From the NCBI GenBank assembly GCA_963769025.1, contig CAVYKI010000002.1, positions 128,001 through 192,000 of the forward strand: 64,000 nucleotides of DNA, in the 5' to 3' direction. The position numbers and the translations under genes are program-made. This DNA comes from an uncultured Verrucomicrobiae bacterium. GTDB taxonomy: Bacteria > Verrucomicrobiota > Verrucomicrobiia > Chthoniobacterales > Chthoniobacteraceae. The notes under the pieces are model-generated. The model saw only the letters and a program-made list of their open reading frames with translations. It searched no databases and was not told the DNA's origin. Positions 1 to 64,000 of this stretch are shown piece by piece. Numbering within the stretch: position 1 is the first letter of the stretch; each line of letters opens with the position of its first letter.

Positions 1-93
1 TCGTGGAGACGTTGCAGCACCGGTGAAGCGTTCCGACGCACGCTGGGGCGGATTCGGGTTGCGCGCGCGTGGGGGCAGAGCGGACGGTGTGTC

Positions 94-969
94 GTGACTG
101 AGCCGAACATCACGAACCTGCACATCGGCACCTGCGCCTGGAGTCATGAGGACTGGCGCGGCGTTTTCTATCCCGACCATCTGCCCGCTCCGGAACGGCT
201 CGGGTATTACGCGCGGTGGTTCGATGCGGTGGAGGTGGACTCCACATTTTACCACACGCCCACGCCCGCGGTGGCGGCACACTGGGCCGAGGTGACGCCG
301 CCGGGGTTCCGCTTTTCGTGCAAGGTGCCGCGTGAGATCACGCACGAGCGCAAGCTGCGGGACTCGGACCAGGCGCTTGCGGCATTCCTGCGCGGCGTGG
401 AGCCGCTGGGGGAGAAGCTGGCGTGCCTGCTCGTGCAGACGCCGCGGTGGTTCGATCCGAAGCACGACGAGCACGCGCTGCGGGATTTCCTCCACGGGTT
501 GCCGAAAGGCTTCCGCTGGGCGGTGGAATTCCGCGACCAGAAATGGCACCTGCCGCGCATCGCGCACCTGCTGGAAAATCACGACATCGCGTGGGTGTGG
601 AACGATCTGTCGCCGATGGAGGAGGCGGATGCCGCGGCATTCGGCTTTTTCCCGGAGACGGCGGACTTCGCCGTGGTGAGGCTGATGGGCGACCCGGCGA
701 CGAAGTATCATCCCGACGGGTCGCGGGTGCATCACTACGACAGCCCGATGTGGCCGCGCGCGCGGTCGCTGGAAAATTGGGCCGTGAAGATCCGGCAGGA
801 GCTGCCCGAGAAGCGCGAGGTGCTAGTGTTCGCGAACAATCATTTCGAGGGCTTCTCGCCGCGCACCGTGCAGGAGATCGGCAGGCTGCTCGGCAGGAAC
901 GTCGATCTGCCGGGCCCGGACGAGCTGCATCCCGGCGGCGGGCGCGCGCAGATGCGCCTGTGGGAGTAG
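94..969 (+). CDS. DUF72 (YecE-like) family protein
   Basis: IGTCAWSHEDW...VFYP, VEVDSTFY, F-S-C-K-V-P-R-E-ITH and FANNHFEG motifs typical of DUF72. Confidence 0.9.
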   Translation: MTEPNITNLHIGTCAWSHEDWRGVFYPDHLPAPERLGYYARWFDAVEVDSTFYHTPTPAVAAHWAEVTPPGFRFSCKVPREITHERKLRDSDQALAAFLRGVEPLGEKLACLLVQTPRWFDPKHDEHALRDFLHGLPKGFRWAVEFRDQKWHLPRIAHLLENHDIAWVWNDLSPMEEADAAAFGFFPETADFAVVRLMGDPATKYHPDGSRVHHYDSPMWPRARSLENWAVKIRQELPEKREVLVFANNHFEGFSPRTVQEIGRLLGRNVDLPGPDELHPGGGRAQMRLWE

Positions 970-1020
970 CGCCGCACTCTTTCCTTTCCGCTCCCGCTTC
1001 ATCCGGCGTACTCTGCGCGC

Positions 1021-1317
1021 ATGGCCCAATACCAACGCTCCAAGCAGACCAGCGAACTCACGGAGACATTCCTGCAGTTTGTGATGATGCACACGCAGCA
1101 GGCGCTCCTCGCGCTCGGCAGGCATCCGAGCCAGCCTGCCGGTGCGCCGCCGCCGAATCTGCAGCTCGGGAAAGTGTTCATCGATCACCTGGCGATGCTG
1201 CGTGCGAAGATGGAGGGAAACCTCGCGGGCGATGAGCAGAACGCCATCGACAACGCGATCGCTCACCTTCAGAAGGAATTCGCCGAGGTGACGAACGAAA
1301 AGGGAGGCAAGGCTTGA
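1021..1317 (+). CDS. DUF1844 family small helical protein
   Basis: QQALLALG...P...NL..GK.FID.LAML.AKMEGNL pattern; usual neighbour of kdsA. Confidence 0.75.
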   Translation: MAQYQRSKQTSELTETFLQFVMMHTQQALLALGRHPSQPAGAPPPNLQLGKVFIDHLAMLRAKMEGNLAGDEQNAIDNAIAHLQKEFAEVTNEKGGKA

Positions 1318-2136
1318 GCACGCGGCCGGCATTCGGCGTGGGCAATGTGATGTTCGGGGGCGGCGCTCCGGTGTTCATGCTCGGGCCGTGCGTGATTGAG
1401 TCGGAGGAGTTCGTGTGGAAAATGGCGCGCGCGCTGAAGGCGATCTGCGCGGAGGTCGGGGCGCAGTTCATTTTCAAGGCGAGCTACGACAAGGCGAACC
1501 GCACCTCGGGCAAAAGCTACCGCGGCATCGGGCTGAAGGACGGCTGCACGCATCCTCGCGAACATCGGCCGCGAGCTCGGCGTGCCGGTGACGACCGATG
1601 TGCATTCGCCCGAGGACGCGCGCGCGGCGGCGGAGTGGATCGACCTTTTGCAAATCCCCGCGTTCCTCTGCCGGCAGACGGATCTCATCCAGGCTGCCGC
1701 GGAGACTGGGCGCGCGGTGAATGTGAAGAAGGGGCAGTTCCTCGCGCCGTGGGACGTGAAGAACATCGCGGAAAAGCTGCGCGCGTTCGGCTGCGAGCGG
1801 TTCATGTTCACCGAGCGCGGGACGACCTTCGGCTACAACAATCTCGTGGCCGACATGCGCTCGCTTTACTGGATGCGCGAGCTCGGCTGCCTCGCGATTT
1901 TCGACGCCACGCACAGCGTCCAGCGGCCCGGCGGGGCGGGCGACAAGACGGGCGGCGACGGCATCCTCGCGCCCGTGCTCGCGCGCGCGGCGGTGGCGGC
2001 GGGATGCGACGGTGTCTTCATCGAGACGCACGAGGATCCTTCGAAGGCGCTGAGCGACGGGCCGAATCAGATTCCGCTGGCGCAAGTCTCCGCGCTGCTC
2101 AAAACTCTGCTGCAAATCCATGCTCTCGTTTCGTAA
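1314..2136 (+). CDS. kdsA: KDO8P synthase (one frameshift near 1548)
   Basis: [20 protein letters not shown] in ORF 1314; [40 protein letters not shown] in ORF 1582. Confidence 0.95.
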
Positions 2137-2710
2137 AACCCCGGTGATTGCGCTCGCAGTGGGCATGGGCCTCATCCGGATGTCCTCTGCCGCCGAGCGG
2201 GCGAAGGATCCGGTGCCTGAAAAGCCCGTCGCCGTGGAAGCGAAGAAGCCGGACGTGGCGAAAGACAAGGACCGGCTCGACCTCCCCGTGCCAAAGGGCC
2301 AGCCGCAGAAAGGGCTCCGCATTCCCATCTACAGCCCGGAGGGGAAGCTGATGATGAGTTTCCAAATCGGCGTCGCCGAGGTCGTGGACGCCGACAATAT
2401 CAAGATGGGCGACCTGCGGCTGGAGACTTTCAAGGAAACGGGCGAGCACGAGTTCGACATCGAGCTGCCGGATTCCATCTTCAACGCGAAGACCAAGGAG
2501 CTGATTTCAAAGCTGCACGTGACCATCAAGCGGCATGACTTCGAACTCACGGGCAACAGCGTGACATTCAATACCGAGACGAGGGTGGGGAAGTTCGGTG
2601 GCGGGGTGAAAATGGTGATCTACGACGCCCGTTCCGCCGCCGGGGCGAGCGATGAAAAGCCGGTGATTCCCACCGTGGAAGTGACACCTTTGAAGGAGGA
2701 AAAAAAATGA
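2120..2710 (+). CDS. lptC: LptC-like LPS export periplasmic protein
   Basis: N-terminal hydrophobic anchor, beta-rich body, position between kdsA and lptA/lptB. Confidence 0.55.
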
Positions 2711-3402
2711 TGAAATCCTGTTTTATCCCAGTGATCGCAGCGCTGGTCGCGCTGGCAGCCCGTGCATCCGCACAGGGTCTCGGCGAAGAGCCCATCGGAC
2801 GGTTGGGGCTCGAATCGTCCGGCAGCGAACCCGTGCGGGCCGCCGCGCCGGTGACCGCTTTCGTGACGCCAGAGAAGCGGCCGAAAGGGCCGACGGAAAT
2901 CACCGCGCGCGAGGCGACGTTCGACAGCCGCATCCACCTTGGCACCTTCACGGACGACGTGCTGGTGCGCGATCCGGAGTTTGGCCTGTCGTGCGACAAG
3001 CTGACGGTGAATATGAAAAAGCCGCCGACTGACAGCGCTGCGAAACCGGAAGTGAAACCGGAGGTGAAGCCGAAGGCGCCCGGCGAATCGAGCAGCGGCA
3101 TCGAAAAAGCCATTGCCGAGGGCAACGTCATCATCACGCAGGACAAGCCGGACGCGACTGGGAAACTCCAGCGCTACATCGGGAAGGCAAAGCGCGCCGT
3201 CTTCGACAACACGACCGGCACGCTCACGCTCTACGGCTGGCCGCAAATCTCGCAGACAATCGGCGGCTCGTTGAGCAAGCAGATCCTCTCGCGCGAGGAG
3301 AGCTGCGTCATCACGCTGAACCGTGCGGGAAAAATCGACGTGAAAGGCTACCACACCAGCACCCTGCAGGACGCGGGAGAAATCAGCCCGGGCTCACGAT
3401 AA
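2707..3402 (+). CDS. lptA: LptA/OstA-like LPS transport protein
   Basis: Signal peptide; TEITAREATFD, IEKAIAEGNVII, AVFDNTTGTLTL beta-jellyroll motifs; precedes lptB. Confidence 0.75.
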   Translation: MMKSCFIPVIAALVALAARASAQGLGEEPIGRLGLESSGSEPVRAAAPVTAFVTPEKRPKGPTEITAREATFDSRIHLGTFTDDVLVRDPEFGLSCDKLTVNMKKPPTDSAAKPEVKPEVKPKAPGESSSGIEKAIAEGNVIITQDKPDATGKLQRYIGKAKRAVFDNTTGTLTLYGWPQISQTIGGSLSKQILSREESCVITLNRAGKIDVKGYHTSTLQDAGEISPGSR

Positions 3403-3404
3403 CC

Positions 3405-4180
3405 ATGTCTGCGGCCGCACCTGCACCCAAGCTCGAGAAGACGGCGTCGCTGCCACCTGCCGTCCTGCGGACGGACAAGCTCGTGAAAATCTACGATGGC
3501 CGCTCCGTGGTGAACGGCGTGGACATCAACTGCCGCCGCGGCGAGATCGTCGGCCTGCTCGGCCCGAACGGCGCGGGCAAGACGACGAGCTTTTACATGA
3601 TGGTCGGCCTGGTGCGGCCGAACTCGCGGAACCGTGTGGTTCGACGGCCACGACGTGACGGACATGGCGATGCACAAGCGCGCGCGCATGGGCATGGGCT
3701 ACCTGCCGCAGGAGGAGAGCATCTTCCGCAAGCTCACCGTGGAGCAGAACATCATGGCCATCCTCGAGACGACGAAGCTCGACCGCGCCGCGCGCAAGGC
3801 CCGCTGCGACCAGCTGCTCGAACAATTCGGCATCGCCCACGTCCGCAAGCAGCTCGCGCTCACGCTTTCCGGCGGTGAAAAGCGCCGCCTCACCATCGCC
3901 CGTTCGCTCGTGCCGAACCCGAGCCTCATCATGCTCGACGAGCCGTTCAGCGGCGTGGATCCCGATCGCCGTGCAGGACGTGCAGAAAATCGTGAGCGGA
4001 CTGCGCGAACTCGGCCTCGGCATCCTCATCACCGACCACAACGTCCGCGAGACGCTGAGCATCGTGGATCGCGCCTACCTCATCTTCGAGGGCCGCGTGC
4101 TGATGGAAGGCACGAAGGATTTCCTCATCAACAATCCCGAGGCGCGCCGCCTCTACCTCGGCGAGAATTTTTCAATGTAA
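3405..4180 (+). CDS. lptB: LPS export ABC ATPase (frameshifts near 3630 and 3962)
   Basis: GPNGAGKTT, GYLPQEESIFRKL, LSGGEKRRL, LDEPFSGVDP, LITDHNVRETL, LYLGENF across three frames. Confidence 0.95.
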
Positions 4181-4273
4181 ACGCCCCGGCCATCCGCACC
4201 CGGCAAGCACCGTTGCGAGCCGGCCAAAGAACGGATGGCTTTTTCCCCAAACCCGCACGACAGAATAACCACA

Positions 4274-4858
4274 ATGCAAACCGCGAACATCAACGTCCCA
4301 GTCAGAGTCACCGGCCGTCACATCAGCATCACGGAGGCGATCCGTGATTACGCCAAGTCGAAGATCGACAACATCCACCTCGACTACCCGCGCATCATCG
4401 AGGCGCACGTCATCCTCGACGTGAGCAAGCACCGCCACAGCGCGGAAATCGTCCTCCAGTGCGCGAACCACATCACCATCGAGGCCGACGAGGAATGCGA
4501 CGACATGTATGCCGCGATCGACGGCGTGGTCGCGAAGATCGCCCGGCAGATGCGGAAGTACAAGACGAAGATGCTCCGCAGCCACCGCCCGCGCCGGCAC
4601 GAGGCGCAGCATTTCGAGCAGCATGTGCTGCACATCGACGAGCACTTCGAACTCCACGAGGAGGCCGAGGCCCAGCAGGTGCAGACCGAGCAGCTCGTCG
4701 TCCGTTCGCTCTTCGTGGACGAGGCAATTCTCCAGCTCGAAATGGCCGCGAACCGGCCGTTCGTCGTCTTCGTGAATGCGAAGACCGAGAAGGTGAACAT
4801 CCTGCAGCGCCGCAAGGACGGGAAGTTCGGCCTTATCGAGATCGCGATCCCGAGCTGA
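4274..4858 (+). CDS. hpf: Ribosome hibernation factor (long HPF/RaiA)
   Basis: VTGRHISITEAIRDY, DMYAAID..V.KI.RQMRKYKTK, C-terminal EAILQLE...RRKDGKFGLIE. Confidence 0.92.
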   Translation: MQTANINVPVRVTGRHISITEAIRDYAKSKIDNIHLDYPRIIEAHVILDVSKHRHSAEIVLQCANHITIEADEECDDMYAAIDGVVAKIARQMRKYKTKMLRSHRPRRHEAQHFEQHVLHIDEHFELHEEAEAQQVQTEQLVVRSLFVDEAILQLEMAANRPFVVFVNAKTEKVNILQRRKDGKFGLIEIAIPS

Positions 4859-6009
4859 CCGCTTCGCGCAGGGCGCGATCCCGGCGCATCACGTCGGGAA
4901 ACGTCGCGAGCAAGAGCTGGCGTCCGCGGACATCCGCGAGGAACGTTGCGGGCAATTCCGCGTCGCTCACCTCCGGCAGCACGTGGATCTCCTCCTCCGT
5001 GATCGCCAGCGCGAGGCCGCCTGCGGCGAAGGGAAACACTTCCTGGGCGATGCAAAGCCAGCGCCGGAAATGCTCCGGCTGCTGCCGCGCGAGGCCGTCG
5101 AGCGCAGCGAGCCACACGTCCTCCTCGAAGTTTGCATGGCAGCGCTGCCCGAGCGTGCCGGAAGCGATCTCGTGGAGGCGGGATTTTCCCGCCGCGTGCC
5201 GGATGCCTACTTTCAAGGGCCCGGCCAGCGCGGCGATTTCCGCCGCGAGCGCGAGGGTCGCAGCGAGTTCGCCTTGGTCTCCTTCAAACTCCGCACCCGG
5301 CTGCCACGCGGGCCCGAGCGATGGGGAAATGCAAACCGGCCCGAGCCCGGAACGGGCCGTCTCGAGCGCGAGAAACAGAAATTCCTCCGCGCTATCGCGA
5401 TCCCGGCGGCCCGCGAAATTCAGCTCGATGTCGGGTGCTGCGCCGCGACCCGTCCACGTGGTGCGAATCGCCTGCTGCAACTGCGCCGCATGGGCGAGCG
5501 CAGTCCCGTATTTCACGGCAGCCCGGGCGAGCGTCTCATCGCCGAACCGGAGCATGCGGCCGGATGCCAGGGGCCATTCACGGTCGGTGTAGTTCGCGTG
5601 CCAGCCTTGCGCGTAGCAGCCCGCGTCCTCGAGGGAGACGACGGCTGCGTCGAGTCCGTCGAGCGACATCGAGTCGGCACGCCCGTTGCAAAGGCTGCCA
5701 AGCTCGAACGAAAACCACGTGTAACCCGCGGTCGCGAATGCAGCCGCCTCCGCGGTCGTGCGGACCACGCAGCCGGCGCCCCACGCGGCCGGTGGATCCC
5801 GCCTTTTCCAGCGCAGTTGCCGTCGCTGTGAGCATCTCGCGCGGGCCGTCGTCGGCACTGCCGTCTTCGCCGGTGAGATGGTGCATCAGGACCGGCGCCA
5901 CGCCGCGTTCATGAGCTTCGCGCAGCGCGTCGGTCGGAAAATAAATGCCGTTGCAGCCGAGCGCGACAGTGGGATGCGCGGCGAGTGGCGAGGGTGATGG
6001 GAGCGGCAT
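4833..6009 (-). CDS. Divergent UxaE (tagaturonate epimerase)-like protein (frameshift near 5785)
   Basis: Colinear resemblance to UxaE segments (AGYTWFSFE, DIEL, FEGD, GPLKVGIRHAAGK, WLAAL..LAR.QPEHFR) but canonical motifs are altered. Confidence 0.55.
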
Positions 6010-6105
6010 CGCGCCACCATCCACCGCCGGGGCGGAGCGATTCAACAATCAAACACGGTGCACGCTTGCACCCCGCGGGGCCGCGTTGTTTGCTCTCCGC
6101 CCCTT

Positions 6106-7035
6106 ATGGAAAAAGTCATCATTCTCGGCACCGGCTGCGCCGGGCTCACCGCGGCGATTTACGCCGCCCGCGCCAATCTTTCCCCGCTCGTCCTCGAAGG
6201 CCACGAGCCGGGCGGCCAGCTTTCCACCACGACGCTTGTGGAGAATTTTCCCGGCTTCAAGGAAGGCATCACGGGCCCGGAACTGATCATGAACATGAAG
6301 GCGCAGGCGGAGCGATTCGGCGCGCGGTTTCAGTATGCGGAGTGCGCAGGGCTGAAGCCCGCCGGCCAGCATGTGAGCATCAAGGTCGAGGGCAAGTGGA
6401 TCGACACGCGCACGCTCATCGTCGCGAGCGGCGCGAGCGCGAAATGGCTCGGCATCGACCGCGAGCGCGAACTCATCGGCCATGGGCTGACCTCATGCGC
6501 GACGTGCGACGGCGCGTTTTACCGCAACGTGCCCGTGTGCGTCGTGGGCGGCGGCGATTCCGCGTGCGAGGAGGCGACGTTCCTCACTCGCTTCGCATCG
6601 AAGGTCTACCTCATCCACCGTCGCGACTCGCTGCGCGCATCGAAGATCATGGCCGACCGCACGCTCGCGAATCCGAAAATCGAGCCGATCTGGAACAGCG
6701 CGGTCGCGGAATATCTCCCGGATGCGGAAGGCGAGATGCGCGCGGTGAAACTGCGCGACTTGAAGTCGGACGCCGAGCGTGAACTCGAGGTGAAATGCGT
6801 CTTCGTCGCCATCGGCCACACCCCGAATACGGCGCCGTTCAAGGGCATCCTTTCGATGGATGAAAACGGCTACCTCCTGCAGCAGGGCGGAACGACCGCG
6901 ACGAATGTGCCCGGCGTCTTCGCGGCGGGCGACGTGTCCGATCACCGCTACCGGCAGGCGGTCACCGCCGCGGGCCAGGGTTGCGCCGCCGCGCTGGATG
7001 CGGAGCGGCATCTCGCCGAACACGGCGCGGATTGA
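6106..7035 (+). CDS. trxB: Thioredoxin reductase
   Basis: GTGCAGLTAA, GGQL, CATCDG redox motif, GGGDSACEEA, HRRD, GVFAAGDV. Confidence 0.97.
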   Translation: MEKVIILGTGCAGLTAAIYAARANLSPLVLEGHEPGGQLSTTTLVENFPGFKEGITGPELIMNMKAQAERFGARFQYAECAGLKPAGQHVSIKVEGKWIDTRTLIVASGASAKWLGIDRERELIGHGLTSCATCDGAFYRNVPVCVVGGGDSACEEATFLTRFASKVYLIHRRDSLRASKIMADRTLANPKIEPIWNSAVAEYLPDAEGEMRAVKLRDLKSDAERELEVKCVFVAIGHTPNTAPFKGILSMDENGYLLQQGGTTATNVPGVFAAGDVSDHRYRQAVTAAGQGCAAALDAERHLAEHGAD

Positions 7036-7055
7036 GTCACGGCGGGCGAGCCCGC

Positions 7056-7475
7056 TCAGGCCTGCAGCCGCGCGTTGCGCTGGAGCACGAGCGAGATCAT
7101 CTGGAGGAGTTCGTCGCTCGGCACCGGCTTGAAGACAACGAGGCCGTCCGCGTGGTGGAGGAAGTCGTTCGTCCGCGGGTCATCGCCGTTTCCGGTGACG
7201 AAGAGAAAGCGCGAGCACAGGTGCGGCTTCACCTTTTGGATGGCGAGGTAAAACATGTCGCCCGGCATCGTCGGCATCATCATGTCGCAGATGATCACGT
7301 CGAAATCCATCCCCATGGCCTCGCGCAGCCCCTCGACGCCGTTGCGCGCGGTGGTGACGACAAAATTGCGTGATTCCAGCAGCAGCTTCAGCGTGTCCGC
7401 CAGCTCCACGTCGTCATCGAGCAGGAGGATGTTGGTGATTTCGAGATCCTGCGTGCTCTCATCGTCCTGCGCCAT
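7056..7475 (-). CDS. Single-domain response regulator (alternative start 7571)
   Basis: ILLLDDD, IICDMMMP, FVTG, FKP receiver motifs. Confidence 0.88.
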   Translation of the reverse strand: MAQDDESTQDLEITNILLLDDDVELADTLKLLLESRNFVVTTARNGVEGLREAMGMDFDVIICDMMMPTMPGDMFYLAIQKVKPHLCSRFLFVTGNGDDPRTNDFLHHADGLVVFKPVPSDELLQMISLVLQRNARLQA

Positions 7476-7657
7476 GGCCGACGAACGGCCGCCACGCTGC
7501 GAGGGGAAACGCACCGTGCGCTCCTGCGCCGATCCTGGCAACGGGATGACTTGTGGGTTGGGTAAAGACATGATTCTCATTTTTGAAAAGCAGATGTCGT
7601 GCTTGATTGGCGCGCTTCGCCGGATAGTTTGCGCCGCCACGTTCACCCTGCAGGAAC

Positions 7658-7733
7658 GCCAGTATAGCTCAGTTGGTAGAGCGCTCGATTTGTAATCGAA
7701 AGGTCGCGGGTTCGAATCCCGCTGCTGGCTCCA
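7658..7733 (+). tRNA. tRNA-Thr(TGT)
   Basis: 76-nt cloverleaf GCCAGTA...TGCTGGC T CCA; D arm GCTC/GAGC; anticodon loop TTTGTAA; T arm GCGGG TTCGAAT CCCGC; encoded CCA. Confidence 0.97.
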
Positions 7734-7785
7734 CGCGGCGGCGCACTGGCTGCATCAAAACACGATCCGTCATTCACTTCAGCCG

Positions 7786-8792
7786 ATGCCCCGCCTTTTC
7801 ACACTGCTCGCCATCCTGATCGGCTGCGTGCTGCCGGCGTGGGGCGCGCAGGACTGGAGCGGTCGTGAAAGTCGGAGGGACGCGACTACCTCACGATGGA
7901 CAACATCGCGGAGTTTTACAGCCTCAGCGCCGTGCGGCGGAAGGAGAAGGAGGCGTCGGCGTCTTCCGGGGTGCGTACCATCCGCGCGACCATCGGCTCG
8001 CCGGATTTCTTCATCAACAATCTCAAGTTCATCCTCAGCTACCCCGCGATCGAGCACGACGGGAAGGTCTGCATCTCGCGGATGGACCTCGTGAAGCTCA
8101 TCGAGCCGGTCATGCGCCCGAGCCGCATCAAGAACGCGGAGCCGATCGACACCGTCGTGCTCGATGCCGGCCACGGCGGGCACGACAACGGCGCGCTAGA
8201 GCATCTACGGCCCGGAGAAGGCGTTCGCGCTCGACGTCGTGCTTCGCGCGAAGGCGCTGCTCCAGGCCAGCGGATTGAAGGTGGTGCTCACCCGCACGGA
8301 CGACACCTTCATCTCGCTCGACGATCGCGTGCGCATCGCGAACCAGCACAAGCGCGCCATCTTCATCTCCGTGCATTTCAACGCCGGCGGCTACGGCACC
8401 GGCGTCGAGGCCTTCACGCTCGCGCCGCGCGGCGTCCCCTCGATGATGTCCGACGGCCCGCGCGTCTCCGATCTTCACGAGTGCCGTGGCAATGCCCGCG
8501 ACGCGGAAAACATCGCGCTCGCCACCGCGACCCACGCCGCGCTCGTCGTAAAGACGCAAGCATGTTCGATCGCGGCCTCAAGCGCGCGCGCTTCGTCGTC
8601 ATCCGCGACATCACCATCCCCGGCGTGCTCATCGAGGGCGGTTTCCAGACGAATCCCTACGACGCAAAACTGATCGCCACCGCCGGCTACCGGCAACTCC
8701 TCGCCCAGGCCATCCTGCAGGCTGTGGAGAACTACCGCCGCGCAGTCGGCAACCAGCCGCGACGCCGGTCGTCTCGCATACCGATGATGTGA
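7786..8792 (+). CDS. N-acetylmuramoyl-L-alanine amidase, Amidase_3 family (several frameshifts)
   Basis: Signal peptide; VVLDAGHGGHD, VVLTRTDD.FISL..R, FISVHFNA, GVE, VLIEGGF distributed over frames. Confidence 0.9.
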
Positions 8793-8941
8793 AGCCCGAG
8801 CGCGCGCCCGCCGACAAGACCGTGAAACGCGAGACGCCCGAAGGCCCCGAAGCCCGAGCCCATCGAGCCGCCCGTGGCGAACTGACGCGCGACTGCGCTT
8901 GCCACGCGCGCGGCGCCCGCCTCTCATCGCGCTCCTTTTTC

Positions 8942-9787
8942 GTGAAGCGATCCACCGCCCGCAAACCCACGCCCCCCGCCGCCCCGCAGCCCATCGGCGT
9001 CTTCGATTCCGGCATCGGCGGCCTCACCGTCGTCGCCGCGCTTCGCAAGCTGCTGCCCGCCGAGAACATCTTCTACATCGGCGACACCGCGCGCGTGCCG
9101 TACGGCGGCAAAAGCCAGGCGACCATCGAGCGCTACAGCCAGGAAATCTCCGGCCTCCTCCTCGCCGAGCGCGCAAAGCTCATCGTCGTCGCCTGCAACA
9201 CCGCCAGCGCCCTCGGCGTCCCGCGCCTCCGCGAGACGCTGCGCGTCCCCGTCACCGGCGTCATCGAGCCCGGCGCGCAGGCCGCGGTGAAGGCCACGCG
9301 TTCGGGAAAAGTCGGCGTCATCGGCACGCGCGCCACCATCGCCAGCCGCGCCTACGAACGCGCCATCGAGGCGCTCGACTCCGACGTGAAGGTCTTCACC
9401 GAGCCGTGCCCGCTGCTCGTCCCGCTCATCGAGGAAGGCTGGCTCGACGATCCCGTCACCGACTCCATCATCGCCCGCTATCTGGAAAAGCTGCTGCGCT
9501 CCGGCGTGGACACGCTCGTCCTCGGCTGCACGCATTACCCGCTGCTCCGCGACGCCATCCAGCGCCACGTCGGCCCCGATGTCACCCTCGTGGACTCCGC
9601 GCAGAACACCGCCCTCGCCGTGCAGAAACTCCTCCGCCAGCAAAAGCTCGCCGCCCCTGCGAAGAACGTCGGCAAGCTCCAGGTCGCCCTCACCGATCAA
9701 AGCAGCGCATTCCTCCGCGTCGCCGAGCAAGCCCTCGGTCTGCAAGTCGGCGACACGAAGCTCCGCGCCGTGCAGCACGTCGGCTGA
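8942..9787 (+). CDS. murI: Glutamate racemase
   Basis: IGVFDSGIGGLTV, PYG, VACNTAS, LGCTHYP; GTG start inferred. Confidence 0.96.
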   Translation: MKRSTARKPTPPAAPQPIGVFDSGIGGLTVVAALRKLLPAENIFYIGDTARVPYGGKSQATIERYSQEISGLLLAERAKLIVVACNTASALGVPRLRETLRVPVTGVIEPGAQAAVKATRSGKVGVIGTRATIASRAYERAIEALDSDVKVFTEPCPLLVPLIEEGWLDDPVTDSIIARYLEKLLRSGVDTLVLGCTHYPLLRDAIQRHVGPDVTLVDSAQNTALAVQKLLRQQKLAAPAKNVGKLQVALTDQSSAFLRVAEQALGLQVGDTKLRAVQHVG

Positions 9788-9812
9788 GCGGATCTCCGCG
9801 TCGCGCAGAGCG

Positions 9813-11327
9813 TCAGCCGAGCTTGCTGTCGGCGATGTGGTAGTGCGGGTCTTCGTGCGTGTTCACTTCGACCATGGGCTTCGCCTTGTGCAGAAGCTCG
9901 AGGCAGTCCGGGCTGAGGTGCCGCAGGTGCAGCCGCTTGCCGACTTGCAGGTAGCGGCCCGCCAGTGCGTCGATGGCCTCGATGGCGGAGTGATCCACCA
10001 CTTTCGCACGGCGGAACTCCACGACGACCTCCGCCGGATCCTCCCGGGGAGTGAACAAGGCCGCAAACCCCGCCGCGGATGCGAAGAACAGCGAGCCTTC
10101 GAGATCGTACACCTTCCAGCCTTTGTCGTCCGTGTAGGTCTTCACGTTGATCTGTTTTGCGTGCTGCCACGCGAATACCAGGGCCGCGATGATCACGCCG
10201 AGCACGACGGCAATCGCCAAGTCCGTGAAGACCGTCACCACTGTCACCAGCACGACGATGATCGCGTCGGAGCGCGGAATCTTCCGCAGCGCCTCCAGGC
10301 TCGCCCATTCAAACGTCTTTTCGCACACGACGAACATCACGCCGATGAGCGCCGCGAGCGGGATGCGCTCGATGAGGCTCGATCCAAACAGGATGAACGC
10401 CAGCAGGAACAGCGACATGGAGATGCTCGCCAGCCGCTTCGTCCCGCCGCTGTTCACATTGATCATGCTCTGGCCGATCATCGCGCAGCCGCCCATGCCG
10501 CCGAAGAATCCCGTCACCACATTCGCCGCGCCCTGCGCCATGCACTCACGGTTCGGCTTGCCGCGCGTGTCGGTCATCGCGTCGATGAGGTTCAGTGTCA
10601 GCAGCGACTCGATCAGCCCGATGGCCGCGAGAATCAGCGCGTAGGGGAAAATGATCTTCAGCGTCTCCCAATTCCACGGCACGCCGGGCACGTGGAACGC
10701 CGGCAACCCGCCCGCGATCGAGCCGAGGTCGCCCACCGTCTTCGTGTGAATGCCGAATCCGCCGACCAACCCGGACACGACGAGAATCCCGGCGAGCGTC
10801 GCGGGCACCGCCTTCGTCAGCTTGGGAAACAGATAGATGATCGCCATCGTCAGCGCGATGAGGCCCAGCATCGTGTAAAGGGCCGAGCCCTGCATCCAGT
10901 GCGGCACGCCATCCGCGCCGGTCGTCTTGAAGTGCCCGAACTGCGCCAGGAAAATGACGATCGCCAGCCCGTTCACAAAGCCGAGCATCACCGGATGCGG
11001 CACCAGCCGGATGAGCTTGCCGAGGCGGAACGCCGCGAAAAGAAGCTGGAGCATTCCCATCAGGACCACGGTGGCAAAAAGGTATTCCGCACCATGCATC
11101 GCGACCAGCGACACCATGACCACCGCCAGCGCACCCGCAGCTCCCGACACCATGCCGGGCCGCCCGCCAATCGTCGCCGTGATGAGCCCGACGATGAACG
11201 CCGCATAAAGCCCCGTGAGCGGTGAAAGGTGGGCGACGAGCGCGAAGGCTATCGCCTCGGGAACCATGGCCAGCGCGACCGTCAGGCCGCTGAGGACATT
11301 GGTTTTAATCTCAGAAGTGGAAATCAT
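9813..11327 (-). CDS. SulP/SLC26 family anion transporter with STAS domain
   Basis: VALAMVPEAIAF, GGRPGMVSGAAGA, GGCAMIGQS, C-terminal EGSLFFAS...DHSAIEAI. Confidence 0.93.
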   Translation of the reverse strand: MISTSEIKTNVLSGLTVALAMVPEAIAFALVAHLSPLTGLYAAFIVGLITATIGGRPGMVSGAAGALAVVMVSLVAMHGAEYLFATVVLMGMLQLLFAAFRLGKLIRLVPHPVMLGFVNGLAIVIFLAQFGHFKTTGADGVPHWMQGSALYTMLGLIALTMAIIYLFPKLTKAVPATLAGILVVSGLVGGFGIHTKTVGDLGSIAGGLPAFHVPGVPWNWETLKIIFPYALILAAIGLIESLLTLNLIDAMTDTRGKPNRECMAQGAANVVTGFFGGMGGCAMIGQSMINVNSGGTKRLASISMSLFLLAFILFGSSLIERIPLAALIGVMFVVCEKTFEWASLEALRKIPRSDAIIVVLVTVVTVFTDLAIAVVLGVIIAALVFAWQHAKQINVKTYTDDKGWKVYDLEGSLFFASAAGFAALFTPREDPAEVVVEFRRAKVVDHSAIEAIDALAGRYLQVGKRLHLRHLSPDCLELLHKAKPMVEVNTHEDPHYHIADSKLG

Positions 11328-11521
11328 GGACCGCGTTCATCGCACACGAGGAGGCATCGGCAACGTGCAATCGTCCCACCGCCCCGCGCGCCAACGGCGG
11401 CAGGCTCCATGTCGCCCTCGCCGTTCAAAGCAGCGCATGCCTCCGGCGCCCCGAGAGCCAAGGCGGCTGCCAAATCAGCGGTTCACATTTCCGATATGAA
11501 CGTTACGATCAAGCGTTCACC

Positions 11522-12598
11522 ATGAACGCCTCTCCGGATTCCCCCAACCACTTTGAACGGATTCGTTCATGGGTAGCTGCGTCGCGCTTCGTGACCATTT
11601 CGCTCCTCATCCACGCGATCGTCGTCATCGTGGCTGGCAGCGTGGTGCTCTACAAGGTGACGCATGAGCCGCCGGACTTTGAATCCGATAGCGGAGGGCT
11701 GGTGGCGGACGACTTCCGAGCCAACGAACCACGGTCGGAGGCGCCAGAGAGTCCTCAGATCGCGCAAGCTGCCCCGCAAACTCCGATCCTGGCGGCTCCG
11801 GTGATTGCCATCGTGACGACGGCCCAGACTCCGGCATGGAAGGTGTCCGCGATCCCTGACGCTCAGATGCTCGGAGTTTCGGATTCGATCAAAGGCGCAA
11901 TGGCGTCCGTCGGAGGCACGGGAGCCGGGGGCATGGGAAATGGCGGCATCGGAACCGGGGGTCTGGGCCGGATGGGCGGCACGCGGACGGCGATGATTTT
12001 CGGCAAGAAAGTCACGGCTGCGAAACTGGGCGTGATCCTCGATGTTTCCGGCTCGGCTCACCCTCACCTGGCGGGCGCAGTCACGGAAATCCAGAAGGGT
12101 TTCGAGAACGCCACGCTCGTCCTCTATCCCGGATGCGGGATGATTAATTTCAACGGCACGTCGGGACACGAAATCCGCAAGTATTCGAGCATCACGAAGC
12201 GCGATCTCGAGAAGACCAAAGGCAATTTCACGACCCCCGGGCAGATCGCGAAAGCGCTGAAGATCGAAGAGTTTGAAAAAATGACGAAGCGCCCCACCGT
12301 GAAGGACAAGCTCTACGTGTCGTGGTTTGACGATGAGGGAGGCGACTCCGGGAAGCTGATCGGGCGGACGCAGGTGGCCTTCGACGACCTGGTCAAGCGT
12401 GGCGTGGACACGATCTACTGGTTCGCGGATTTCGCCGACAAGGTGGATGTCGAAGTGCTGGAAAAGCTCAGTTCCCAGTTGGAGGATCGGAAGATCACGC
12501 TCCACGTGCACAACTTCGCCGGGAAGAAAATCAACCCCCTGATCACCGCGATGGCCGAGAAGTCAGGCGGCACGGTGAACACCGAAAAGCCGCAGTAG
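11522..12598 (+). CDS. Membrane-anchored protein with Gly-rich linker and vWA-like domain
   Basis: N-terminal TM helix (SLLIHAIVV), Gly-rich stretch, ILDVSGS (DxSxS MIDAS-like), DTIYWFAD, AEKSGG. Confidence 0.6.
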   Translation: MNASPDSPNHFERIRSWVAASRFVTISLLIHAIVVIVAGSVVLYKVTHEPPDFESDSGGLVADDFRANEPRSEAPESPQIAQAAPQTPILAAPVIAIVTTAQTPAWKVSAIPDAQMLGVSDSIKGAMASVGGTGAGGMGNGGIGTGGLGRMGGTRTAMIFGKKVTAAKLGVILDVSGSAHPHLAGAVTEIQKGFENATLVLYPGCGMINFNGTSGHEIRKYSSITKRDLEKTKGNFTTPGQIAKALKIEEFEKMTKRPTVKDKLYVSWFDDEGGDSGKLIGRTQVAFDDLVKRGVDTIYWFADFADKVDVEVLEKLSSQLEDRKITLHVHNFAGKKINPLITAMAEKSGGTVNTEKPQ

Positions 12599-12603
12599 GC
12601 GGG

Positions 12604-13872
12604 TTACTCGAAGCGGATGCGCGCACTCCGCCCGTGGGCGTCGAGGCCTTCTATTCGGCTGAATTGCTCGATGGTCTCCACGCTTTTCGCGAGCGAGGCG
12701 CGGTCGAGGCGGATGATGCTCGTGCGGCGCTGGAACATGTCACTCATCAGTCCGGGGAAACTTTTTCCCGCGCCGCCCGTGGGCAGCGTGTGGCTCGGGC
12801 CGGCGACAAAATCGCCCGCGGCGACGGGCGACCAGCCGCCGAGGAAGATCGCGCCGCTCGTGCGGATGTCGCGGGCGATGGCGTCCTCGTTTTTCGCGAC
12901 GATGGAGATGTGCTCGGGCGCGAAGTCGTTCGCGATGGCGGTGCCGTCGGCGAGGGTTTTCACGAGGACGAGCGCGGCGTTTTGATCGAGGACGTCGGTG
13001 AGGTATTCGCGGCGGCTGAGCGTGGCGGCCTGGGCGCGGATTTGCTTCTCCACTTCGTGAGGAGGCTGCGCGCTGTCGGTGACGAAGAGGATGCTGCTGC
13101 CGTGGCCATGCTCGGCCTGCGCGAGGAGGTCGGCGGCGACCCACGCGGCGTTTGCGGTGGCGTCGGCGAGGACGAGGATTTCGCTCGGGCCGGGGAGGAG
13201 ATCGATGGCGCACTGGCCGAAGACCTGCCGCTTCGCCTCGACGACCCACGGGCTGCCGGGGCCGAAGATTTTCTGCACGGGCCGGATGGTCTTCGTGCCA
13301 TACGCGAGCGCGGCGACCGCCTGCGCGCCGCCGACGCGGTAGATTTCCGTCGCGCCCGCGTGGCGGAGCGCGAAGAGCAGCGCGGGATTCATCGAGCCGT
13401 CCTTGCCGCACGGCGTGACGGCGACGATCTCCGGGCAGCCCGCGGCGGCGGCGAGCGTGACGGTCATCACCGCAGTCGAGACGAGCGGCGCGGTGCCGCC
13501 GGGCACATACACGCCGACGCGCTGGAAGGGATCAAAGCGTTCGCCGACGCGCGCGCCCTGCGCGTTGCGTCCGCTCCACGACTTGCGGAGGCTCTTCTTG
13601 GCAAAGGCGAAGACGTTCTTGTGTGACATCGCGATGGCTTTCCGCGTCGCGGCATCCACGGACGCAGGCTCGGAGACGGCGAGTTGCGCGGGCTTCAGCT
13701 TCGACCCGCCGAACTTCTCCGTGAGTTCGATCAGCGCCGCATCGCCGCGCTTGCGGATGTCCGCAATGATGCCCGCGACCGTCTTGCGCACATCGTCCGT
13801 CGGCTCGGCATGGCGCTTGAGGGCGGCGAGGGCTTTTGCAAAACCGGGCTGTGAGTGGCGGAGAATCTTCAT
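12604..13872 (-). CDS. hisD: Histidinol dehydrogenase
   Basis: VGVYVPGGTA, GGAQAVAALAYGT, GPSE, LAQAEH, APEH, GPSHTLPTGG. Confidence 0.96.
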   Translation of the reverse strand: MKILRHSQPGFAKALAALKRHAEPTDDVRKTVAGIIADIRKRGDAALIELTEKFGGSKLKPAQLAVSEPASVDAATRKAIAMSHKNVFAFAKKSLRKSWSGRNAQGARVGERFDPFQRVGVYVPGGTAPLVSTAVMTVTLAAAAGCPEIVAVTPCGKDGSMNPALLFALRHAGATEIYRVGGAQAVAALAYGTKTIRPVQKIFGPGSPWVVEAKRQVFGQCAIDLLPGPSEILVLADATANAAWVAADLLAQAEHGHGSSILFVTDSAQPPHEVEKQIRAQAATLSRREYLTDVLDQNAALVLVKTLADGTAIANDFAPEHISIVAKNEDAIARDIRTSGAIFLGGWSPVAAGDFVAGPSHTLPTGGAGKSFPGLMSDMFQRRTSIIRLDRASLAKSVETIEQFSRIEGLDAHGRSARIRFE

Positions 13873-13942
13873 GCGCGCGCTGCTTGTAGCCGCTGCGGCG
13901 CTGCGCAGGCAAGCGGGACGCCCGCGGCGTCCGGCCTCGCGC

Positions 13943-15247
13943 TCACTTCACATTTTTCACCGCCAGCTTCATCGTCACGTCTGGCTCGGCCTTGAGATCG
14001 TTGAACAAGTAGGCCGTGATGGTGTCGCCGGCGAGGTGGTCCTTCAGCAGGTTGATGTGATAGACGAGTGCCGTCGCGGCGTCCTTTTTCACGACGACGT
14101 GCCCCTGGATGCGGCTGATGTCCACCTTGTGAAAGGCGCCCGCCCGCCAGTCCCAGCGGGTCTCGCGCTGCCACGCGGTTGAGTTGATTCCCGTCCTCAG
14201 CACCTCGGCGGCAATACCGGAGCCGGCCCATTTCTTTTTCACGATCTCGATCAGCGCCGCCTTGTCCGGGCCGTTGTAGCGGTCCTGCGGGGGCTGGTTG
14301 GATTGGACGATGTCGTCGTGCAGCGCGGCCTGCATGGTCTTCACTTTTGCGCGCGCGGCTTCGAGTTTCTGCCGGGCGGCGACCGTCGCCGGGGAATCGG
14401 GCGCCGCGGCGGCGAGGACATTCAGCCGGGTCTGCGCCTCGTCCAGGCGCTGATTCACGCCGCCGCCCTGGCCAAAGAACGCGTGCTTCTTCCCCGCGAC
14501 CGCGCCTTCGCCCATCTGGAGCGCATCGTCCACGCTCTTGCCGACGGCCGCAGGCGCGCTGGCGACGAAACCCTTCAGCGCGGTGTCGAACCTGCCAAAG
14601 ACCTCGTCGAAGTAACGAAGCACGGAGTTCATGTCCTTTGCCTCGGGCGTCGTCTGCTTGAGCAGGTCGGCGTATTTCGCGGCGATGCGCTTGCGCTCCT
14701 CCTGCACCGGCAGGATCAGCTTGATGGTTTCGATCGCCGCTTCCGGCTGGGTTTCGATGACCTGCGGATTGGCGAATGTCGCGTTGATCTCGCGCAGTCG
14801 GTCAAAGTCGGCCTTCCACCCGGCTCCGCCGCCTTTCGCGACCACGCCGGCGAGCGCGTTGCGGATCTCGGTGAGCTTCCTGTCCTGCGCGTCGAGTTCG
14901 GCCCTGGCCTTGTCAAAGCGTGCCTGCTCCACCTTCACGTCGGGATGCTCGGCCGGAAGTTGCTTCAGGCGGGCCTCGGTGTTCGTGAGGTACTGCGCGA
15001 GGCGGGTCTTGTTGGCCAGCAGGTTGTCCACGTCCTGAATCTGCACCGAGGCATCCCCGACTTTCATCCCGGCGGATTTCTGCGCGATCAGCCCGGTCGT
15101 TCCTTCGACCTGACTCAGGTAATAGCGCGCGTCCTTGATCGCCTGCTCCTGCCGATAGTCGAGCCGCTTCGTCGCAGGTTGCGCCGTCGCGCCGTTGAGG
15201 ACGATGAGCATCAACAGCGGAGCCAGTATCGGGTGAAACGCATTCAT
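13943..15247 (-). CDS. Secreted hypothetical protein, helical N-region with alpha/beta C-terminal domain
   Basis: 434-aa ORF with signal peptide and host-like codon bias; family not recognised. Confidence 0.75.
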   Translation of the reverse strand: MNAFHPILAPLLMLIVLNGATAQPATKRLDYRQEQAIKDARYYLSQVEGTTGLIAQKSAGMKVGDASVQIQDVDNLLANKTRLAQYLTNTEARLKQLPAEHPDVKVEQARFDKARAELDAQDRKLTEIRNALAGVVAKGGGAGWKADFDRLREINATFANPQVIETQPEAAIETIKLILPVQEERKRIAAKYADLLKQTTPEAKDMNSVLRYFDEVFGRFDTALKGFVASAPAAVGKSVDDALQMGEGAVAGKKHAFFGQGGGVNQRLDEAQTRLNVLAAAAPDSPATVAARQKLEAARAKVKTMQAALHDDIVQSNQPPQDRYNGPDKAALIEIVKKKWAGSGIAAEVLRTGINSTAWQRETRWDWRAGAFHKVDISRIQGHVVVKKDAATALVYHINLLKDHLAGDTITAYLFNDLKAEPDVTMKLAVKNVK

Positions 15248-15647
15248 GGGAGTGTTTGGAGTTTTCCGTTGTGCAGTGGAATGGAGGGAAGCTCGAAGAG
15301 GACTGGAGTCGCCATATTGCTTTTGTACGGCGGATTTCGGGAGTGGAAAATTCCGACGCAGCGAAACTCATTCGCCCCGTTTGATGCCCGGGATTTTGGC
15401 GGTTCGGCATCCGGTACCAAGCTTTTTGGCGGCGAGTCGCATTTGGATCGCCCGTTCCAGCCCGCGTGACTCAGCCTCCGCGGTGACACGGCAGAAAAGA
15501 AGGCGATCCCATCCCCTTGAGTTCCCCAGTCACGGAATTGAAATGTTGTTCCAATTTTTGCCCGGCCTTGCGTAGTTTGCGCTCCGCACTGGCGACGCCC
15601 CGTCACGACGACGGGATCGCCAGTGCCTCCTTGTTGAACCTTTACCT

Positions 15648-16961
15648 ATGACCATCCCTTCAAATCCCAACCGAAAGTTCCGCCGAGTAGCCCTTCTTTT
15701 TGCAGGAGGGCCGGCTCCCGCTGCAAACGCGGTGATTTCCACCTGTGCGGCCTCGTTTGTGCGGAATGGGATTAGTGCGATTGGAATCAAGCACGGCTAC
15801 TCGGCGCTGGCCGAGTATTCACCGGACAAGCCGCTGGAAGCGGGCCGCGACTACATCGAGTTGGATTTTGCCGCCCTCCGCCGGACGCGCAACTCGCAGG
15901 GCATCCTGATCGGCACCGCACGCACGAACCCCGGCAAGAACATTTCCAGCCCGGCGCACCTCGAGGATGCCGAGCGTGTGGCGCCGCTGCGGCGCGTTTA
16001 CGAAGGGCTCTGCTCGCTGGGCGTGGACGCCCTGATCTCGATCGGCGGCGATGACACGCTGAAGACGGCCAACAAGTTCAAGCTGTTCCAGGACAAGTTG
16101 CCAGCCGACGCCCACCGGATTCCGGTCGTCCACGTCCCGAAGACGATCGACAACGACTACGCCGGCATTGATTTCACCTTCGGCTATTTCACCGCCGTGG
16201 AGACGCTGGCGGGCGAAGTCCGCAACCTCCTCTTCGACGCCGAGGCGAACCGCGCGTATTTCCTCGCCGAGACGATGGGCCGCAGTGCCGGCTGGCTGGC
16301 CTACGGGGTCGCGATCGCCGGTGAGGCGAGCATGGTCCTGAGCGTCGAGGACATCATCGGCGATCTGCGTGAGGAAGAGACCACGACGGACGCCAAGACC
16401 GGGAAGTCGAAGACCAAGGCCATCATGAACATGGACCGCGTTGTCGCCCGGATCGTGGACATGATGGAGGCTCGCGAAAAGGCGGGCCGGAACTTCGGCG
16501 TGATCATCCTGGCGGAGGGACTCGCCGAATTTTTGCCCGCGAAGTATCTCAGCAACGTGCAACGTGACGACCATGGCCACATCGCGATTTCGCAGGTCAA
16601 TCTCGGCCAGCGTTTCGCCCAGCTCGTCGCGGACGCATACAAGGCGCGCACGAAGCGGACGCGGAAAGTCACCGGCATCCAGCTCGGCTACGAGTCCCGC
16701 TGCGCCAAACCCCACGCCTTCGACGTGATGCTGGGAAGCCAGCTCGGCGTCGGCGCCTACCGGGCCTTGGTGGAAAATGGAGCCAACGGCGTGATGGTTT
16801 CCGTCGTCGGCCAACTGGACCTGCACTACGTCCCTTTCACCGATCTGATCGACCCGCAGACGCTCGTGACTGTCGTCCGCTACATCGATCCAAACAAAGA
16901 CTTCCACAAGCTCGCCCGCTTCCTGGAAACGTACGCGGCAAAAGAGCCGTCATCCGTGTAA
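15648..16961 (+). CDS. pfp: 6-phosphofructokinase, probably PPi-dependent
   Basis: GGPAP, GGDDT, PKTIDND, ETMGRSAGW, LGYESR; Asp in GGDD plus Lys in PKTIDND indicate the PPi type. Confidence 0.85.
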   Translation: MTIPSNPNRKFRRVALLFAGGPAPAANAVISTCAASFVRNGISAIGIKHGYSALAEYSPDKPLEAGRDYIELDFAALRRTRNSQGILIGTARTNPGKNISSPAHLEDAERVAPLRRVYEGLCSLGVDALISIGGDDTLKTANKFKLFQDKLPADAHRIPVVHVPKTIDNDYAGIDFTFGYFTAVETLAGEVRNLLFDAEANRAYFLAETMGRSAGWLAYGVAIAGEASMVLSVEDIIGDLREEETTTDAKTGKSKTKAIMNMDRVVARIVDMMEAREKAGRNFGVIILAEGLAEFLPAKYLSNVQRDDHGHIAISQVNLGQRFAQLVADAYKARTKRTRKVTGIQLGYESRCAKPHAFDVMLGSQLGVGAYRALVENGANGVMVSVVGQLDLHYVPFTDLIDPQTLVTVVRYIDPNKDFHKLARFLETYAAKEPSSV

Positions 16962-17128
16962 CGACCGCGCCATCGCGATGGAAGGTGTGGGTGTCGGGGA
17001 TTGCCCTGCCCGTGCGGCGGTTTCCGTGATGTCGACGCGTAATCGCCGCTTTTGCCTGGCTGCTTGACCGCCCACGCGGCGGTACGAGGTGCCGAAAATT
17101 CGGAGCGCAGTCGCGCGCGGAGTCCGGA

Positions 17129-19898
17129 TCAACTCGCGGCGACGGCTTCCGGCTGCGCAGCCTTCTTCTCCACCGGCGCGCTCACCCGCTCCACATCCAC
17201 GGCGACGACTTTGTATTCGGGGCACATGGTGTCTTCGTCGCACTCGCTGCTGGTGACGACGTTCACGAGGTGTTCGGGGAAGTGGAAGGTGGTGTAGAGG
17301 ATGCCGGGTTTCACTTCGTCGGAGACCTTGGCGTGGATTCGCACTTCGCCGCGGGCGGAGAAGATGCGGACGAGGTCGCCGGTCGGCGATGTCCTTTTTC
17401 GCGGCGTCGGCGGGGTGGATGGCGAGGATGTCCTCGGTGACGATGCGGGCGTTGCCGGTGCGGCGGGTCATGGTGCCGCAGTTGTAGTGCTCCAGCACGC
17501 GGCCGGTGGTGAGGATGAAGGGGAATTCGCCGTGGTGCTGCACGATTTCGCGCGATTCCTGGAAGCGGAAGAAGTGGAACTTGCCGAGGCCGCGCTTGAA
17601 GGTGTCGGTGTGGAGGATTTCGGTGCCGATGCAGCCTTCCTGGATGGGCCATTGCTTGCCGTTGTCGCCGAGTTTTTCCCACACGGCGCCTTTGAAAAAC
17701 GGGACGACGCGGGCGATTTCGGCGAGGACGCCGTCGGGCGTGTAGTCGGGCTGCGGGATGCCCATGCGGTTCATGATGTCCACGACGATCTGGCCGTCGG
17801 TCTTCGTGCCGGCGAGCGGCGGGATGACTTCGTTCACGCGCTGCACGCGGCGCTCGCCATTGGTGAAGGTGCCGCTCTTTTCAAAGAACGATGCGCCGGG
17901 CAGCACGACGTTGGCGAACTTCGCGGTCTCTGATCATGAAGATTTCCTGCACGACGAGGAACTCGAGCGAGTTGAGCGCCTTCTTCACGTGCTCGGTGTT
18001 CGGGTCGGTCTGCACGAGGTCCTGGCCCATGACCCAGATGGCCTTCAATTTTCCCGCGAGCGCGGCGTCATACATCTGCGGGATCTTGAGGCCGATCTGG
18101 TCGGACATTTTCGCGCCGTAGAACTGCTCATACATCGCGTGGTTCGCGGGATCGTTCACCTGCAAATAGCCCGCGCCCTGGTGCGGCTGGCAGCCCATGT
18201 CGGCGGTGCCCTGCACGTTGTTCTGCCCGCGCAACGGGTTCACGCCGACGCCGCGGCGGCCGATGTTGCCGGTCATCATCGCGATGTCGGCGATGAGCAT
18301 GATGGTCTTCGAGCCGTGCGTGTGCTCGGTGACGCCGAGGCCGTGGAAGGCCATCGCGTTTTCCGCGTTCGCGTATTCGAGCGCGGCGGCCTTCACGAGG
18401 TTGCGATCGACGCCGTGGATTTTCTCCAGTTCGTCGAGGTCGAGCGAGCGGAGGCCGGCTTCGAACTCGGCCCAGTTCTCGCAGCGCTTCTCGATGAAGT
18501 CGCGATCCACGAGCCCGGCTTCGAGGATGTAATAGGCGAACATGTCGAGCAGCGCGACGTTCGTGCCGGGGCGGAGCTGGAGGTGATACTTCGCAAATTT
18601 CACGATCTCGATCTCGCGCGGGTCGATGATGATGAGCGGCACGCCCTTCATCGCGCGCTGCTTGATCTTCGCGCCGGTCACGGGATGGCCCTCGGTCGGG
18701 TTCGCGCCGATGACGAGGATGCAGTTCGTGTATTGCAGATCGATCGACCGAGTTCGTCGCCGCGCCGGTGCCGAATGCCTTCTGCATGCCCCACGCCGTC
18801 GGCGAATGGCAGACGCGCGCGCAGGCATCGATGTTGTTCGTGCCGAACGCGACGCGGATGAATTTCTGCATGAGGTAGTTTTCCTCATTCGTGCAGCGCG
18901 CCGACGAAATGCCGCCGACCGCATCGCCGCCGTGCTCGGCCTTGATGCGCTTCAAATTCGCCGCGATGTGATCATACGCCTCGTCCCACGTGGCCTCGAC
19001 GAAGTGGCCGTTGGTGCGGATGAGCGGCTTCCGCAGGCGGTCGGGGTGGTTGTAAAACTTGAACGCGTAGCGGCCCTTGAGGCAGGTGTGCGCCGCGTTC
19101 ACCTCGGCGTCGAACGGCGCCTGGATGGAGAGAATCTCGTTGCCCTTCGTGGCGACCTCCAGGTTGCAGCCGACGCCGCAGTAGGTGCAGATCGTGCGCG
19201 TCTTCTTCGTCGCCTCGATGGCCTTCGATTTGAACGATGTCCGAAATCGCCGAGGTCGGGCACGCCTGCGAACACGCGCCGCACGACACGCACGGCGAAT
19301 CCTCGAACGAGACATCGAGCCCCTTGATGATGCGCGCATCGAAACCGCGCCCGTGCATCGAGAGCACGAACTGCCCCTGCACCTCGTCGCACGCGCGCAC
19401 GCAGCGGGAGCAGTTGATGCACTTCGAGAGGTCCGAAGTCATGTAGGGGTGCGAGAGGTCCTTCTTGCGGTCGAGATGGTTTTTGCCCGCCGGATAGCGC
19501 ACGCTGCGGATGCCGACTTTCGCCGCGACGGTCTGCAGCTCGCAGTTGCCGTTCACTTCGCAGGTGAGGCAGTCGAGCGGATGATCGGTGAGCACCAGTT
19601 CGACGATGTTCCGCCGCAGCCCGCGCATCTTCTGCGACTCGGTGAAGATGTGCATCCCCGCCGTGAGCGGCGTGTGGCACGAGGCGACGACGCGGCGCGG
19701 GCCGTCGGCGCTCTGCGCGATTTCGACGGAGCAGACGCGGCAAGCGCCGTAGGGCTTGAGCTGCGGCGCATCGCAGAGCGTCGGCACATGCCCGCGCCCG
19801 CGATGGCGGTCGATGAAATTGAGCAGCGTGTCGCCGTCCTCGAACTGCTGCGGCGTGCCGTCGATGTAGGCGGTGATGGTGGCGAGATCCTGGACCAT
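17129..19898 (-). CDS. fdhF: Formate dehydrogenase alpha subunit, FdsA/FdhF type (frameshifts near 19232, 18745, 17930, 17383)
   Basis: N-terminal 2Fe-2S and 4Fe-4S Cys motifs, CTYCGVGC, NNIDACARVCH, PLRGQNNVQG, LTTGRVLEHYN, PEYK. Confidence 0.93.
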
Positions 19899-19910
19899 GG
19901 TCGTGATGAG

Positions 19911-21592
19911 TTAGCGCCTGGCGGTTGCGCTGCTTAGGAAAGGGCGAAGCTCGTCCTCGAAATATTGCAGCGCATTCTTGATCGGCAAGGGCACGCCGCC
20001 GCCGAGGGCGCAGAGGGAGGTCAGCTCCATCGTGTCGAGCAGGTCGTCAATGAGCGTGCGGTCGATCTTGTAGCTGCTGTCGCTGCGCGCCTTCGCGACG
20101 AGTTCCGCGCCGCGCGTGCTGCCGAGGCGGCAGGGGAAGCATTTGCCGCAGCTCTCGTCGGCGGTGAACTGGAAGAGGTGCTGGATGTATTCGATCATCG
20201 GGAACGACTCCGGGATGCTCACGACGCCCGCGTGGCCGAGCAGGAATCCGGCCTTCTTGAACGACTCGAAATCCACGGTGAGATCGCCGATTTTCTCCAC
20301 CGGCACGATGCCGCCGAGCGGGCCGCCGATTTGGATCGCCTTGATCTTCGTCTTGAAGCCGCCCGCGAGCGCGACCACGTCGGCGAGCGGCGTGCCCATC
20401 GCGACTTCGTAGATGCCGGGCTTTGCGAAATGGCTGTCGAGCGAGAGCAGCTTCGGCCCGGTGCTCTGCGCGGTGCCGATTTTCGCGTAGCCCTTGCCGC
20501 CGAGCGTGAGGATCGCGTGGAGGTTCGAGAAGGTCTCGACGTTGTTCACGATCGTGGGCTTGCGGTAGAGCCCCTCGACCGTCGGGAAGGGCGGACGCAC
20601 GCGGACCTCGGGACGCTGGCCTTCGATGCTCGCGAGCAGCGCCGTCTCCTCGCCGCAGATGTAGGCGCCCGCGCCCTTGATCGTCTTCAGCGCAAAATCG
20701 AATCCGCTCCCGAGGATGTTCTTCCCGAGCAATCCCGCGGCGTGCAAGCTCCGCGATGGCCGCATTCACGATGCGCATCGAATCCGGATACTCCGCGCGG
20801 ATGTAGAGCATGCCGACCTCCGCGCCCGCGAACCAGCCCGCGACCATCATGCCGAGCAGCACCGAGTGCGGCTGCTGCTCCATGAGATACTTGTCGATGT
20901 AGGCGCCGGGATCGCCCTCGTCGGCATTGCAGACGATGTACTTCACCGCGCCCTCGGCTCGCGCGGCACGACGACCATTTGAAATGCAGCGGAAAACCCG
21001 CGCCGCCGCGTCCGCGCAGGCCGGAGTCCTTGCAGTTCGCCCGCGAGCCAGTCGCGATCGCGTTCGCGAGCAACTCGCGGAACGGCTCGTAGTATTCCTC
21101 GACGCCGGGAAACGGCGCGGTGAGTTGCGGCGGCTGCAGATGCGACACGACCTCGTAGCGATCCTCCGAATCGCCTTTGCCCGTCGAAAAAAGCGACTTC
21201 AGCGCCGCGTCCGGCTGTCCTGAGTAGTTCTTTTCCTGATACTGAAACGCGCCGCCCGTATGGCAGCGCCCGAGACAGCAGATATGGCCGATTTCCTCCT
21301 CCTTGAAATGCCCGCCCAGCGCATCGTGCAGCCTGTCCTGCGTCCCCGCGCACAGGCACGCCGAGCCGTTGCAGACGAAGACCTTCTTCCCCGCGTTTTC
21401 CTTTTTCAGAAAGTCGTAAAACGAAACCGCCCCGAGCGTGAATGCGTCGCCAAAAAGGGACTCTTCGCCAAGCTGCCGCACTGTCTCGGGATTGGCCGCG
21501 GTACCCGTTTTTTCCGCAGCCTCCACCATTCGCTCGAAGAGGTTTTTTTCGGCGCTTTTTCGAAACGCAAGGGCGCTGAGGTTTTCAGACAT
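19911..21592 (-). CDS. NuoE-NuoF-like fused diaphorase subunit of NAD-dependent FDH (frameshifted)
   Basis: VCNGSAC and CLGRC (NuoE-like); SGLRGRGGAGFP, CNADEGDPG, GAGAYICGEETAL, ESCGKCFPCRLG (NuoF). Confidence 0.9.
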
Positions 21593-21825
21593 GAATCGGG
21601 CGGGGTGGGAGGCTCCATTACTCAGAGCACGGACGCTCCCGTATGGCCAGCCGCGTTGTGCCGTGCGGAGATCCTTTTTTTGCCGGAGGCGATCCAAGGT
21701 GTGGAACCGGACTGCACACCGAGGCGTATCAGCCAAGATCGACGGGGCTTCGCCCGCTCCGATCATAAGACGCTTGGCTCCCTTGTCTTGAACCGTAGAG
21801 TCGCCATGAATCTCCCCCTCCAAAC

Positions 21826-23100
21826 ATGCATCGCTTGTCGTTGAAAATATCGTCGCAATTCGCGGCCGTCGTCCTCCTTGGATTGAGCATGGCGGTGGCT
21901 GCGGAGCCTTTGACGGTCACATCGGACTTCGAAGGTGGGTCGGTCAGCGCGGTGGAAATTGATAACGTCGCGCGCAGCATCAGCTTCATGCCCGGTGGCG
22001 ATCCGACGCGCGGCTGGCCGTGCTGGTGGTTTTTTCGCGTGAACGGGCTGACGCCCGGCGAGACGATCACCCTGCGACTGCGCGGCTCGACGGCCACGGT
22101 GCCGAAGGCGGGCGCGCCGCTCTCGAAACCACTCGCCGCCTCGTGGGCGATGCCGGCGCAGGCGACATTTTCCACCGACGGCACGACGTGGCTGCACACG
22201 GAGAAAGGGACGAAAGAGGAGGACCGGATGAGCTATGCGATCAAGGCGGAGGCCACCTCGGTGTTTGTCGCGTGGGGGCCGCCGTACACGCCGGGGACCG
22301 CCGCGAAGTTCGTTCGCGAGATGAGCGAGAAATCCCCGCACGCGAAGGCCGGGGAACTTTGTCGTTCGCGTGAGAATCGCGCCGTCCCGATGCTGCATGT
22401 GCAGGAGGGCGGGCGGACGAAGGAGCAGCGCTTCGGCGTGTGGATGCAGGCGCGCCAGCATGCGTGGGAGAGCGGTTCGAGCTGGGTGGCGCAGGGTTTT
22501 GGCGAGTGGCTGCTCAGCGAGAATGAGGATGCCGCGTGGCTGCGGCAGCACGCGGAGATTTTCATCGTCCCGATCATGGATGTGGACAACACCGCGACGG
22601 GAAATGGCGGAAAGGACGCGCAGCCTCAGGATCACAACCGCGACTGGTCACCGCAGCCGCATTGGAACGAAGTCGTCGCGGCGCAGAGAATGGTGGGCGG
22701 CCTGATTCGCGAAGGCCGCATGGACGTCTTTCTGGACCTGCATAATCCGGCGCCCGGAGATCCCACCTTCTTCTACATTCTGCCGCCCGACTTGTTGAAG
22801 GAGCCGATGATCGGTCTGCGCGACCGTTTCATTGCGCTGGCGTATTCGCGCATCAGCAAGATCAAACCGCTGATGCCCATGAGCAGCAAACCCAAGATGA
22901 CCGGCGCGGGCTATCACCCGCTGTGGCGGCAGATCAGTGCGAACTGGGTGAGCATGAATGGCAATCCGCACACCGTCAGCCTTTGCCTGGAGACGATGTG
23001 GAATTACCAAAACAGCACGACAACGGGCTACCGCGCAGTCGGGGCCAATCTCGCCGCAGCCGTGCGGGATTATCTCGCAGAACGTCCCGCCCGGCCGTGA
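21826..23100 (+). CDS. M14 family zinc carboxypeptidase, secreted
   Basis: Signal peptide; SDFEGG, ARQHAWE (HxxE), NRDW, LDLH. Confidence 0.85.
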   Translation: MHRLSLKISSQFAAVVLLGLSMAVAAEPLTVTSDFEGGSVSAVEIDNVARSISFMPGGDPTRGWPCWWFFRVNGLTPGETITLRLRGSTATVPKAGAPLSKPLAASWAMPAQATFSTDGTTWLHTEKGTKEEDRMSYAIKAEATSVFVAWGPPYTPGTAAKFVREMSEKSPHAKAGELCRSRENRAVPMLHVQEGGRTKEQRFGVWMQARQHAWESGSSWVAQGFGEWLLSENEDAAWLRQHAEIFIVPIMDVDNTATGNGGKDAQPQDHNRDWSPQPHWNEVVAAQRMVGGLIREGRMDVFLDLHNPAPGDPTFFYILPPDLLKEPMIGLRDRFIALAYSRISKIKPLMPMSSKPKMTGAGYHPLWRQISANWVSMNGNPHTVSLCLETMWNYQNSTTTGYRAVGANLAAAVRDYLAERPARP

Positions 23101-23204
23101 TGGAATGCCCGATGGGCGATGCCGGCCCCGAAAACTTCAGAGCCGCGTGGATGTGATATCCCCGCGGCTCTGTCTGGTAAATCGGCCCGTGTCAGCGACG
23201 TTTT

Positions 23205-23480
23205 TCAGCGCTCGAAGACGAACCGAAGGAATCCGATGAGCGGCGGGCCAGGATGCGGCGGCGGTGGCATGGGCCGGGCGTGGCGCGGTGGGACGAAGTG
23301 CGGATGATGATGTCGCGGAGGAGGCATGGGCCGGCGCTCGAAGTGGGGCGGCGGCGGTCCGAATTCCCCGCCGTAGAAATGGCCGCCGGGAGGCGGACCC
23401 ATGGGGGGCTGCGCATGCGCGGTGAGGGCGCCGGCAGCGAAGGTGAGTGCGATGGTCGTGGCTGCGAGGAGTGTTTTCAT
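23205..23480 (-). CDS. Small secreted Pro/His-rich protein
   Basis: Signal peptide MKTLLAATTIALTFAAGALTAHA followed by PPPP/HHH low-complexity region. Confidence 0.65.
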   Translation of the reverse strand: MKTLLAATTIALTFAAGALTAHAQPPMGPPPGGHFYGGEFGPPPPHFERRPMPPPRHHHPHFVPPRHARPMPPPPHPGPPLIGFLRFVFER

Positions 23481-23627
23481 TGCTACAGATTTCGACGGCT
23501 GCCAACGTGGCGTTATTCAAAGGGACCGGCGGCATTTGCGAAACCGCATCGTGCGAAGGCTGCGAGGCGTCGGAAATTGGCGCTGGAGCGACGCTTTTTC
23601 GCGGCTATTATTCAAAGAATCTCCTTC

Positions 23628-26600
23628 ATGACCCCCTCCGCCTTCTCCCTCGGAAAATCGGCCCCGCGGCCGATTACTCAACTCCCGGCACTGTTGCTTC
23701 CGTTGCTTGTGTTCTATGCAGCAGGCGCGGCGCTCGCGCAGGAAATCACGAAGGAGCAGGCCGAGTTCTTCGAGTTGAAAATCCAACCCGTCCTCGCGGA
23801 CACCTGCTACCGCTGCCACAGCGCCGATGCAGGCAAGAGCAAGGGCGGGCTCATGCTCGACTCGCGAGACGCAATGCTGAAGGGTGGCGACACCGGTCCG
23901 GCCGTCGCGCCGGGCGATCCCGAAAAATCGCTGCTCATCAAGGCCATCACGTACGTCGATCCCGATCTCCAGATGCCTCCTTCGAGCGCCGGCGGAAAGC
24001 TGAGCGACGCCCAGATCGCGGATCTCAACACGTGGGTGAAGATGGGCGCGCCAGTCCCGGCGAACGCCACGGCGGTGAAGACCAAGCTCAGCGGCATGAC
24101 CGACAAGGCGAAGGGCCATTGGTCCTATCAGCCCGTGAAGAACCCGAAGGTGCCCATCAACAAAAACCAGCAGTGGTGCCGCACGCCGGTGGATTGTTTC
24201 ATCCTGCAGAAAATCGAGGCTGCAGGGATGCTCCCGTCGCCGGATGCGGCGCAGGAGACGCCCGAGATACTGCTGCGGCGCGGCTACTACGATCTCACCG
24301 GGCTTCCCCCTGGCCCCGCGGAGATCGAGGCGTTTGTCGCCGACTATAAGCGCGACCACGCCGGGGCATGGGCCCGCGTGGTGGACCGGCTCCTCGCTTC
24401 GCCTCACTACGGCGAACGCTGGGGCCGCCACTGGCTCGACACCGCGCGCTACAGCGACACTGCGGGAGAAAATGTGAACGGCACCGAGTACCGCTACGCG
24501 CACGCGTGGACGTATCGCGACTGGGTGATCAACGCGCTGAACGCCGACATGCCTTACGACCAGTTCCTGACGCATCAGCTCGCGGCGGATCTTTTGCCAA
24601 AGGAGCAGCAGGGCTACAACAGCGCGAACCTCGCGGCGCTTGGATTCATCACGGTCGGCGAGCGCTTTGGAAATCCAAACGATCTCATCAACGAGCGCAT
24701 CGACACCGTCAGCAAGGCGATGCTCGCGATGACCGTCTCGTGCGCGCGCTGCCACGACCACATGTTCGACCCGATCTCGCAGAAGGACTACTACGCGCTG
24801 CACGGCGTCTTTTCGAGCATCACGGAGCCAAGCGTGAAGCCGCTCATCGGCGCGCTGCCGCAGGCGGACCTGCTGGCCGACTACTCCAAAAAGGAGGACG
24901 GCGTGAAAAAGGAGATTCGTGATTCGTACTACGAGTCCATCGGGCATTTCAACCAGACCTTCCGTCTGAAGGCGCCGCTCTATTTTGAACTGCTCACGCT
25001 CTCCCGCGAAAGGACGGGCGGCTTGGGGACGGACTCGCCCTACAACGCATTCCGCGCGGCCAACAAGCTCGACGACGAACTCGCGCGCCGTGTCGAGGCG
25101 CGCGTACGGAAGAAGGACGACAGCGTCTTTGGCCCGCTGGCGGTTTTGTCCGCGCTGAAGGCCGATGAATTTGCCGCGAAGTCGCCGGCCATCATCGCGC
25201 AAGTCCAGGCCGGCCTGCTGCCGGACGCGGCGAAAAAGCCCGTCAACCGTCTCGTCGCCGCCGCATTCCGCGCAGCGAAGCCGAACTCGCTCAGGTCCAT
25301 CAAGGACGTCTGGCAGCTCTACGACAATGCATTCGCGACGGTCGCGCCGAAGTCCGCGATCTGGCTCGACGAAATGGCCGTCAGCTCCAGCGACACCGTG
25401 CCGGGCGTCGATGCCGCGATGGCGGAACTGCTCCAGATTCCCTTCGAGGTGAAGCCCGGCGGTTCGCTTTCGATCGCCGACTTCCGCCAGCTCATCGACC
25501 GCCTCCCGAACAACCGCAAGCGAGGCGCGGAGGGAGCACTCGTGAAGCTCAACGAACTCCAGCTCACGCATCCCGGCTCCCCGTCGTACGCGATGGTCGT
25601 CGCCGACAAACCGCAGCCGCAGAATTCGCCCGTCTTCATCCGCGGCCAGGCGAACACCCGCGGCGAGATGGTCCCGCGCCGCTTCCTCGACGTGCTTTCG
25701 CCCACGGGCAAAGGCGTGGTGTTCACGCAGGGCAGCGGACGCCTCGAACTCGCTCGCTGCATCGCCGACAAGAACAACCCGCGCACCGCACGCGTGATGG
25801 TGAACCGCGTGTGGATGCACCACTTCGGCGAAGGGCTCGTGTCCACGCCCGACGATCTCGGCATGATGGCGGAGGCACCGACGCATCCCGAGTTGCTCGA
25901 TTACCTCACGCATTACTTCACTGAGAATGGCTGGAGCCTGAAGAAGCTCCACCGGCTCATCATGCTCTCGCGCGTCTATCAGGAGAGCAGCCACGTCATC
26001 GACGAATACCAGGACAAGGACCCGTACAACCGCCTGCTCTGGCGCGCGAATGTGCGGCGGCTCGACTTCGAGTCCGTGCGCGACTCGCTGCTCGTGATGA
26101 GCGGCCAGCTCGATCGCACCATCGGCGGCAAGTCCGTGAACGTCACCGAGGAACCTTACAGCTACCGGCGCTCCGTGTACGGCTACGTGGACCGCGGCAA
26201 CCTGCCCGAGCTCATGTCGCACTTCGATTTTGCCAAGCCCGAGATGGCGAACTCCAAGCGCACCGCGACCATCGTCCCGCAGCAGGCGCTCTTTTTGATG
26301 AACAGCCCGATGTCCGTGGACGTCACGCGCCGCATCGTGAACCGCCCCGAGTTTACCGGCGCCCGCGACGATCTCGGCAGAATTTCCGCGCTTTACCGCA
26401 TCATCTTCCAGCGGATGCCGAGGCCGGATGAATACAAGATGGGCCTCGCATTCGTGCAGGTCGAATCGCAGGACTGGTCCGCAAACAATTTCGCTGCGAA
26501 AAACATCAAGCAGGGCGGGGGCAATCGCATGGATGGCCGCGCGACCATCAAGAACGACGGGTTCCGCGTCTCGCGCCGTCCGCTCAACCAGTGGGAAACC

Positions 26601-26648
26601 TACACGCAGGCGCTGCTCTTTTCGAACGAGGCGGCCTACGTGAATTGA
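23628..26648 (+). CDS. Planctomycete cytochrome c + DUF1549 (PSCyt2) + DUF1553 (PSD1) protein
   Basis: CYRCH heme motif, GGLMLDS, SPHYGERWGRHWLD.ARY, CARCHDH, PTHPELLDYL, RRSVY, PQQALFLMN. Confidence 0.93.
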   Translation: MTPSAFSLGKSAPRPITQLPALLLPLLVFYAAGAALAQEITKEQAEFFELKIQPVLADTCYRCHSADAGKSKGGLMLDSRDAMLKGGDTGPAVAPGDPEKSLLIKAITYVDPDLQMPPSSAGGKLSDAQIADLNTWVKMGAPVPANATAVKTKLSGMTDKAKGHWSYQPVKNPKVPINKNQQWCRTPVDCFILQKIEAAGMLPSPDAAQETPEILLRRGYYDLTGLPPGPAEIEAFVADYKRDHAGAWARVVDRLLASPHYGERWGRHWLDTARYSDTAGENVNGTEYRYAHAWTYRDWVINALNADMPYDQFLTHQLAADLLPKEQQGYNSANLAALGFITVGERFGNPNDLINERIDTVSKAMLAMTVSCARCHDHMFDPISQKDYYALHGVFSSITEPSVKPLIGALPQADLLADYSKKEDGVKKEIRDSYYESIGHFNQTFRLKAPLYFELLTLSRERTGGLGTDSPYNAFRAANKLDDELARRVEARVRKKDDSVFGPLAVLSALKADEFAAKSPAIIAQVQAGLLPDAAKKPVNRLVAAAFRAAKPNSLRSIKDVWQLYDNAFATVAPKSAIWLDEMAVSSSDTVPGVDAAMAELLQIPFEVKPGGSLSIADFRQLIDRLPNNRKRGAEGALVKLNELQLTHPGSPSYAMVVADKPQPQNSPVFIRGQANTRGEMVPRRFLDVLSPTGKGVVFTQGSGRLELARCIADKNNPRTARVMVNRVWMHHFGEGLVSTPDDLGMMAEAPTHPELLDYLTHYFTENGWSLKKLHRLIMLSRVYQESSHVIDEYQDKDPYNRLLWRANVRRLDFESVRDSLLVMSGQLDRTIGGKSVNVTEEPYSYRRSVYGYVDRGNLPELMSHFDFAKPEMANSKRTATIVPQQALFLMNSPMSVDVTRRIVNRPEFTGARDDLGRISALYRIIFQRMPRPDEYKMGLAFVQVESQDWSANNFAAKNIKQGGGNRMDGRATIKNDGFRVSRRPLNQWETYTQALLFSNEAAYVN

Positions 26649-26661
26649 GCCCCGCTGCCCC

Positions 26662-28663
26662 ATGAAATCGCCGGCGCTCGTCCTGTCTGCCGTCCTCGTC
26701 GTGGCATTGGGTGAAGCAACCATTGCCGCAGAACCCTTGCACTGGTCATTCGCGCCGGTGCGCAAGCCTGCCATTCCGGCGGTGAAAAATGGCGCGTGGC
26801 TCAAGGACGGGATCGACGTGTTCATCCTCGCGAAACTCGAAGCCGCCGGCATCGCACCAAATCCCGACGCCGACCGCGCGACGCTGCTGCGGCGCGCGAC
26901 CTTCGATCTCACGGGTCTGCCGCCGACGCCGGAGGAACTCGCAGCATTCGTGCGCGATCCGGCGCCGGACGACGCAGCATTTGCGAAGGTGGTGGATCGG
27001 CTGCTCGCGTCGCCGCGCTTTGGCGAGCGCTGGGCGCGGCACTGGCTCGATGTCGTGCGCTACGCCGACTCCGTGGGCCGCACGTGGAATTCGCCTTTCC
27101 TCTATGCGTGGCGCTACCGCGACTGGGTCATCGATTCGCTGAACGAGGACAAGCCGTTCAGCACGTTTCGCGAGCGAGCAGATCGCCGGCGACCTGCTGC
27201 CCGCGCGCACCGTCGCGGAGAAGCGCTCGCGCCTCACCGCCACCGGCCTGCTCGCGCTCGGCGCGCTGCCGTTGCAGGACAGCGGCGCGCTGACGTTCGC
27301 GCTCGATCGCGTGGATGATCAGATCGACGTGACGTCACGCGCCTTCCTCGGCCTCACGATGGCGTGCGCGCGCTGCCACGATCACAAGACCGACCCGATC
27401 TCGCAGCGCGACTACTACGCGCTCGCCGGGATTTTCTACAGCTCCGACACGCTCTCCGGTGGCCAGCGCGGCGTGTACGTGGACCCCGATCTGCACCAGC
27501 GCCTGCCCGTGGACAATACGCCGGTCGCGCAGGTCCTGTCCGCGCCGCGCGGCTCACGGCCCGCCGCTGCTTCCACCGGGCCGGACACGATGCAGATGGC
27601 GATGTCGAACGACAGCATCTCCCGCGGCGCGATGGCCGCGGACGGCCGCTACCGCGTGAACCCCAACCTCGCGATGGGCGTCATCGAGGGCGAAATTCAG
27701 GACTGCGCCATCCGCATCAAGGGCGAGGCCAACCAGCCCGGCGACACGCCGAAGCGCGGCGACATCCGCGTGCCCGGCCTGCCCGCGCTCCCGAAGATCG
27801 GCGAAAAGGAAAGCGGACGTCTCGCACTCGCGCAGTGGATCACCTCGCCAGCCAATCCGCTCACCGCGCGCGTCGCCGTGAACCGCATCTGGGCGCACCT
27901 CTTCGGCCGCGGCCTCGTGCGCACCGTGGACGACTTCGGCTTCACCGGCGAAGACCCCACGAATCCCGCGCTGCTCGATCATCTCGCGGTGCGCTTCGTC
28001 GAAGGCGGCTGGTCGGTGAAAAAACTCATCCGCGCGCTCATGCTCAGCCACACCTACCGGCAGGCCAGCACCACCGATCCCGAGCGTATGAAACGCGACG
28101 GCGCAAACGTCCTCTACTGGCGCATGAATCCGAAGCGGCTCGAATTCGAAGCCATCCGCGACACGATGCTCCTCGTCGGCGGACAGCTCGATTTCGCGCG
28201 CCCCGAAGGCATCCCGATCGCGGGCAACGGCGGCAAGGGCAACAAAGCCCGCACCCGCGCGACGCTCGACGAGCACTCGCCGTATCGCACCGTCTATCTC
28301 CCCGTGCTCCGCGATCTGCTGCCGGAAATCTACAAGACCTTCGACTTCCCCGAGCCCACGCAGATCATCGGACGCCGCGAAGTCACGACCGTCCCCGCGC
28401 AGGCGCTCTTTTTCATGAACAGCGAGTTCGCCGCGTCCTCCGCCAGCGCCGCCGCGGCCCGCATCCTCGACGACAAATCTCTCCGCGACGACGAAGCGCG
28501 CGTCCGCCGCGCATACGGCGTCCTGCTTGCTCGCGAGCCCGCACGCGAGGAGATTGCCGATGCCGCCGCATTCCTCGCCGGGGAAAAAGGATCGCCGTCC
28601 GCCGGCTGGACGTCGCTCGTGCAGTCGCTCATCGCCGGCACGGAATTCCGCTACGTCTGGTGA
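26662..28663 (+). CDS. DUF1549/DUF1553 protein without N-terminal cytochrome (frameshift near 27170)
   Basis: [48 protein letters not shown]. Confidence 0.9.
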
Positions 28664-28709
28664 TGCATGCTCGAAATTCACTATGCGCGACCGAGCGCGA
28701 TTTCGCCTG

Positions 28710-28848
28710 GGAGCGGCGACATTCCTGTCGCCGTCGAAGCCGATGCGCGAAGCGCCAAACTGATGCCGCTCACGTGCGCCACCACCTTGCCAGCAGGGTG
28801 TGCTGCTCCGCAGCTCGTTCGGGTCGGCGACAGGAATGTCGCCGCTCC
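28710..28848. repeat. REP doublet (REPIN-like), GGAG class
   Basis: Perfect 24-bp inverted repeat GGAGCGGCGACATTCCTGTCGCCG (28710-28733 / 28825-28848); each arm has hairpin GGCGACA-TTCC-TGTCGCC. Confidence 0.85.
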
Positions 28849-28946
28849 TTGCCGTCCCTGCCGGCAAAACCACGCCCGCATCTCACGGGCCTCGGGATGA
28901 CTCCCGATTTTGAAAGGAACTCCAATTCCATTCGCCTCCCACGCCC

Positions 28947-30322
28947 ATGAACAACTGCACCCACGCCGCTCCCATCCGCACCCGCCGCGACTTCCTGCGC
29001 ACGACCGGCGCGGGTTTCGGCTGGCTCGCATTCGCCGCATTGCAGGCCTCGCTCCAGGCCGCGGAAAAAGGCCGCTACGTCAGCCCGCTCGCACCGAAGC
29101 CCGGCCATCATCCGGCGACGGCGAAGCGCGTCATCTTCCTCTTCATGAATGGCGGGCCGAGCCATCTCGAAACTTTCGACTGGAAGCCCGAGCTGAAGAA
29201 AGTCCGGCCCCGGCGGACATCACCAACTCCTCGGCCCGGTGCTCGACTTCCAGCCCGCGGGAAAGAGCGGCCTCATGATCTCCGAGGCCTTCCCGAATCT
29301 CGCGCGCTGCGCCGACGACCTCTGCCTGCTCAATGGCATGACGACGAACAACCCCGGCCACCAGGCCGCCGTCGTCGCGCTGCACACCGGCAGCGAAAAT
29401 TTCGTCCGCCCCTCGATGGGCGCGTGGGTCACCTACGGCCTCGGCACGGAGAGCACGGACCTCCCCGGCTACGTCACCATCGATCCCATCGCCGACCTTG
29501 GCGGCGCGGGGAACTACGGCTCCGCATTTCTCCCCGCCAGCTACCAGGGCACGCGCCTCGGCTTCAGCGGACGCGGCCTGCCGAATCTCGACCCGCGCCT
29601 CGCCGACGACCGCCAGCGCAGGCAGATCGATTTCATCCAAAAGCTGAACCGCCGCACGCTCGCGCAGCGCGACCCGGCGAACCCCGAACTCGAAGGCGCC
29701 ATCGAGGCCCTCGAACTCGCCTACAAAATGCAGACCTCCGTCCCCGGCGTGCTCGACCTCGGCGACGAGCCCGCGCACATCCGCGCACTCTACGGCGCGG
29801 ACGACGCCGAGACCGCGCGCTTCGGCACGCAGTGCCTCATGGCCCGGCGGCTCGCGGAAAAAGGCGTGCGCTTCATCCAGCTCACGAGCACCGGCTGGGA
29901 CCACCACAACAACCTCCGCCAGGGCATCACCGGCCGCGCCGGCGCGATCGACAAACCCATCGCCGGCCTCATCGCCGACCTGCAAGCAGCGCGACATGCT
30001 CAAGGACACGCTCATCGTGTGGGGCGGCGAATTCGGCCGCGGCGCGCACGACGACAAGGGCGACGGCAACGGCCGCGGCCACAACACCAAGGGCTACTCC
30101 ATGTGGATGGCCGGCGGCGGCGTAAAAGGCGGCCTGCGCCACGGCGCCACCGACGAACTCGGCCAAGCCGCCGTGGATGGCAAGATGGACACGCACGATC
30201 TGCACGCCACGATCCTCCACCTCCTCGGCCTCGACCACGAAGCCCTCACCTACAACTACGCCGGCCGCGACTTCCGGCTGACGAATGTGTCGGGCAAGGT
30301 GGCGAAGAAGATCCTGCTCTGA
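28947..30322 (+). CDS. DUF1501 family protein with Tat signal (frameshifts near 29210 and 29985)
   Basis: [52 protein letters not shown]. Confidence 0.93.
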
Positions 30323-30356
30323 AGAATGCAGGCGGCGAGACGGCGGCGTTATCCAT

Positions 30357-30495
30357 GTAGCCGCCGAGGGAACGAGGCGGGCTGATTTTTGAATGCGGAG
30401 CGCGGATGGCGGAAATCGGAGAGGACGATGCAGCCAGCGGAAATCTTTCCGCGTTCCGAGTTCGAAAGTGCCCGCCTCGTTCCCTCGTCGGCTAC
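30357..30495. repeat. REP doublet (REPIN-like), GTAG class
   Basis: GTAGCCGCCGAGGGAACGAGGCGGG (30357-30381) and inverted copy 30471-30495 with one mismatch, between convergent genes. Confidence 0.85.
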
Positions 30496-30506
30496 GACTT
30501 GCGCCG

Positions 30507-32011
30507 CTACACGAGCAGCGAGCGGATGACTTCGCCATGCACGTCGGTCAGGCGGCGGTCGATGCCGTTGTGGCGGAAGGTGAGCTTCGTGTGGTCGATG
30601 CCGAGCAGGTGCAGGATCGTGGCGTGGATGTCGTAGCACCTGCGTGGGATTGTTCGCGGTCGAGCGGCTTGTAGCCCCACTCGTCGCTTTCGCCGTGCGT
30701 GATGCCGCCCTTGATGCCGCCGCCGCAGAGCCAGTTGGTGAAGACGAACGGATTGTGATCGCGCCCCTTGCCGCCTTGCGACGCACGGCATGCGGCCGAA
30801 TTCGGTCGTCCACAGGATGATCGTGTCGTCGAGCATGCCGCGCTGCTTCAGATCCTGGATGAACGCCGCGCAGCCGCGCGCCATGCCGAGCGCGAGCGGG
30901 CCGTGGTCGCGCGCGATGTCCTCGTGCGAATCCCAGTTGCGGCGCGGGAAGCCGTTGTCGTTGCCGCTCCAGATCTGCACGAAGCGCACGCCGCGCTCGA
31001 GCAGCCGGCGCGCGGCGAGGCATTTCTGCGCGAAGTGAAACGGTCTCCTCCTCGGCGTTGATTTCCTTCGCCCAAGTCTGCGGGCCGCGGTCGAGGCCGT
31101 AGAGCTTCAGCGACGTGCTCCGGCTCGGCCTTGAGGTTCGAGCGCCTCGGGCGCGGCGAGTTGCATCTTCGCGGCGAGTTCGTAGCTGCGGATGCGCGCA
31201 TCGAGCCGCGGGTCGCCCTCGCGCGCCGCCGCGTGCTCGCGGTTGAGCTCGGCCATGAGCTGCTGCGCCGCCGCCTCGCTCTTCGCGTTGACGAAGTCGC
31301 CGCTCTTGTGCGGAAAAAGATCCGCGATCGGCGTCTCCGCGCCGGGATAGATGATCGTGCCGCTGTGCTGCGACGGGCAGAAACGCGGAGTCCCAATTCT
31401 TCACGCCGTTCGAGCCGAAGCCGCGATGATCCGGCAGCACGACGAACGTCGGCAGATTGTCGTTCATCGAGCCGAGCCCGTAGCTCACCCAGCACCCCGC
31501 GCCGGGAAATCCGGGCAGCACGAAGCCCGTGGCCTGCAGCAGCGTCGCCGGGCGAGTGGACGCCGGACTTGCCGACGACGTTGTGGACGAACGCCATGTC
31601 GTCCACCACGCCGCCGAGCGGCGCGACGGTCTCGCTGAGCATCTTGCCGCGACTGCCCGTACGGCTTGAAATCCCACACCGGCTTCAGCCACGGCCCGAG
31701 CCCGTTCTGGAACGCCTCGACCGTGCTCGCCGAAATCGCTCGGCTGCCCGTGGCGCTTCACCAGCTCCGGCTTGTAGTCGAACAGATCGATGTGGCTCGC
31801 CGCGCCGGCCATGAAGAGCTGCACGACGCGCTTCGCCTTCGCCGGATGATGCAGCTTCCCGCCGAGCACTCCGCCGTCCCGCGAGCGCGTTTTCGCCGAG
31901 CATCGACGCGAGCGCGATGCCGCCAAGCCCGCCGCCGGAGCGCCAGAGGAACTCGCGGCGTGAAATCGCGGAACCCGGTTTGCGGCGATGAAAGGGCGAG
32001 TTGTTTTTCAT
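30507..32011 (-). CDS. DUF1501 family protein with Tat signal (many frameshifts)
   Basis: [56 protein letters not shown]. Confidence 0.9.
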
Positions 32012-32013
32012 GC

Positions 32014-35000
32014 TCAATCGACGAAGGCGAACTCGTTCAGGTTCAGCAGCACGCGGCAGAGGTTCGGCAGGCCGTTCGCCTTTGCAAAGGCGGTGAGCCG
32101 GTCGCGCTCCGCGGGAGTCGGCGCGCGGCCGAGGGCGAGATGGTGGGCGCGCTCGACTTGTGCGGCGAGGTCGGGCGCTTCGCGCTGCACGCGCTCGGCG
32201 AAGTGGCGGCGACTGCGTGAGCATGAAGCCGTTGTTCAGCAGCGCGAGGGCTTGCAGGGCGGAGAGGCTTTCGTTGCGCTTGTCCACGCGGATCGACGGG
32301 TCGGCGCAGTCGAGCGAGGTCATCCACGGCTGCGTCTGCGAGCGCACGATGAAGCGGTAGATCGAGCGCCGCCACGTCTTCGGGATCCTCGGGATTCGCG
32401 AGGCCGTATTCGTAGTGCGGCGAATGCTCGGGGTGCTCGATCACGAAGTCCTGCAAGCCCGGGCCGCCCATCGGTGAGGTCGAGCTTGCCGCTGACGGCG
32501 AGCACGGAGTCGCGCACGGCTTCGGCTTCGAGCTTGCGGCGATTCTGCCGCCAGAGCAGCGCGTTGCCGGCGTCGATCTTGCTCGGCGCGCTCGGCGATT
32601 GCGCCGCCGACGGCCTGCCGGTAGGTCGCGCTCGTCACGATCAGCCGGTGCAGCGTCTTGAGCGATCCGCCGCCGTCGCGGAACTCGGCGGCGAGCCAGT
32701 CGAGCAGTTCGGGATGCGACGGGCAGCGCGCCATTGCGGCCGAAGTCGTTCGGCGTCTCCACGAGGCCGCGGCCGAAGTGATACTGCCACACGCGGTTCA
32801 CGATGCTGCGCCAGGTGAGCGGGTTGCGCGGGTCGGTGATCCAGTGCGCGAGCGCCGCGCGGCGCTCGCCTTCCGGGGCGTCCGGTGCGAGGGAAAAGCG
32901 CGCGGGTGTGAAGGTGAGCGCGGAGAGGGTGCCGGCGGCGACTTCCCTGCCGGGTTGCGTGACTTCGCCGCGCGCGAGGAAGAAGATCGGACGCGGCTTG
33001 CCTCCGGTCGCGCCGGTGCCCGCGAAGCTGCCGCTGCCCGTGTGGATGCCGCCGGCATAGACGGCGTTCGGCGCCGGCAGCTTTTTCAGCTCGCCCGCGA
33101 TGCGCTGCGATTCTGCGAGAAGCGCGGCGCGTTTCGCCTTCGTCGCGTCGTCGGCGAAGCTGATGAGCAGCGCCTCGCGCTCCTGCACGAGCTTCTCCTT
33201 TTCGCCGGGCGATTGTGCGACGGGCGCGATGCCATCGGTGAGGTTGGCCTTTCGCCAGCGCGGCGGCGCTTCGATGGAATCGAGCGCGGTGACGGGCTTG
33301 CCCTGCGCGACATTTTTCCCGCTCGCGTCGGTGACCTGCAGTTCGGCGAGCGCGAAGATGAAGTCGTCCTTGCGCGGCGCGAGCTTCGTCGCGGTCACGC
33401 GGACGTAGCGGCCGGCGATGCCGTCGTCCTTTGCGCCTCCGGTGGTGAATGGCGCGAGCCCGGGATTCTCGAAGTCGGCCATGAACGTCGCGTCGTGGTG
33501 GCGCCAGAGCAGCGCGACGCCGGTCTTGAACTCCGGATCGTCGCTGGCCTCGACCTTGAAGCGCACGGGAAAGCCGAAGCCCGCGCCGATGGCGTTGAAG
33601 TCGTCGTAGCACGGGAGCAGCGTCACATTCTGGATCGACGGTGTGCTGGCCGAGGTCCACCTGCACCCACTTCACCGCGTCCTGCACTTTCGAGATCGCG
33701 CTGTGGTAGCCGAAGTCGGGACTCGTGTTGCCGAGCTTTTGCGCGGCGGCCTTCGATGCGCCGTCGATGCGCCGCGTGAGCGCGGCGAATTGCTCGCCCG
33801 CCTTTTTTCGCAGCGGCTCCTCGACGGCGGCGAGCGCGGCGTCCGCGGCGCGCTGCTGTTTCGTCAGCTCGGCGAAGCGCGCGTTGAGCGCGTCGTCGCG
33901 GTAGTATTTCCGGTCGGTGCGATCGAGCGCGGCGAAGACGGCCTGCAGGCGAGTAGTAGTCCTCCTGCGGGATGGGATCGAACTTGTGGTTGTGGCACTG
34001 CGCGCAGTGGACGGTCAGGCTGGTGAAGGTGCCCATCGTGTTCGCGACCATGTCGTCGCGGTCGAGGTGGCGCGCGATCTTGCCGTCGCGTCTTCGTCTC
34101 CGGCACTTCGACGTGGCCGATGAAGTCCCACGGCCCGGCGGCGATGAAGCCGAGCGCCTCGATGCCGTCGCGCGTGCCGGGAAAGAGCACGTCGCCGGCG
34201 ATCTGCTCCTGCACGAAGCGCGCGTACGGCTTGTCCTCGTTGAACGCGCGGATGACGTAGTCGCGATACGGCCAGGCGTTCGGGCGCGGCTTGTCCTTGT
34301 CGTAGCCGTGCGTGTCGCCGTAGTGGACGACGTCGAGCCAGTGCCGCGCCCAGCGTTCGCCGTAGCGCGGGGAGGCGAGCAGCTGGTCGACGAGCGACTC
34401 GAATGCGGCGTCGCGGATTGCGGATCGCGGATTGGACGAACGCCTCGACTTCCTCGGGCGTCGGCGGCAGGCCGATGAGGTCGAAGTAGAGGCGGCGGCA
34501 AAGCGTGCGGGCGATCGGCTTCCGGCGATGGCGCGAGGTTTTTCTCCGCGAGCTTCGCGCGGATGAAGGCGTCGATCGGCATTCGCGGACTGCGGGTTGC
34601 GCGATTGCGGGTTTCCGGCACCGCGGACCGCACGATGGGTTTCAGCGACCACCAGTCGAGCGGATCATGTCGTCGCGACTGCGCGCGATCGTCCGGCCAC
34701 ACAGCGCCCTGATCGATCCACGCGCGCAGCACGCCGACTTCCTCCGGGCGTGAGCCGTGCCTTGTCGCTCTTTTCGGCGGCATCAGCATGTCCTCATCGA
34801 GCCCGGCGACGAAACGGATCAGCGGGCTCTCCGCGCTCTTGCCGGGAACGATCGGCGGCGTCACCCGAGTCGCCGCCTTTCAGTGCGTCGTGTCCGGCGT
34901 CGAGGCGGTAGCCGCTCTTCTGCTTTTCCGGACCGTGGCATCCGATGCAGCGCTCCTGCAGCAGCGGGCGGACGTCGCGGAAAAAATCCACGGCGCGTTG

Positions 35001-35093
35001 AAGCGGCGGTGGCAACTCCGCATGGAGGCAGAAGGCTTCCGCGAGTGCGGCGAAATGGATCGCCGGCAGAATGAGGGAGCGCCTGATTCGCAT
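32014..35093 (-). CDS. Cytochrome c + DUF1549 + discoidin-like + DUF1553 protein (many frameshifts)
   Basis: [37 protein letters not shown]...GRYVRVTA (F5/8 type C-like), [18 protein letters not shown]. Confidence 0.88.
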
Positions 35094-35106
35094 GGTGGTG
35101 AGGGGT

Positions 35107-35194
35107 AGGGAAATCCGGCGGTGGCGGCTCTTGGGAATGAGCCCGGGAGGGAAACCTCCGGGCGGTGGCGGCTCTTTGGGTAATTGAGCCCGGG
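35107..35194. repeat. Imperfect tandem duplication (41 + 47 bp) in the leader of the DUF1553 gene
   Basis: AGGGAAA..CCGG(G)CGGTGGCGGCTCTT(T)GGG..AATT?GAGCCCGGG at 35107-35147 and 35148-35194. Confidence 0.8.
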
Positions 35195-35318
35195 CGCGGA
35201 ACCGCGCGAGGGCAGCTCATTTTTCGCGCAAAACCCGGGGCTGCGCCCGTGCCTCGCTTGCCATGGGCTGGCTTGTGCCGGGCCGTCGGTCCTCATTTCC
35301 CAAAGCGCATGACAGGTT

Positions 35319-35567
35319 TTAGCCCTCGATGGTGTTGATCTCGACGGGCTCGACCTTCACGCCGATCTCCTCAAGCCAGCCGATGGCGCGCTTGATCTCG
35401 TCGCGTTCGCCGATGAATTCGAGGCAGACGAGGCCGACTTCGTCGTTCACGCTGGCCTGGCGGAGGTTCGTGGTGACCTCGAATTTTTTGCACAGCTCCC
35501 ACACGATGGGCCGTGTGATGAGCTTGGTGGGATACATGAGCCAGAGGCGGGTTGTTTGGGCGGCCAT
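35319..35567 (-). CDS. NIL domain protein
   Basis: RLWLMYP..LI..PIVWEL, TNLRQASV, AI.WL...GVKVEPVE. Confidence 0.85.
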   Translation of the reverse strand: MAAQTTRLWLMYPTKLITRPIVWELCKKFEVTTNLRQASVNDEVGLVCLEFIGERDEIKRAIGWLEEIGVKVEPVEINTIEG

Positions 35568-35709
35568 TGGGATGTGTGAGATGCGGGTAGTTCGGAATGC
35601 CGTCGGAATACGGGGTTGTGAATGGAGACTGCGGAAGAGTGACCAGTCACCCCTCAGGAGTCACCAGTCACTTTTGCATTTCGTGCAAAGCGGCAAGTGC
35701 GACGCGCGG

Positions 35710-35984
35710 CTAGCCGCCGGCGATGGCGGGGACGATGCTGATTTCGTCGGTGTCTTTCACGGGCGTCGCGCGTTCTCTTCGAGGAAGCGGATGTCTTCGT
35801 CGTTCACGAAGATGTTCACGAAGCGGCGGACGTTGCCCTGCTCGTCGCAGATGCGCTCTTTCAGGCCGGGGAAGGCCTTGTCGAGATTGTCGAGCAGTTC
35901 GCCGATGTTCGCGCCGGCGGCGCTGACGACTTCGAGTTCGTTGGTGAGTTTGCGGAGCGGGGTGGGGATGCGGACGGAGGGCAT
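35710..35984 (-). CDS. ThiS/MoaD-family (CysO-like) sulfur carrier (frameshift near 35775)
   Basis: VRIPTPLRKLT, RRFVNIFVNDEDIRFL, C-terminal ISIVPAIAGG. Confidence 0.92.
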
Positions 35985-35985
35985 G

Positions 35986-36020
35986 GGGATTTGAGATTGA
36001 GGATTTGGGATTTAGGATTT
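35986..36020. repeat. Heptamer tandem repeat RGGATTT x5
   Basis: GGGATTT GAGATTG AGGATTT GGGATTT AGGATTT fills the thrC-moaD spacer. Confidence 0.85.
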
Positions 36021-36028
36021 GGCGGCGG

Positions 36029-37295
36029 TCAGGCAGCGGCGGCGTCGGCTTGTGTAAATCTGCTCCTCGAATTCGCGGAGGCTCGGCTTGATGAGGCGCG
36101 GCTCGCCGCATTTGCCGATGATCGCTTCCTGCGTCTTGAGGCCGTGGCCGGTGATGCAGAGGACGGCGCTCTCGTCGCGCGGGATGTTGCCGCTCTCGAT
36201 GAGCTTCTTCGCGCAGGCGACGGTGACGCCGCCGGCGGTTTCGGCGAAGATGCCCTCGTACTCGGCGAGCAGGCGGATGCCTTCGACGACTTCCTCATCG
36301 GTGCACGTCCTCGGCGCGGCCGCCGGTCTGCTTCATGGCGTGGATGGCGTAGTAGCCGTCGGCGGGCGTGCCGATGGCGAGCGACTTCACGATCGTGTCG
36401 GGCTTCGGCACGGGCTTCACGATGTCGGTGCCGCTCTTCATCGCGTGCGCGATCGGGCGCGCAGCCGGTGGCCTGCGCGCCATAGACGGAGAAGGTCGCG
36501 TCCTCGACGAGGCCGAGCTTGGCGAACTCGCCGTACGCCTTGTGGATCTTCGTGAGCAGCGAGCCGGAGGCCATCGGGACGACGGTGTGCTGCGGGATGC
36601 GCCAGCCGAGTTGCTCGCAGATTTCAAAGCCCATCGTCTTCGAGCCCTCGGCGTAATACGGGCGCAGGTTCACATTCACAAAGCCCCAGCCGTATTTGCC
36701 GGCGATCTCGGAGCAGAGGCGGTTCACCTGATCGTAGGCGCCGTGGATGGCGACGACATTCGTGCCATAGACGAGCGAGCCGAGCACCTTGCCCTGCTCG
36801 AGGTCGGCGGGGATGAGCACGTAGCTTTTCAGCCCGGCGCTGGCGGCGTTGGCGGCGACGGAGTTGGCGAGATTGCCCGTCGAGGCGCAGGCGACGGTCT
36901 TGAAGCCAAGCTCGCGCGCGCGGCTGAGCGCGACGGAGACGACGCGATCCTTGAAGGACAGCGTGGGGTAATTGACCGTGTCGTTCTTGATGTAGAGCTC
37001 GCGGATGCCGAGCGCCTTGGCGAGCCGGTCCGCCTTGACCAGCGGCGTGAAGCCGACCTGCGTGCCGACCGTCGGCTCGCCATCGATCGGCAGCAGCTCG
37101 CGGTAGCGCCACATGCGTCTGCGGGCGGGATTCGATGACTTCGCGCGTGAGCACCGGCTTGATCGCGTCGTAGTCGTAGGCCGCCTCGAGCGGGCCGAAG
37201 TCGAAGTCGCAGACGTGGATGGCCTGCTTCGGGTAAAGCCGGCCGCACTCGCGGCATTTGAGGTTGGAGAAGTAGGAAGGTGTATTTTTTTGCAT
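36029..37295 (-). CDS. thrC: Threonine synthase-like PLP enzyme (frameshifted)
   Basis: N-terminal CREC, MWRYRELLP, PTLSFKDR (PLP Lys), CASTGNLA, EGSKT, SLAIG.PADG, CITGHGLKT. Confidence 0.88.
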
Positions 37296-37357
37296 GGCTA
37301 TGCCGAACTGAATCACTCTTCCCGGAGTGGCGAGGGGCGATGACAATCGCCGCTTCG

Positions 37358-37479
37358 CTCTCATCTACCCCCGAACCATTGCGGCGCGAGGCTGGATTTG
37401 GCACCTAGACCCCCGGGTTGAATCGGAGCGGTTGCCGTGGCGTCGCAGGGCCAGAACCCTCAGCCACTCTGGATAAGAG
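37358..37479 (-). promoter_or_regulatory. SAM-I riboswitch
   Basis: Minus strand CTCTTATCCAGAG-TGGCTGAGGG..TGGCCC..GCCA-CGGCAACC...AGGTGCCAAATCC...GATGAGAG matches the S-box consensus including P1; about 60 nt upstream of the thrC-like start. Confidence 0.93.
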
Positions 37480-37787
37480 AGGGCGCGACGATAGATGTGT
37501 TGGACGGGCCGTCAACGGAATTTTTGCCGCATGCTCGCGTCCGTTTTCGGGAAGGTGGCGGTCGCGCAGAAAGGGACCGATCCGCCATTTCACCTACTCG
37601 GGATGGGCGGTTCGAGCCCTCCGGCGGTCATTCGCAACGTACAAAGCTGCGTGAATATGGAATTTATTACCTACATAAATACCTACGAATTGCGTTGCCA
37701 AATCGACTTCGCGATTCCATGACCCAACATATGGTGGTTTTGTGTGCCCTCGCCGTGAAACGTGCACAAGGATTGCGAAAACTCCTG

Positions 37788-37816
37788 TTGACACCACCCC
37801 GAAAAATTACCATTTT
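37788..37816 (+). promoter_or_regulatory. Possible sigma70 promoter
   Basis: TTGACA-17 bp-CATTTT in an AT-richer intergenic region just before ATG 37833. Confidence 0.35.
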
Positions 37817-37832
37817 CATCACAACATTGAGT

Positions 37833-38435
37833 ATGACGCGGCCACCCACCAACGATCCAGCTCCCCAAGAAACCGTTCCAGTTCACAACTTGATGACGGT
37901 GAAGGAGACGGCTGCCTACCTGCGGATCCCGTTGCCGACGGTTTATTACCTTGTGCAGCGCGGACAGCTTCCCGCGATTCAGATCGGCGGTCGGTGGCGC
38001 GTGAAGAAGGATGCGCTGGATCGGGACATTTTGCGCAATGAGGAGGAGGGACAGCCGACGGTGCTCGTGGTCGATGACGACACCGGCCTGCAAAGCATGT
38101 TCAAGCTTTTCCTGAAAAAGCAGGGCTTCTCACGAATCGTCGTGGGTACCGGCAAGGACGCACTCGCTGCCCTGCAAAAGCAGAAATTCGAACTGTGCTT
38201 CCTCGATCTTCAATTGCCCGACACGACGGGTGACGAGGTGTATAAGCAGGCGAAGGAAATCCAGCCCACTCTGCCGATCGTCATCATCACGGGCTACCCC
38301 GACAGCCAGATGCTGGATAATATTCTGAAACTCGGTCCCGTCACGGTGCTGAAAAAGCCGCTGCAGGTGGAGGCACTCCAGCAGACGATGGCGATGCTGG
38401 GTCACAAGGCGACAGAGAAGGCCAAGGTGGCCTGA
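37833..38435 (+). CDS. Response regulator with N-terminal excisionase-type HTH (HTH_17)
   Basis: LMTVKETAAYLRI...TVY..VQRGQLPA.QIGGRWRV, then LVVDDD, FLDLQLPD, IITGY, KKP. Confidence 0.9.
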   Translation: MTRPPTNDPAPQETVPVHNLMTVKETAAYLRIPLPTVYYLVQRGQLPAIQIGGRWRVKKDALDRDILRNEEEGQPTVLVVDDDTGLQSMFKLFLKKQGFSRIVVGTGKDALAALQKQKFELCFLDLQLPDTTGDEVYKQAKEIQPTLPIVIITGYPDSQMLDNILKLGPVTVLKKPLQVEALQQTMAMLGHKATEKAKVA

Positions 38436-38447
38436 AGCGGCGGACCG

Positions 38448-39894
38448 TTAAATCGGTGCGCTGGCCTTATGCCAGTCGGTGGACTGTTCGTAGGCGTGCG
38501 CGATTTGCAAAAGGCGTGCTTCCTGGAAAGGCTGGCCGATGAGTTGCAGACCGATGGGGAGCTTCTTGCCGTCGGTTTCTGCAAAGCCGCACGGCAGGCT
38601 CAGACCACAGGTGCCGGCAAGGTTGCACGCGATGGTGAAGATGTCCGCGAGATACATTTTCAGCGGATCGTCAGTGCGGTCGTCGGCCTTGAATGCGGGC
38701 TCGGGCGTCGTGGGGCAGATGATGGCGTCCACGCGTTCAAAGGCGCGCGTGAAGTCGTCGTCGGATGAGCGTGCGGACCTTTTGCGCACGCAGGTAAAAG
38801 GCGTCGTAGTAGCCGCTGCTGAGCACGTAGGTGCCCAGGATGATGCGGCGTTTCACTTCGGGACCGAAGCCCTGCCCGCGTGTCTGGCCATACATTTCGA
38901 GCAGGCTCGCATTCGTGGCGCGCGACCCGTAGCGGACGCCGTCGAAGCGCGCGAGATTCGCCGACGCCTCGGCGGTGGCGATGATGTAATAGACGCCGAC
39001 GGCGTGCTCGGTGTTGGGCAGCGAGACCTCGACGATTTCCGCTCCGAGCGATTCGTATTGCCGGATCGCGGCTCGCACGGCGGCGTCCACCTGCGGGTCG
39101 ATGCCGCTGATGAAATACTCCTTCGGCATCCCGAGCTTCACGCCGCGCAAGTCGCGGCCGAGCAGTCCTGCGTAGTCGGCCACGGGTTCGTCGAGGCTCG
39201 TGGAGTCGAGCGGGTCGCGGCCGGAGATCGCGTTGAGCAGGAGCGCGGCGTCCTCGACGGTCTTGGTGAAAGGTCCGATCTGATCGAGCGACGAGGCGAA
39301 GGCGACAAGGCCGAAGCGCGAGACGCGGCCGTAGGTCGGCTTCAGCCCCACGCAGCCGCACAGCGCTGCGGGCTGGCGGATGGAGCCGCCGGTGTCCGAG
39401 CCCAGAGCGGCGAAGGCTTCGTGCGCCGCGACCACGGCTGCGGAACCGCCGGACGATCCGCCCGGTACGCGCGAGGGATCCCACGGGTTGCACGAGCGGC
39501 CGAAGGCGGAATTTTCCGTCGAACTGCCCATGGCGAACTCGTCCATGTTGCAGCGCCCAAATGGGATCGCACCCGCGGCGCGCAGCTTCGCGATCACCGT
39601 CGCGTCGTAGGTCGACTTATAGCCATCGAGGATTTTTGAACCGCACGAGCAAGGCTCGCCGTTCACGTTGATCACGTCCTTGATCGCAATCGGCACGCCG
39701 CCGAGCGGGAGATTGACGTCGGCCTTCTCGGCGAGGGCGCGAGCCGCCGCGTAGTCACGCGAGAGGTAGCCGTGGATGACGGGTTCGACGTTGCCGATGC
39801 GTGCTTCGAGCGCGTCGAGGGCTTCGACCGGCGAGGTTTCCCGAGCGCGGAACTTGCGGCGGAGTTCGGAGACGGAGAGTGCGGTGAGTGACAT
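38448..39894 (-). CDS. gatA: Asp/Glu-tRNA amidotransferase subunit A (frameshift near 38760)
   Basis: [67 protein letters not shown]. Confidence 0.96.
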
Positions 39895-39915
39895 CCGGGT
39901 GCTGGTGAATGCGCG

Positions 39916-40200
39916 CTATTCGATCACTTTCGGCACGATGAACAGCCCGTTCGCCGAGCGCGGCGCGTTGGAGAGCGCGACCTCGGGCGTGAACCAGTCA
40001 CGGGCCGCGTCTTTACGGAAAACGTTCACGACCTGGTTCGCGTGCGCCGTGGGCTCGACGCCGGAGACATCCACCTTGTTGAGTTTTTCCACGTGCGAAA
40101 GCACCTGCCCAAGCTGGCTCTGGAACTTCGCGATTTCCGCGTCGGAAAGCTCCAGCCGCGCAAGCTGTGCGATGTAACGGACGTCGAACTGGTCACTCAT
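39916..40200 (-). CDS. gatC: Asp/Glu-tRNA amidotransferase subunit C
   Basis: VRYIAQLARL, VEPT.H, LSNAP, FIVPKVIE; directly upstream of gatA. Confidence 0.95.
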   Translation of the reverse strand: MSDQFDVRYIAQLARLELSDAEIAKFQSQLGQVLSHVEKLNKVDVSGVEPTAHANQVVNVFRKDAARDWFTPEVALSNAPRSANGLFIVPKVIE

Positions 40201-40257
40201 GGGGCGCGGATGAGAGCGGAAAATCCGCGCGCTGTGAAAGGAAAACGTGAGCGTGTT

Positions 40258-40716
40258 TCAGCGCGGCGCAGCGGGCTCGATCGCGGGCTGCGCCGGTGGC
40301 TCGGCGGGCGTTGGTTCAGCGGGTTTGATGTCGCCCATCGCCTCCATCCATCGCTGCGTGAAGTCCTTCGTGAAAGTGTCGAAGCGCTGGCGCTGTCCGT
40401 CGCGGAGGACGGCGCGCATGCGCTCGCCGGCGCGGGCGAGCGCAGCATCGATCTGCGGGCGTACCGGTTTCACCGCCTCGCGGAGATCGGCGCCGGTTTC
40501 ATTGAGGATCTGCCAGAACTGGTGGGCCTGATCTTCGTCGAGCTTCAGATCGTGTTTCGCCTTTTGCATGAGGATGCGGCGGACATTTGGCGGACCGCCA
40601 CGCAGCGTCTTGTTGACGTAGTCCATCAGCGACGCCGAGCTGCCGAGCACCGCACCAACAAAGGCTCCGCACAAAAAGATCGCGAGGACGCCGAGGATTC
40701 CCTTGAGGCGTTTCAT
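40258..40716 (-). CDS. Membrane-anchored periplasmic helical protein (Spy/CpxP-like accessory)
   Basis: N-terminal TM, DLKLDEDQ and VLRDGQRQRFD (LTxxQ-like) motifs; third gene of ECF trio. Confidence 0.65.
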   Translation of the reverse strand: MKRLKGILGVLAIFLCGAFVGAVLGSSASLMDYVNKTLRGGPPNVRRILMQKAKHDLKLDEDQAHQFWQILNETGADLREAVKPVRPQIDAALARAGERMRAVLRDGQRQRFDTFTKDFTQRWMEAMGDIKPAEPTPAEPPAQPAIEPAAPR

Positions 40717-41054
40717 TCGTCGTGCCCGAGGTAAAAGTCGATCGAAGGCATCCCGGCAAACCGCACCGCGTCGAACATGCTCTCCGTTCCCGGCGATTCG
40801 TCCGCGTGGGTGTAGGCCCATGCGCCCGCCGCGATCGCGACGGCTGCGGCAAACGGACAGAGCTTCCACGCCCAGGCGAGCCACGAGGTGCCGCGCTCCG
40901 CGCGCAACCTCGCCGTGACGCGGGTTTCAAACGCGTAAGTGAGGCGATCGAGCCCGCCGGCGTTCTCCACGTACGGCGGTGGCTCTTCGCGCATGGCGCG
41001 GAAGATCGCGTCCAGTTTGTCGTCGGCGGGATGGGTTTTGTCGTCAGAGTTCAT
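40713..41054 (-). CDS. Putative anti-sigma membrane protein
   Basis: Overlaps ECF sigma stop; FETRV.ARL followed by a single TM helix. Confidence 0.65.
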   Translation of the reverse strand: MNSDDKTHPADDKLDAIFRAMREEPPPYVENAGGLDRLTYAFETRVTARLRAERGTSWLAWAWKLCPFAAAVAIAAGAWAYTHADESPGTESMFDAVRFAGMPSIDFYLGHDE

Positions 41055-41601
41055 GGCTGCGTTCCAGGATTTCCTTCAGTCGGGCGCGGGCGCGGAAGGC
41101 CCGCACTTTCACATTGCTCTCGCTCCAGCCGGTGTGCTGCGCGATGTCGCGGACGGTGCGCTCTTCGAGTTCGAGCAGCGTGAGCACGAGGCGCTCCTCG
41201 GGCGAAAGCCGGTGCATGGCCCACGCGACGAGTTCGCATGCCGCACGGGATGCGCCGTCGGCATCCGCGCCGGTGTCGCGGATTTCCGCGGTGAATTCAT
41301 CGAGCGAAAGCTGATCCCGGTGCCGCCGCTCGCGCCGGAGGAAATCGTAGCACGCGGTGACCGTGAGCCGCGCCAGCCAGTGCTCGAATGGCGCGTCGCC
41401 GCGGAAGCTGCCGAGCTTCCGCCATGCGCGCAGGAAGACCTCCTGGCACAGATCGTCAAGCTGGTGCGCGTCGCGCGCAAAGCGTGAGCAGGTCCCGAAC
41501 ACGCGGCCCTTGTGCCGGCGGATGAGTTCCGCGTACGCGCCGTCGTCGCCCGAAAGCGTCGCTCGGACGAGTGCGTGGTCGCCGGATGCGGCATCGCTCA
41601 T
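41044..41601 (-). CDS. ECF RNA polymerase sigma factor
   Basis: DDLCQEVFLRAW, F..WL.R, region 4 LSPEERLVLTL.ELE...DIA...GWSESNVKVRAFRAR. Confidence 0.93.
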   Translation of the reverse strand: MSDAASGDHALVRATLSGDDGAYAELIRRHKGRVFGTCSRFARDAHQLDDLCQEVFLRAWRKLGSFRGDAPFEHWLARLTVTACYDFLRRERRHRDQLSLDEFTAEIRDTGADADGASRAACELVAWAMHRLSPEERLVLTLLELEERTVRDIAQHTGWSESNVKVRAFRARARLKEILERSHEL

Positions 41602-41941
41602 CTGCGAGGTGCTACCTGCGGCGGGAGCAAACGGCAAGGCGTGCCAGGCGATGGCGGAAGTGATCATGGAGAATCATTGGTGCTGACATGTGGAGGGACG
41701 CGGGAGTGTGCGCCGAGGTTACGATTTTCGCGAAGCGAATCGCCTGCGGGCCGGATGCGAAAAATCCTGACGAAATTCCTGTCGCGACAGCCGGGAGAGT
41801 GATACATCGCGCGGCCATTTTGAAAATCAGCACGCAGTTCCAGAATAGCACAGCGCATCGCCACGGATCTTTTTTGTGGTTGCGGCGAATTATTGAGATA
41901 TGCATTCCCGCGGCTCTTTGCACAGTCAGTACAACATCGAA

Positions 41942-46590
<4,649 letters not shown>

Positions 46591-46616
46591 GGCGCAACAC
46601 CAACTTCGAAACGACC

Positions 46617-48101
46617 ATGGGAAAACCAACAGGCTTCATTGATTTCAGCGCGAGCTTCCCGCCGACCGCGCGCCGCTCGAACGCGTCCGCGACTGGAGCG
46701 AATTCCACCTCCACATGCCCGAGGCCACGCTCCGCACGCAGGGCGCGCGCTGCATGGATTGCGGCATTCCCTTTTGCCACACCGGCACGCTCATCAGCGG
46801 CATGGCGAGCGGGTGCCCGATCAACAATCTCATCCCCGAGTGGAACGACCTCGTCTATCGCGGCCTGTGGAAGGAAGCGCTCGAGCGCCTGCACAAGACG
46901 AACAACTTCCCCGAGTTCACCGGCCGCGTCTGCCCCGCGCCGTGCGAAGGCTCGTGCGTGCTCGGCATCAATGAGCCGCCGGTCACGATCAAGAACATCG
47001 AGGTCGCCATCATCGACCAAGGCTGGGAAGAAGGCTGGGTCGTCGCCGAGCCGCCGGCGAAGCGCACGGGCAAAAAAGTCGCCGTCATCGGCTCCGGTCC
47101 CGCGGGACTTTCCGCCGCCGCGCAGCTCAACAAAGCCGGGCACACCGTCACCGTCTTCGAGCGCGCGGATCGCCCCGGCGGGCTGCTCATGTATGGCATC
47201 CCGAACATGAAGCTCGACAAGGAGCAGGTCGTCCTGCGCCGCATCAAGCTGCTCGAAGCGGAAGGCATCACCTTCGTCTGCAACACCGAGGTCGGCAAAA
47301 ATCTCCCCGCGGAGAAACTCATGGCCGACTTCGACGCCGTGGTCCTCGCGACCGGCGCGACGAAGCCGCGCGATCTGCCCATCGACGGCCGCCAGCTCAA
47401 GGGCATCCACTTCGCGATGGACTTCCTCACCGCGAACACGAAGTCGATTTTGGACAGGCACAAGAACGGCAACTTCATCGACGCCGACCGGCAAGGACGT
47501 CATCGTCATCGGCGGCGGCGACACCGGCACCGACTGCGTCGGCACCTCCATGCGCCACGGCTGCGCGAGCCTCGTGCAGGTCGAGATTTTGCCAAAGCCG
47601 CCGATGGAGCGCGCGAAGGACAACCCGTGGCCCGAGTGGCCGAAGGTCTACAAGCTCGACTACGGCCAGGAGGAAGCCGCCGCGAAATTCGGCGACGACC
47701 CGCGCGTCTATCTCACCACCGCGACGAAATTCGAGGGCGACGCCGACGGCCACGTGAAGGCCGTCCACACCGTGCAGGTCGAGTGGACAAAGAACGACAA
47801 GGGCCAGTTCATCCCGAAGAACGTCCCCGGCACCGAGAAAGTCCTGCCCGCGCAGCTCGTGCTGCTCGCGATGGGATTCCTCGGACCCGAGCAGCCGCTC
47901 CTCGAAGCCCTCGGCGTCGAGCGCGACCCGCGCAGCAATGTGAAGGCCGACTACGGCAAATACGGCACCAGCATCCCGAAGGTCTTCGCCGCCGGCGACT
48001 GCCGCCGCGGCCAGAGCCTCGTCGTCTGGGCCTTCAATGAAGGCCGCGGCGCCGCCCGCGAGTGCGACCGCTTCCTCATGGGCGCGACGGATCTGCCGTA
48101 A
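46617..48101 (+). CDS. gltD: Glutamate synthase small subunit (frameshifts near 46645 and 47487)
   Basis: [56 protein letters not shown]. Confidence 0.96.
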
Positions 48102-48224
48102 AGGCGGGGCGGGGGAGGAATCCTGGAGCACGGCGGTGATGATGGAACCCGGCGCTGCCGTCGGGTGGTCGGTCTGCGCCAAGGCAATTAGCTGGCCGGA
48201 AAATAACTGCTCTTGGCAGCCATC

Positions 48225-48476
48225 AAACGGGAGCCGCAAGCCACAACACGAAAGACGGCAGCCACAAAACAATAGGCGGCAGACCAAGAACAAAAGGCGT
48301 CACCCATGGAACGAAAGGCGCCAGCCCGGGAACGGAAAGCGCCAGCCGCAAAACGAAAGACGCAAGCCTTGGAACGGAAGGCGCAAGCGACAAAACGGAA
48401 GGCGCAAGTCGTAAAACGGAAGGCGCAAGCGGCAAAACGGAAGCCGCCAGCGATTGAACGGAAGTCGCCAGCCCAA
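48225..48476. repeat. Degenerate 21-bp tandem array, 12 copies
   Basis: Units start at 48225, 48246 ... 48456 with no indels; consensus RAACGRAAGNCGCMAGCSNNN; decayed extra unit at 48204. Confidence 0.93.
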
Positions 48477-48631
48477 AAACCTGCCAAAAAGGGCCTCTTT
48501 TCCGCATTCGCCGCCGCTCCCTCCCGCACGGCAGCCACATACCCCTCATCCAACGACACGGCATGATTATTCTTCTCCACTAACTTTAGTATTGACGGCC
48601 CCCCGAGCAAATTGCCTTTCTCCCCGGCGCG

Positions 48632-49565
48632 ATGAGCAGAGTTATCCGCTGGGGTGATGGCACCCGATTCGGAGATCCCAATGCATATTGGGGCTCTCCC
48701 TCATATGTCCTCCAGCCCGGCGACCCCGGCTTCGTCGCACCGAACCTCACCAGCCTCCTCCTCACCATGAGCGACACCCGCAAGTTCCGTTTCGCCCTCT
48801 CCACACTGCTCCACGCCGCCGACAGCCTCAGCGACGCCATCGGCGACACCGACTACGCCACCGCCATGGTCGCGCGCCTCGACGACCCGGGCGAGACCCC
48901 GCCCTACATCTTCCGCACCGTCTTCGAGACGGCCATCGCCGATGTGCGCGCCGAGGTGCAAAAGCAGGGCGGCAAGACCGGCGATGCCGGCGACCTCACT
49001 TCGGATCAAAAGGCCGCCTTCGCCGAAGTCGAGCGCCTCGCCGCCGCCGCGCGCCGCAGTGCGCGCCTCGCCTTCCCCGGCGACGGCGTGAAGCTGCGCA
49101 GCGAATTCCAGGTCGGCATCGACGAACCGCAGGACCTGGCCTCCGTGCTCGAACGCGCGGGCAAGACCCTCGCCGCCGCGCGCAAATACGCCGCCGAATT
49201 GAAAAAGGAAGGCTGGCGCGCCGCCGACGCCGACGCGCTCGAAGCCGCCCTCGCAGCCCTCGGCGAAGTCGCGCAGGATCAGGACGAAGCCCTCGCCGAC
49301 CGCGCCCAATTCACCGCCGCCCTCACCCGCAAGGCCAACCTCGTCTTCAAGCTCTGCCAGCGAATCCAAAACGCCGCCCGCCTGGAATACCCCTCCACCA
49401 AGCCCAACACCGAAGCCGCCCGCCTCCGCTTCCTCCTCGAAACCTTCCCCCCGCGCGACCGCAACCAGCCCGACGGCGGCACGCAATCAGCCCGACGGCG
49501 GCACGCAGACCGACCCGGTGAATCCTGCGAACCCGCCCACTCCGGCGCCGTCCGACTCCGCCTAA
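48632..49565 (+). CDS. Hypothetical all-helical protein with W/G/P-rich leader (core start 48767) and Pro-rich tail; probable +1 frameshift near 49485
   Basis: Strong C-ending codon bias 48767-49480; after a 22-bp duplication the +1 frame reads QPDGGTQTDPVNPANPPTPAPSDSA to TAA 49563-49565. Confidence 0.72.
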
Positions 49566-49702
49566 CGGTGCGCGACGAAGAATCTGGCATCTCCGCAAGA
49601 CCTCACAAGCTCCCGCAACCCCTTGCCCCTTATCCGACAGCAATGCAACCAGCCACTGCCCTTACCAGCTCATTTTCCCACACACGATCCACACTGTACG
49701 CT

Positions 49703-50164
49703 ATGAACAAAATCCAAATCACAATTATTGCAGCTCTCATCATCACCTCCGCTGAAAACCACGCTCAATCGGCGAGCGACCGAGCAGCTACAGCGCAAAT
49801 GCACATCAATGCGCTGACCCACGGAATCAATGGAGATAAGATCGTTGCCCAGTCACTTGAAAGGTCGATCCAGCAAACCAACGCGCAGATTCAGCAACTT
49901 CAAAAGCAAAAGGCCGCCCGGCCCAAGACCGTTTCAGACGAAATGATACAAATGCAGGAAGCGGCGCTTGCTAAAGCCACCACACAATTAGACGCTGTGA
50001 ATACCAGAATTTCAGAAAAGGAAAAGTCAAAGCTGCACTACGAACAGGATCTTCGCACAGCGCAGAACACGATGGCACGGGAAAAGAAAAAAGAGCCCGG
50101 CTCAGCCGACGTGCCGCTGGACGAGGCGCTCAAAAGAAAAAAAGGATATCAAAGTGACAAATGA
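49703..50164 (+). CDS. Secreted coiled-coil hypothetical protein (AT-richer)
   Basis: Signal-like MNKIQITIIAALIITS, Gln/Lys-rich heptads; tail of the 510-aa ORF call. Confidence 0.7.
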   Translation: MNKIQITIIAALIITSAENHAQSASDRAATAQMHINALTHGINGDKIVAQSLERSIQQTNAQIQQLQKQKAARPKTVSDEMIQMQEAALAKATTQLDAVNTRISEKEKSKLHYEQDLRTAQNTMAREKKKEPGSADVPLDEALKRKKGYQSDK

Positions 50165-50208
50165 GGGTGACACGCACAATCCCATTCAAAACTAGCTTTT
50201 TACAAACG

Positions 50209-50718
50209 ATGAAACTCTTACTTATATTGCTGTGTATTATTTCGGCCACCCCGCTTTCTCTTGACGCGGCGGATCCCTCTAAGGAAGAAACAATCACGTG
50301 GCTGAAACGGAAATTGACAAAACTTCAAACGGTGTATGAGGTAGGCCCGACATTTGTATCAACCACAATTGAAGAGTTCAGCGTTAATAAGGGCGTGATG
50401 ACCCTAGCCATCAAGAAAACCCAAATAGTGGAATCGTCTGAGGTAGTCAGCGAACAGCGGTACAGCGTCGCATTGAGTGAACTATCCACTAAGGTCCGGG
50501 TTGACACTTGGGAGGTAAACTCTACCCCTCGGTGTTATATGATCGGAATGGAGGTCACAAAAGGAGACGGTGTATCATGGCTCGTCGTTCGCACCGGCAA
50601 AACGGCAAAACTCAAGGGAATGAACATTGTAGTTTCAGATGAAGAGTTGGCAAAGAGGGTCGTTAAGGCGCTTTCAAGCCTCATTAGAGCCTTCGGGGGA
50701 GCCGACGAACCGTTTTGA
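50209..50718 (+). CDS. Secreted hypothetical protein (AT-richer)
   Basis: Signal peptide MKLLLILLCII...; PSKEETITWLK..L start; RVVKALSSLI..FGG..EPF end. Confidence 0.75.
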   Translation: MKLLLILLCIISATPLSLDAADPSKEETITWLKRKLTKLQTVYEVGPTFVSTTIEEFSVNKGVMTLAIKKTQIVESSEVVSEQRYSVALSELSTKVRVDTWEVNSTPRCYMIGMEVTKGDGVSWLVVRTGKTAKLKGMNIVVSDEELAKRVVKALSSLIRAFGGADEPF

Positions 50719-50894
50719 ACCCCTGCGCCTAACGGAGCGAGGGACGGACTGATTATCCTGGAAGACACTCATGCTATGGCTCATTCGGCGCTGCCAGCGA
50801 CGCGCCTCGCGGCGGGTGCGTGATTCGTGTCGCTTTATACCGAGTTGTTCGGAATATATGGCCCAGGCGATTCACAGGCATGGGGCGCTGTCGG

Positions 50895-50942
50895 AGGAAC
50901 AAGGGACAGACTGATTATAGGAACAAGGGACAGACTGATTAT
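50895..50942. repeat. Exact 24-bp tandem duplication, with partial third copy at 50740-50756
   Basis: AGGAACAAGGGACAGACTGATTAT x2; AGGGACGGACTGATTAT upstream. Confidence 0.9.
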
Positions 50943-51163
50943 TTGCTGCAACGATTTCCAGATCATGGCGCAGAAGAACAGCCCGAAGCCCTATGAGGCG
51001 TTCGTGGGAGTGCCCTCCTCCGCGCAATGGGAGGAGCCACAGATGGAGTTCCTGCGCAATGCGACGCCGGTGTGGCCGGTGATGCGCGGGTAGCAGAACG
51101 GGAGACGAGCGGTGTCCGACAGTCGCACCGCATCCAGGATGCCCACCAGGAGTTGGGCGCCCT

Positions 51164-51718
51164 CTAGGTGTCTTTCCCTCGGGTGGGACGGGACTGCCCG
51201 TGCCCGTCGCTTTGCGCTACTTTCTCGTATTCTCGAACGCGCCGGAGGACGTCGGGAGGGAGCGGCTCGTGGGTAATCTGGGACTTCGTCAAGGCCAGCA
51301 GGTCGTTGGCGAGGGTGTCGGTGTCTGAGAGGAGGCCCCGCCATTTGGCGCGCTCGGGCATCATCACATGGGGAAGATATTGGCGTGCGAGATCGAGGAG
51401 GGCGAAGCAGAGCTGCATCGTCTTGGGCGTGGCGTCGGGGTCGCGCTTGAAGAGGAGTGGGTTGTCCGAGAAGCTCTCCATAAGGTCGAAAAGATGGTTG
51501 AGCATGTGCCGGGCGATCGAATCTGCCTCCTTCTTGAGGCGGGTCTGTTCGCGGCGCCGGTCGGCGGATTTCATGGTGGCCTTCGCCTTTGCAAAATCCT
51601 CCAGGTCGCATGCGATCATCGCGAGGCCGCGCGTAGGATCGGCCCGCAGCCAACGACTGAATTCCTCGCGTGTGGGATTATCGGGGTCGGCAAAGTTGTC
51701 GCTGGAAAAGGGTTTCAT
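51164..51718 (-). CDS. Hypothetical helical protein
   Basis: 184-aa ATG ORF with protein-like composition; family not recognised. Confidence 0.6.
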   Translation of the reverse strand: MKPFSSDNFADPDNPTREEFSRWLRADPTRGLAMIACDLEDFAKAKATMKSADRRREQTRLKKEADSIARHMLNHLFDLMESFSDNPLLFKRDPDATPKTMQLCFALLDLARQYLPHVMMPERAKWRGLLSDTDTLANDLLALTKSQITHEPLPPDVLRRVREYEKVAQSDGHGQSRPTRGKDT

Positions 51719-52108
51719 GCGGCAGGGAGTGGCAGGTGGGTTCGAGAAGAGAGGTTCTTTTTCCTTGGTTCGAGTCCGAAAGTGCGCGTGACGATGTGAT
51801 CCGATTTTCGGCAGTCAACGGCAAGCCCCTCACTGCGCATGGGAAACCGGGCTTTGCCGGCTGAGAAAGAAGGGAGTGCCCACGCTGGCGAAGGCACATG
51901 CGATCACCCGCAAGGACTGGGTGGACGCCCCTCACGAGCGGAAGGCGGGAAAAAAACGCTGCCGCGCGCCCCGTAGGCTGGAGGCATTGCGATGAGAGGA
52001 TTGCGACAAGCTGGGCGCGTGCGATCTCTGGGGAGGGATGGCTGCCGGCTGTGCCGCGCTTTTCGCTCGTCAATGTGGACTCGTTCCGTGTTGTGATCGT
52101 CCTCACAC

Positions 52109-52882
52109 ATGTCCACTCCGGCAAAATCCCCGTTTTCCCTCTCAGGCCGCGTCGCGCTCGTGACCGGCAGCACCACCGGGCTCGGCAAGGCGATGGCCGT
52201 AGCGCTCGGGCGCGCGGGCGCGAAGGTCGCGCTCAATTTCCAAAACAACACGGCGCGTGCGGAGAAGGCGCTCGCGGATTTCAAGGCCGCGGGGTGCGAG
52301 GGGATGCTCGTGCGCGGCGATGTGAGCAATGAGGCGGAAGTCGCGCGGATCGTTTCCGAAATCGGGAGCGGGCTCGGGCCGGTGGACATCCTGGTGCTCA
52401 ACGCCACGCCCGCGCAGCCGCAGAAGCCGATCGAGGAATACGACTGGGCGTTCTACCAGCAGATGCTCGATTTTTTCGTGAAGAGCCCCTACCTGCTCTC
52501 GCGCGCGTGCCTGCCGCACATGAAGCAGCAGCGCTGGGGGCGCATCATCAACATCGGCTCCGAGGTCGTCGCGCGCGGCGTGCCGAATTTCACCGCGTAC
52601 ATCGCGGCGAAGGGCGGGCAGAATGGATTCAACCGCGGCCTCGCGACGGAGGTCGCAAAGTGGGGCATCACCGTGAACATGATCGCGCCGGGGTGGATTC
52701 CCGTCGAGCGGCACGCGGATGATCCGCAGGATGTGAAGGACGGCTACCGCGCACTGATCCCTGCGGATCGCTGGGGCGTGCCGGACGATCTCGGCGGCGC
52801 GCTGGTCTTCCTCGCGAGCGATGCGGCGTCGTTCGTCACGGGGCAGAATCTGCACGTGAACGGCGGGATGACGGTGCACTGA
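52109..52882 (+). CDS. SDR family oxidoreductase
   Basis: VTGSTTGLG, LVLNA, YIAAK (YxxxK), IAPGWI, VNGG. Confidence 0.93.
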   Translation: MSTPAKSPFSLSGRVALVTGSTTGLGKAMAVALGRAGAKVALNFQNNTARAEKALADFKAAGCEGMLVRGDVSNEAEVARIVSEIGSGLGPVDILVLNATPAQPQKPIEEYDWAFYQQMLDFFVKSPYLLSRACLPHMKQQRWGRIINIGSEVVARGVPNFTAYIAAKGGQNGFNRGLATEVAKWGITVNMIAPGWIPVERHADDPQDVKDGYRALIPADRWGVPDDLGGALVFLASDAASFVTGQNLHVNGGMTVH

Positions 52883-52917
52883 GCGCGGCGGGAGCCGACG
52901 AAGGCGCTGTCATTTTT

Positions 52918-53022
52918 GAGACGCAGAGACGCAGAGACGCGGAGGAAAGAATTCAGACTCCCCGGTCATTTTGAGCGAAGCAATGACCTTGCTCTGCGAT
53001 GACGCCGGTCTGCGTCTCTGCG
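52918..53022. repeat. CGCAGAGA octamer repeats with inverted partner
   Basis: GAGACGCAGAGACGCAGAGACGCGGAG (52918-52944) and CTGCGTCTCTGCG (53010-53022). Confidence 0.7.
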
Positions 53023-53137
53023 CTTTCTCCATGCATGACCACTCGGAGGCGCACCCGCGGCAGGGATGCGCGCTGGCAAATCTGTTTTCCAAAATGCGCG
53101 CGGCATGTGCAGCATCCGCGCCCTCACTCCCTCGAAC

Positions 53138-54181
53138 ATGAAAATCCCCACGCGACATTTTCTCCTCAGCCTCACCGTCATCGCCGCCACGCTGCTCACC
53201 GGGTGTGACCGCAAGGGGGACGGCGCGTCTTCGGGCTCGGGCAAGAAGAAGCTCGCCTACGTGACGAATGGCGTGGACCCGTTTTGGAACACGGCGACGG
53301 CGGGCGTGCGCGCGGCAGAGAAGAAATTCGGCGTGGAGTGCGAGGTGCTCATGCCGCCGAAGGGCATCGTGGACCAGAAGCGGATGATCGAGGGTCTGCT
53401 CGCGCGCGGCGTGGATGGAATCGCGATCAGCTCCATCGATCCGAAGAACCAGATCGATCTCATCAACGAAGCCGCGGCGCGCTGCCCGGTGATCACGCAC
53501 GACTCCGATGCTCCGGAATCGAAGCGCCTCTGCTTTGTCGGCATGGACAACTACAAGGCCGGCCGCGCCGCGGGGAAACTCGTGAAGTCCGCGCTGCCGG
53601 ACGGCGGAAAGGTGATGATTTTCGTGGGCCGCCTCGAACAGCTCAACTCGCAGCAGCGCCGGCAGGGCGTGATCGATGAACTGCTCGACCGCCCGGCGGA
53701 GATTACCGGCACGACGATGAAGGCGGACCCGAACGGCACGCCGCTCACCGGCGGGAAATTCACCGTGCTCGACACGCGCACCGACAACTTTGACTACGCG
53801 CGCGCCAAGGCGAACGCGCAGGACGCGATGGCATCCGTGCCCGACCTCGCGTGCATGGTCGGCCTCTACGCCTACAACGCGCCGCAGTGCATGGAGGCCG
53901 CGAAGGAGGCGGGAAAAATCGGCACGATGAAAATCGTGAGCTTCGACGAGCAGGAGGCGGTGCTGCAGGGAATCATCGATGGCACGGTCGTCGGGACGAT
54001 CAGCCAGCAGCCGTACTACTACGGGTTCGAGTCGGTGCGCATCCTGGCCGGCCTCGCGAATGGCGACAAATCGGTGTTGCCGCCCGGCGGATTTTTCGAG
54101 GTGCCAATCGTCGAGGTGACGAAGGCGAACGTGGAGCAGTTCCGCGCGGACCTGAAGAAAATGCAGGAGGCCGGAAAGTAG
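53138..54181 (+). CDS. Sugar ABC transporter substrate-binding lipoprotein (RbsB-like)
   Basis: Lipobox LLTGC, DPFW, ITHDSDAP, GMDNYKAG, SFDE, QQPY..G. Confidence 0.92.
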   Translation: MKIPTRHFLLSLTVIAATLLTGCDRKGDGASSGSGKKKLAYVTNGVDPFWNTATAGVRAAEKKFGVECEVLMPPKGIVDQKRMIEGLLARGVDGIAISSIDPKNQIDLINEAAARCPVITHDSDAPESKRLCFVGMDNYKAGRAAGKLVKSALPDGGKVMIFVGRLEQLNSQQRRQGVIDELLDRPAEITGTTMKADPNGTPLTGGKFTVLDTRTDNFDYARAKANAQDAMASVPDLACMVGLYAYNAPQCMEAAKEAGKIGTMKIVSFDEQEAVLQGIIDGTVVGTISQQPYYYGFESVRILAGLANGDKSVLPPGGFFEVPIVEVTKANVEQFRADLKKMQEAGK

Positions 54182-54205
54182 CAGCCGCCGCAGCGGCGCA
54201 CGCGC

Positions 54206-55725
54206 ATGAATCTCCCGGAGCCGAATGCCCGCCCGCTGCTCGAAGTGCGCGGGTTGTGCAAGAGCTTCCCCGGCGTGCGGGCGCTGCGCGACGTGGGCCT
54301 CACGCTCGGCCGCGGCGAAGTGCTCGCGGTGATCGGCGAGAACGGCGCGGGCAAGAGCACGCTGATGAAAATCCTCGCCGGCGTGCAGGAACCGGACAGC
54401 GGGGAAATCCTCGTGAACGGCGAGGCCTTGCGGTTTCCCAATGTGCGCGCCGCGGAGCACGCGGGCATCGCCCTGATCCACCAAGAGCTGAACCTCGCGG
54501 ACAATCTCGACATCGCGTCGAACCTCTTCCTCGGGCGCGAGCCGCAGCGGTTTGGCTTTGTAAATCGCCGACGGCTCTACGCCGACTCGCTCGGATTGCT
54601 TTCGCAGGTCGGACTCGACTGCGCGCCGCGCACGCTTGTGAGCACGCTTTCGCCCGGGCGGCAGCAGCTCGTGGAGATCGCGAAGGCGCTCGGGACGAAC
54701 GCGCGCGTGCTCATCATGGACGAGCCGACATCGAGTCTCAGTCAGCACGAGACGGAGCAGCTTTACCGCGTGGTGAAGGACCTGCGGTCGCGCGGCATCA
54801 GCGTGATCTACATCTCGCACCGGCTCGGCGAGGTGAAGGAACTCGCCGACCGCGTCGTCGTCCTGCGCGATGGCGCGAACGCGGGCGAACTGCAGCGCGA
54901 TGAAATCACGCACGACGCGATGGTGCGCCTCATGGTCGGCCGCGCCCTCGGCCGCCACGACCGCACCGCGCGCGGCCACGGCACGCCGGTGCTCGAAGCG
55001 CGCGGACTCCGCACGGCCGCGCATCCGCGCAAGCCGCTCGATTTTTCCATCTGCCCCGGCGAGATCGTCGGCGTCGCGGGGCTCGTCGGTTCGGGGCGCA
55101 CGGAGCTGCTGCAGGTGCTCTTCGGCATCGAGCCGGCGACGGGCGGCGAGATTCGGATGAATGGAGAGCCCGTGAGCATCACGTCGCCGCTCGATGCGAT
55201 CCGCGCGGGCATGGCGCTCGTTCCGGAGGATCGCAAGCAGCAGGGCGTGATTTTGGAAATGTCCGTCGGGCAGAACACCACGCTCGCCAGCCTGCGGCGC
55301 GACGCGCGCGCCGGTTTTCTGAACCGCAAGCGCGAAGGCGAAATCGCCGTGCAGATGACCGAGCAGCTCCGCGTGAAGACGCCGGACCTCGCGCAGTTCG
55401 TGCAATTTCTCTCGGGCGGCAACCAGCAGAAGGTCGCGCTCGCGAAGTGGCTCGCGCTGGAGCCGCGCGTGCTGCTGCTCGACGAGCCGACGCGCGGCAT
55501 CGACATCGGCGCGAAGCAGGAGATCTACCGGCTCATGGAGGAGCTGGCCGGGCGCGGCGTCGCGATCCTTTTTGTGAGCAGCGAAATGGAGGAAGTCCTG
55601 CGCATGAGCGACCGCACGCTCGTGATGCACGAGGGCCGCATCACCGGCGAACTGCGCCGCGAGGAACTCTCCGAGGAGGCCGTCATGCGCCTCGCCACCG
55701 CACACACCAGCTTCCGACATCATGA
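54206..55725 (+). CDS. Sugar ABC transporter ATPase, RbsA-like (probable frameshift near 55700)
   Basis: [36 protein letters not shown]; expected stop TGA overlaps permease ATG. Confidence 0.92.
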
Positions 55726-56717
55726 AAAAACTCCTCGGGATATTCGGCCTGTTCGTCCGTTTCATCTTCGTCTTCACGGCGACTGCGGAGCAACCGAATT
55801 TCCTCAGCGCCTACAACCTGCAGAACCTCGTCGGGTGGACCTCGCTGTTCGGCATCATCAGCATCGGCGCGGCGTTTGTGATCATCACGGGCGGAATCGA
55901 TCTTTCCATCGGCTCCACGGTCGGGCTGGTCGGCTCGCTGCTCTCGTGGCTGCTCATGCATCAGGGCTGGAGCGAGCCGGCGGCGCTGCTCGCGGTGCTC
56001 GCGGTGTCGCTGCTCATCGGCCTTTCGCATGGGCTGCTCATCACGAAGATGCGGCTGCAGCCGTTCGTCGTGACGCTCTGCGGGCTGCTGCTCTACCGCG
56101 GCATGGCGCGCTTCATCACGGATGATGCGAGCCAAGGCTTTGGCAATTCCCACGACGGGCTGCGCTGGCTGGCAATTGGAAAGCTGGACGTGGGCGGCGG
56201 ATTTGCCGTGCCGGTGTCGGTGTTCATCATGGTGGGCATCGCGGTGATCGCGGCGATTTTCCTGAACCGCACGATCTGGGGCCGGTACCTGCTCGCGCTC
56301 GGGCGCAACGAAACCGCGGCGCGCTACAGCGGCATCAACACTGACCGGATGAAGATCACCGCCTACGTCATCTGCTCGCTGCTCGGCGGCGTCGGCGGGA
56401 TTCTGTTTTCGCTGAATCTGAACTCCATCCAGCCGTCGGGCCTCGGCGAATTTTACGAGCTCTACGCCATCGCCGCGGCGGTGCTCGGCGGATGCAGCCT
56501 GCGCGGAGGGGAGGGGACGATCCTCGGCGTCATCATCGGCACGGCGGTGATGCGCGTGCTCTACAACGCCATCAACATTCTCGGCATCCCGACGCATCTC
56601 GAGTTCGCGATCATCGGCACGGTCATCCTCGCCGGGGTCATCGCCGATGAACTCGTGAAACGCATCGCGACGAAGCGGCGCGCGGTGCGTGCGCTGGCTG
56701 GCGAGGAAGGAAAGTAG
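55722..56717 (+). CDS. Sugar ABC transporter permease (RbsC-like)
   Basis: [49 protein letters not shown]. Confidence 0.93.
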
Positions 56718-56802
56718 TCCAGGGCTTCAGCCCTCAGTGAATTACAAAATAGAACGTTTCTCCGGTTTCCGTGTGGTTTTGCGGGCTGAAGCCCAAGACT
56801 AC
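56714..56802. repeat. REP doublet (REPIN-like), GTAG class
   Basis: GTAGTCCAGGGCTTCAGCCC (56714-56733) and inverted GGGCTGAAGCCCAAGACTAC (56783-56802). Confidence 0.82.
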
Positions 56803-56999
56803 TTTTCGCGCCGCGCTGCGTCGAGGCAGCACTTGCAGATGCATGCGCAACGACGCGTTTCCTCCGGCACGCGCGCGAGGAGTTCCGGCGGGAAGTATTC
56901 CTTCATGCACCAGCACGGACCCTTGCAGCCCGCCTGCTTGGCGAGTTGGCACTCGTTAGGCTGGCCGCAGAGCGGGCAGAGTTCGGGGCTGAAGGACAT
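56799..56999 (-). CDS. Cysteine-rich CWC family protein
   Basis: CPLCGQPNEC...CWC...CICKCC. Confidence 0.88.
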   Translation of the reverse strand: MSFSPELCPLCGQPNECQLAKQAGCKGPCWCMKEYFPPELLARVPEETRRCACICKCCLDAARREK

Positions 57000-57009
57000 G
57001 GCTGGAAAG

Positions 57010-57945
57010 CTAAGGCGCTTCGTTGCGATACGCCTTGTGGCAGGCGGTGCAACTTTGCGTGGCCCGCTTCATCGCGGCGTCGAGTTTGACGCTGTCGGAT
57101 GGCGAAGTGCGGAGGACCTCGCGCAGCGAGGCGACGTCGCGTTCCGAACCGGCAAGCAGCCTGCGATAATCGTCCGGGCGTTTCGCCGGGTCTTCGAGGC
57201 GGGCGAGTTCCCGGAGCAGTTCCCACAACAGCGTGGCGTGATGCGCGGGTGAGTCTTCGGCTTCCGGCGACGGTGTCCTCCACCCAGCGGCCTGCGCGGA
57301 CTTCAGCGCGTCGAAACGCTGGTCGATCGCGACCATCGCGTCCACGAGCGTCGAGGTTTTCGCGGATTCCGGCAGCTCGCCGACGCGCGCGATTTTCTCC
57401 AGCGTCGGCGCGACGAACTCGCGCACTGCGCGGTAGAGGCCGGGGTAGTCGGGCGCGGTTCCGGCCTGCTTCAGCCACGAATCAGCCTGCGCAGGAGACC
57501 AGCCGGCGATGGCTTCGCAGATCACGGCGGCGGCGGCGGGGCCGCGATGTTTTCCGTGGTGGCAGTGGATGAAAATGGTGCCTGCTTCCGGAGCCGCGGC
57601 CTTCACGAGTTCCGGGATGCGACTCGCGGGGATGCCGTCGTAGCCGAACGGCAGATGCACGTAGCGCAGGCCATGTTTTCTCGCCGCGGCGAGGTCCGGC
57701 CTGGCGCCGTCCACGCTGATGATCGTTTTCACTCCCGCATGAGCGAGCGCGGCGAAGGCGGCGTCGCCTGCGGGCTGCGAGCCGGCGAGGATGCGGTTGG
57801 TGACGCGGAATGCGTTGCGGATGCCGGGAAGTTCGATCGGTTGTGGCGTGGCGTGGCCAGCGGCTGCGACGCGGTGAGGCGTGGCGAGCAAGGATGCGAT
57901 CAGTGCGCACATGGCGGCGAGTAGCACCGTGGCGCGCGTGTTCAT
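57010..57945 (-). CDS. Secreted PTP/DUF442-like domain fused to C-terminal class II cytochrome c
   Basis: Signal peptide; GSQP, GVKTIISVD, IHCHHGKHRG (CX5R); helical domain ending CTACHKAYR. Confidence 0.8.
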   Translation of the reverse strand: MNTRATVLLAAMCALIASLLATPHRVAAAGHATPQPIELPGIRNAFRVTNRILAGSQPAGDAAFAALAHAGVKTIISVDGARPDLAAARKHGLRYVHLPFGYDGIPASRIPELVKAAAPEAGTIFIHCHHGKHRGPAAAAVICEAIAGWSPAQADSWLKQAGTAPDYPGLYRAVREFVAPTLEKIARVGELPESAKTSTLVDAMVAIDQRFDALKSAQAAGWRTPSPEAEDSPAHHATLLWELLRELARLEDPAKRPDDYRRLLAGSERDVASLREVLRTSPSDSVKLDAAMKRATQSCTACHKAYRNEAP

Positions 57946-58674
57946 CGATCGCTCAGGTTGAAGCGCACGGGAGCGTCGAGCCGCGAGCCGGGGGCTGCAT
58001 CGCGCACGCGGCAACGCCAGCCGGCCTCGATGGCGGCGCGGTCGAGGCGCGGGAAGCCGCTGCTGCGCGCCCACGGTGACGGAAGTCGGCCTCCCATTTG
58101 CATCCACGACGAGGCGCAGCACCACCACGCCCTGCTCGCCTGCGGCGCGCGACTCCGCCGGATAGGATGCGAGCGGCCGGATGACGAACGACGCCTTCGC
58201 ACTGTTTCGCCGCGGACGGCGTTTCCGGACGATGATGCCCGCGGGTGCGCTCGCGCCGGCCGCGGCGTCCCGTCGTGCTGGAGGAGCGTTGCGCCGGGAC
58301 CCGTCGCGGCGGTTGCGGAGCTGACTTCGGCGAAGGGGTTGCGGTGCGCGGAGGCGGAGTGGGTTTGGCGTGGGAAGTTCGGGAAGCATCATCTCCGGCT
58401 CCTTCCTCGGTGGCTCCGGTCGGCGGAGGAAAGCGGCACGGGCTCCGGTGGCATGACGGGCGGCTGCGGGTCGGCGACTGCGGCAGTGGCGCGGAGGGAC
58501 CGGATTCGACGAGCGTCGACTTCCACGCTGTCGCCTTCGATCGCCGATGCGGGACTTTCCGCGCGCGCGACTTTCCATGCGAAAAGCAGCGCGCCATGCA
58601 CTGCGACCGCGAGCGCGGCGCAGAGCCAGAGCGTGGCGGGCGGCGGGCGGGTGCAACTCGCGGGCGGCGATCAT
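57942..58674 (-). CDS. tonB: Energy transducer TonB (frameshifted)
   Basis: TM with His, Pro-rich linker, YPAESRAAGEQGVVVL, SSGFPRLDRAA, PVRFNL. Confidence 0.85.
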
Positions 58675-59096
58675 CGGCTTACGGCGGGTTTCGGGCGCGT
58701 TTCGAAAGCCACTTTGCCGATGCCCAGCTTCCGTCGTCTCGTCGAGCACGGCGATGGCGAGGCCGAGGCGCGCGTTTTCATCGCCGCGGATGAAGACCCG
58801 CAGGTCCGCGTTTGCTTCGTGCAGCGCGCGCAATTCGGCCACGAGCTGGTTCGAGCGTGCAGTTCGCGCTGGTCGAGATAAAGCTGGCCGGTCTCGGCGA
58901 TGCTCACCGTCACGTGGTCCTGGCGATCCTGCGCGGCGCCGGTGTTCGCGGCGGGGAGGATGAGCGGGATGCCGCGGTTTTTCACCATCGAGAGCGACAC
59001 CATCACGAACGTCGCCAGGAGGAAGAACATGATGTCGATCAGCGGGATGATCTCGATGCGCGCGCGGCTCCTCGGGCGGATGCTCGGAATGTTCAT
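58671..59096 (-). CDS. exbD: Biopolymer transport protein ExbD (frameshifted)
   Basis: IEIIPLIDIMFFLLATF; VFIRGDE in the alternative frame. Confidence 0.9.
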   Translation of the reverse strand: MNIPSIRPRSRARIEIIPLIDIMFFLLATFVMVSLSMVKNRGIPLILPAANTGAAQDRQDHVTVSIAETGQLYLDQRELHARTSSWPNCARCTKQTRTCGSSSAAMKTRASASPSPCSTRRRKLGIGKVAFETRPKPAVSR

Positions 59097-59099
59097 GCG

Positions 59100-59720
59100 C
59101 TATTTTTTCAGGTGAATCTCGGTGTGGCTCGCGGCGTCCTGCATCTCGAGGCGCGCCTCTTCCAGCCGCGCGTTCAGGTAGTTGAAGGGTAGGAGCGCGG
59201 TGATGGCGATGCCGAGGCCGAACGCCGTGGCGATGAGCGCCTCCGCGATGCCGCCGGTGATGGCCGCGGGCGCGCCGAGCTCCGCGCCTCCGAGCATTCC
59301 GAAACTGCGGATCATCCCGATGACCGTGCCGAGCAGGCCGAGCAGCGGCGCTAGCGTGATGGTCGTGTCGAGGATCGTGAGCCCGCGGTTGAAGCGCTTC
59401 AGCTCCCAGTTTGCCGAGCGCAGCATCGCCTCGCTGAACGAGCGATCCCGGTGCGTGAGCGCGTAAGCCAGCGCGCGCGCCACGAAGTCCCGCGACGCGA
59501 TGCCCATGTTTGCCGCGGCGTCGGGATCGCCGCGTTCCACCTGCGTGAGCATTTCGTCCACGTCGGCCGCATTCCGCCGCGCGCGCTCGCGCGCGATGAA
59601 AATGAAACGCTCCAGCACCACCGTGAGCACCACGATGGAGAGGAGGAGCAGCGGCCACATGATGGGGCCGCCCTTGTAAAAGATTTCGATCACTGTTCGG
59701 AGAGTAGTGCGGAAGCCCAT
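59100..59720 (-). CDS. exbB: MotA/TolQ/ExbB proton channel
   Basis: GGPIMWPL, APLLGLLGTVIGMI, GIAEALIATAFGL. Confidence 0.92.
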   Translation of the reverse strand: MGFRTTLRTVIEIFYKGGPIMWPLLLLSIVVLTVVLERFIFIARERARRNAADVDEMLTQVERGDPDAAANMGIASRDFVARALAYALTHRDRSFSEAMLRSANWELKRFNRGLTILDTTITLAPLLGLLGTVIGMIRSFGMLGGAELGAPAAITGGIAEALIATAFGLGIAITALLPFNYLNARLEEARLEMQDAASHTEIHLKK

Positions 59721-60864
59721 TTCGGCGATCCGTCATTTTGCGCCTCGGTCCAGAAAACGCGAAAGCCCGATTCGACAGCCACGACGCGCGGATGCTGTGC
59801 GGATGCCTTTGCCGGGGAGAGGAGGACGGAATCGCGCCAGGTCTTTCCGCCGTCCTTCGAGATCGAGCCACGCACGCACGGGACATCGTTTTCCACGCTG
59901 TCCCAGACGATGGCGATGGCGCCGGACGGTGATGAGGCGGCGGCGGGATTCCGGGCGATGCTGCCGCCGAGCGGCTGCGGTTCGGACCATGTGGCGCCGG
60001 CGTCGCGCGACGTGAGGTGATACACGCCGGCTCGGTTTTCCATGCCGCTCCAGACGGCGGCGTGCAGCGAGCCTTCGGGCCCGATGCACATTCCCGAGCC
60101 GACTTCGGGGCAGCCGTTGAATTGCCAGCCGAAGGCGCCGACGGTCACCGGACTTTTCCACATCCCGCCGGTCAGCGAGGCGGACGCCATGTCGCGCGGC
60201 GATTTGGCGCGGTAGAGCACCCACGCGCCGCCTTGCGGCGACGCGAGCAGGGTGTTCAGGCAGCATTCGCAGGTCTCGGGGGCGATGGTTTGATTTGCGG
60301 ACCACGTCCTCCCATCGTCGGTCGAAGTCGCGCCGCGCAGGCCGCGCTTGCCGGCGCGGTTGTCGAGCCAGACGAGGTGGAAGGCGCCATGGCTGTCGGC
60401 GGCGATGTCGATGAAGTTGTGTCCTTCGGTCGAACGATCGTCCGCCGGGTTTGGCCCGGGCTTCCACGTTTTTCCGCCGTCGCTGGAAAGTGCGGTCGCC
60501 ATCGGTCCGCCGCCCCAGGCATCGGTGCCGGGGCTTTGCCAGACGGCGATCAGCTTTTCGCCGAATGCCGCGATCTGCGCATCGTTGCCCCGGCGCAGGC
60601 CGAAGGCGGGACGGTTGCCTGCATCCACGCGCACCGGTGCGGACCATGTCGCGCCGCCGTCGTCGGAGCGGACGGAATGCAATTCCGCGGTCTTGCTGTG
60701 CGGCTTGTATTCGCCTGAGAGCAGATGGATCGCTTTTCCCGACGTGGAAACATCGAGCGAACGAACGCCCGGCTGCGGTCCGTGGAGCATGCGGCGCGGC
60801 GGTCGCGAAGGACGCAGCCACCGCGATGCAGGGAGCAAGCAGCTGGCGGAGCGAAGCGAATCAT
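59690..60864 (-). CDS. BNR/Asp-box (sialidase-like) beta-propeller protein
   Basis: Repeated SxDGGxTW boxes, CECC and GCP motifs; 5' end frameshifted. Confidence 0.85.
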
Positions 60865-60866
60865 TT

Positions 60867-63009
60867 TCACCATTTGTATTCGATGCCGCCGTAGAAGCTG
60901 CGGCCGTCGCCGGGGAGGAATTGCGCCGAGTTGCTGTTGGTCGCCTGGCTGATGACGCCGGTGGTCGCGGCGTATTTTTCGTCGGTCAGATTCTTCGCCT
61001 CGAAATACACGGAGAAGCCGCGCTTGTTGCGCCAGCCGATTTTCGCGCCGAGCAGCGCGTAGGCGTCGGCGAAGAGCGTGCCGCGGGCATCCACGCGGTA
61101 GCCTTTCGGGACGTACTCGACATTGGGCCCGACGTAGAATCCGCACGGGTGCTCATACATCAGCTCGGCGCGGAGGTAGTGCTCGGGGATGCCCGCGAGC
61201 AGGCCGTTGCCGTAGGTGGGATCGTCGCTGTAACGGAAGTCATTCCACAGGTAGGCGGTGCGGAGGACGATCTTGTCCTCGGCGATCTCCACCGGCGCGG
61301 GGCTCTTGCCGTCTGGTTTGGCTGGGGCGGTGGCGGCACGCGCGAAAAGTCCGCGCACGACGTCCACATCGAGGCCGAACTCGACGCCCTGATGCGTGGT
61401 CCTTCCGGCGTTCACCGTCTGCGTCAGGCCTTGGGAGACTTGGAATTCGAGGAGCTCGTTGTCGAGCCAGCTGTAGTAGTAGGCGAAGTCCCACGCGACG
61501 CGCCCGCGCTTGCCGCGTGTGCCGAACTCCACGGTCGTTCCGGTCTGCGCGTCGAGCTTCACGAGGCCGGCGCCGTTGTTCGCGGCGTTCGTCAGCTCGC
61601 CGAAGGACGGCGGCTCGAAGCTGCGGCTCACATTCGTGAAGAACTGCACGTCCTTTGACGGCTGAAAGAGCAGCCCGGCCTTTGGGCTGAAGCCCCACTA
61701 TTCCTGCAGGTCGCTGTTGTCCACGCCGGTCGGGAAATCGTCGCGGTTCCGGCGGCGCGCGTAGGAGGCCTGGCCGCCGAGCGAGAGGGCGACGACTTCG
61801 TTGAACCAGAACTGATCCTGCGCGTACAGGTCGAGGTTCACGGAGGTCTGATGGTTGTCGGCAAACTTCGCGCCGCGCTGGCCGAGGTTGTTCGCGTAGC
61901 GGTTGTCCTCGATGATTCCCCACGTGGGCGAGAAGCCGATGGTGAACTGGTTTTTGTGGCCCGCGAGGTCGGCCTTGTAGTCGTAGCGGAGGTTGGCGCC
62001 GAAGTCGTTCGAGAGCTGGTCGATGACGAAGAGGATCGGGTGATCGAGATCCTTGTATGCCCAGAAGGTGCTGAGCGTGAGGCGATGGTCGCCTTCCTCC
62101 CAGGTCGTCCTGTTTGCGAGGCGGAAAAGGTCGAAGTCGCGTTTCCAGTTGCTGTCCACGTTGTCGAAGATTTTCGCCGTCGCGTTGCGCTGTGCCAGCC
62201 AGGGCGTGGTCTGGAGCTGGAGCTTCGTGAGGCTGCCGGGGAGCTCGGAGTCGGTCTGTCACGTAGGTGAGGTAGAAGCGCGTCTCGAGGTTCGGGTTGA
62301 GCTTGTAGCCGAAGTTCGCAAAGAACCGCTGGCTGTTCTGCTGGCTGTGCTCGCGAAATCCATCCTGCGAGGAATGCGAGAAGCTCGCGTAGAAATCGAA
62401 CGGCCCCTGCGCCCCCGCGGCGGTGACCTGCGCGCGGTAGCTGTCGTAGCTGCCGTATTCGAAACGCGTGCTGAAAGCGGGTGCGTTGTAGCCGGTCGGC
62501 GAGATGAAATTCACCGCTCCGCCGAGTGTCGTCGATCCGAACTCGAGCGCGTTCGCGCCGCGATAGACTTCGACCGCGGTCGCGGAGAGCGGCTCGACGG
62601 CCTGGAAGTCGAAGCCGCCGTCAGCGAGATTCAGCGGCACGCCGTCCTGGAGCAGCTTCAAGCCGCGCCCGTGGAAGGTGCGTTGGATGCCCGAGCCGCG
62701 GATGGAAATGCGCGCCTCCTCCGCTCCGAACCGTGGCTGGACGAATACGCCCGGAGCGTAGTCGAGCGCGTCCTTGAGCGTAGTCGCGCGGCCCTTTTTG
62801 TACGTCTCGGAGTCGATGACCGCGACGCCGCCCGGAGTGCGCCGGATTTCTTCGCGGAGGACTTCGATGGCGGGAGCCGTGAGGGAATTTTGCTTCGCGT
62901 TCACGACGGTCTCCGGCAGTTGACCGGGAGAGCGGGGCGCAGGATCCGCCGCGTTGGCGGACAGCGCGGCGATGGTGGTAGCCAGGATAAATGCAGGTTT
63001 GGATTTCAT
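60867..63009 (-). CDS. TonB-dependent receptor (frameshifts near 62260 and 61700)
   Basis: Signal peptide, LPETVV TonB box, ISIRGSG, LLQDGVP, EVYRGANA..FG..TLGGAVNF plug; C-terminal PGDGRSFYGGIEYKW. Confidence 0.93.
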
Positions 63010-63314
63010 GCGTGGAAAGAGAATGGGTGGGAGAGTGATTGTGCGTCCGAAAGGTCTTCCAGCGGAGGGCGGCGGAGCCGTCGCGGTCTATGAACATCAC
63101 GACGAGATTGTGTCGTGTGTGGCGCTTCCCAGGCGCTCGTGGCGGACTCGGGCCGCCCTCCGTGGAAAAAACCATGCACACCCGGACATTCAGACGCGGT
63201 GCGTCCGGGCGTGGGCGAAAGTGCGGGCGAATCCTAAGCTGAGACTTCGGTCGTGGATACGACCGTCAACGCCACGCGAATGCGCGGCGGCTCATGGGAG
63301 TGTGTTCGCCCTCG

Positions 63315-63701
63315 CTAGGCGAGGGGCGGGGGAACCGGCGGTGCTTCCGTGCGTCGCAAATCCATCCCGAGAAATTCCTGCCACTCCGCCTCCCCGCAAA
63401 CGGCCCGGTGCGGAAGCACCGCGGCATCACTGATGACGAGCTTGACCTCCTGCATCGCCTTCAGCGCCGGGGCCTCGGTCTGCGATTGTTTTTCTTCTTC
63501 GTGCCCGGCCGTTATCGCGACACAAAGGGCGCATGGATGTTCGCCGTCGAAGGTCGTTGCAACCGCGGCGGCCACGCCTGAGGTCTGCGCACGAGTCACA
63601 AGCATCCCCGTCCACGCCCCCACCTGGAGCACCGCCCAGTGCGCGCCGCTCAGATGGAGCGCGCAGGCGACGAGGATCAGCTTTCGCAACAGGGGTTTCA
63701 C
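63315..63701 (-). CDS. DUF2946/CruR-like leader membrane protein
   Basis: N-terminal hydrophobic segment, FDGEHPCALC (HxCxxC), C-terminal EAPPVPPP; directly upstream of the TBDR. Confidence 0.65.
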   Translation of the reverse strand: MKPLLRKLILVACALHLSGAHWAVLQVGAWTGMLVTRAQTSGVAAAVATTFDGEHPCALCVAITAGHEEEKQSQTEAPALKAMQEVKLVISDAAVLPHRAVCGEAEWQEFLGMDLRRTEAPPVPPPLA

Positions 63702-63992
63702 GCGCCTCGTTCGGTAGTTCAGCGGGTCGGGGCTGGTCAAGGGTGAAACCTAAAACTCCCTTTCGCGTCCAATGATGCGACTGGGCGCATTTTGCGAATA
63801 CCCTGATGCATCTCAGATGTCGTCCGTCGGTCCCCGAGAGGGGTACCGGCCCGGCCCGGCGGCATTCTCCGGGAGCGAATTTAAGCGTTGAAAACATTTA
63901 TCGGTTGTTTCCTCACCCGGCCCGGATGATGCTATGGAAATTATATAACGCTACTCCAAGTGAAAGCCCGTCTGACACTTGGGGGAAACACC

Positions 63993-64000
63993 ATGAACAG
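63993..64000 (+). other. Probable start of a CDS truncated by the window edge
   Basis: GGGGGA followed by ATG after an AT-rich promoter-like region. Confidence 0.3.

Follow-up and report, generated by a model that had tools for sequence, protein, structure and literature searches.

The window analysed here, a stretch of 64,000 nucleotides from an uncultured Verrucomicrobiae bacterium, contains a run of phased 21-bp units followed by a gene for a protein predicted to be all-helical. This arrangement raises the question whether the array is read as protein or acts as nucleic acid, and whether it belongs to the gene beside it. A first-pass annotation had proposed a new array-protein system. We herein explored the array, its neighbour and their relatives in other genomes, and weighed possible roles of the repeats against each other.

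Results and discussion

The array spans positions 48225–48480 on the plus strand and consists of 12 units with the consensus aAACGgAAGgCGccAGCc..a, in each of which the core AAACGGAAGGCGCAAGC is followed by 3–4 variable bases. Cut at the phase of the first-pass annotation, all 12 units (48225–48476) are in phase and mutually distinct, as had been claimed. Their mean pairwise identity amounts to 0.688 compared to 0.311 after shuffling (sd 0.012, maximum 0.354, 1000 shuffles), and identity at periods 18–20 and 22–24 is 0.29–0.32. TRF returned a period of 21 bp (also 42 and 63) over 48239–48480, with 0% indels in four of six overlapping rows and 5% and 3% in the remaining two. A lag-14 signal of 0.54 against 0.76 at lag 21 speaks against a dominant 7-bp sub-period. 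The most regular units lie at 48309–48476, with degenerate units at the gene-distal end. By BLAST, the array is single-copy in its own genome, and an independent public contig of 229 nt is identical to 48293–48521 with zero differences.

CRISPR arrays and REP/BIME elements do not account for this structure. The units abut head to tail with 3–4 variable bases and without spacers, and there are neither cas genes nor conserved neighbouring genes, so that a CRISPR array could be rejected in agreement with the first-pass annotation. REP/BIME elements were rejected as well, since a hairpin in each unit is absent: array units are non-palindromic, and sense-strand folding z-scores of 10 arrays scatter from −3.4 to +2.2, two arrays folding worse than their shuffles (z +1.9 and +2.2). 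A RAYT partner is equally missing, the single Y1 match in the window genome being weak (36% over 110 aa) and lacking an array in its vicinity. An Rfam scan of 47500–50500 gave only a chance P5 match (E 0.46) inside gltD.

We next turn to the gene itself, which is located at 48632–49565 on the plus strand, separated from the array by a spacer (48481–48631, plus strand) in which blastn matches to relatives start at 48590–48639. It comprises an N-terminal extension, an all-alpha core, a FPPRDRNQPDGGTQ motif and a Pro-rich tail (alignments A1/A2). Several details of the first-pass annotation had to be revised. The conserved start is the ATG at 48632 rather than position 48767, and the proposed end at 49565 is reached only by crossing a 22-bp tandem duplication of 2.2 copies (49460–49507, plus strand), which shifts the frame before the Pro-rich tail. 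Past the duplication, the alternative frame reads PDGGTQTDPVNPANPPTPAPSDSA* and agrees with the family consensus, and a relative's contig lacks the 22 bases, at 49466. The two similar halves suggested for the protein were not recovered, as BLASTP of residues 1–115 against 116–239 gave no alignment at E ≤ 100. A suggested link to DUF6261 (PF19775) also fell away: the family is absent from the Pfam matches at E ≤ 1, leaving only a feature similarity of 0.89 to a cluster with DUF6261 in 32% of its members. The Pro-rich tail and the all-helical prediction, in turn, held.

The predicted structure is all-alpha (pLDDT 89.5) and, on this model, the protein has no known fold or domain. No PDB structure reached E ≤ 0.001 in Foldseek, and Foldseek PDB, VIA wide and BFVD together returned only generic helical bundles, with a best VIA Z of 7.6 and neither a ribbon-helix-helix nor a winged-helix fold among their rows. 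Pfam, PHROGs and PADLOC contain no family for the protein; the only Pfam match at E ≤ 1 is IcmW at 0.15, with no Rep family, and a defence role finds no support in PADLOC. The family is mildly acidic (median pI 5.5) with many near-invariant Arg residues. A C-terminal fibronectin-III match is found in 7 of 18 longer or distant members (E ≤ 0.01), in only one of them above the Pfam cut-off; such an end is more in keeping with a surface or structural protein than with a regulator.

The window family (A2) is homologous to a sister family (A4; hhalign Prob 95.2%, E 2.7e-8), and the superfamily comprises 350 clusters at E ≤ 0.001. The window protein also matches the NCBIfam model NF052641, 'PQLLE family protein', over positions 45–197 of 211 with 19.5 bits (E 6.3e-4; 20.4 bits in the genome search), which against a curated cut-off of 80 bits does not make it a member; an orthologue in genome G205 reaches 34.6 bits. 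PQLLE proteins have the C-terminal motif ...PQ(Q)LE...., in contrast to FPPRDR and a Pro-rich stretch in the window family. NF052641 is a curated family without a stated function, and we found no paper for the term PQLLE in the open-access literature. Its true members share the upstream 21-bp arrays, at 3 of 5 loci.

Part of the N-terminal extension is itself repetitive, with three coding heptads (IRWGDGT/RFGDPNA/YWGSPSY) at 48644–48706 on the plus strand. The heptad extension occurs in only some family members, and similar Trp heptads are found in other array-adjacent genes of the window genome. Four other Trp-heptad genes are present there, on contigs C6, C10, C2 and C13. For the first three, hhalign against A2 gave Prob 0.4–16%, too low to tie them to the family; the gene on C6 is linked to it through alignment A4.

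To assess how regularly array and gene occur together, an array was called where lag-21 identity was at least 0.55 in an 84-nt window no more than 700 nt upstream of the gene. Upstream arrays were thus found at 18 of 23 eligible A2 loci and at 14 of 17 eligible loci of the sister family, together 32/40, the loci being relatives and not independent samples. In controls on the same loci, no array was called at lag 20 (0/40), at lag 22 (0/40), in the downstream 700 nt (0/33) or in gene bodies (0/40). The proposal that homologues of the gene carry neighbouring arrays of the same period and different sequence is therefore borne out. In seven of nine loci with 6-kb flanks, the lag-21 maximum of the whole locus falls inside the upstream 700 nt. 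Arrays lie about 30–340 bp upstream of the start codon, those of the sister family ending 29–150 nt before the ATG, and contain 7–17 units, with about 17 in both of two complete genomes from another family. There are also full-length genes with no array (L008, L037, L130, L142). The pairing spans three diverged protein families and several orders, and the module is patchy, occurring in 3 of the 40 relatives and in 2 of the 400 genomes from the phylum. Core orientation is constant relative to the gene. Core sequence, on the other hand, varies even within a single genome: the six modules of G028 fall into five distinct unit consensi, and G205 has at least three.

Array and gene move as a unit to different chromosomal places. 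The module sits at the left end of a variable island (48101–52049) that reaches from the gltD stop codon to the nearest downstream gene that a sister genome has as well. At 10 sister-genome loci, similarity stops at 48100–48102, and it resumes at 52050 in G003, while in G014 module and gltD are on different contigs. Array plus gene is the sole part shared between the window genome, G014, L007 and L013, and an all-against-all comparison of flanking ORFs found nothing conserved except the gene itself. Array and gene thus look like one undescribed two-part unit, and a search of the open-access literature for 21-bp repeats in Verrucomicrobia gave nothing relevant.

It should be noted that 21-bp arrays are not exclusive to the helical family. 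The window genome (5.3 Mb) has 19 regions with lag-21 identity of at least 0.6 compared to 1–10 at seven other lags, and about 9 further non-coding arrays, several of them beside unrelated genes. In G006 and G022, an array precedes an IS200-like Y1 transposase (Y1_Tnp) gene by about 300 nt, in G009 one lies upstream of an SLT gene, and many sister genomes have phased GCAGC arrays, some adjoining Y1_Tnp and SLT genes. By eye, a CGGAA-like core is common to several window-genome arrays. One could accordingly regard the arrays as a generic class of 21-bp/42-bp intergenic minisatellites in front of accessory genes, linked to the family by descent and by a style of promoter or leader, without recognition; the 42-bp super-period of many arrays, typical of unequal crossing-over, would agree with this. 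However, some 80% of the family loci are accompanied by an array, compared to a total of about ten non-coding arrays in the 5.3 Mb of the window genome. The pairing also extends over three diverged families and several orders, array and gene move together, and cores and phase are kept while spacers randomise, which is unexpected for neutral minisatellites. We therefore consider a generic repeat class rather improbable.

The conservation of cores can be followed between species. Between the arrays of L104 and L105, identity by phase is 0.87–1.00 in the AAGGA core and 0.13–0.62 elsewhere, compared to 0.84/0.87/0.56 at the three codon positions of the gene, so that inter-core bases fall below third-position identity. 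The core-kept pattern is repeated in five moderately diverged of eight sister-family pairs; the other three, with mean array identity of 0.80–0.87, have diverged too little for it to be visible. Alignment of the eight pairs left gaps of 0, 0, 0, 16, 20, 21, 26 and 42 columns, several of which look like whole-unit changes. These alignments indicate that selection keeps a 5–6-nt core and the 21-nt phase between species.

This pattern bears directly on the possibility that the array is coding, either as a small heptad-repeat protein, here Lys/Arg/Ala-rich and histone-H1-like, or as a repetitive N-terminal extension of the gene. Since 21 nt equal seven codons, the idea is natural, and the gene's own extension consists of coding heptads. 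In the window, an 86-aa ORF without a Pfam family reads the array as xKRKAQA heptads, opening at an ATG at 48306 and closing at 48566 on the plus strand, as annotated at first pass. A stop-free sense frame crosses the array in 17/20 cases, and the arrays of L004, L014 and L105 are open in frame with the gene. However, the antisense strand is open nearly as often (13/20), and the TAG noted earlier in the Lys/Arg/Ala frame (48273–48275, plus strand) indeed lies within the well-formed unit 3; none of the three sense frames is open over the wider window array, each being interrupted once by a stop. The L015 array has at least two stops in all six frames, and for the open frames of L038 (+1), L017 (+0) and L020 (+0 and +2) there is no ATG, GTG or TTG before or within the array. 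In related arrays, start codons are not conserved and the open frame changes its register with the conserved DNA motif; the resulting 'heptads' are unrelated across lineages (KRKAQAx, KQNRAAx, SAAAKLA, IGSAQPI). Between species, a contiguous block of 5–6 nt is kept, with 11 of 21 phases at or below 0.44 and thus below the third-position value of the gene, which is the reverse of what codons would leave. Reading frames, start codons and substitutions therefore argue against a coding repeat, which we regard as very unlikely, and favour the nucleic-acid role proposed in the first-pass annotation; the 86-aa ORF is probably not a gene.

A non-coding array directly in front of the gene of its presumed binder is well known from plasmids. 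Iterons are direct repeats of 17–22 bp at about two-turn spacing next to a rep gene, and R1 parC-ParR, pBtoxis tubC-TubR and the omega heptads of pSM19035 have repeats of 6–12 bp upstream of the binder's operon. Such centromere and operator arrays feature cooperative binding on one face, promoter control and repeat sequences that differ between family members; their binders have ribbon-helix-helix or winged-helix folds and are not known without a neighbouring gene for a motor NTPase. The present arrays resemble parC/tubC in being tandem direct repeats immediately upstream of a gene, with sequences differing between members, and plasmid iterons in unit length, phasing, gene-adjacent position and lineage-specific sequence, the 32 phased arrays lying in an iteron-like layout. 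They differ from parC/tubC in their 21-bp units, 7–17 copies, an approximately 250-aa helical bundle without fold match and chromosomal loci, and from iterons in being longer and more degenerate, with neither a Rep-type domain nor a replicon context.

One may nevertheless ask whether the array is the iteron or centromere of a small, perhaps once-mobile replicon, i.e. an origin or partition site with the protein as initiator or adaptor. Two-turn direct repeats directly upstream of the presumed binder's gene, the patchy distribution, different loci in a variable island and several copies in some genomes would all suit such an origin. Against it, no Rep, ParA/ParM/TubZ, integrase or relaxase gene adjoins the module in a conserved manner, which from the flanking-ORF comparison speaks against a type II/III partition centromere with its motor NTPase (ParM, TubZ, ParA). 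Pfam gave no match to partition families, and no Rep family in the window protein or in 18 + 4 relatives scanned, which speaks against a Rep initiator. A replicon setting was rejected: family loci reside on contigs as long as 1,089,989 bp or in complete chromosomes of 5.1–5.2 Mb, viral contigs yielded neither a locus nor a relative of the window protein, and copies within one genome are old paralogues instead of identical insertions. We therefore judge this origin highly improbable.

A further parallel in terms of spacing is offered by phased activators (BvgA, LytTR), whose 21–22-bp spacing is also found here, with the promoter position read by eye and a consensus promoter scan of 47900–49900 returning 0 sites. 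At the Bordetella ptx promoter, six BvgA~P dimers are spaced 22 bp apart and abut the −35 element (PMC7250471). As at that promoter, the present arrays would offer numerous weak sites, phased two turns apart and filling the stretch ahead of a core promoter, with the phase preserved when whole units are deleted (PMC7250471). BvgA, a global and unlinked response regulator, uses six sites built of inverted half-sites (PMC7250471), whereas the present arrays are direct repeats, run to as many as 17 units and are particular to each gene copy.

The cores could act as DNA or as RNA. If RNA, the array would be transcribed with the gene or just ahead of it, as a G-poor leader or a separate repeat RNA, and its cores would bind the module protein, for translational autoregulation or packaging, or another RNA binder. 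On the sense strand, C exceeds G in 18 of 20 A2 arrays, with a pooled skew of −0.20; among 17 further arrays, 15 have C above G and 16 have A above T, matching the genes' own strand bias (−0.26 and +0.33). This bias fits a transcribed array as well as DNA sites. The fixed core orientation, the short distance of sister-family arrays to the ATG, A/C-rich leaders without a Shine-Dalgarno sequence, the sense-strand core AAGGAG of L104/L105 and the two arrays that fold less well than shuffles would likewise suit a leader. However, the folding signal over 10 arrays is inconsistent, there is no Rfam match, and an exact 21 in every lineage suits duplex DNA with two turns, being unexplained for an unstructured RNA. 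Promoter-like motifs are moreover seen by eye between array and gene, namely TTGAC(G) in the window's own clade (in the window a putative −35 element TTGACG at 48592–48597, in the array–gene spacer), CATAAT in L104/L105 and AATGTAAnAC in the sister family. On balance, an RNA element appears unlikely, albeit less so than the other alternatives.

We tentatively favour, at somewhat less than even chances, a model in which the module's own protein recognises the array as a set of phased sites beside its promoter. Each 21-bp unit consists of a short conserved core and a free-running spacer, so that cores recur exactly every two helix turns on one face, and the block sits beside the gene's likely promoter. 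The product, an acidic, Arg-studded, all-helical protein from the superfamily to which PQLLE also belongs, would bind the cores cooperatively and form a protein–DNA filament, which would control the protein's own promoter and might also mark the locus. In this model, the neighbouring protein as binder, double-stranded DNA as target and autoregulation as effect are all inferred. The structure prediction, which offers no recognisable DNA-binding fold, and the mildly acidic family count against binding by the module's own protein. A single host factor shared by all arrays was judged unlikely, because cores differ within one genome, although the CGGAA-like core seen by eye in several window-genome arrays points the other way.

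Extending this own-protein model, we propose as a more doubtful possibility that the modules are 'address-and-reader' systems of Verrucomicrobiota, in which 7–17 sites with a private 5–7-nt code at 21-nt pitch would be read by a cognate, polymerising PQLLE-like helical protein. Up to seven mutually orthogonal pairs could then coexist per genome (G028, G007), serving as landmarks or tethers through the Pro-rich tail or the fibronectin-III end, or, if the target is RNA, as a coat on the repeat-bearing transcript itself.

Conclusions

With the co-varying phased repeat array, a superfamily of 350 clusters without known function gains a concrete partner. Even if the protein does not read the array, the arrays still represent an unusually clear case of selection on helical phase in non-coding bacterial DNA. 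If it does, the family would contain a new DNA- or RNA-binding fold and natural orthogonal protein–site pairs with a simple repeat code; should the 'address-and-reader' reading be true, a new fold would recognise nucleic acid, DNA or RNA, through a code that can be read and can evolve. A protein that reads its array would further open a way into gene control and chromosome organisation in Verrucomicrobia, where few regulators have been characterised.

Results

The array and its gene

Cut in the phase of the first-pass annotation, 48225–48476 yields 12 units of 21 bp, no two alike, which share the scaffold aAACGgAAGgCGccAGCc..a. TRF detected the 21-bp period, together with 42 and 63, at 48239–48480, where four of its six overlapping rows contained 0% indels and the remaining two 5% and 3%. 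Mean pairwise unit identity was 0.688 vs 0.311 ± 0.012 for 1000 shuffles and merely 0.29–0.32 when the stretch was cut at periods of 18–20 or 22–24, so that the annotated row of distinct in-phase units was borne out. The same applies to the Lys/Arg/Ala frame said to open mid-array, which starts at ATG 48306 and has an in-frame TAG at 48273, within a well-formed unit. Since a 229-nt contig of a public DNA run is identical to 48293–48521 with zero differences, the array is not an artefact of the indel-rich assembly. The window array is present once in the 5.3-Mb own genome. The glutamate synthase genes (gltB/gltD-like, 45069–48101) 5' of the module, i.e. of the array and the gene 3' of it, are broken across frames (e.g. 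46715–48040 and 47550–48101), consistent with frequent indel errors in the assembly (83% complete).

The conserved gene start is ATG 48632. Residues 1–45, common to the window gene, its relative in genome G014 and part of the family, hold three Trp heptads (IRWGDGT/RFGDPNA/YWGSPSY). At locus L013 (5816–6070) the array directly abuts a remnant of this extension, of which solely ...SPSYVLQPGD remains; the extension can therefore be lost beside the array. The family consensus ends in ...FPPRDRSQPDGGTQ and a Pro-rich tail, which in the window gene is reachable only in the frame after a 22-bp tandem duplication (49460–49507). Because these 22 bases are missing from the contig of a relative, the duplication reflects a recent frameshift or else a fault in the assembly. 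The AlphaFold model is all-helical and confident (pLDDT 89.5, pTM 0.65), and the two similar halves previously proposed did not hold up, no sequence similarity being detected between them. Searches of Pfam, PHROGs and PADLOC assigned no family, and structure searches of PDB and BFVD returned generic bundles and nothing further. The sole named relative, the NCBIfam 'PQLLE family', scored 19.5 bits, far below its cut-off of 80. Among 90% clusters we found 67 near-length relatives, and 350 clusters at E ≤ 0.001 in a profile search with the family. Despite a median pI of 5.5, the family keeps Arg almost unchanged at many positions. Of 18 members that are longer or distant, 7 show a C-terminal fibronectin-III match (E ≤ 0.01), only one of these above Pfam's cut-off.

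Association of array and gene family

In relatives, the first four homologue loci to be identified all carry a 21-bp array just 5' of the gene, with a different unit in each. The test sample comprised 18 genome loci, 18 metagenome loci and two loci from 400 sampled genomes of the phylum, and every title given for the fetched genome and metagenome loci was Verrucomicrobiota/PVC. A locus was eligible if its match covered ≥ 70% of the family model and its upstream sequence ran to ≥ 350 nt, and positive if lag-21 identity, the self-match of the DNA shifted by 21 nt, was ≥ 0.55 in an 84-nt window ≤ 700 nt upstream. By this rule 18 of 23 eligible loci of the window gene's family (alignment A2) were positive, L014, L031 and L032 being one sequence counted three times; L008 and L037 were clearly negative, and L010 (0.49), L015 (0.52) and L025 (0.548) borderline. 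At the same loci, lag 20, lag 22 and the gene body each gave 0/23, and 0/20 attained the threshold in the 700 nt downstream. Nine loci have flanks of 6 kb; in seven of these, with all 12.7 kb considered, the lag-21 signal peaked within the upstream 700 nt. The truncated gene copies L028–L030 are without an array.

Weak profile matches in genomes G009 and G022, where an array is present too, define a sister family (alignment A4), which includes an own-genome gene with its own array (C6:100878–101642). Homology of A2 and A4 is indicated by hhalign (Prob 95.2%, E 2.7e-8, 146 columns), and sister-family copies reach up to six matches in G007 and five each in G016 and G028. Under the identical rule 14 of 17 eligible sister loci were positive and all controls 0, so that the expectation of neighbouring 21-bp arrays at homologues was confirmed in both families. 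True PQLLE-family members carry an array at three of five loci (L140 0.83, L141 0.77, L144 0.57–0.61), L142 having none and L143 being ambiguous. The loci are relatives, so these counts are not independent samples, and they include duplicated sequences (L014/L031/L032, L028–L030, L106=L112, L107=L119, L109=L111).

Many sister-family genes lie 6–600 nt from a contig end in short-read MAGs (L111, L119, L113, L114, L118). Assemblies apparently break at these modules, whose copy number is therefore probably under-counted. Locus L016, from a Chthoniobacteraceae MAG, displays long TTCCGCT 7-bp tandem arrays of ~22 and ~29 copies (1742–2894), located 1.9–2.9 kb 3' of the family gene.

Conservation of core and phase

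The arrays of L104 and L105, from two species of one genus, align gap-free. Identity is 0.87–1.00 at the five positions of the core (AAGGA), the conserved part of each unit, and 0.13–0.62 elsewhere; the corresponding values for codon positions 1–3 of the adjoining gene are 0.84, 0.87 and 0.56. Five of eight sister-family pairs examined, the moderately diverged ones, behave alike, with cores such as CGAAG at 0.8–1.0 and inter-core positions down to 0.1–0.5; the other three (mean array identity 0.80–0.87) are too alike for contrast. The eight alignments contain 0, 0, 0, 16, 20, 21, 26 and 42 gap columns, several of which therefore look like whole-unit gain or loss. That the arrays instead encode a heptad-repeat peptide might be read from a sense frame that is free of stops in 17 of 20 arrays, but an antisense frame is also free of stops in 13 of 20 (boundaries set by eye in both counts), every sense frame of the own array has one stop and all six frames of L015 have two or more. 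Several open frames lack a start codon, the open frame moves relative to the conserved DNA motif across lineages, and the would-be heptads of different lineages are unrelated. Between species, a contiguous block is conserved and most other positions lie at or below synonymous-site identity, which is not codon-like, rendering a peptide-coding array unlikely. These alignments show selection on the core and phase of the arrays.

The array-to-gene spacer of L104 and L105 (positions ~1225–1490) measures 266 nt in both species. Within it lie several fully conserved blocks, e.g. CCTCATAATCAGCG and GCCTCCGCGCTCGCCGATCC, as well as a pair of TTTGCA motifs at a distance of 42 nt. The spacer may represent an extended, structured leader or hold additional control sites.

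Genomic location and further arrays

The family is patchily distributed (3/40 relatives; 2/400 phylum genomes at E ≤ 1e-10). The window's module sits at the opening end of a 3.9-kb variable island starting at the gltD stop codon; similarity is lost at 48100–48102 in ten sister-genome loci and regained at 52050 in G003. In G014, module and gltD are on different contigs. Translated and nucleotide comparisons of the own locus, G014, L007 and L013 left nothing in common but the gene and, weakly, the array, nucleotide similarity setting in ~40 nt 5' of the ATG, and no conserved flanking ORF was found in either family. By these comparisons, array and gene make up the entire unit, and the unit moves. 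The island also holds a perfect 24-bp tandem duplication at 50895–50942 (AGGAACAAGGGACAGACTGATTAT x 2).

The own genome contains 19 lag-21 regions at ≥ 0.6 vs 1–10 for seven other lags, among them two true coding heptads and about nine other non-coding arrays, several adjoining unrelated genes. These non-coding arrays lie outside the window (L049, L043, L051, L052, L050, L044, L046, L045); some comprise ~25 near-identical units (e.g. C9:1126598–1127131, C13:22022–22498), and several share, by eye, a CGGAA-like core. This genome has seven copies of a collagen-repeat gene whose product begins MPY(D/N)P(S/A)LP (L043:596–1234 (-), L044:2330–2932 (+) and five more). At four or more of these places the preceding gene carries Trp heptads at its N terminus, and one such gene ends in fibronectin III; upstream arrays of 21 or 22 bp are present at several of these loci. 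Among sister genomes, phased GCAGC arrays are frequent, one in G009 lying upstream of an SLT gene. The reversed control pattern likewise matched many genomes, from which it follows only that they are rich in 21-bp arrays of diverse sequence. At L079 and L080, in two sister genomes (G006:C733, G022:C32), a TGCAGC-type array precedes by ~300 nt a gene for an IS200-like Y1 transposase (Pfam Y1_Tnp, E 1.3e-8), and such neighbours may link 21-bp arrays to REP/RAYT-like biology.

Discussion

The array may act at the DNA level, as suggested by a period of exactly 21 in all lineages, equal to two helical turns, and by promoter-like elements seen by eye between array and gene: TTGAC(G)-17 nt in the own clade, the conserved CCTCATAATCAGCG directly 3' of the L104/L105 arrays and AATGTAAnAC in 6/6 sister loci printed. 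A consensus promoter scan of 47900–49900 gave no site. Action at the RNA level may also be considered, since C exceeds G on the array sense strand in 18/20 (boundaries by eye) and 15/17 arrays and A exceeds T in 16/17, with the same biases in the genes, since core orientation relative to the gene is fixed, and since the pre-ATG leaders are A/C-rich and without a Shine-Dalgarno sequence; folding of the arrays gave no consistent signal and an Rfam search no match.

Centromere or operator arrays are read by the adjacent gene's product in parC-ParR, tubC-TubR and the omega heptads, as are plasmid iterons by Rep. The module layout works in a similar way; however, partition systems have a motor partner and iteron systems Rep, and the module has neither gene. 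The phased array also resembles the ptx promoter, where six BvgA sites at 22-bp spacing reach the -35 element (PMC7250471); a response-regulator partner is likewise absent from the module. The fold searches gave the module protein no match to the BvgA system, nor to parC-ParR, tubC-TubR, omega or iteron-Rep, and the module differs in being chromosomal and multi-copy with longer arrays; it appears to belong to none of these systems. No published description of the array-gene pairing was found in the open-access literature searched.

Three points speak against the module's own protein as the reader of the cores: it has no recognised fold for nucleic-acid binding, fibronectin III forms the end of some of its relatives, and 21-bp arrays occur outside the superfamily as well. 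However, the six modules of G028 have five different unit consensi and those of G205 at least three, and since cores differ between modules of one genome, a single shared host factor fits poorly. We therefore infer that the module's own protein is the only module-specific candidate reader of the cores.
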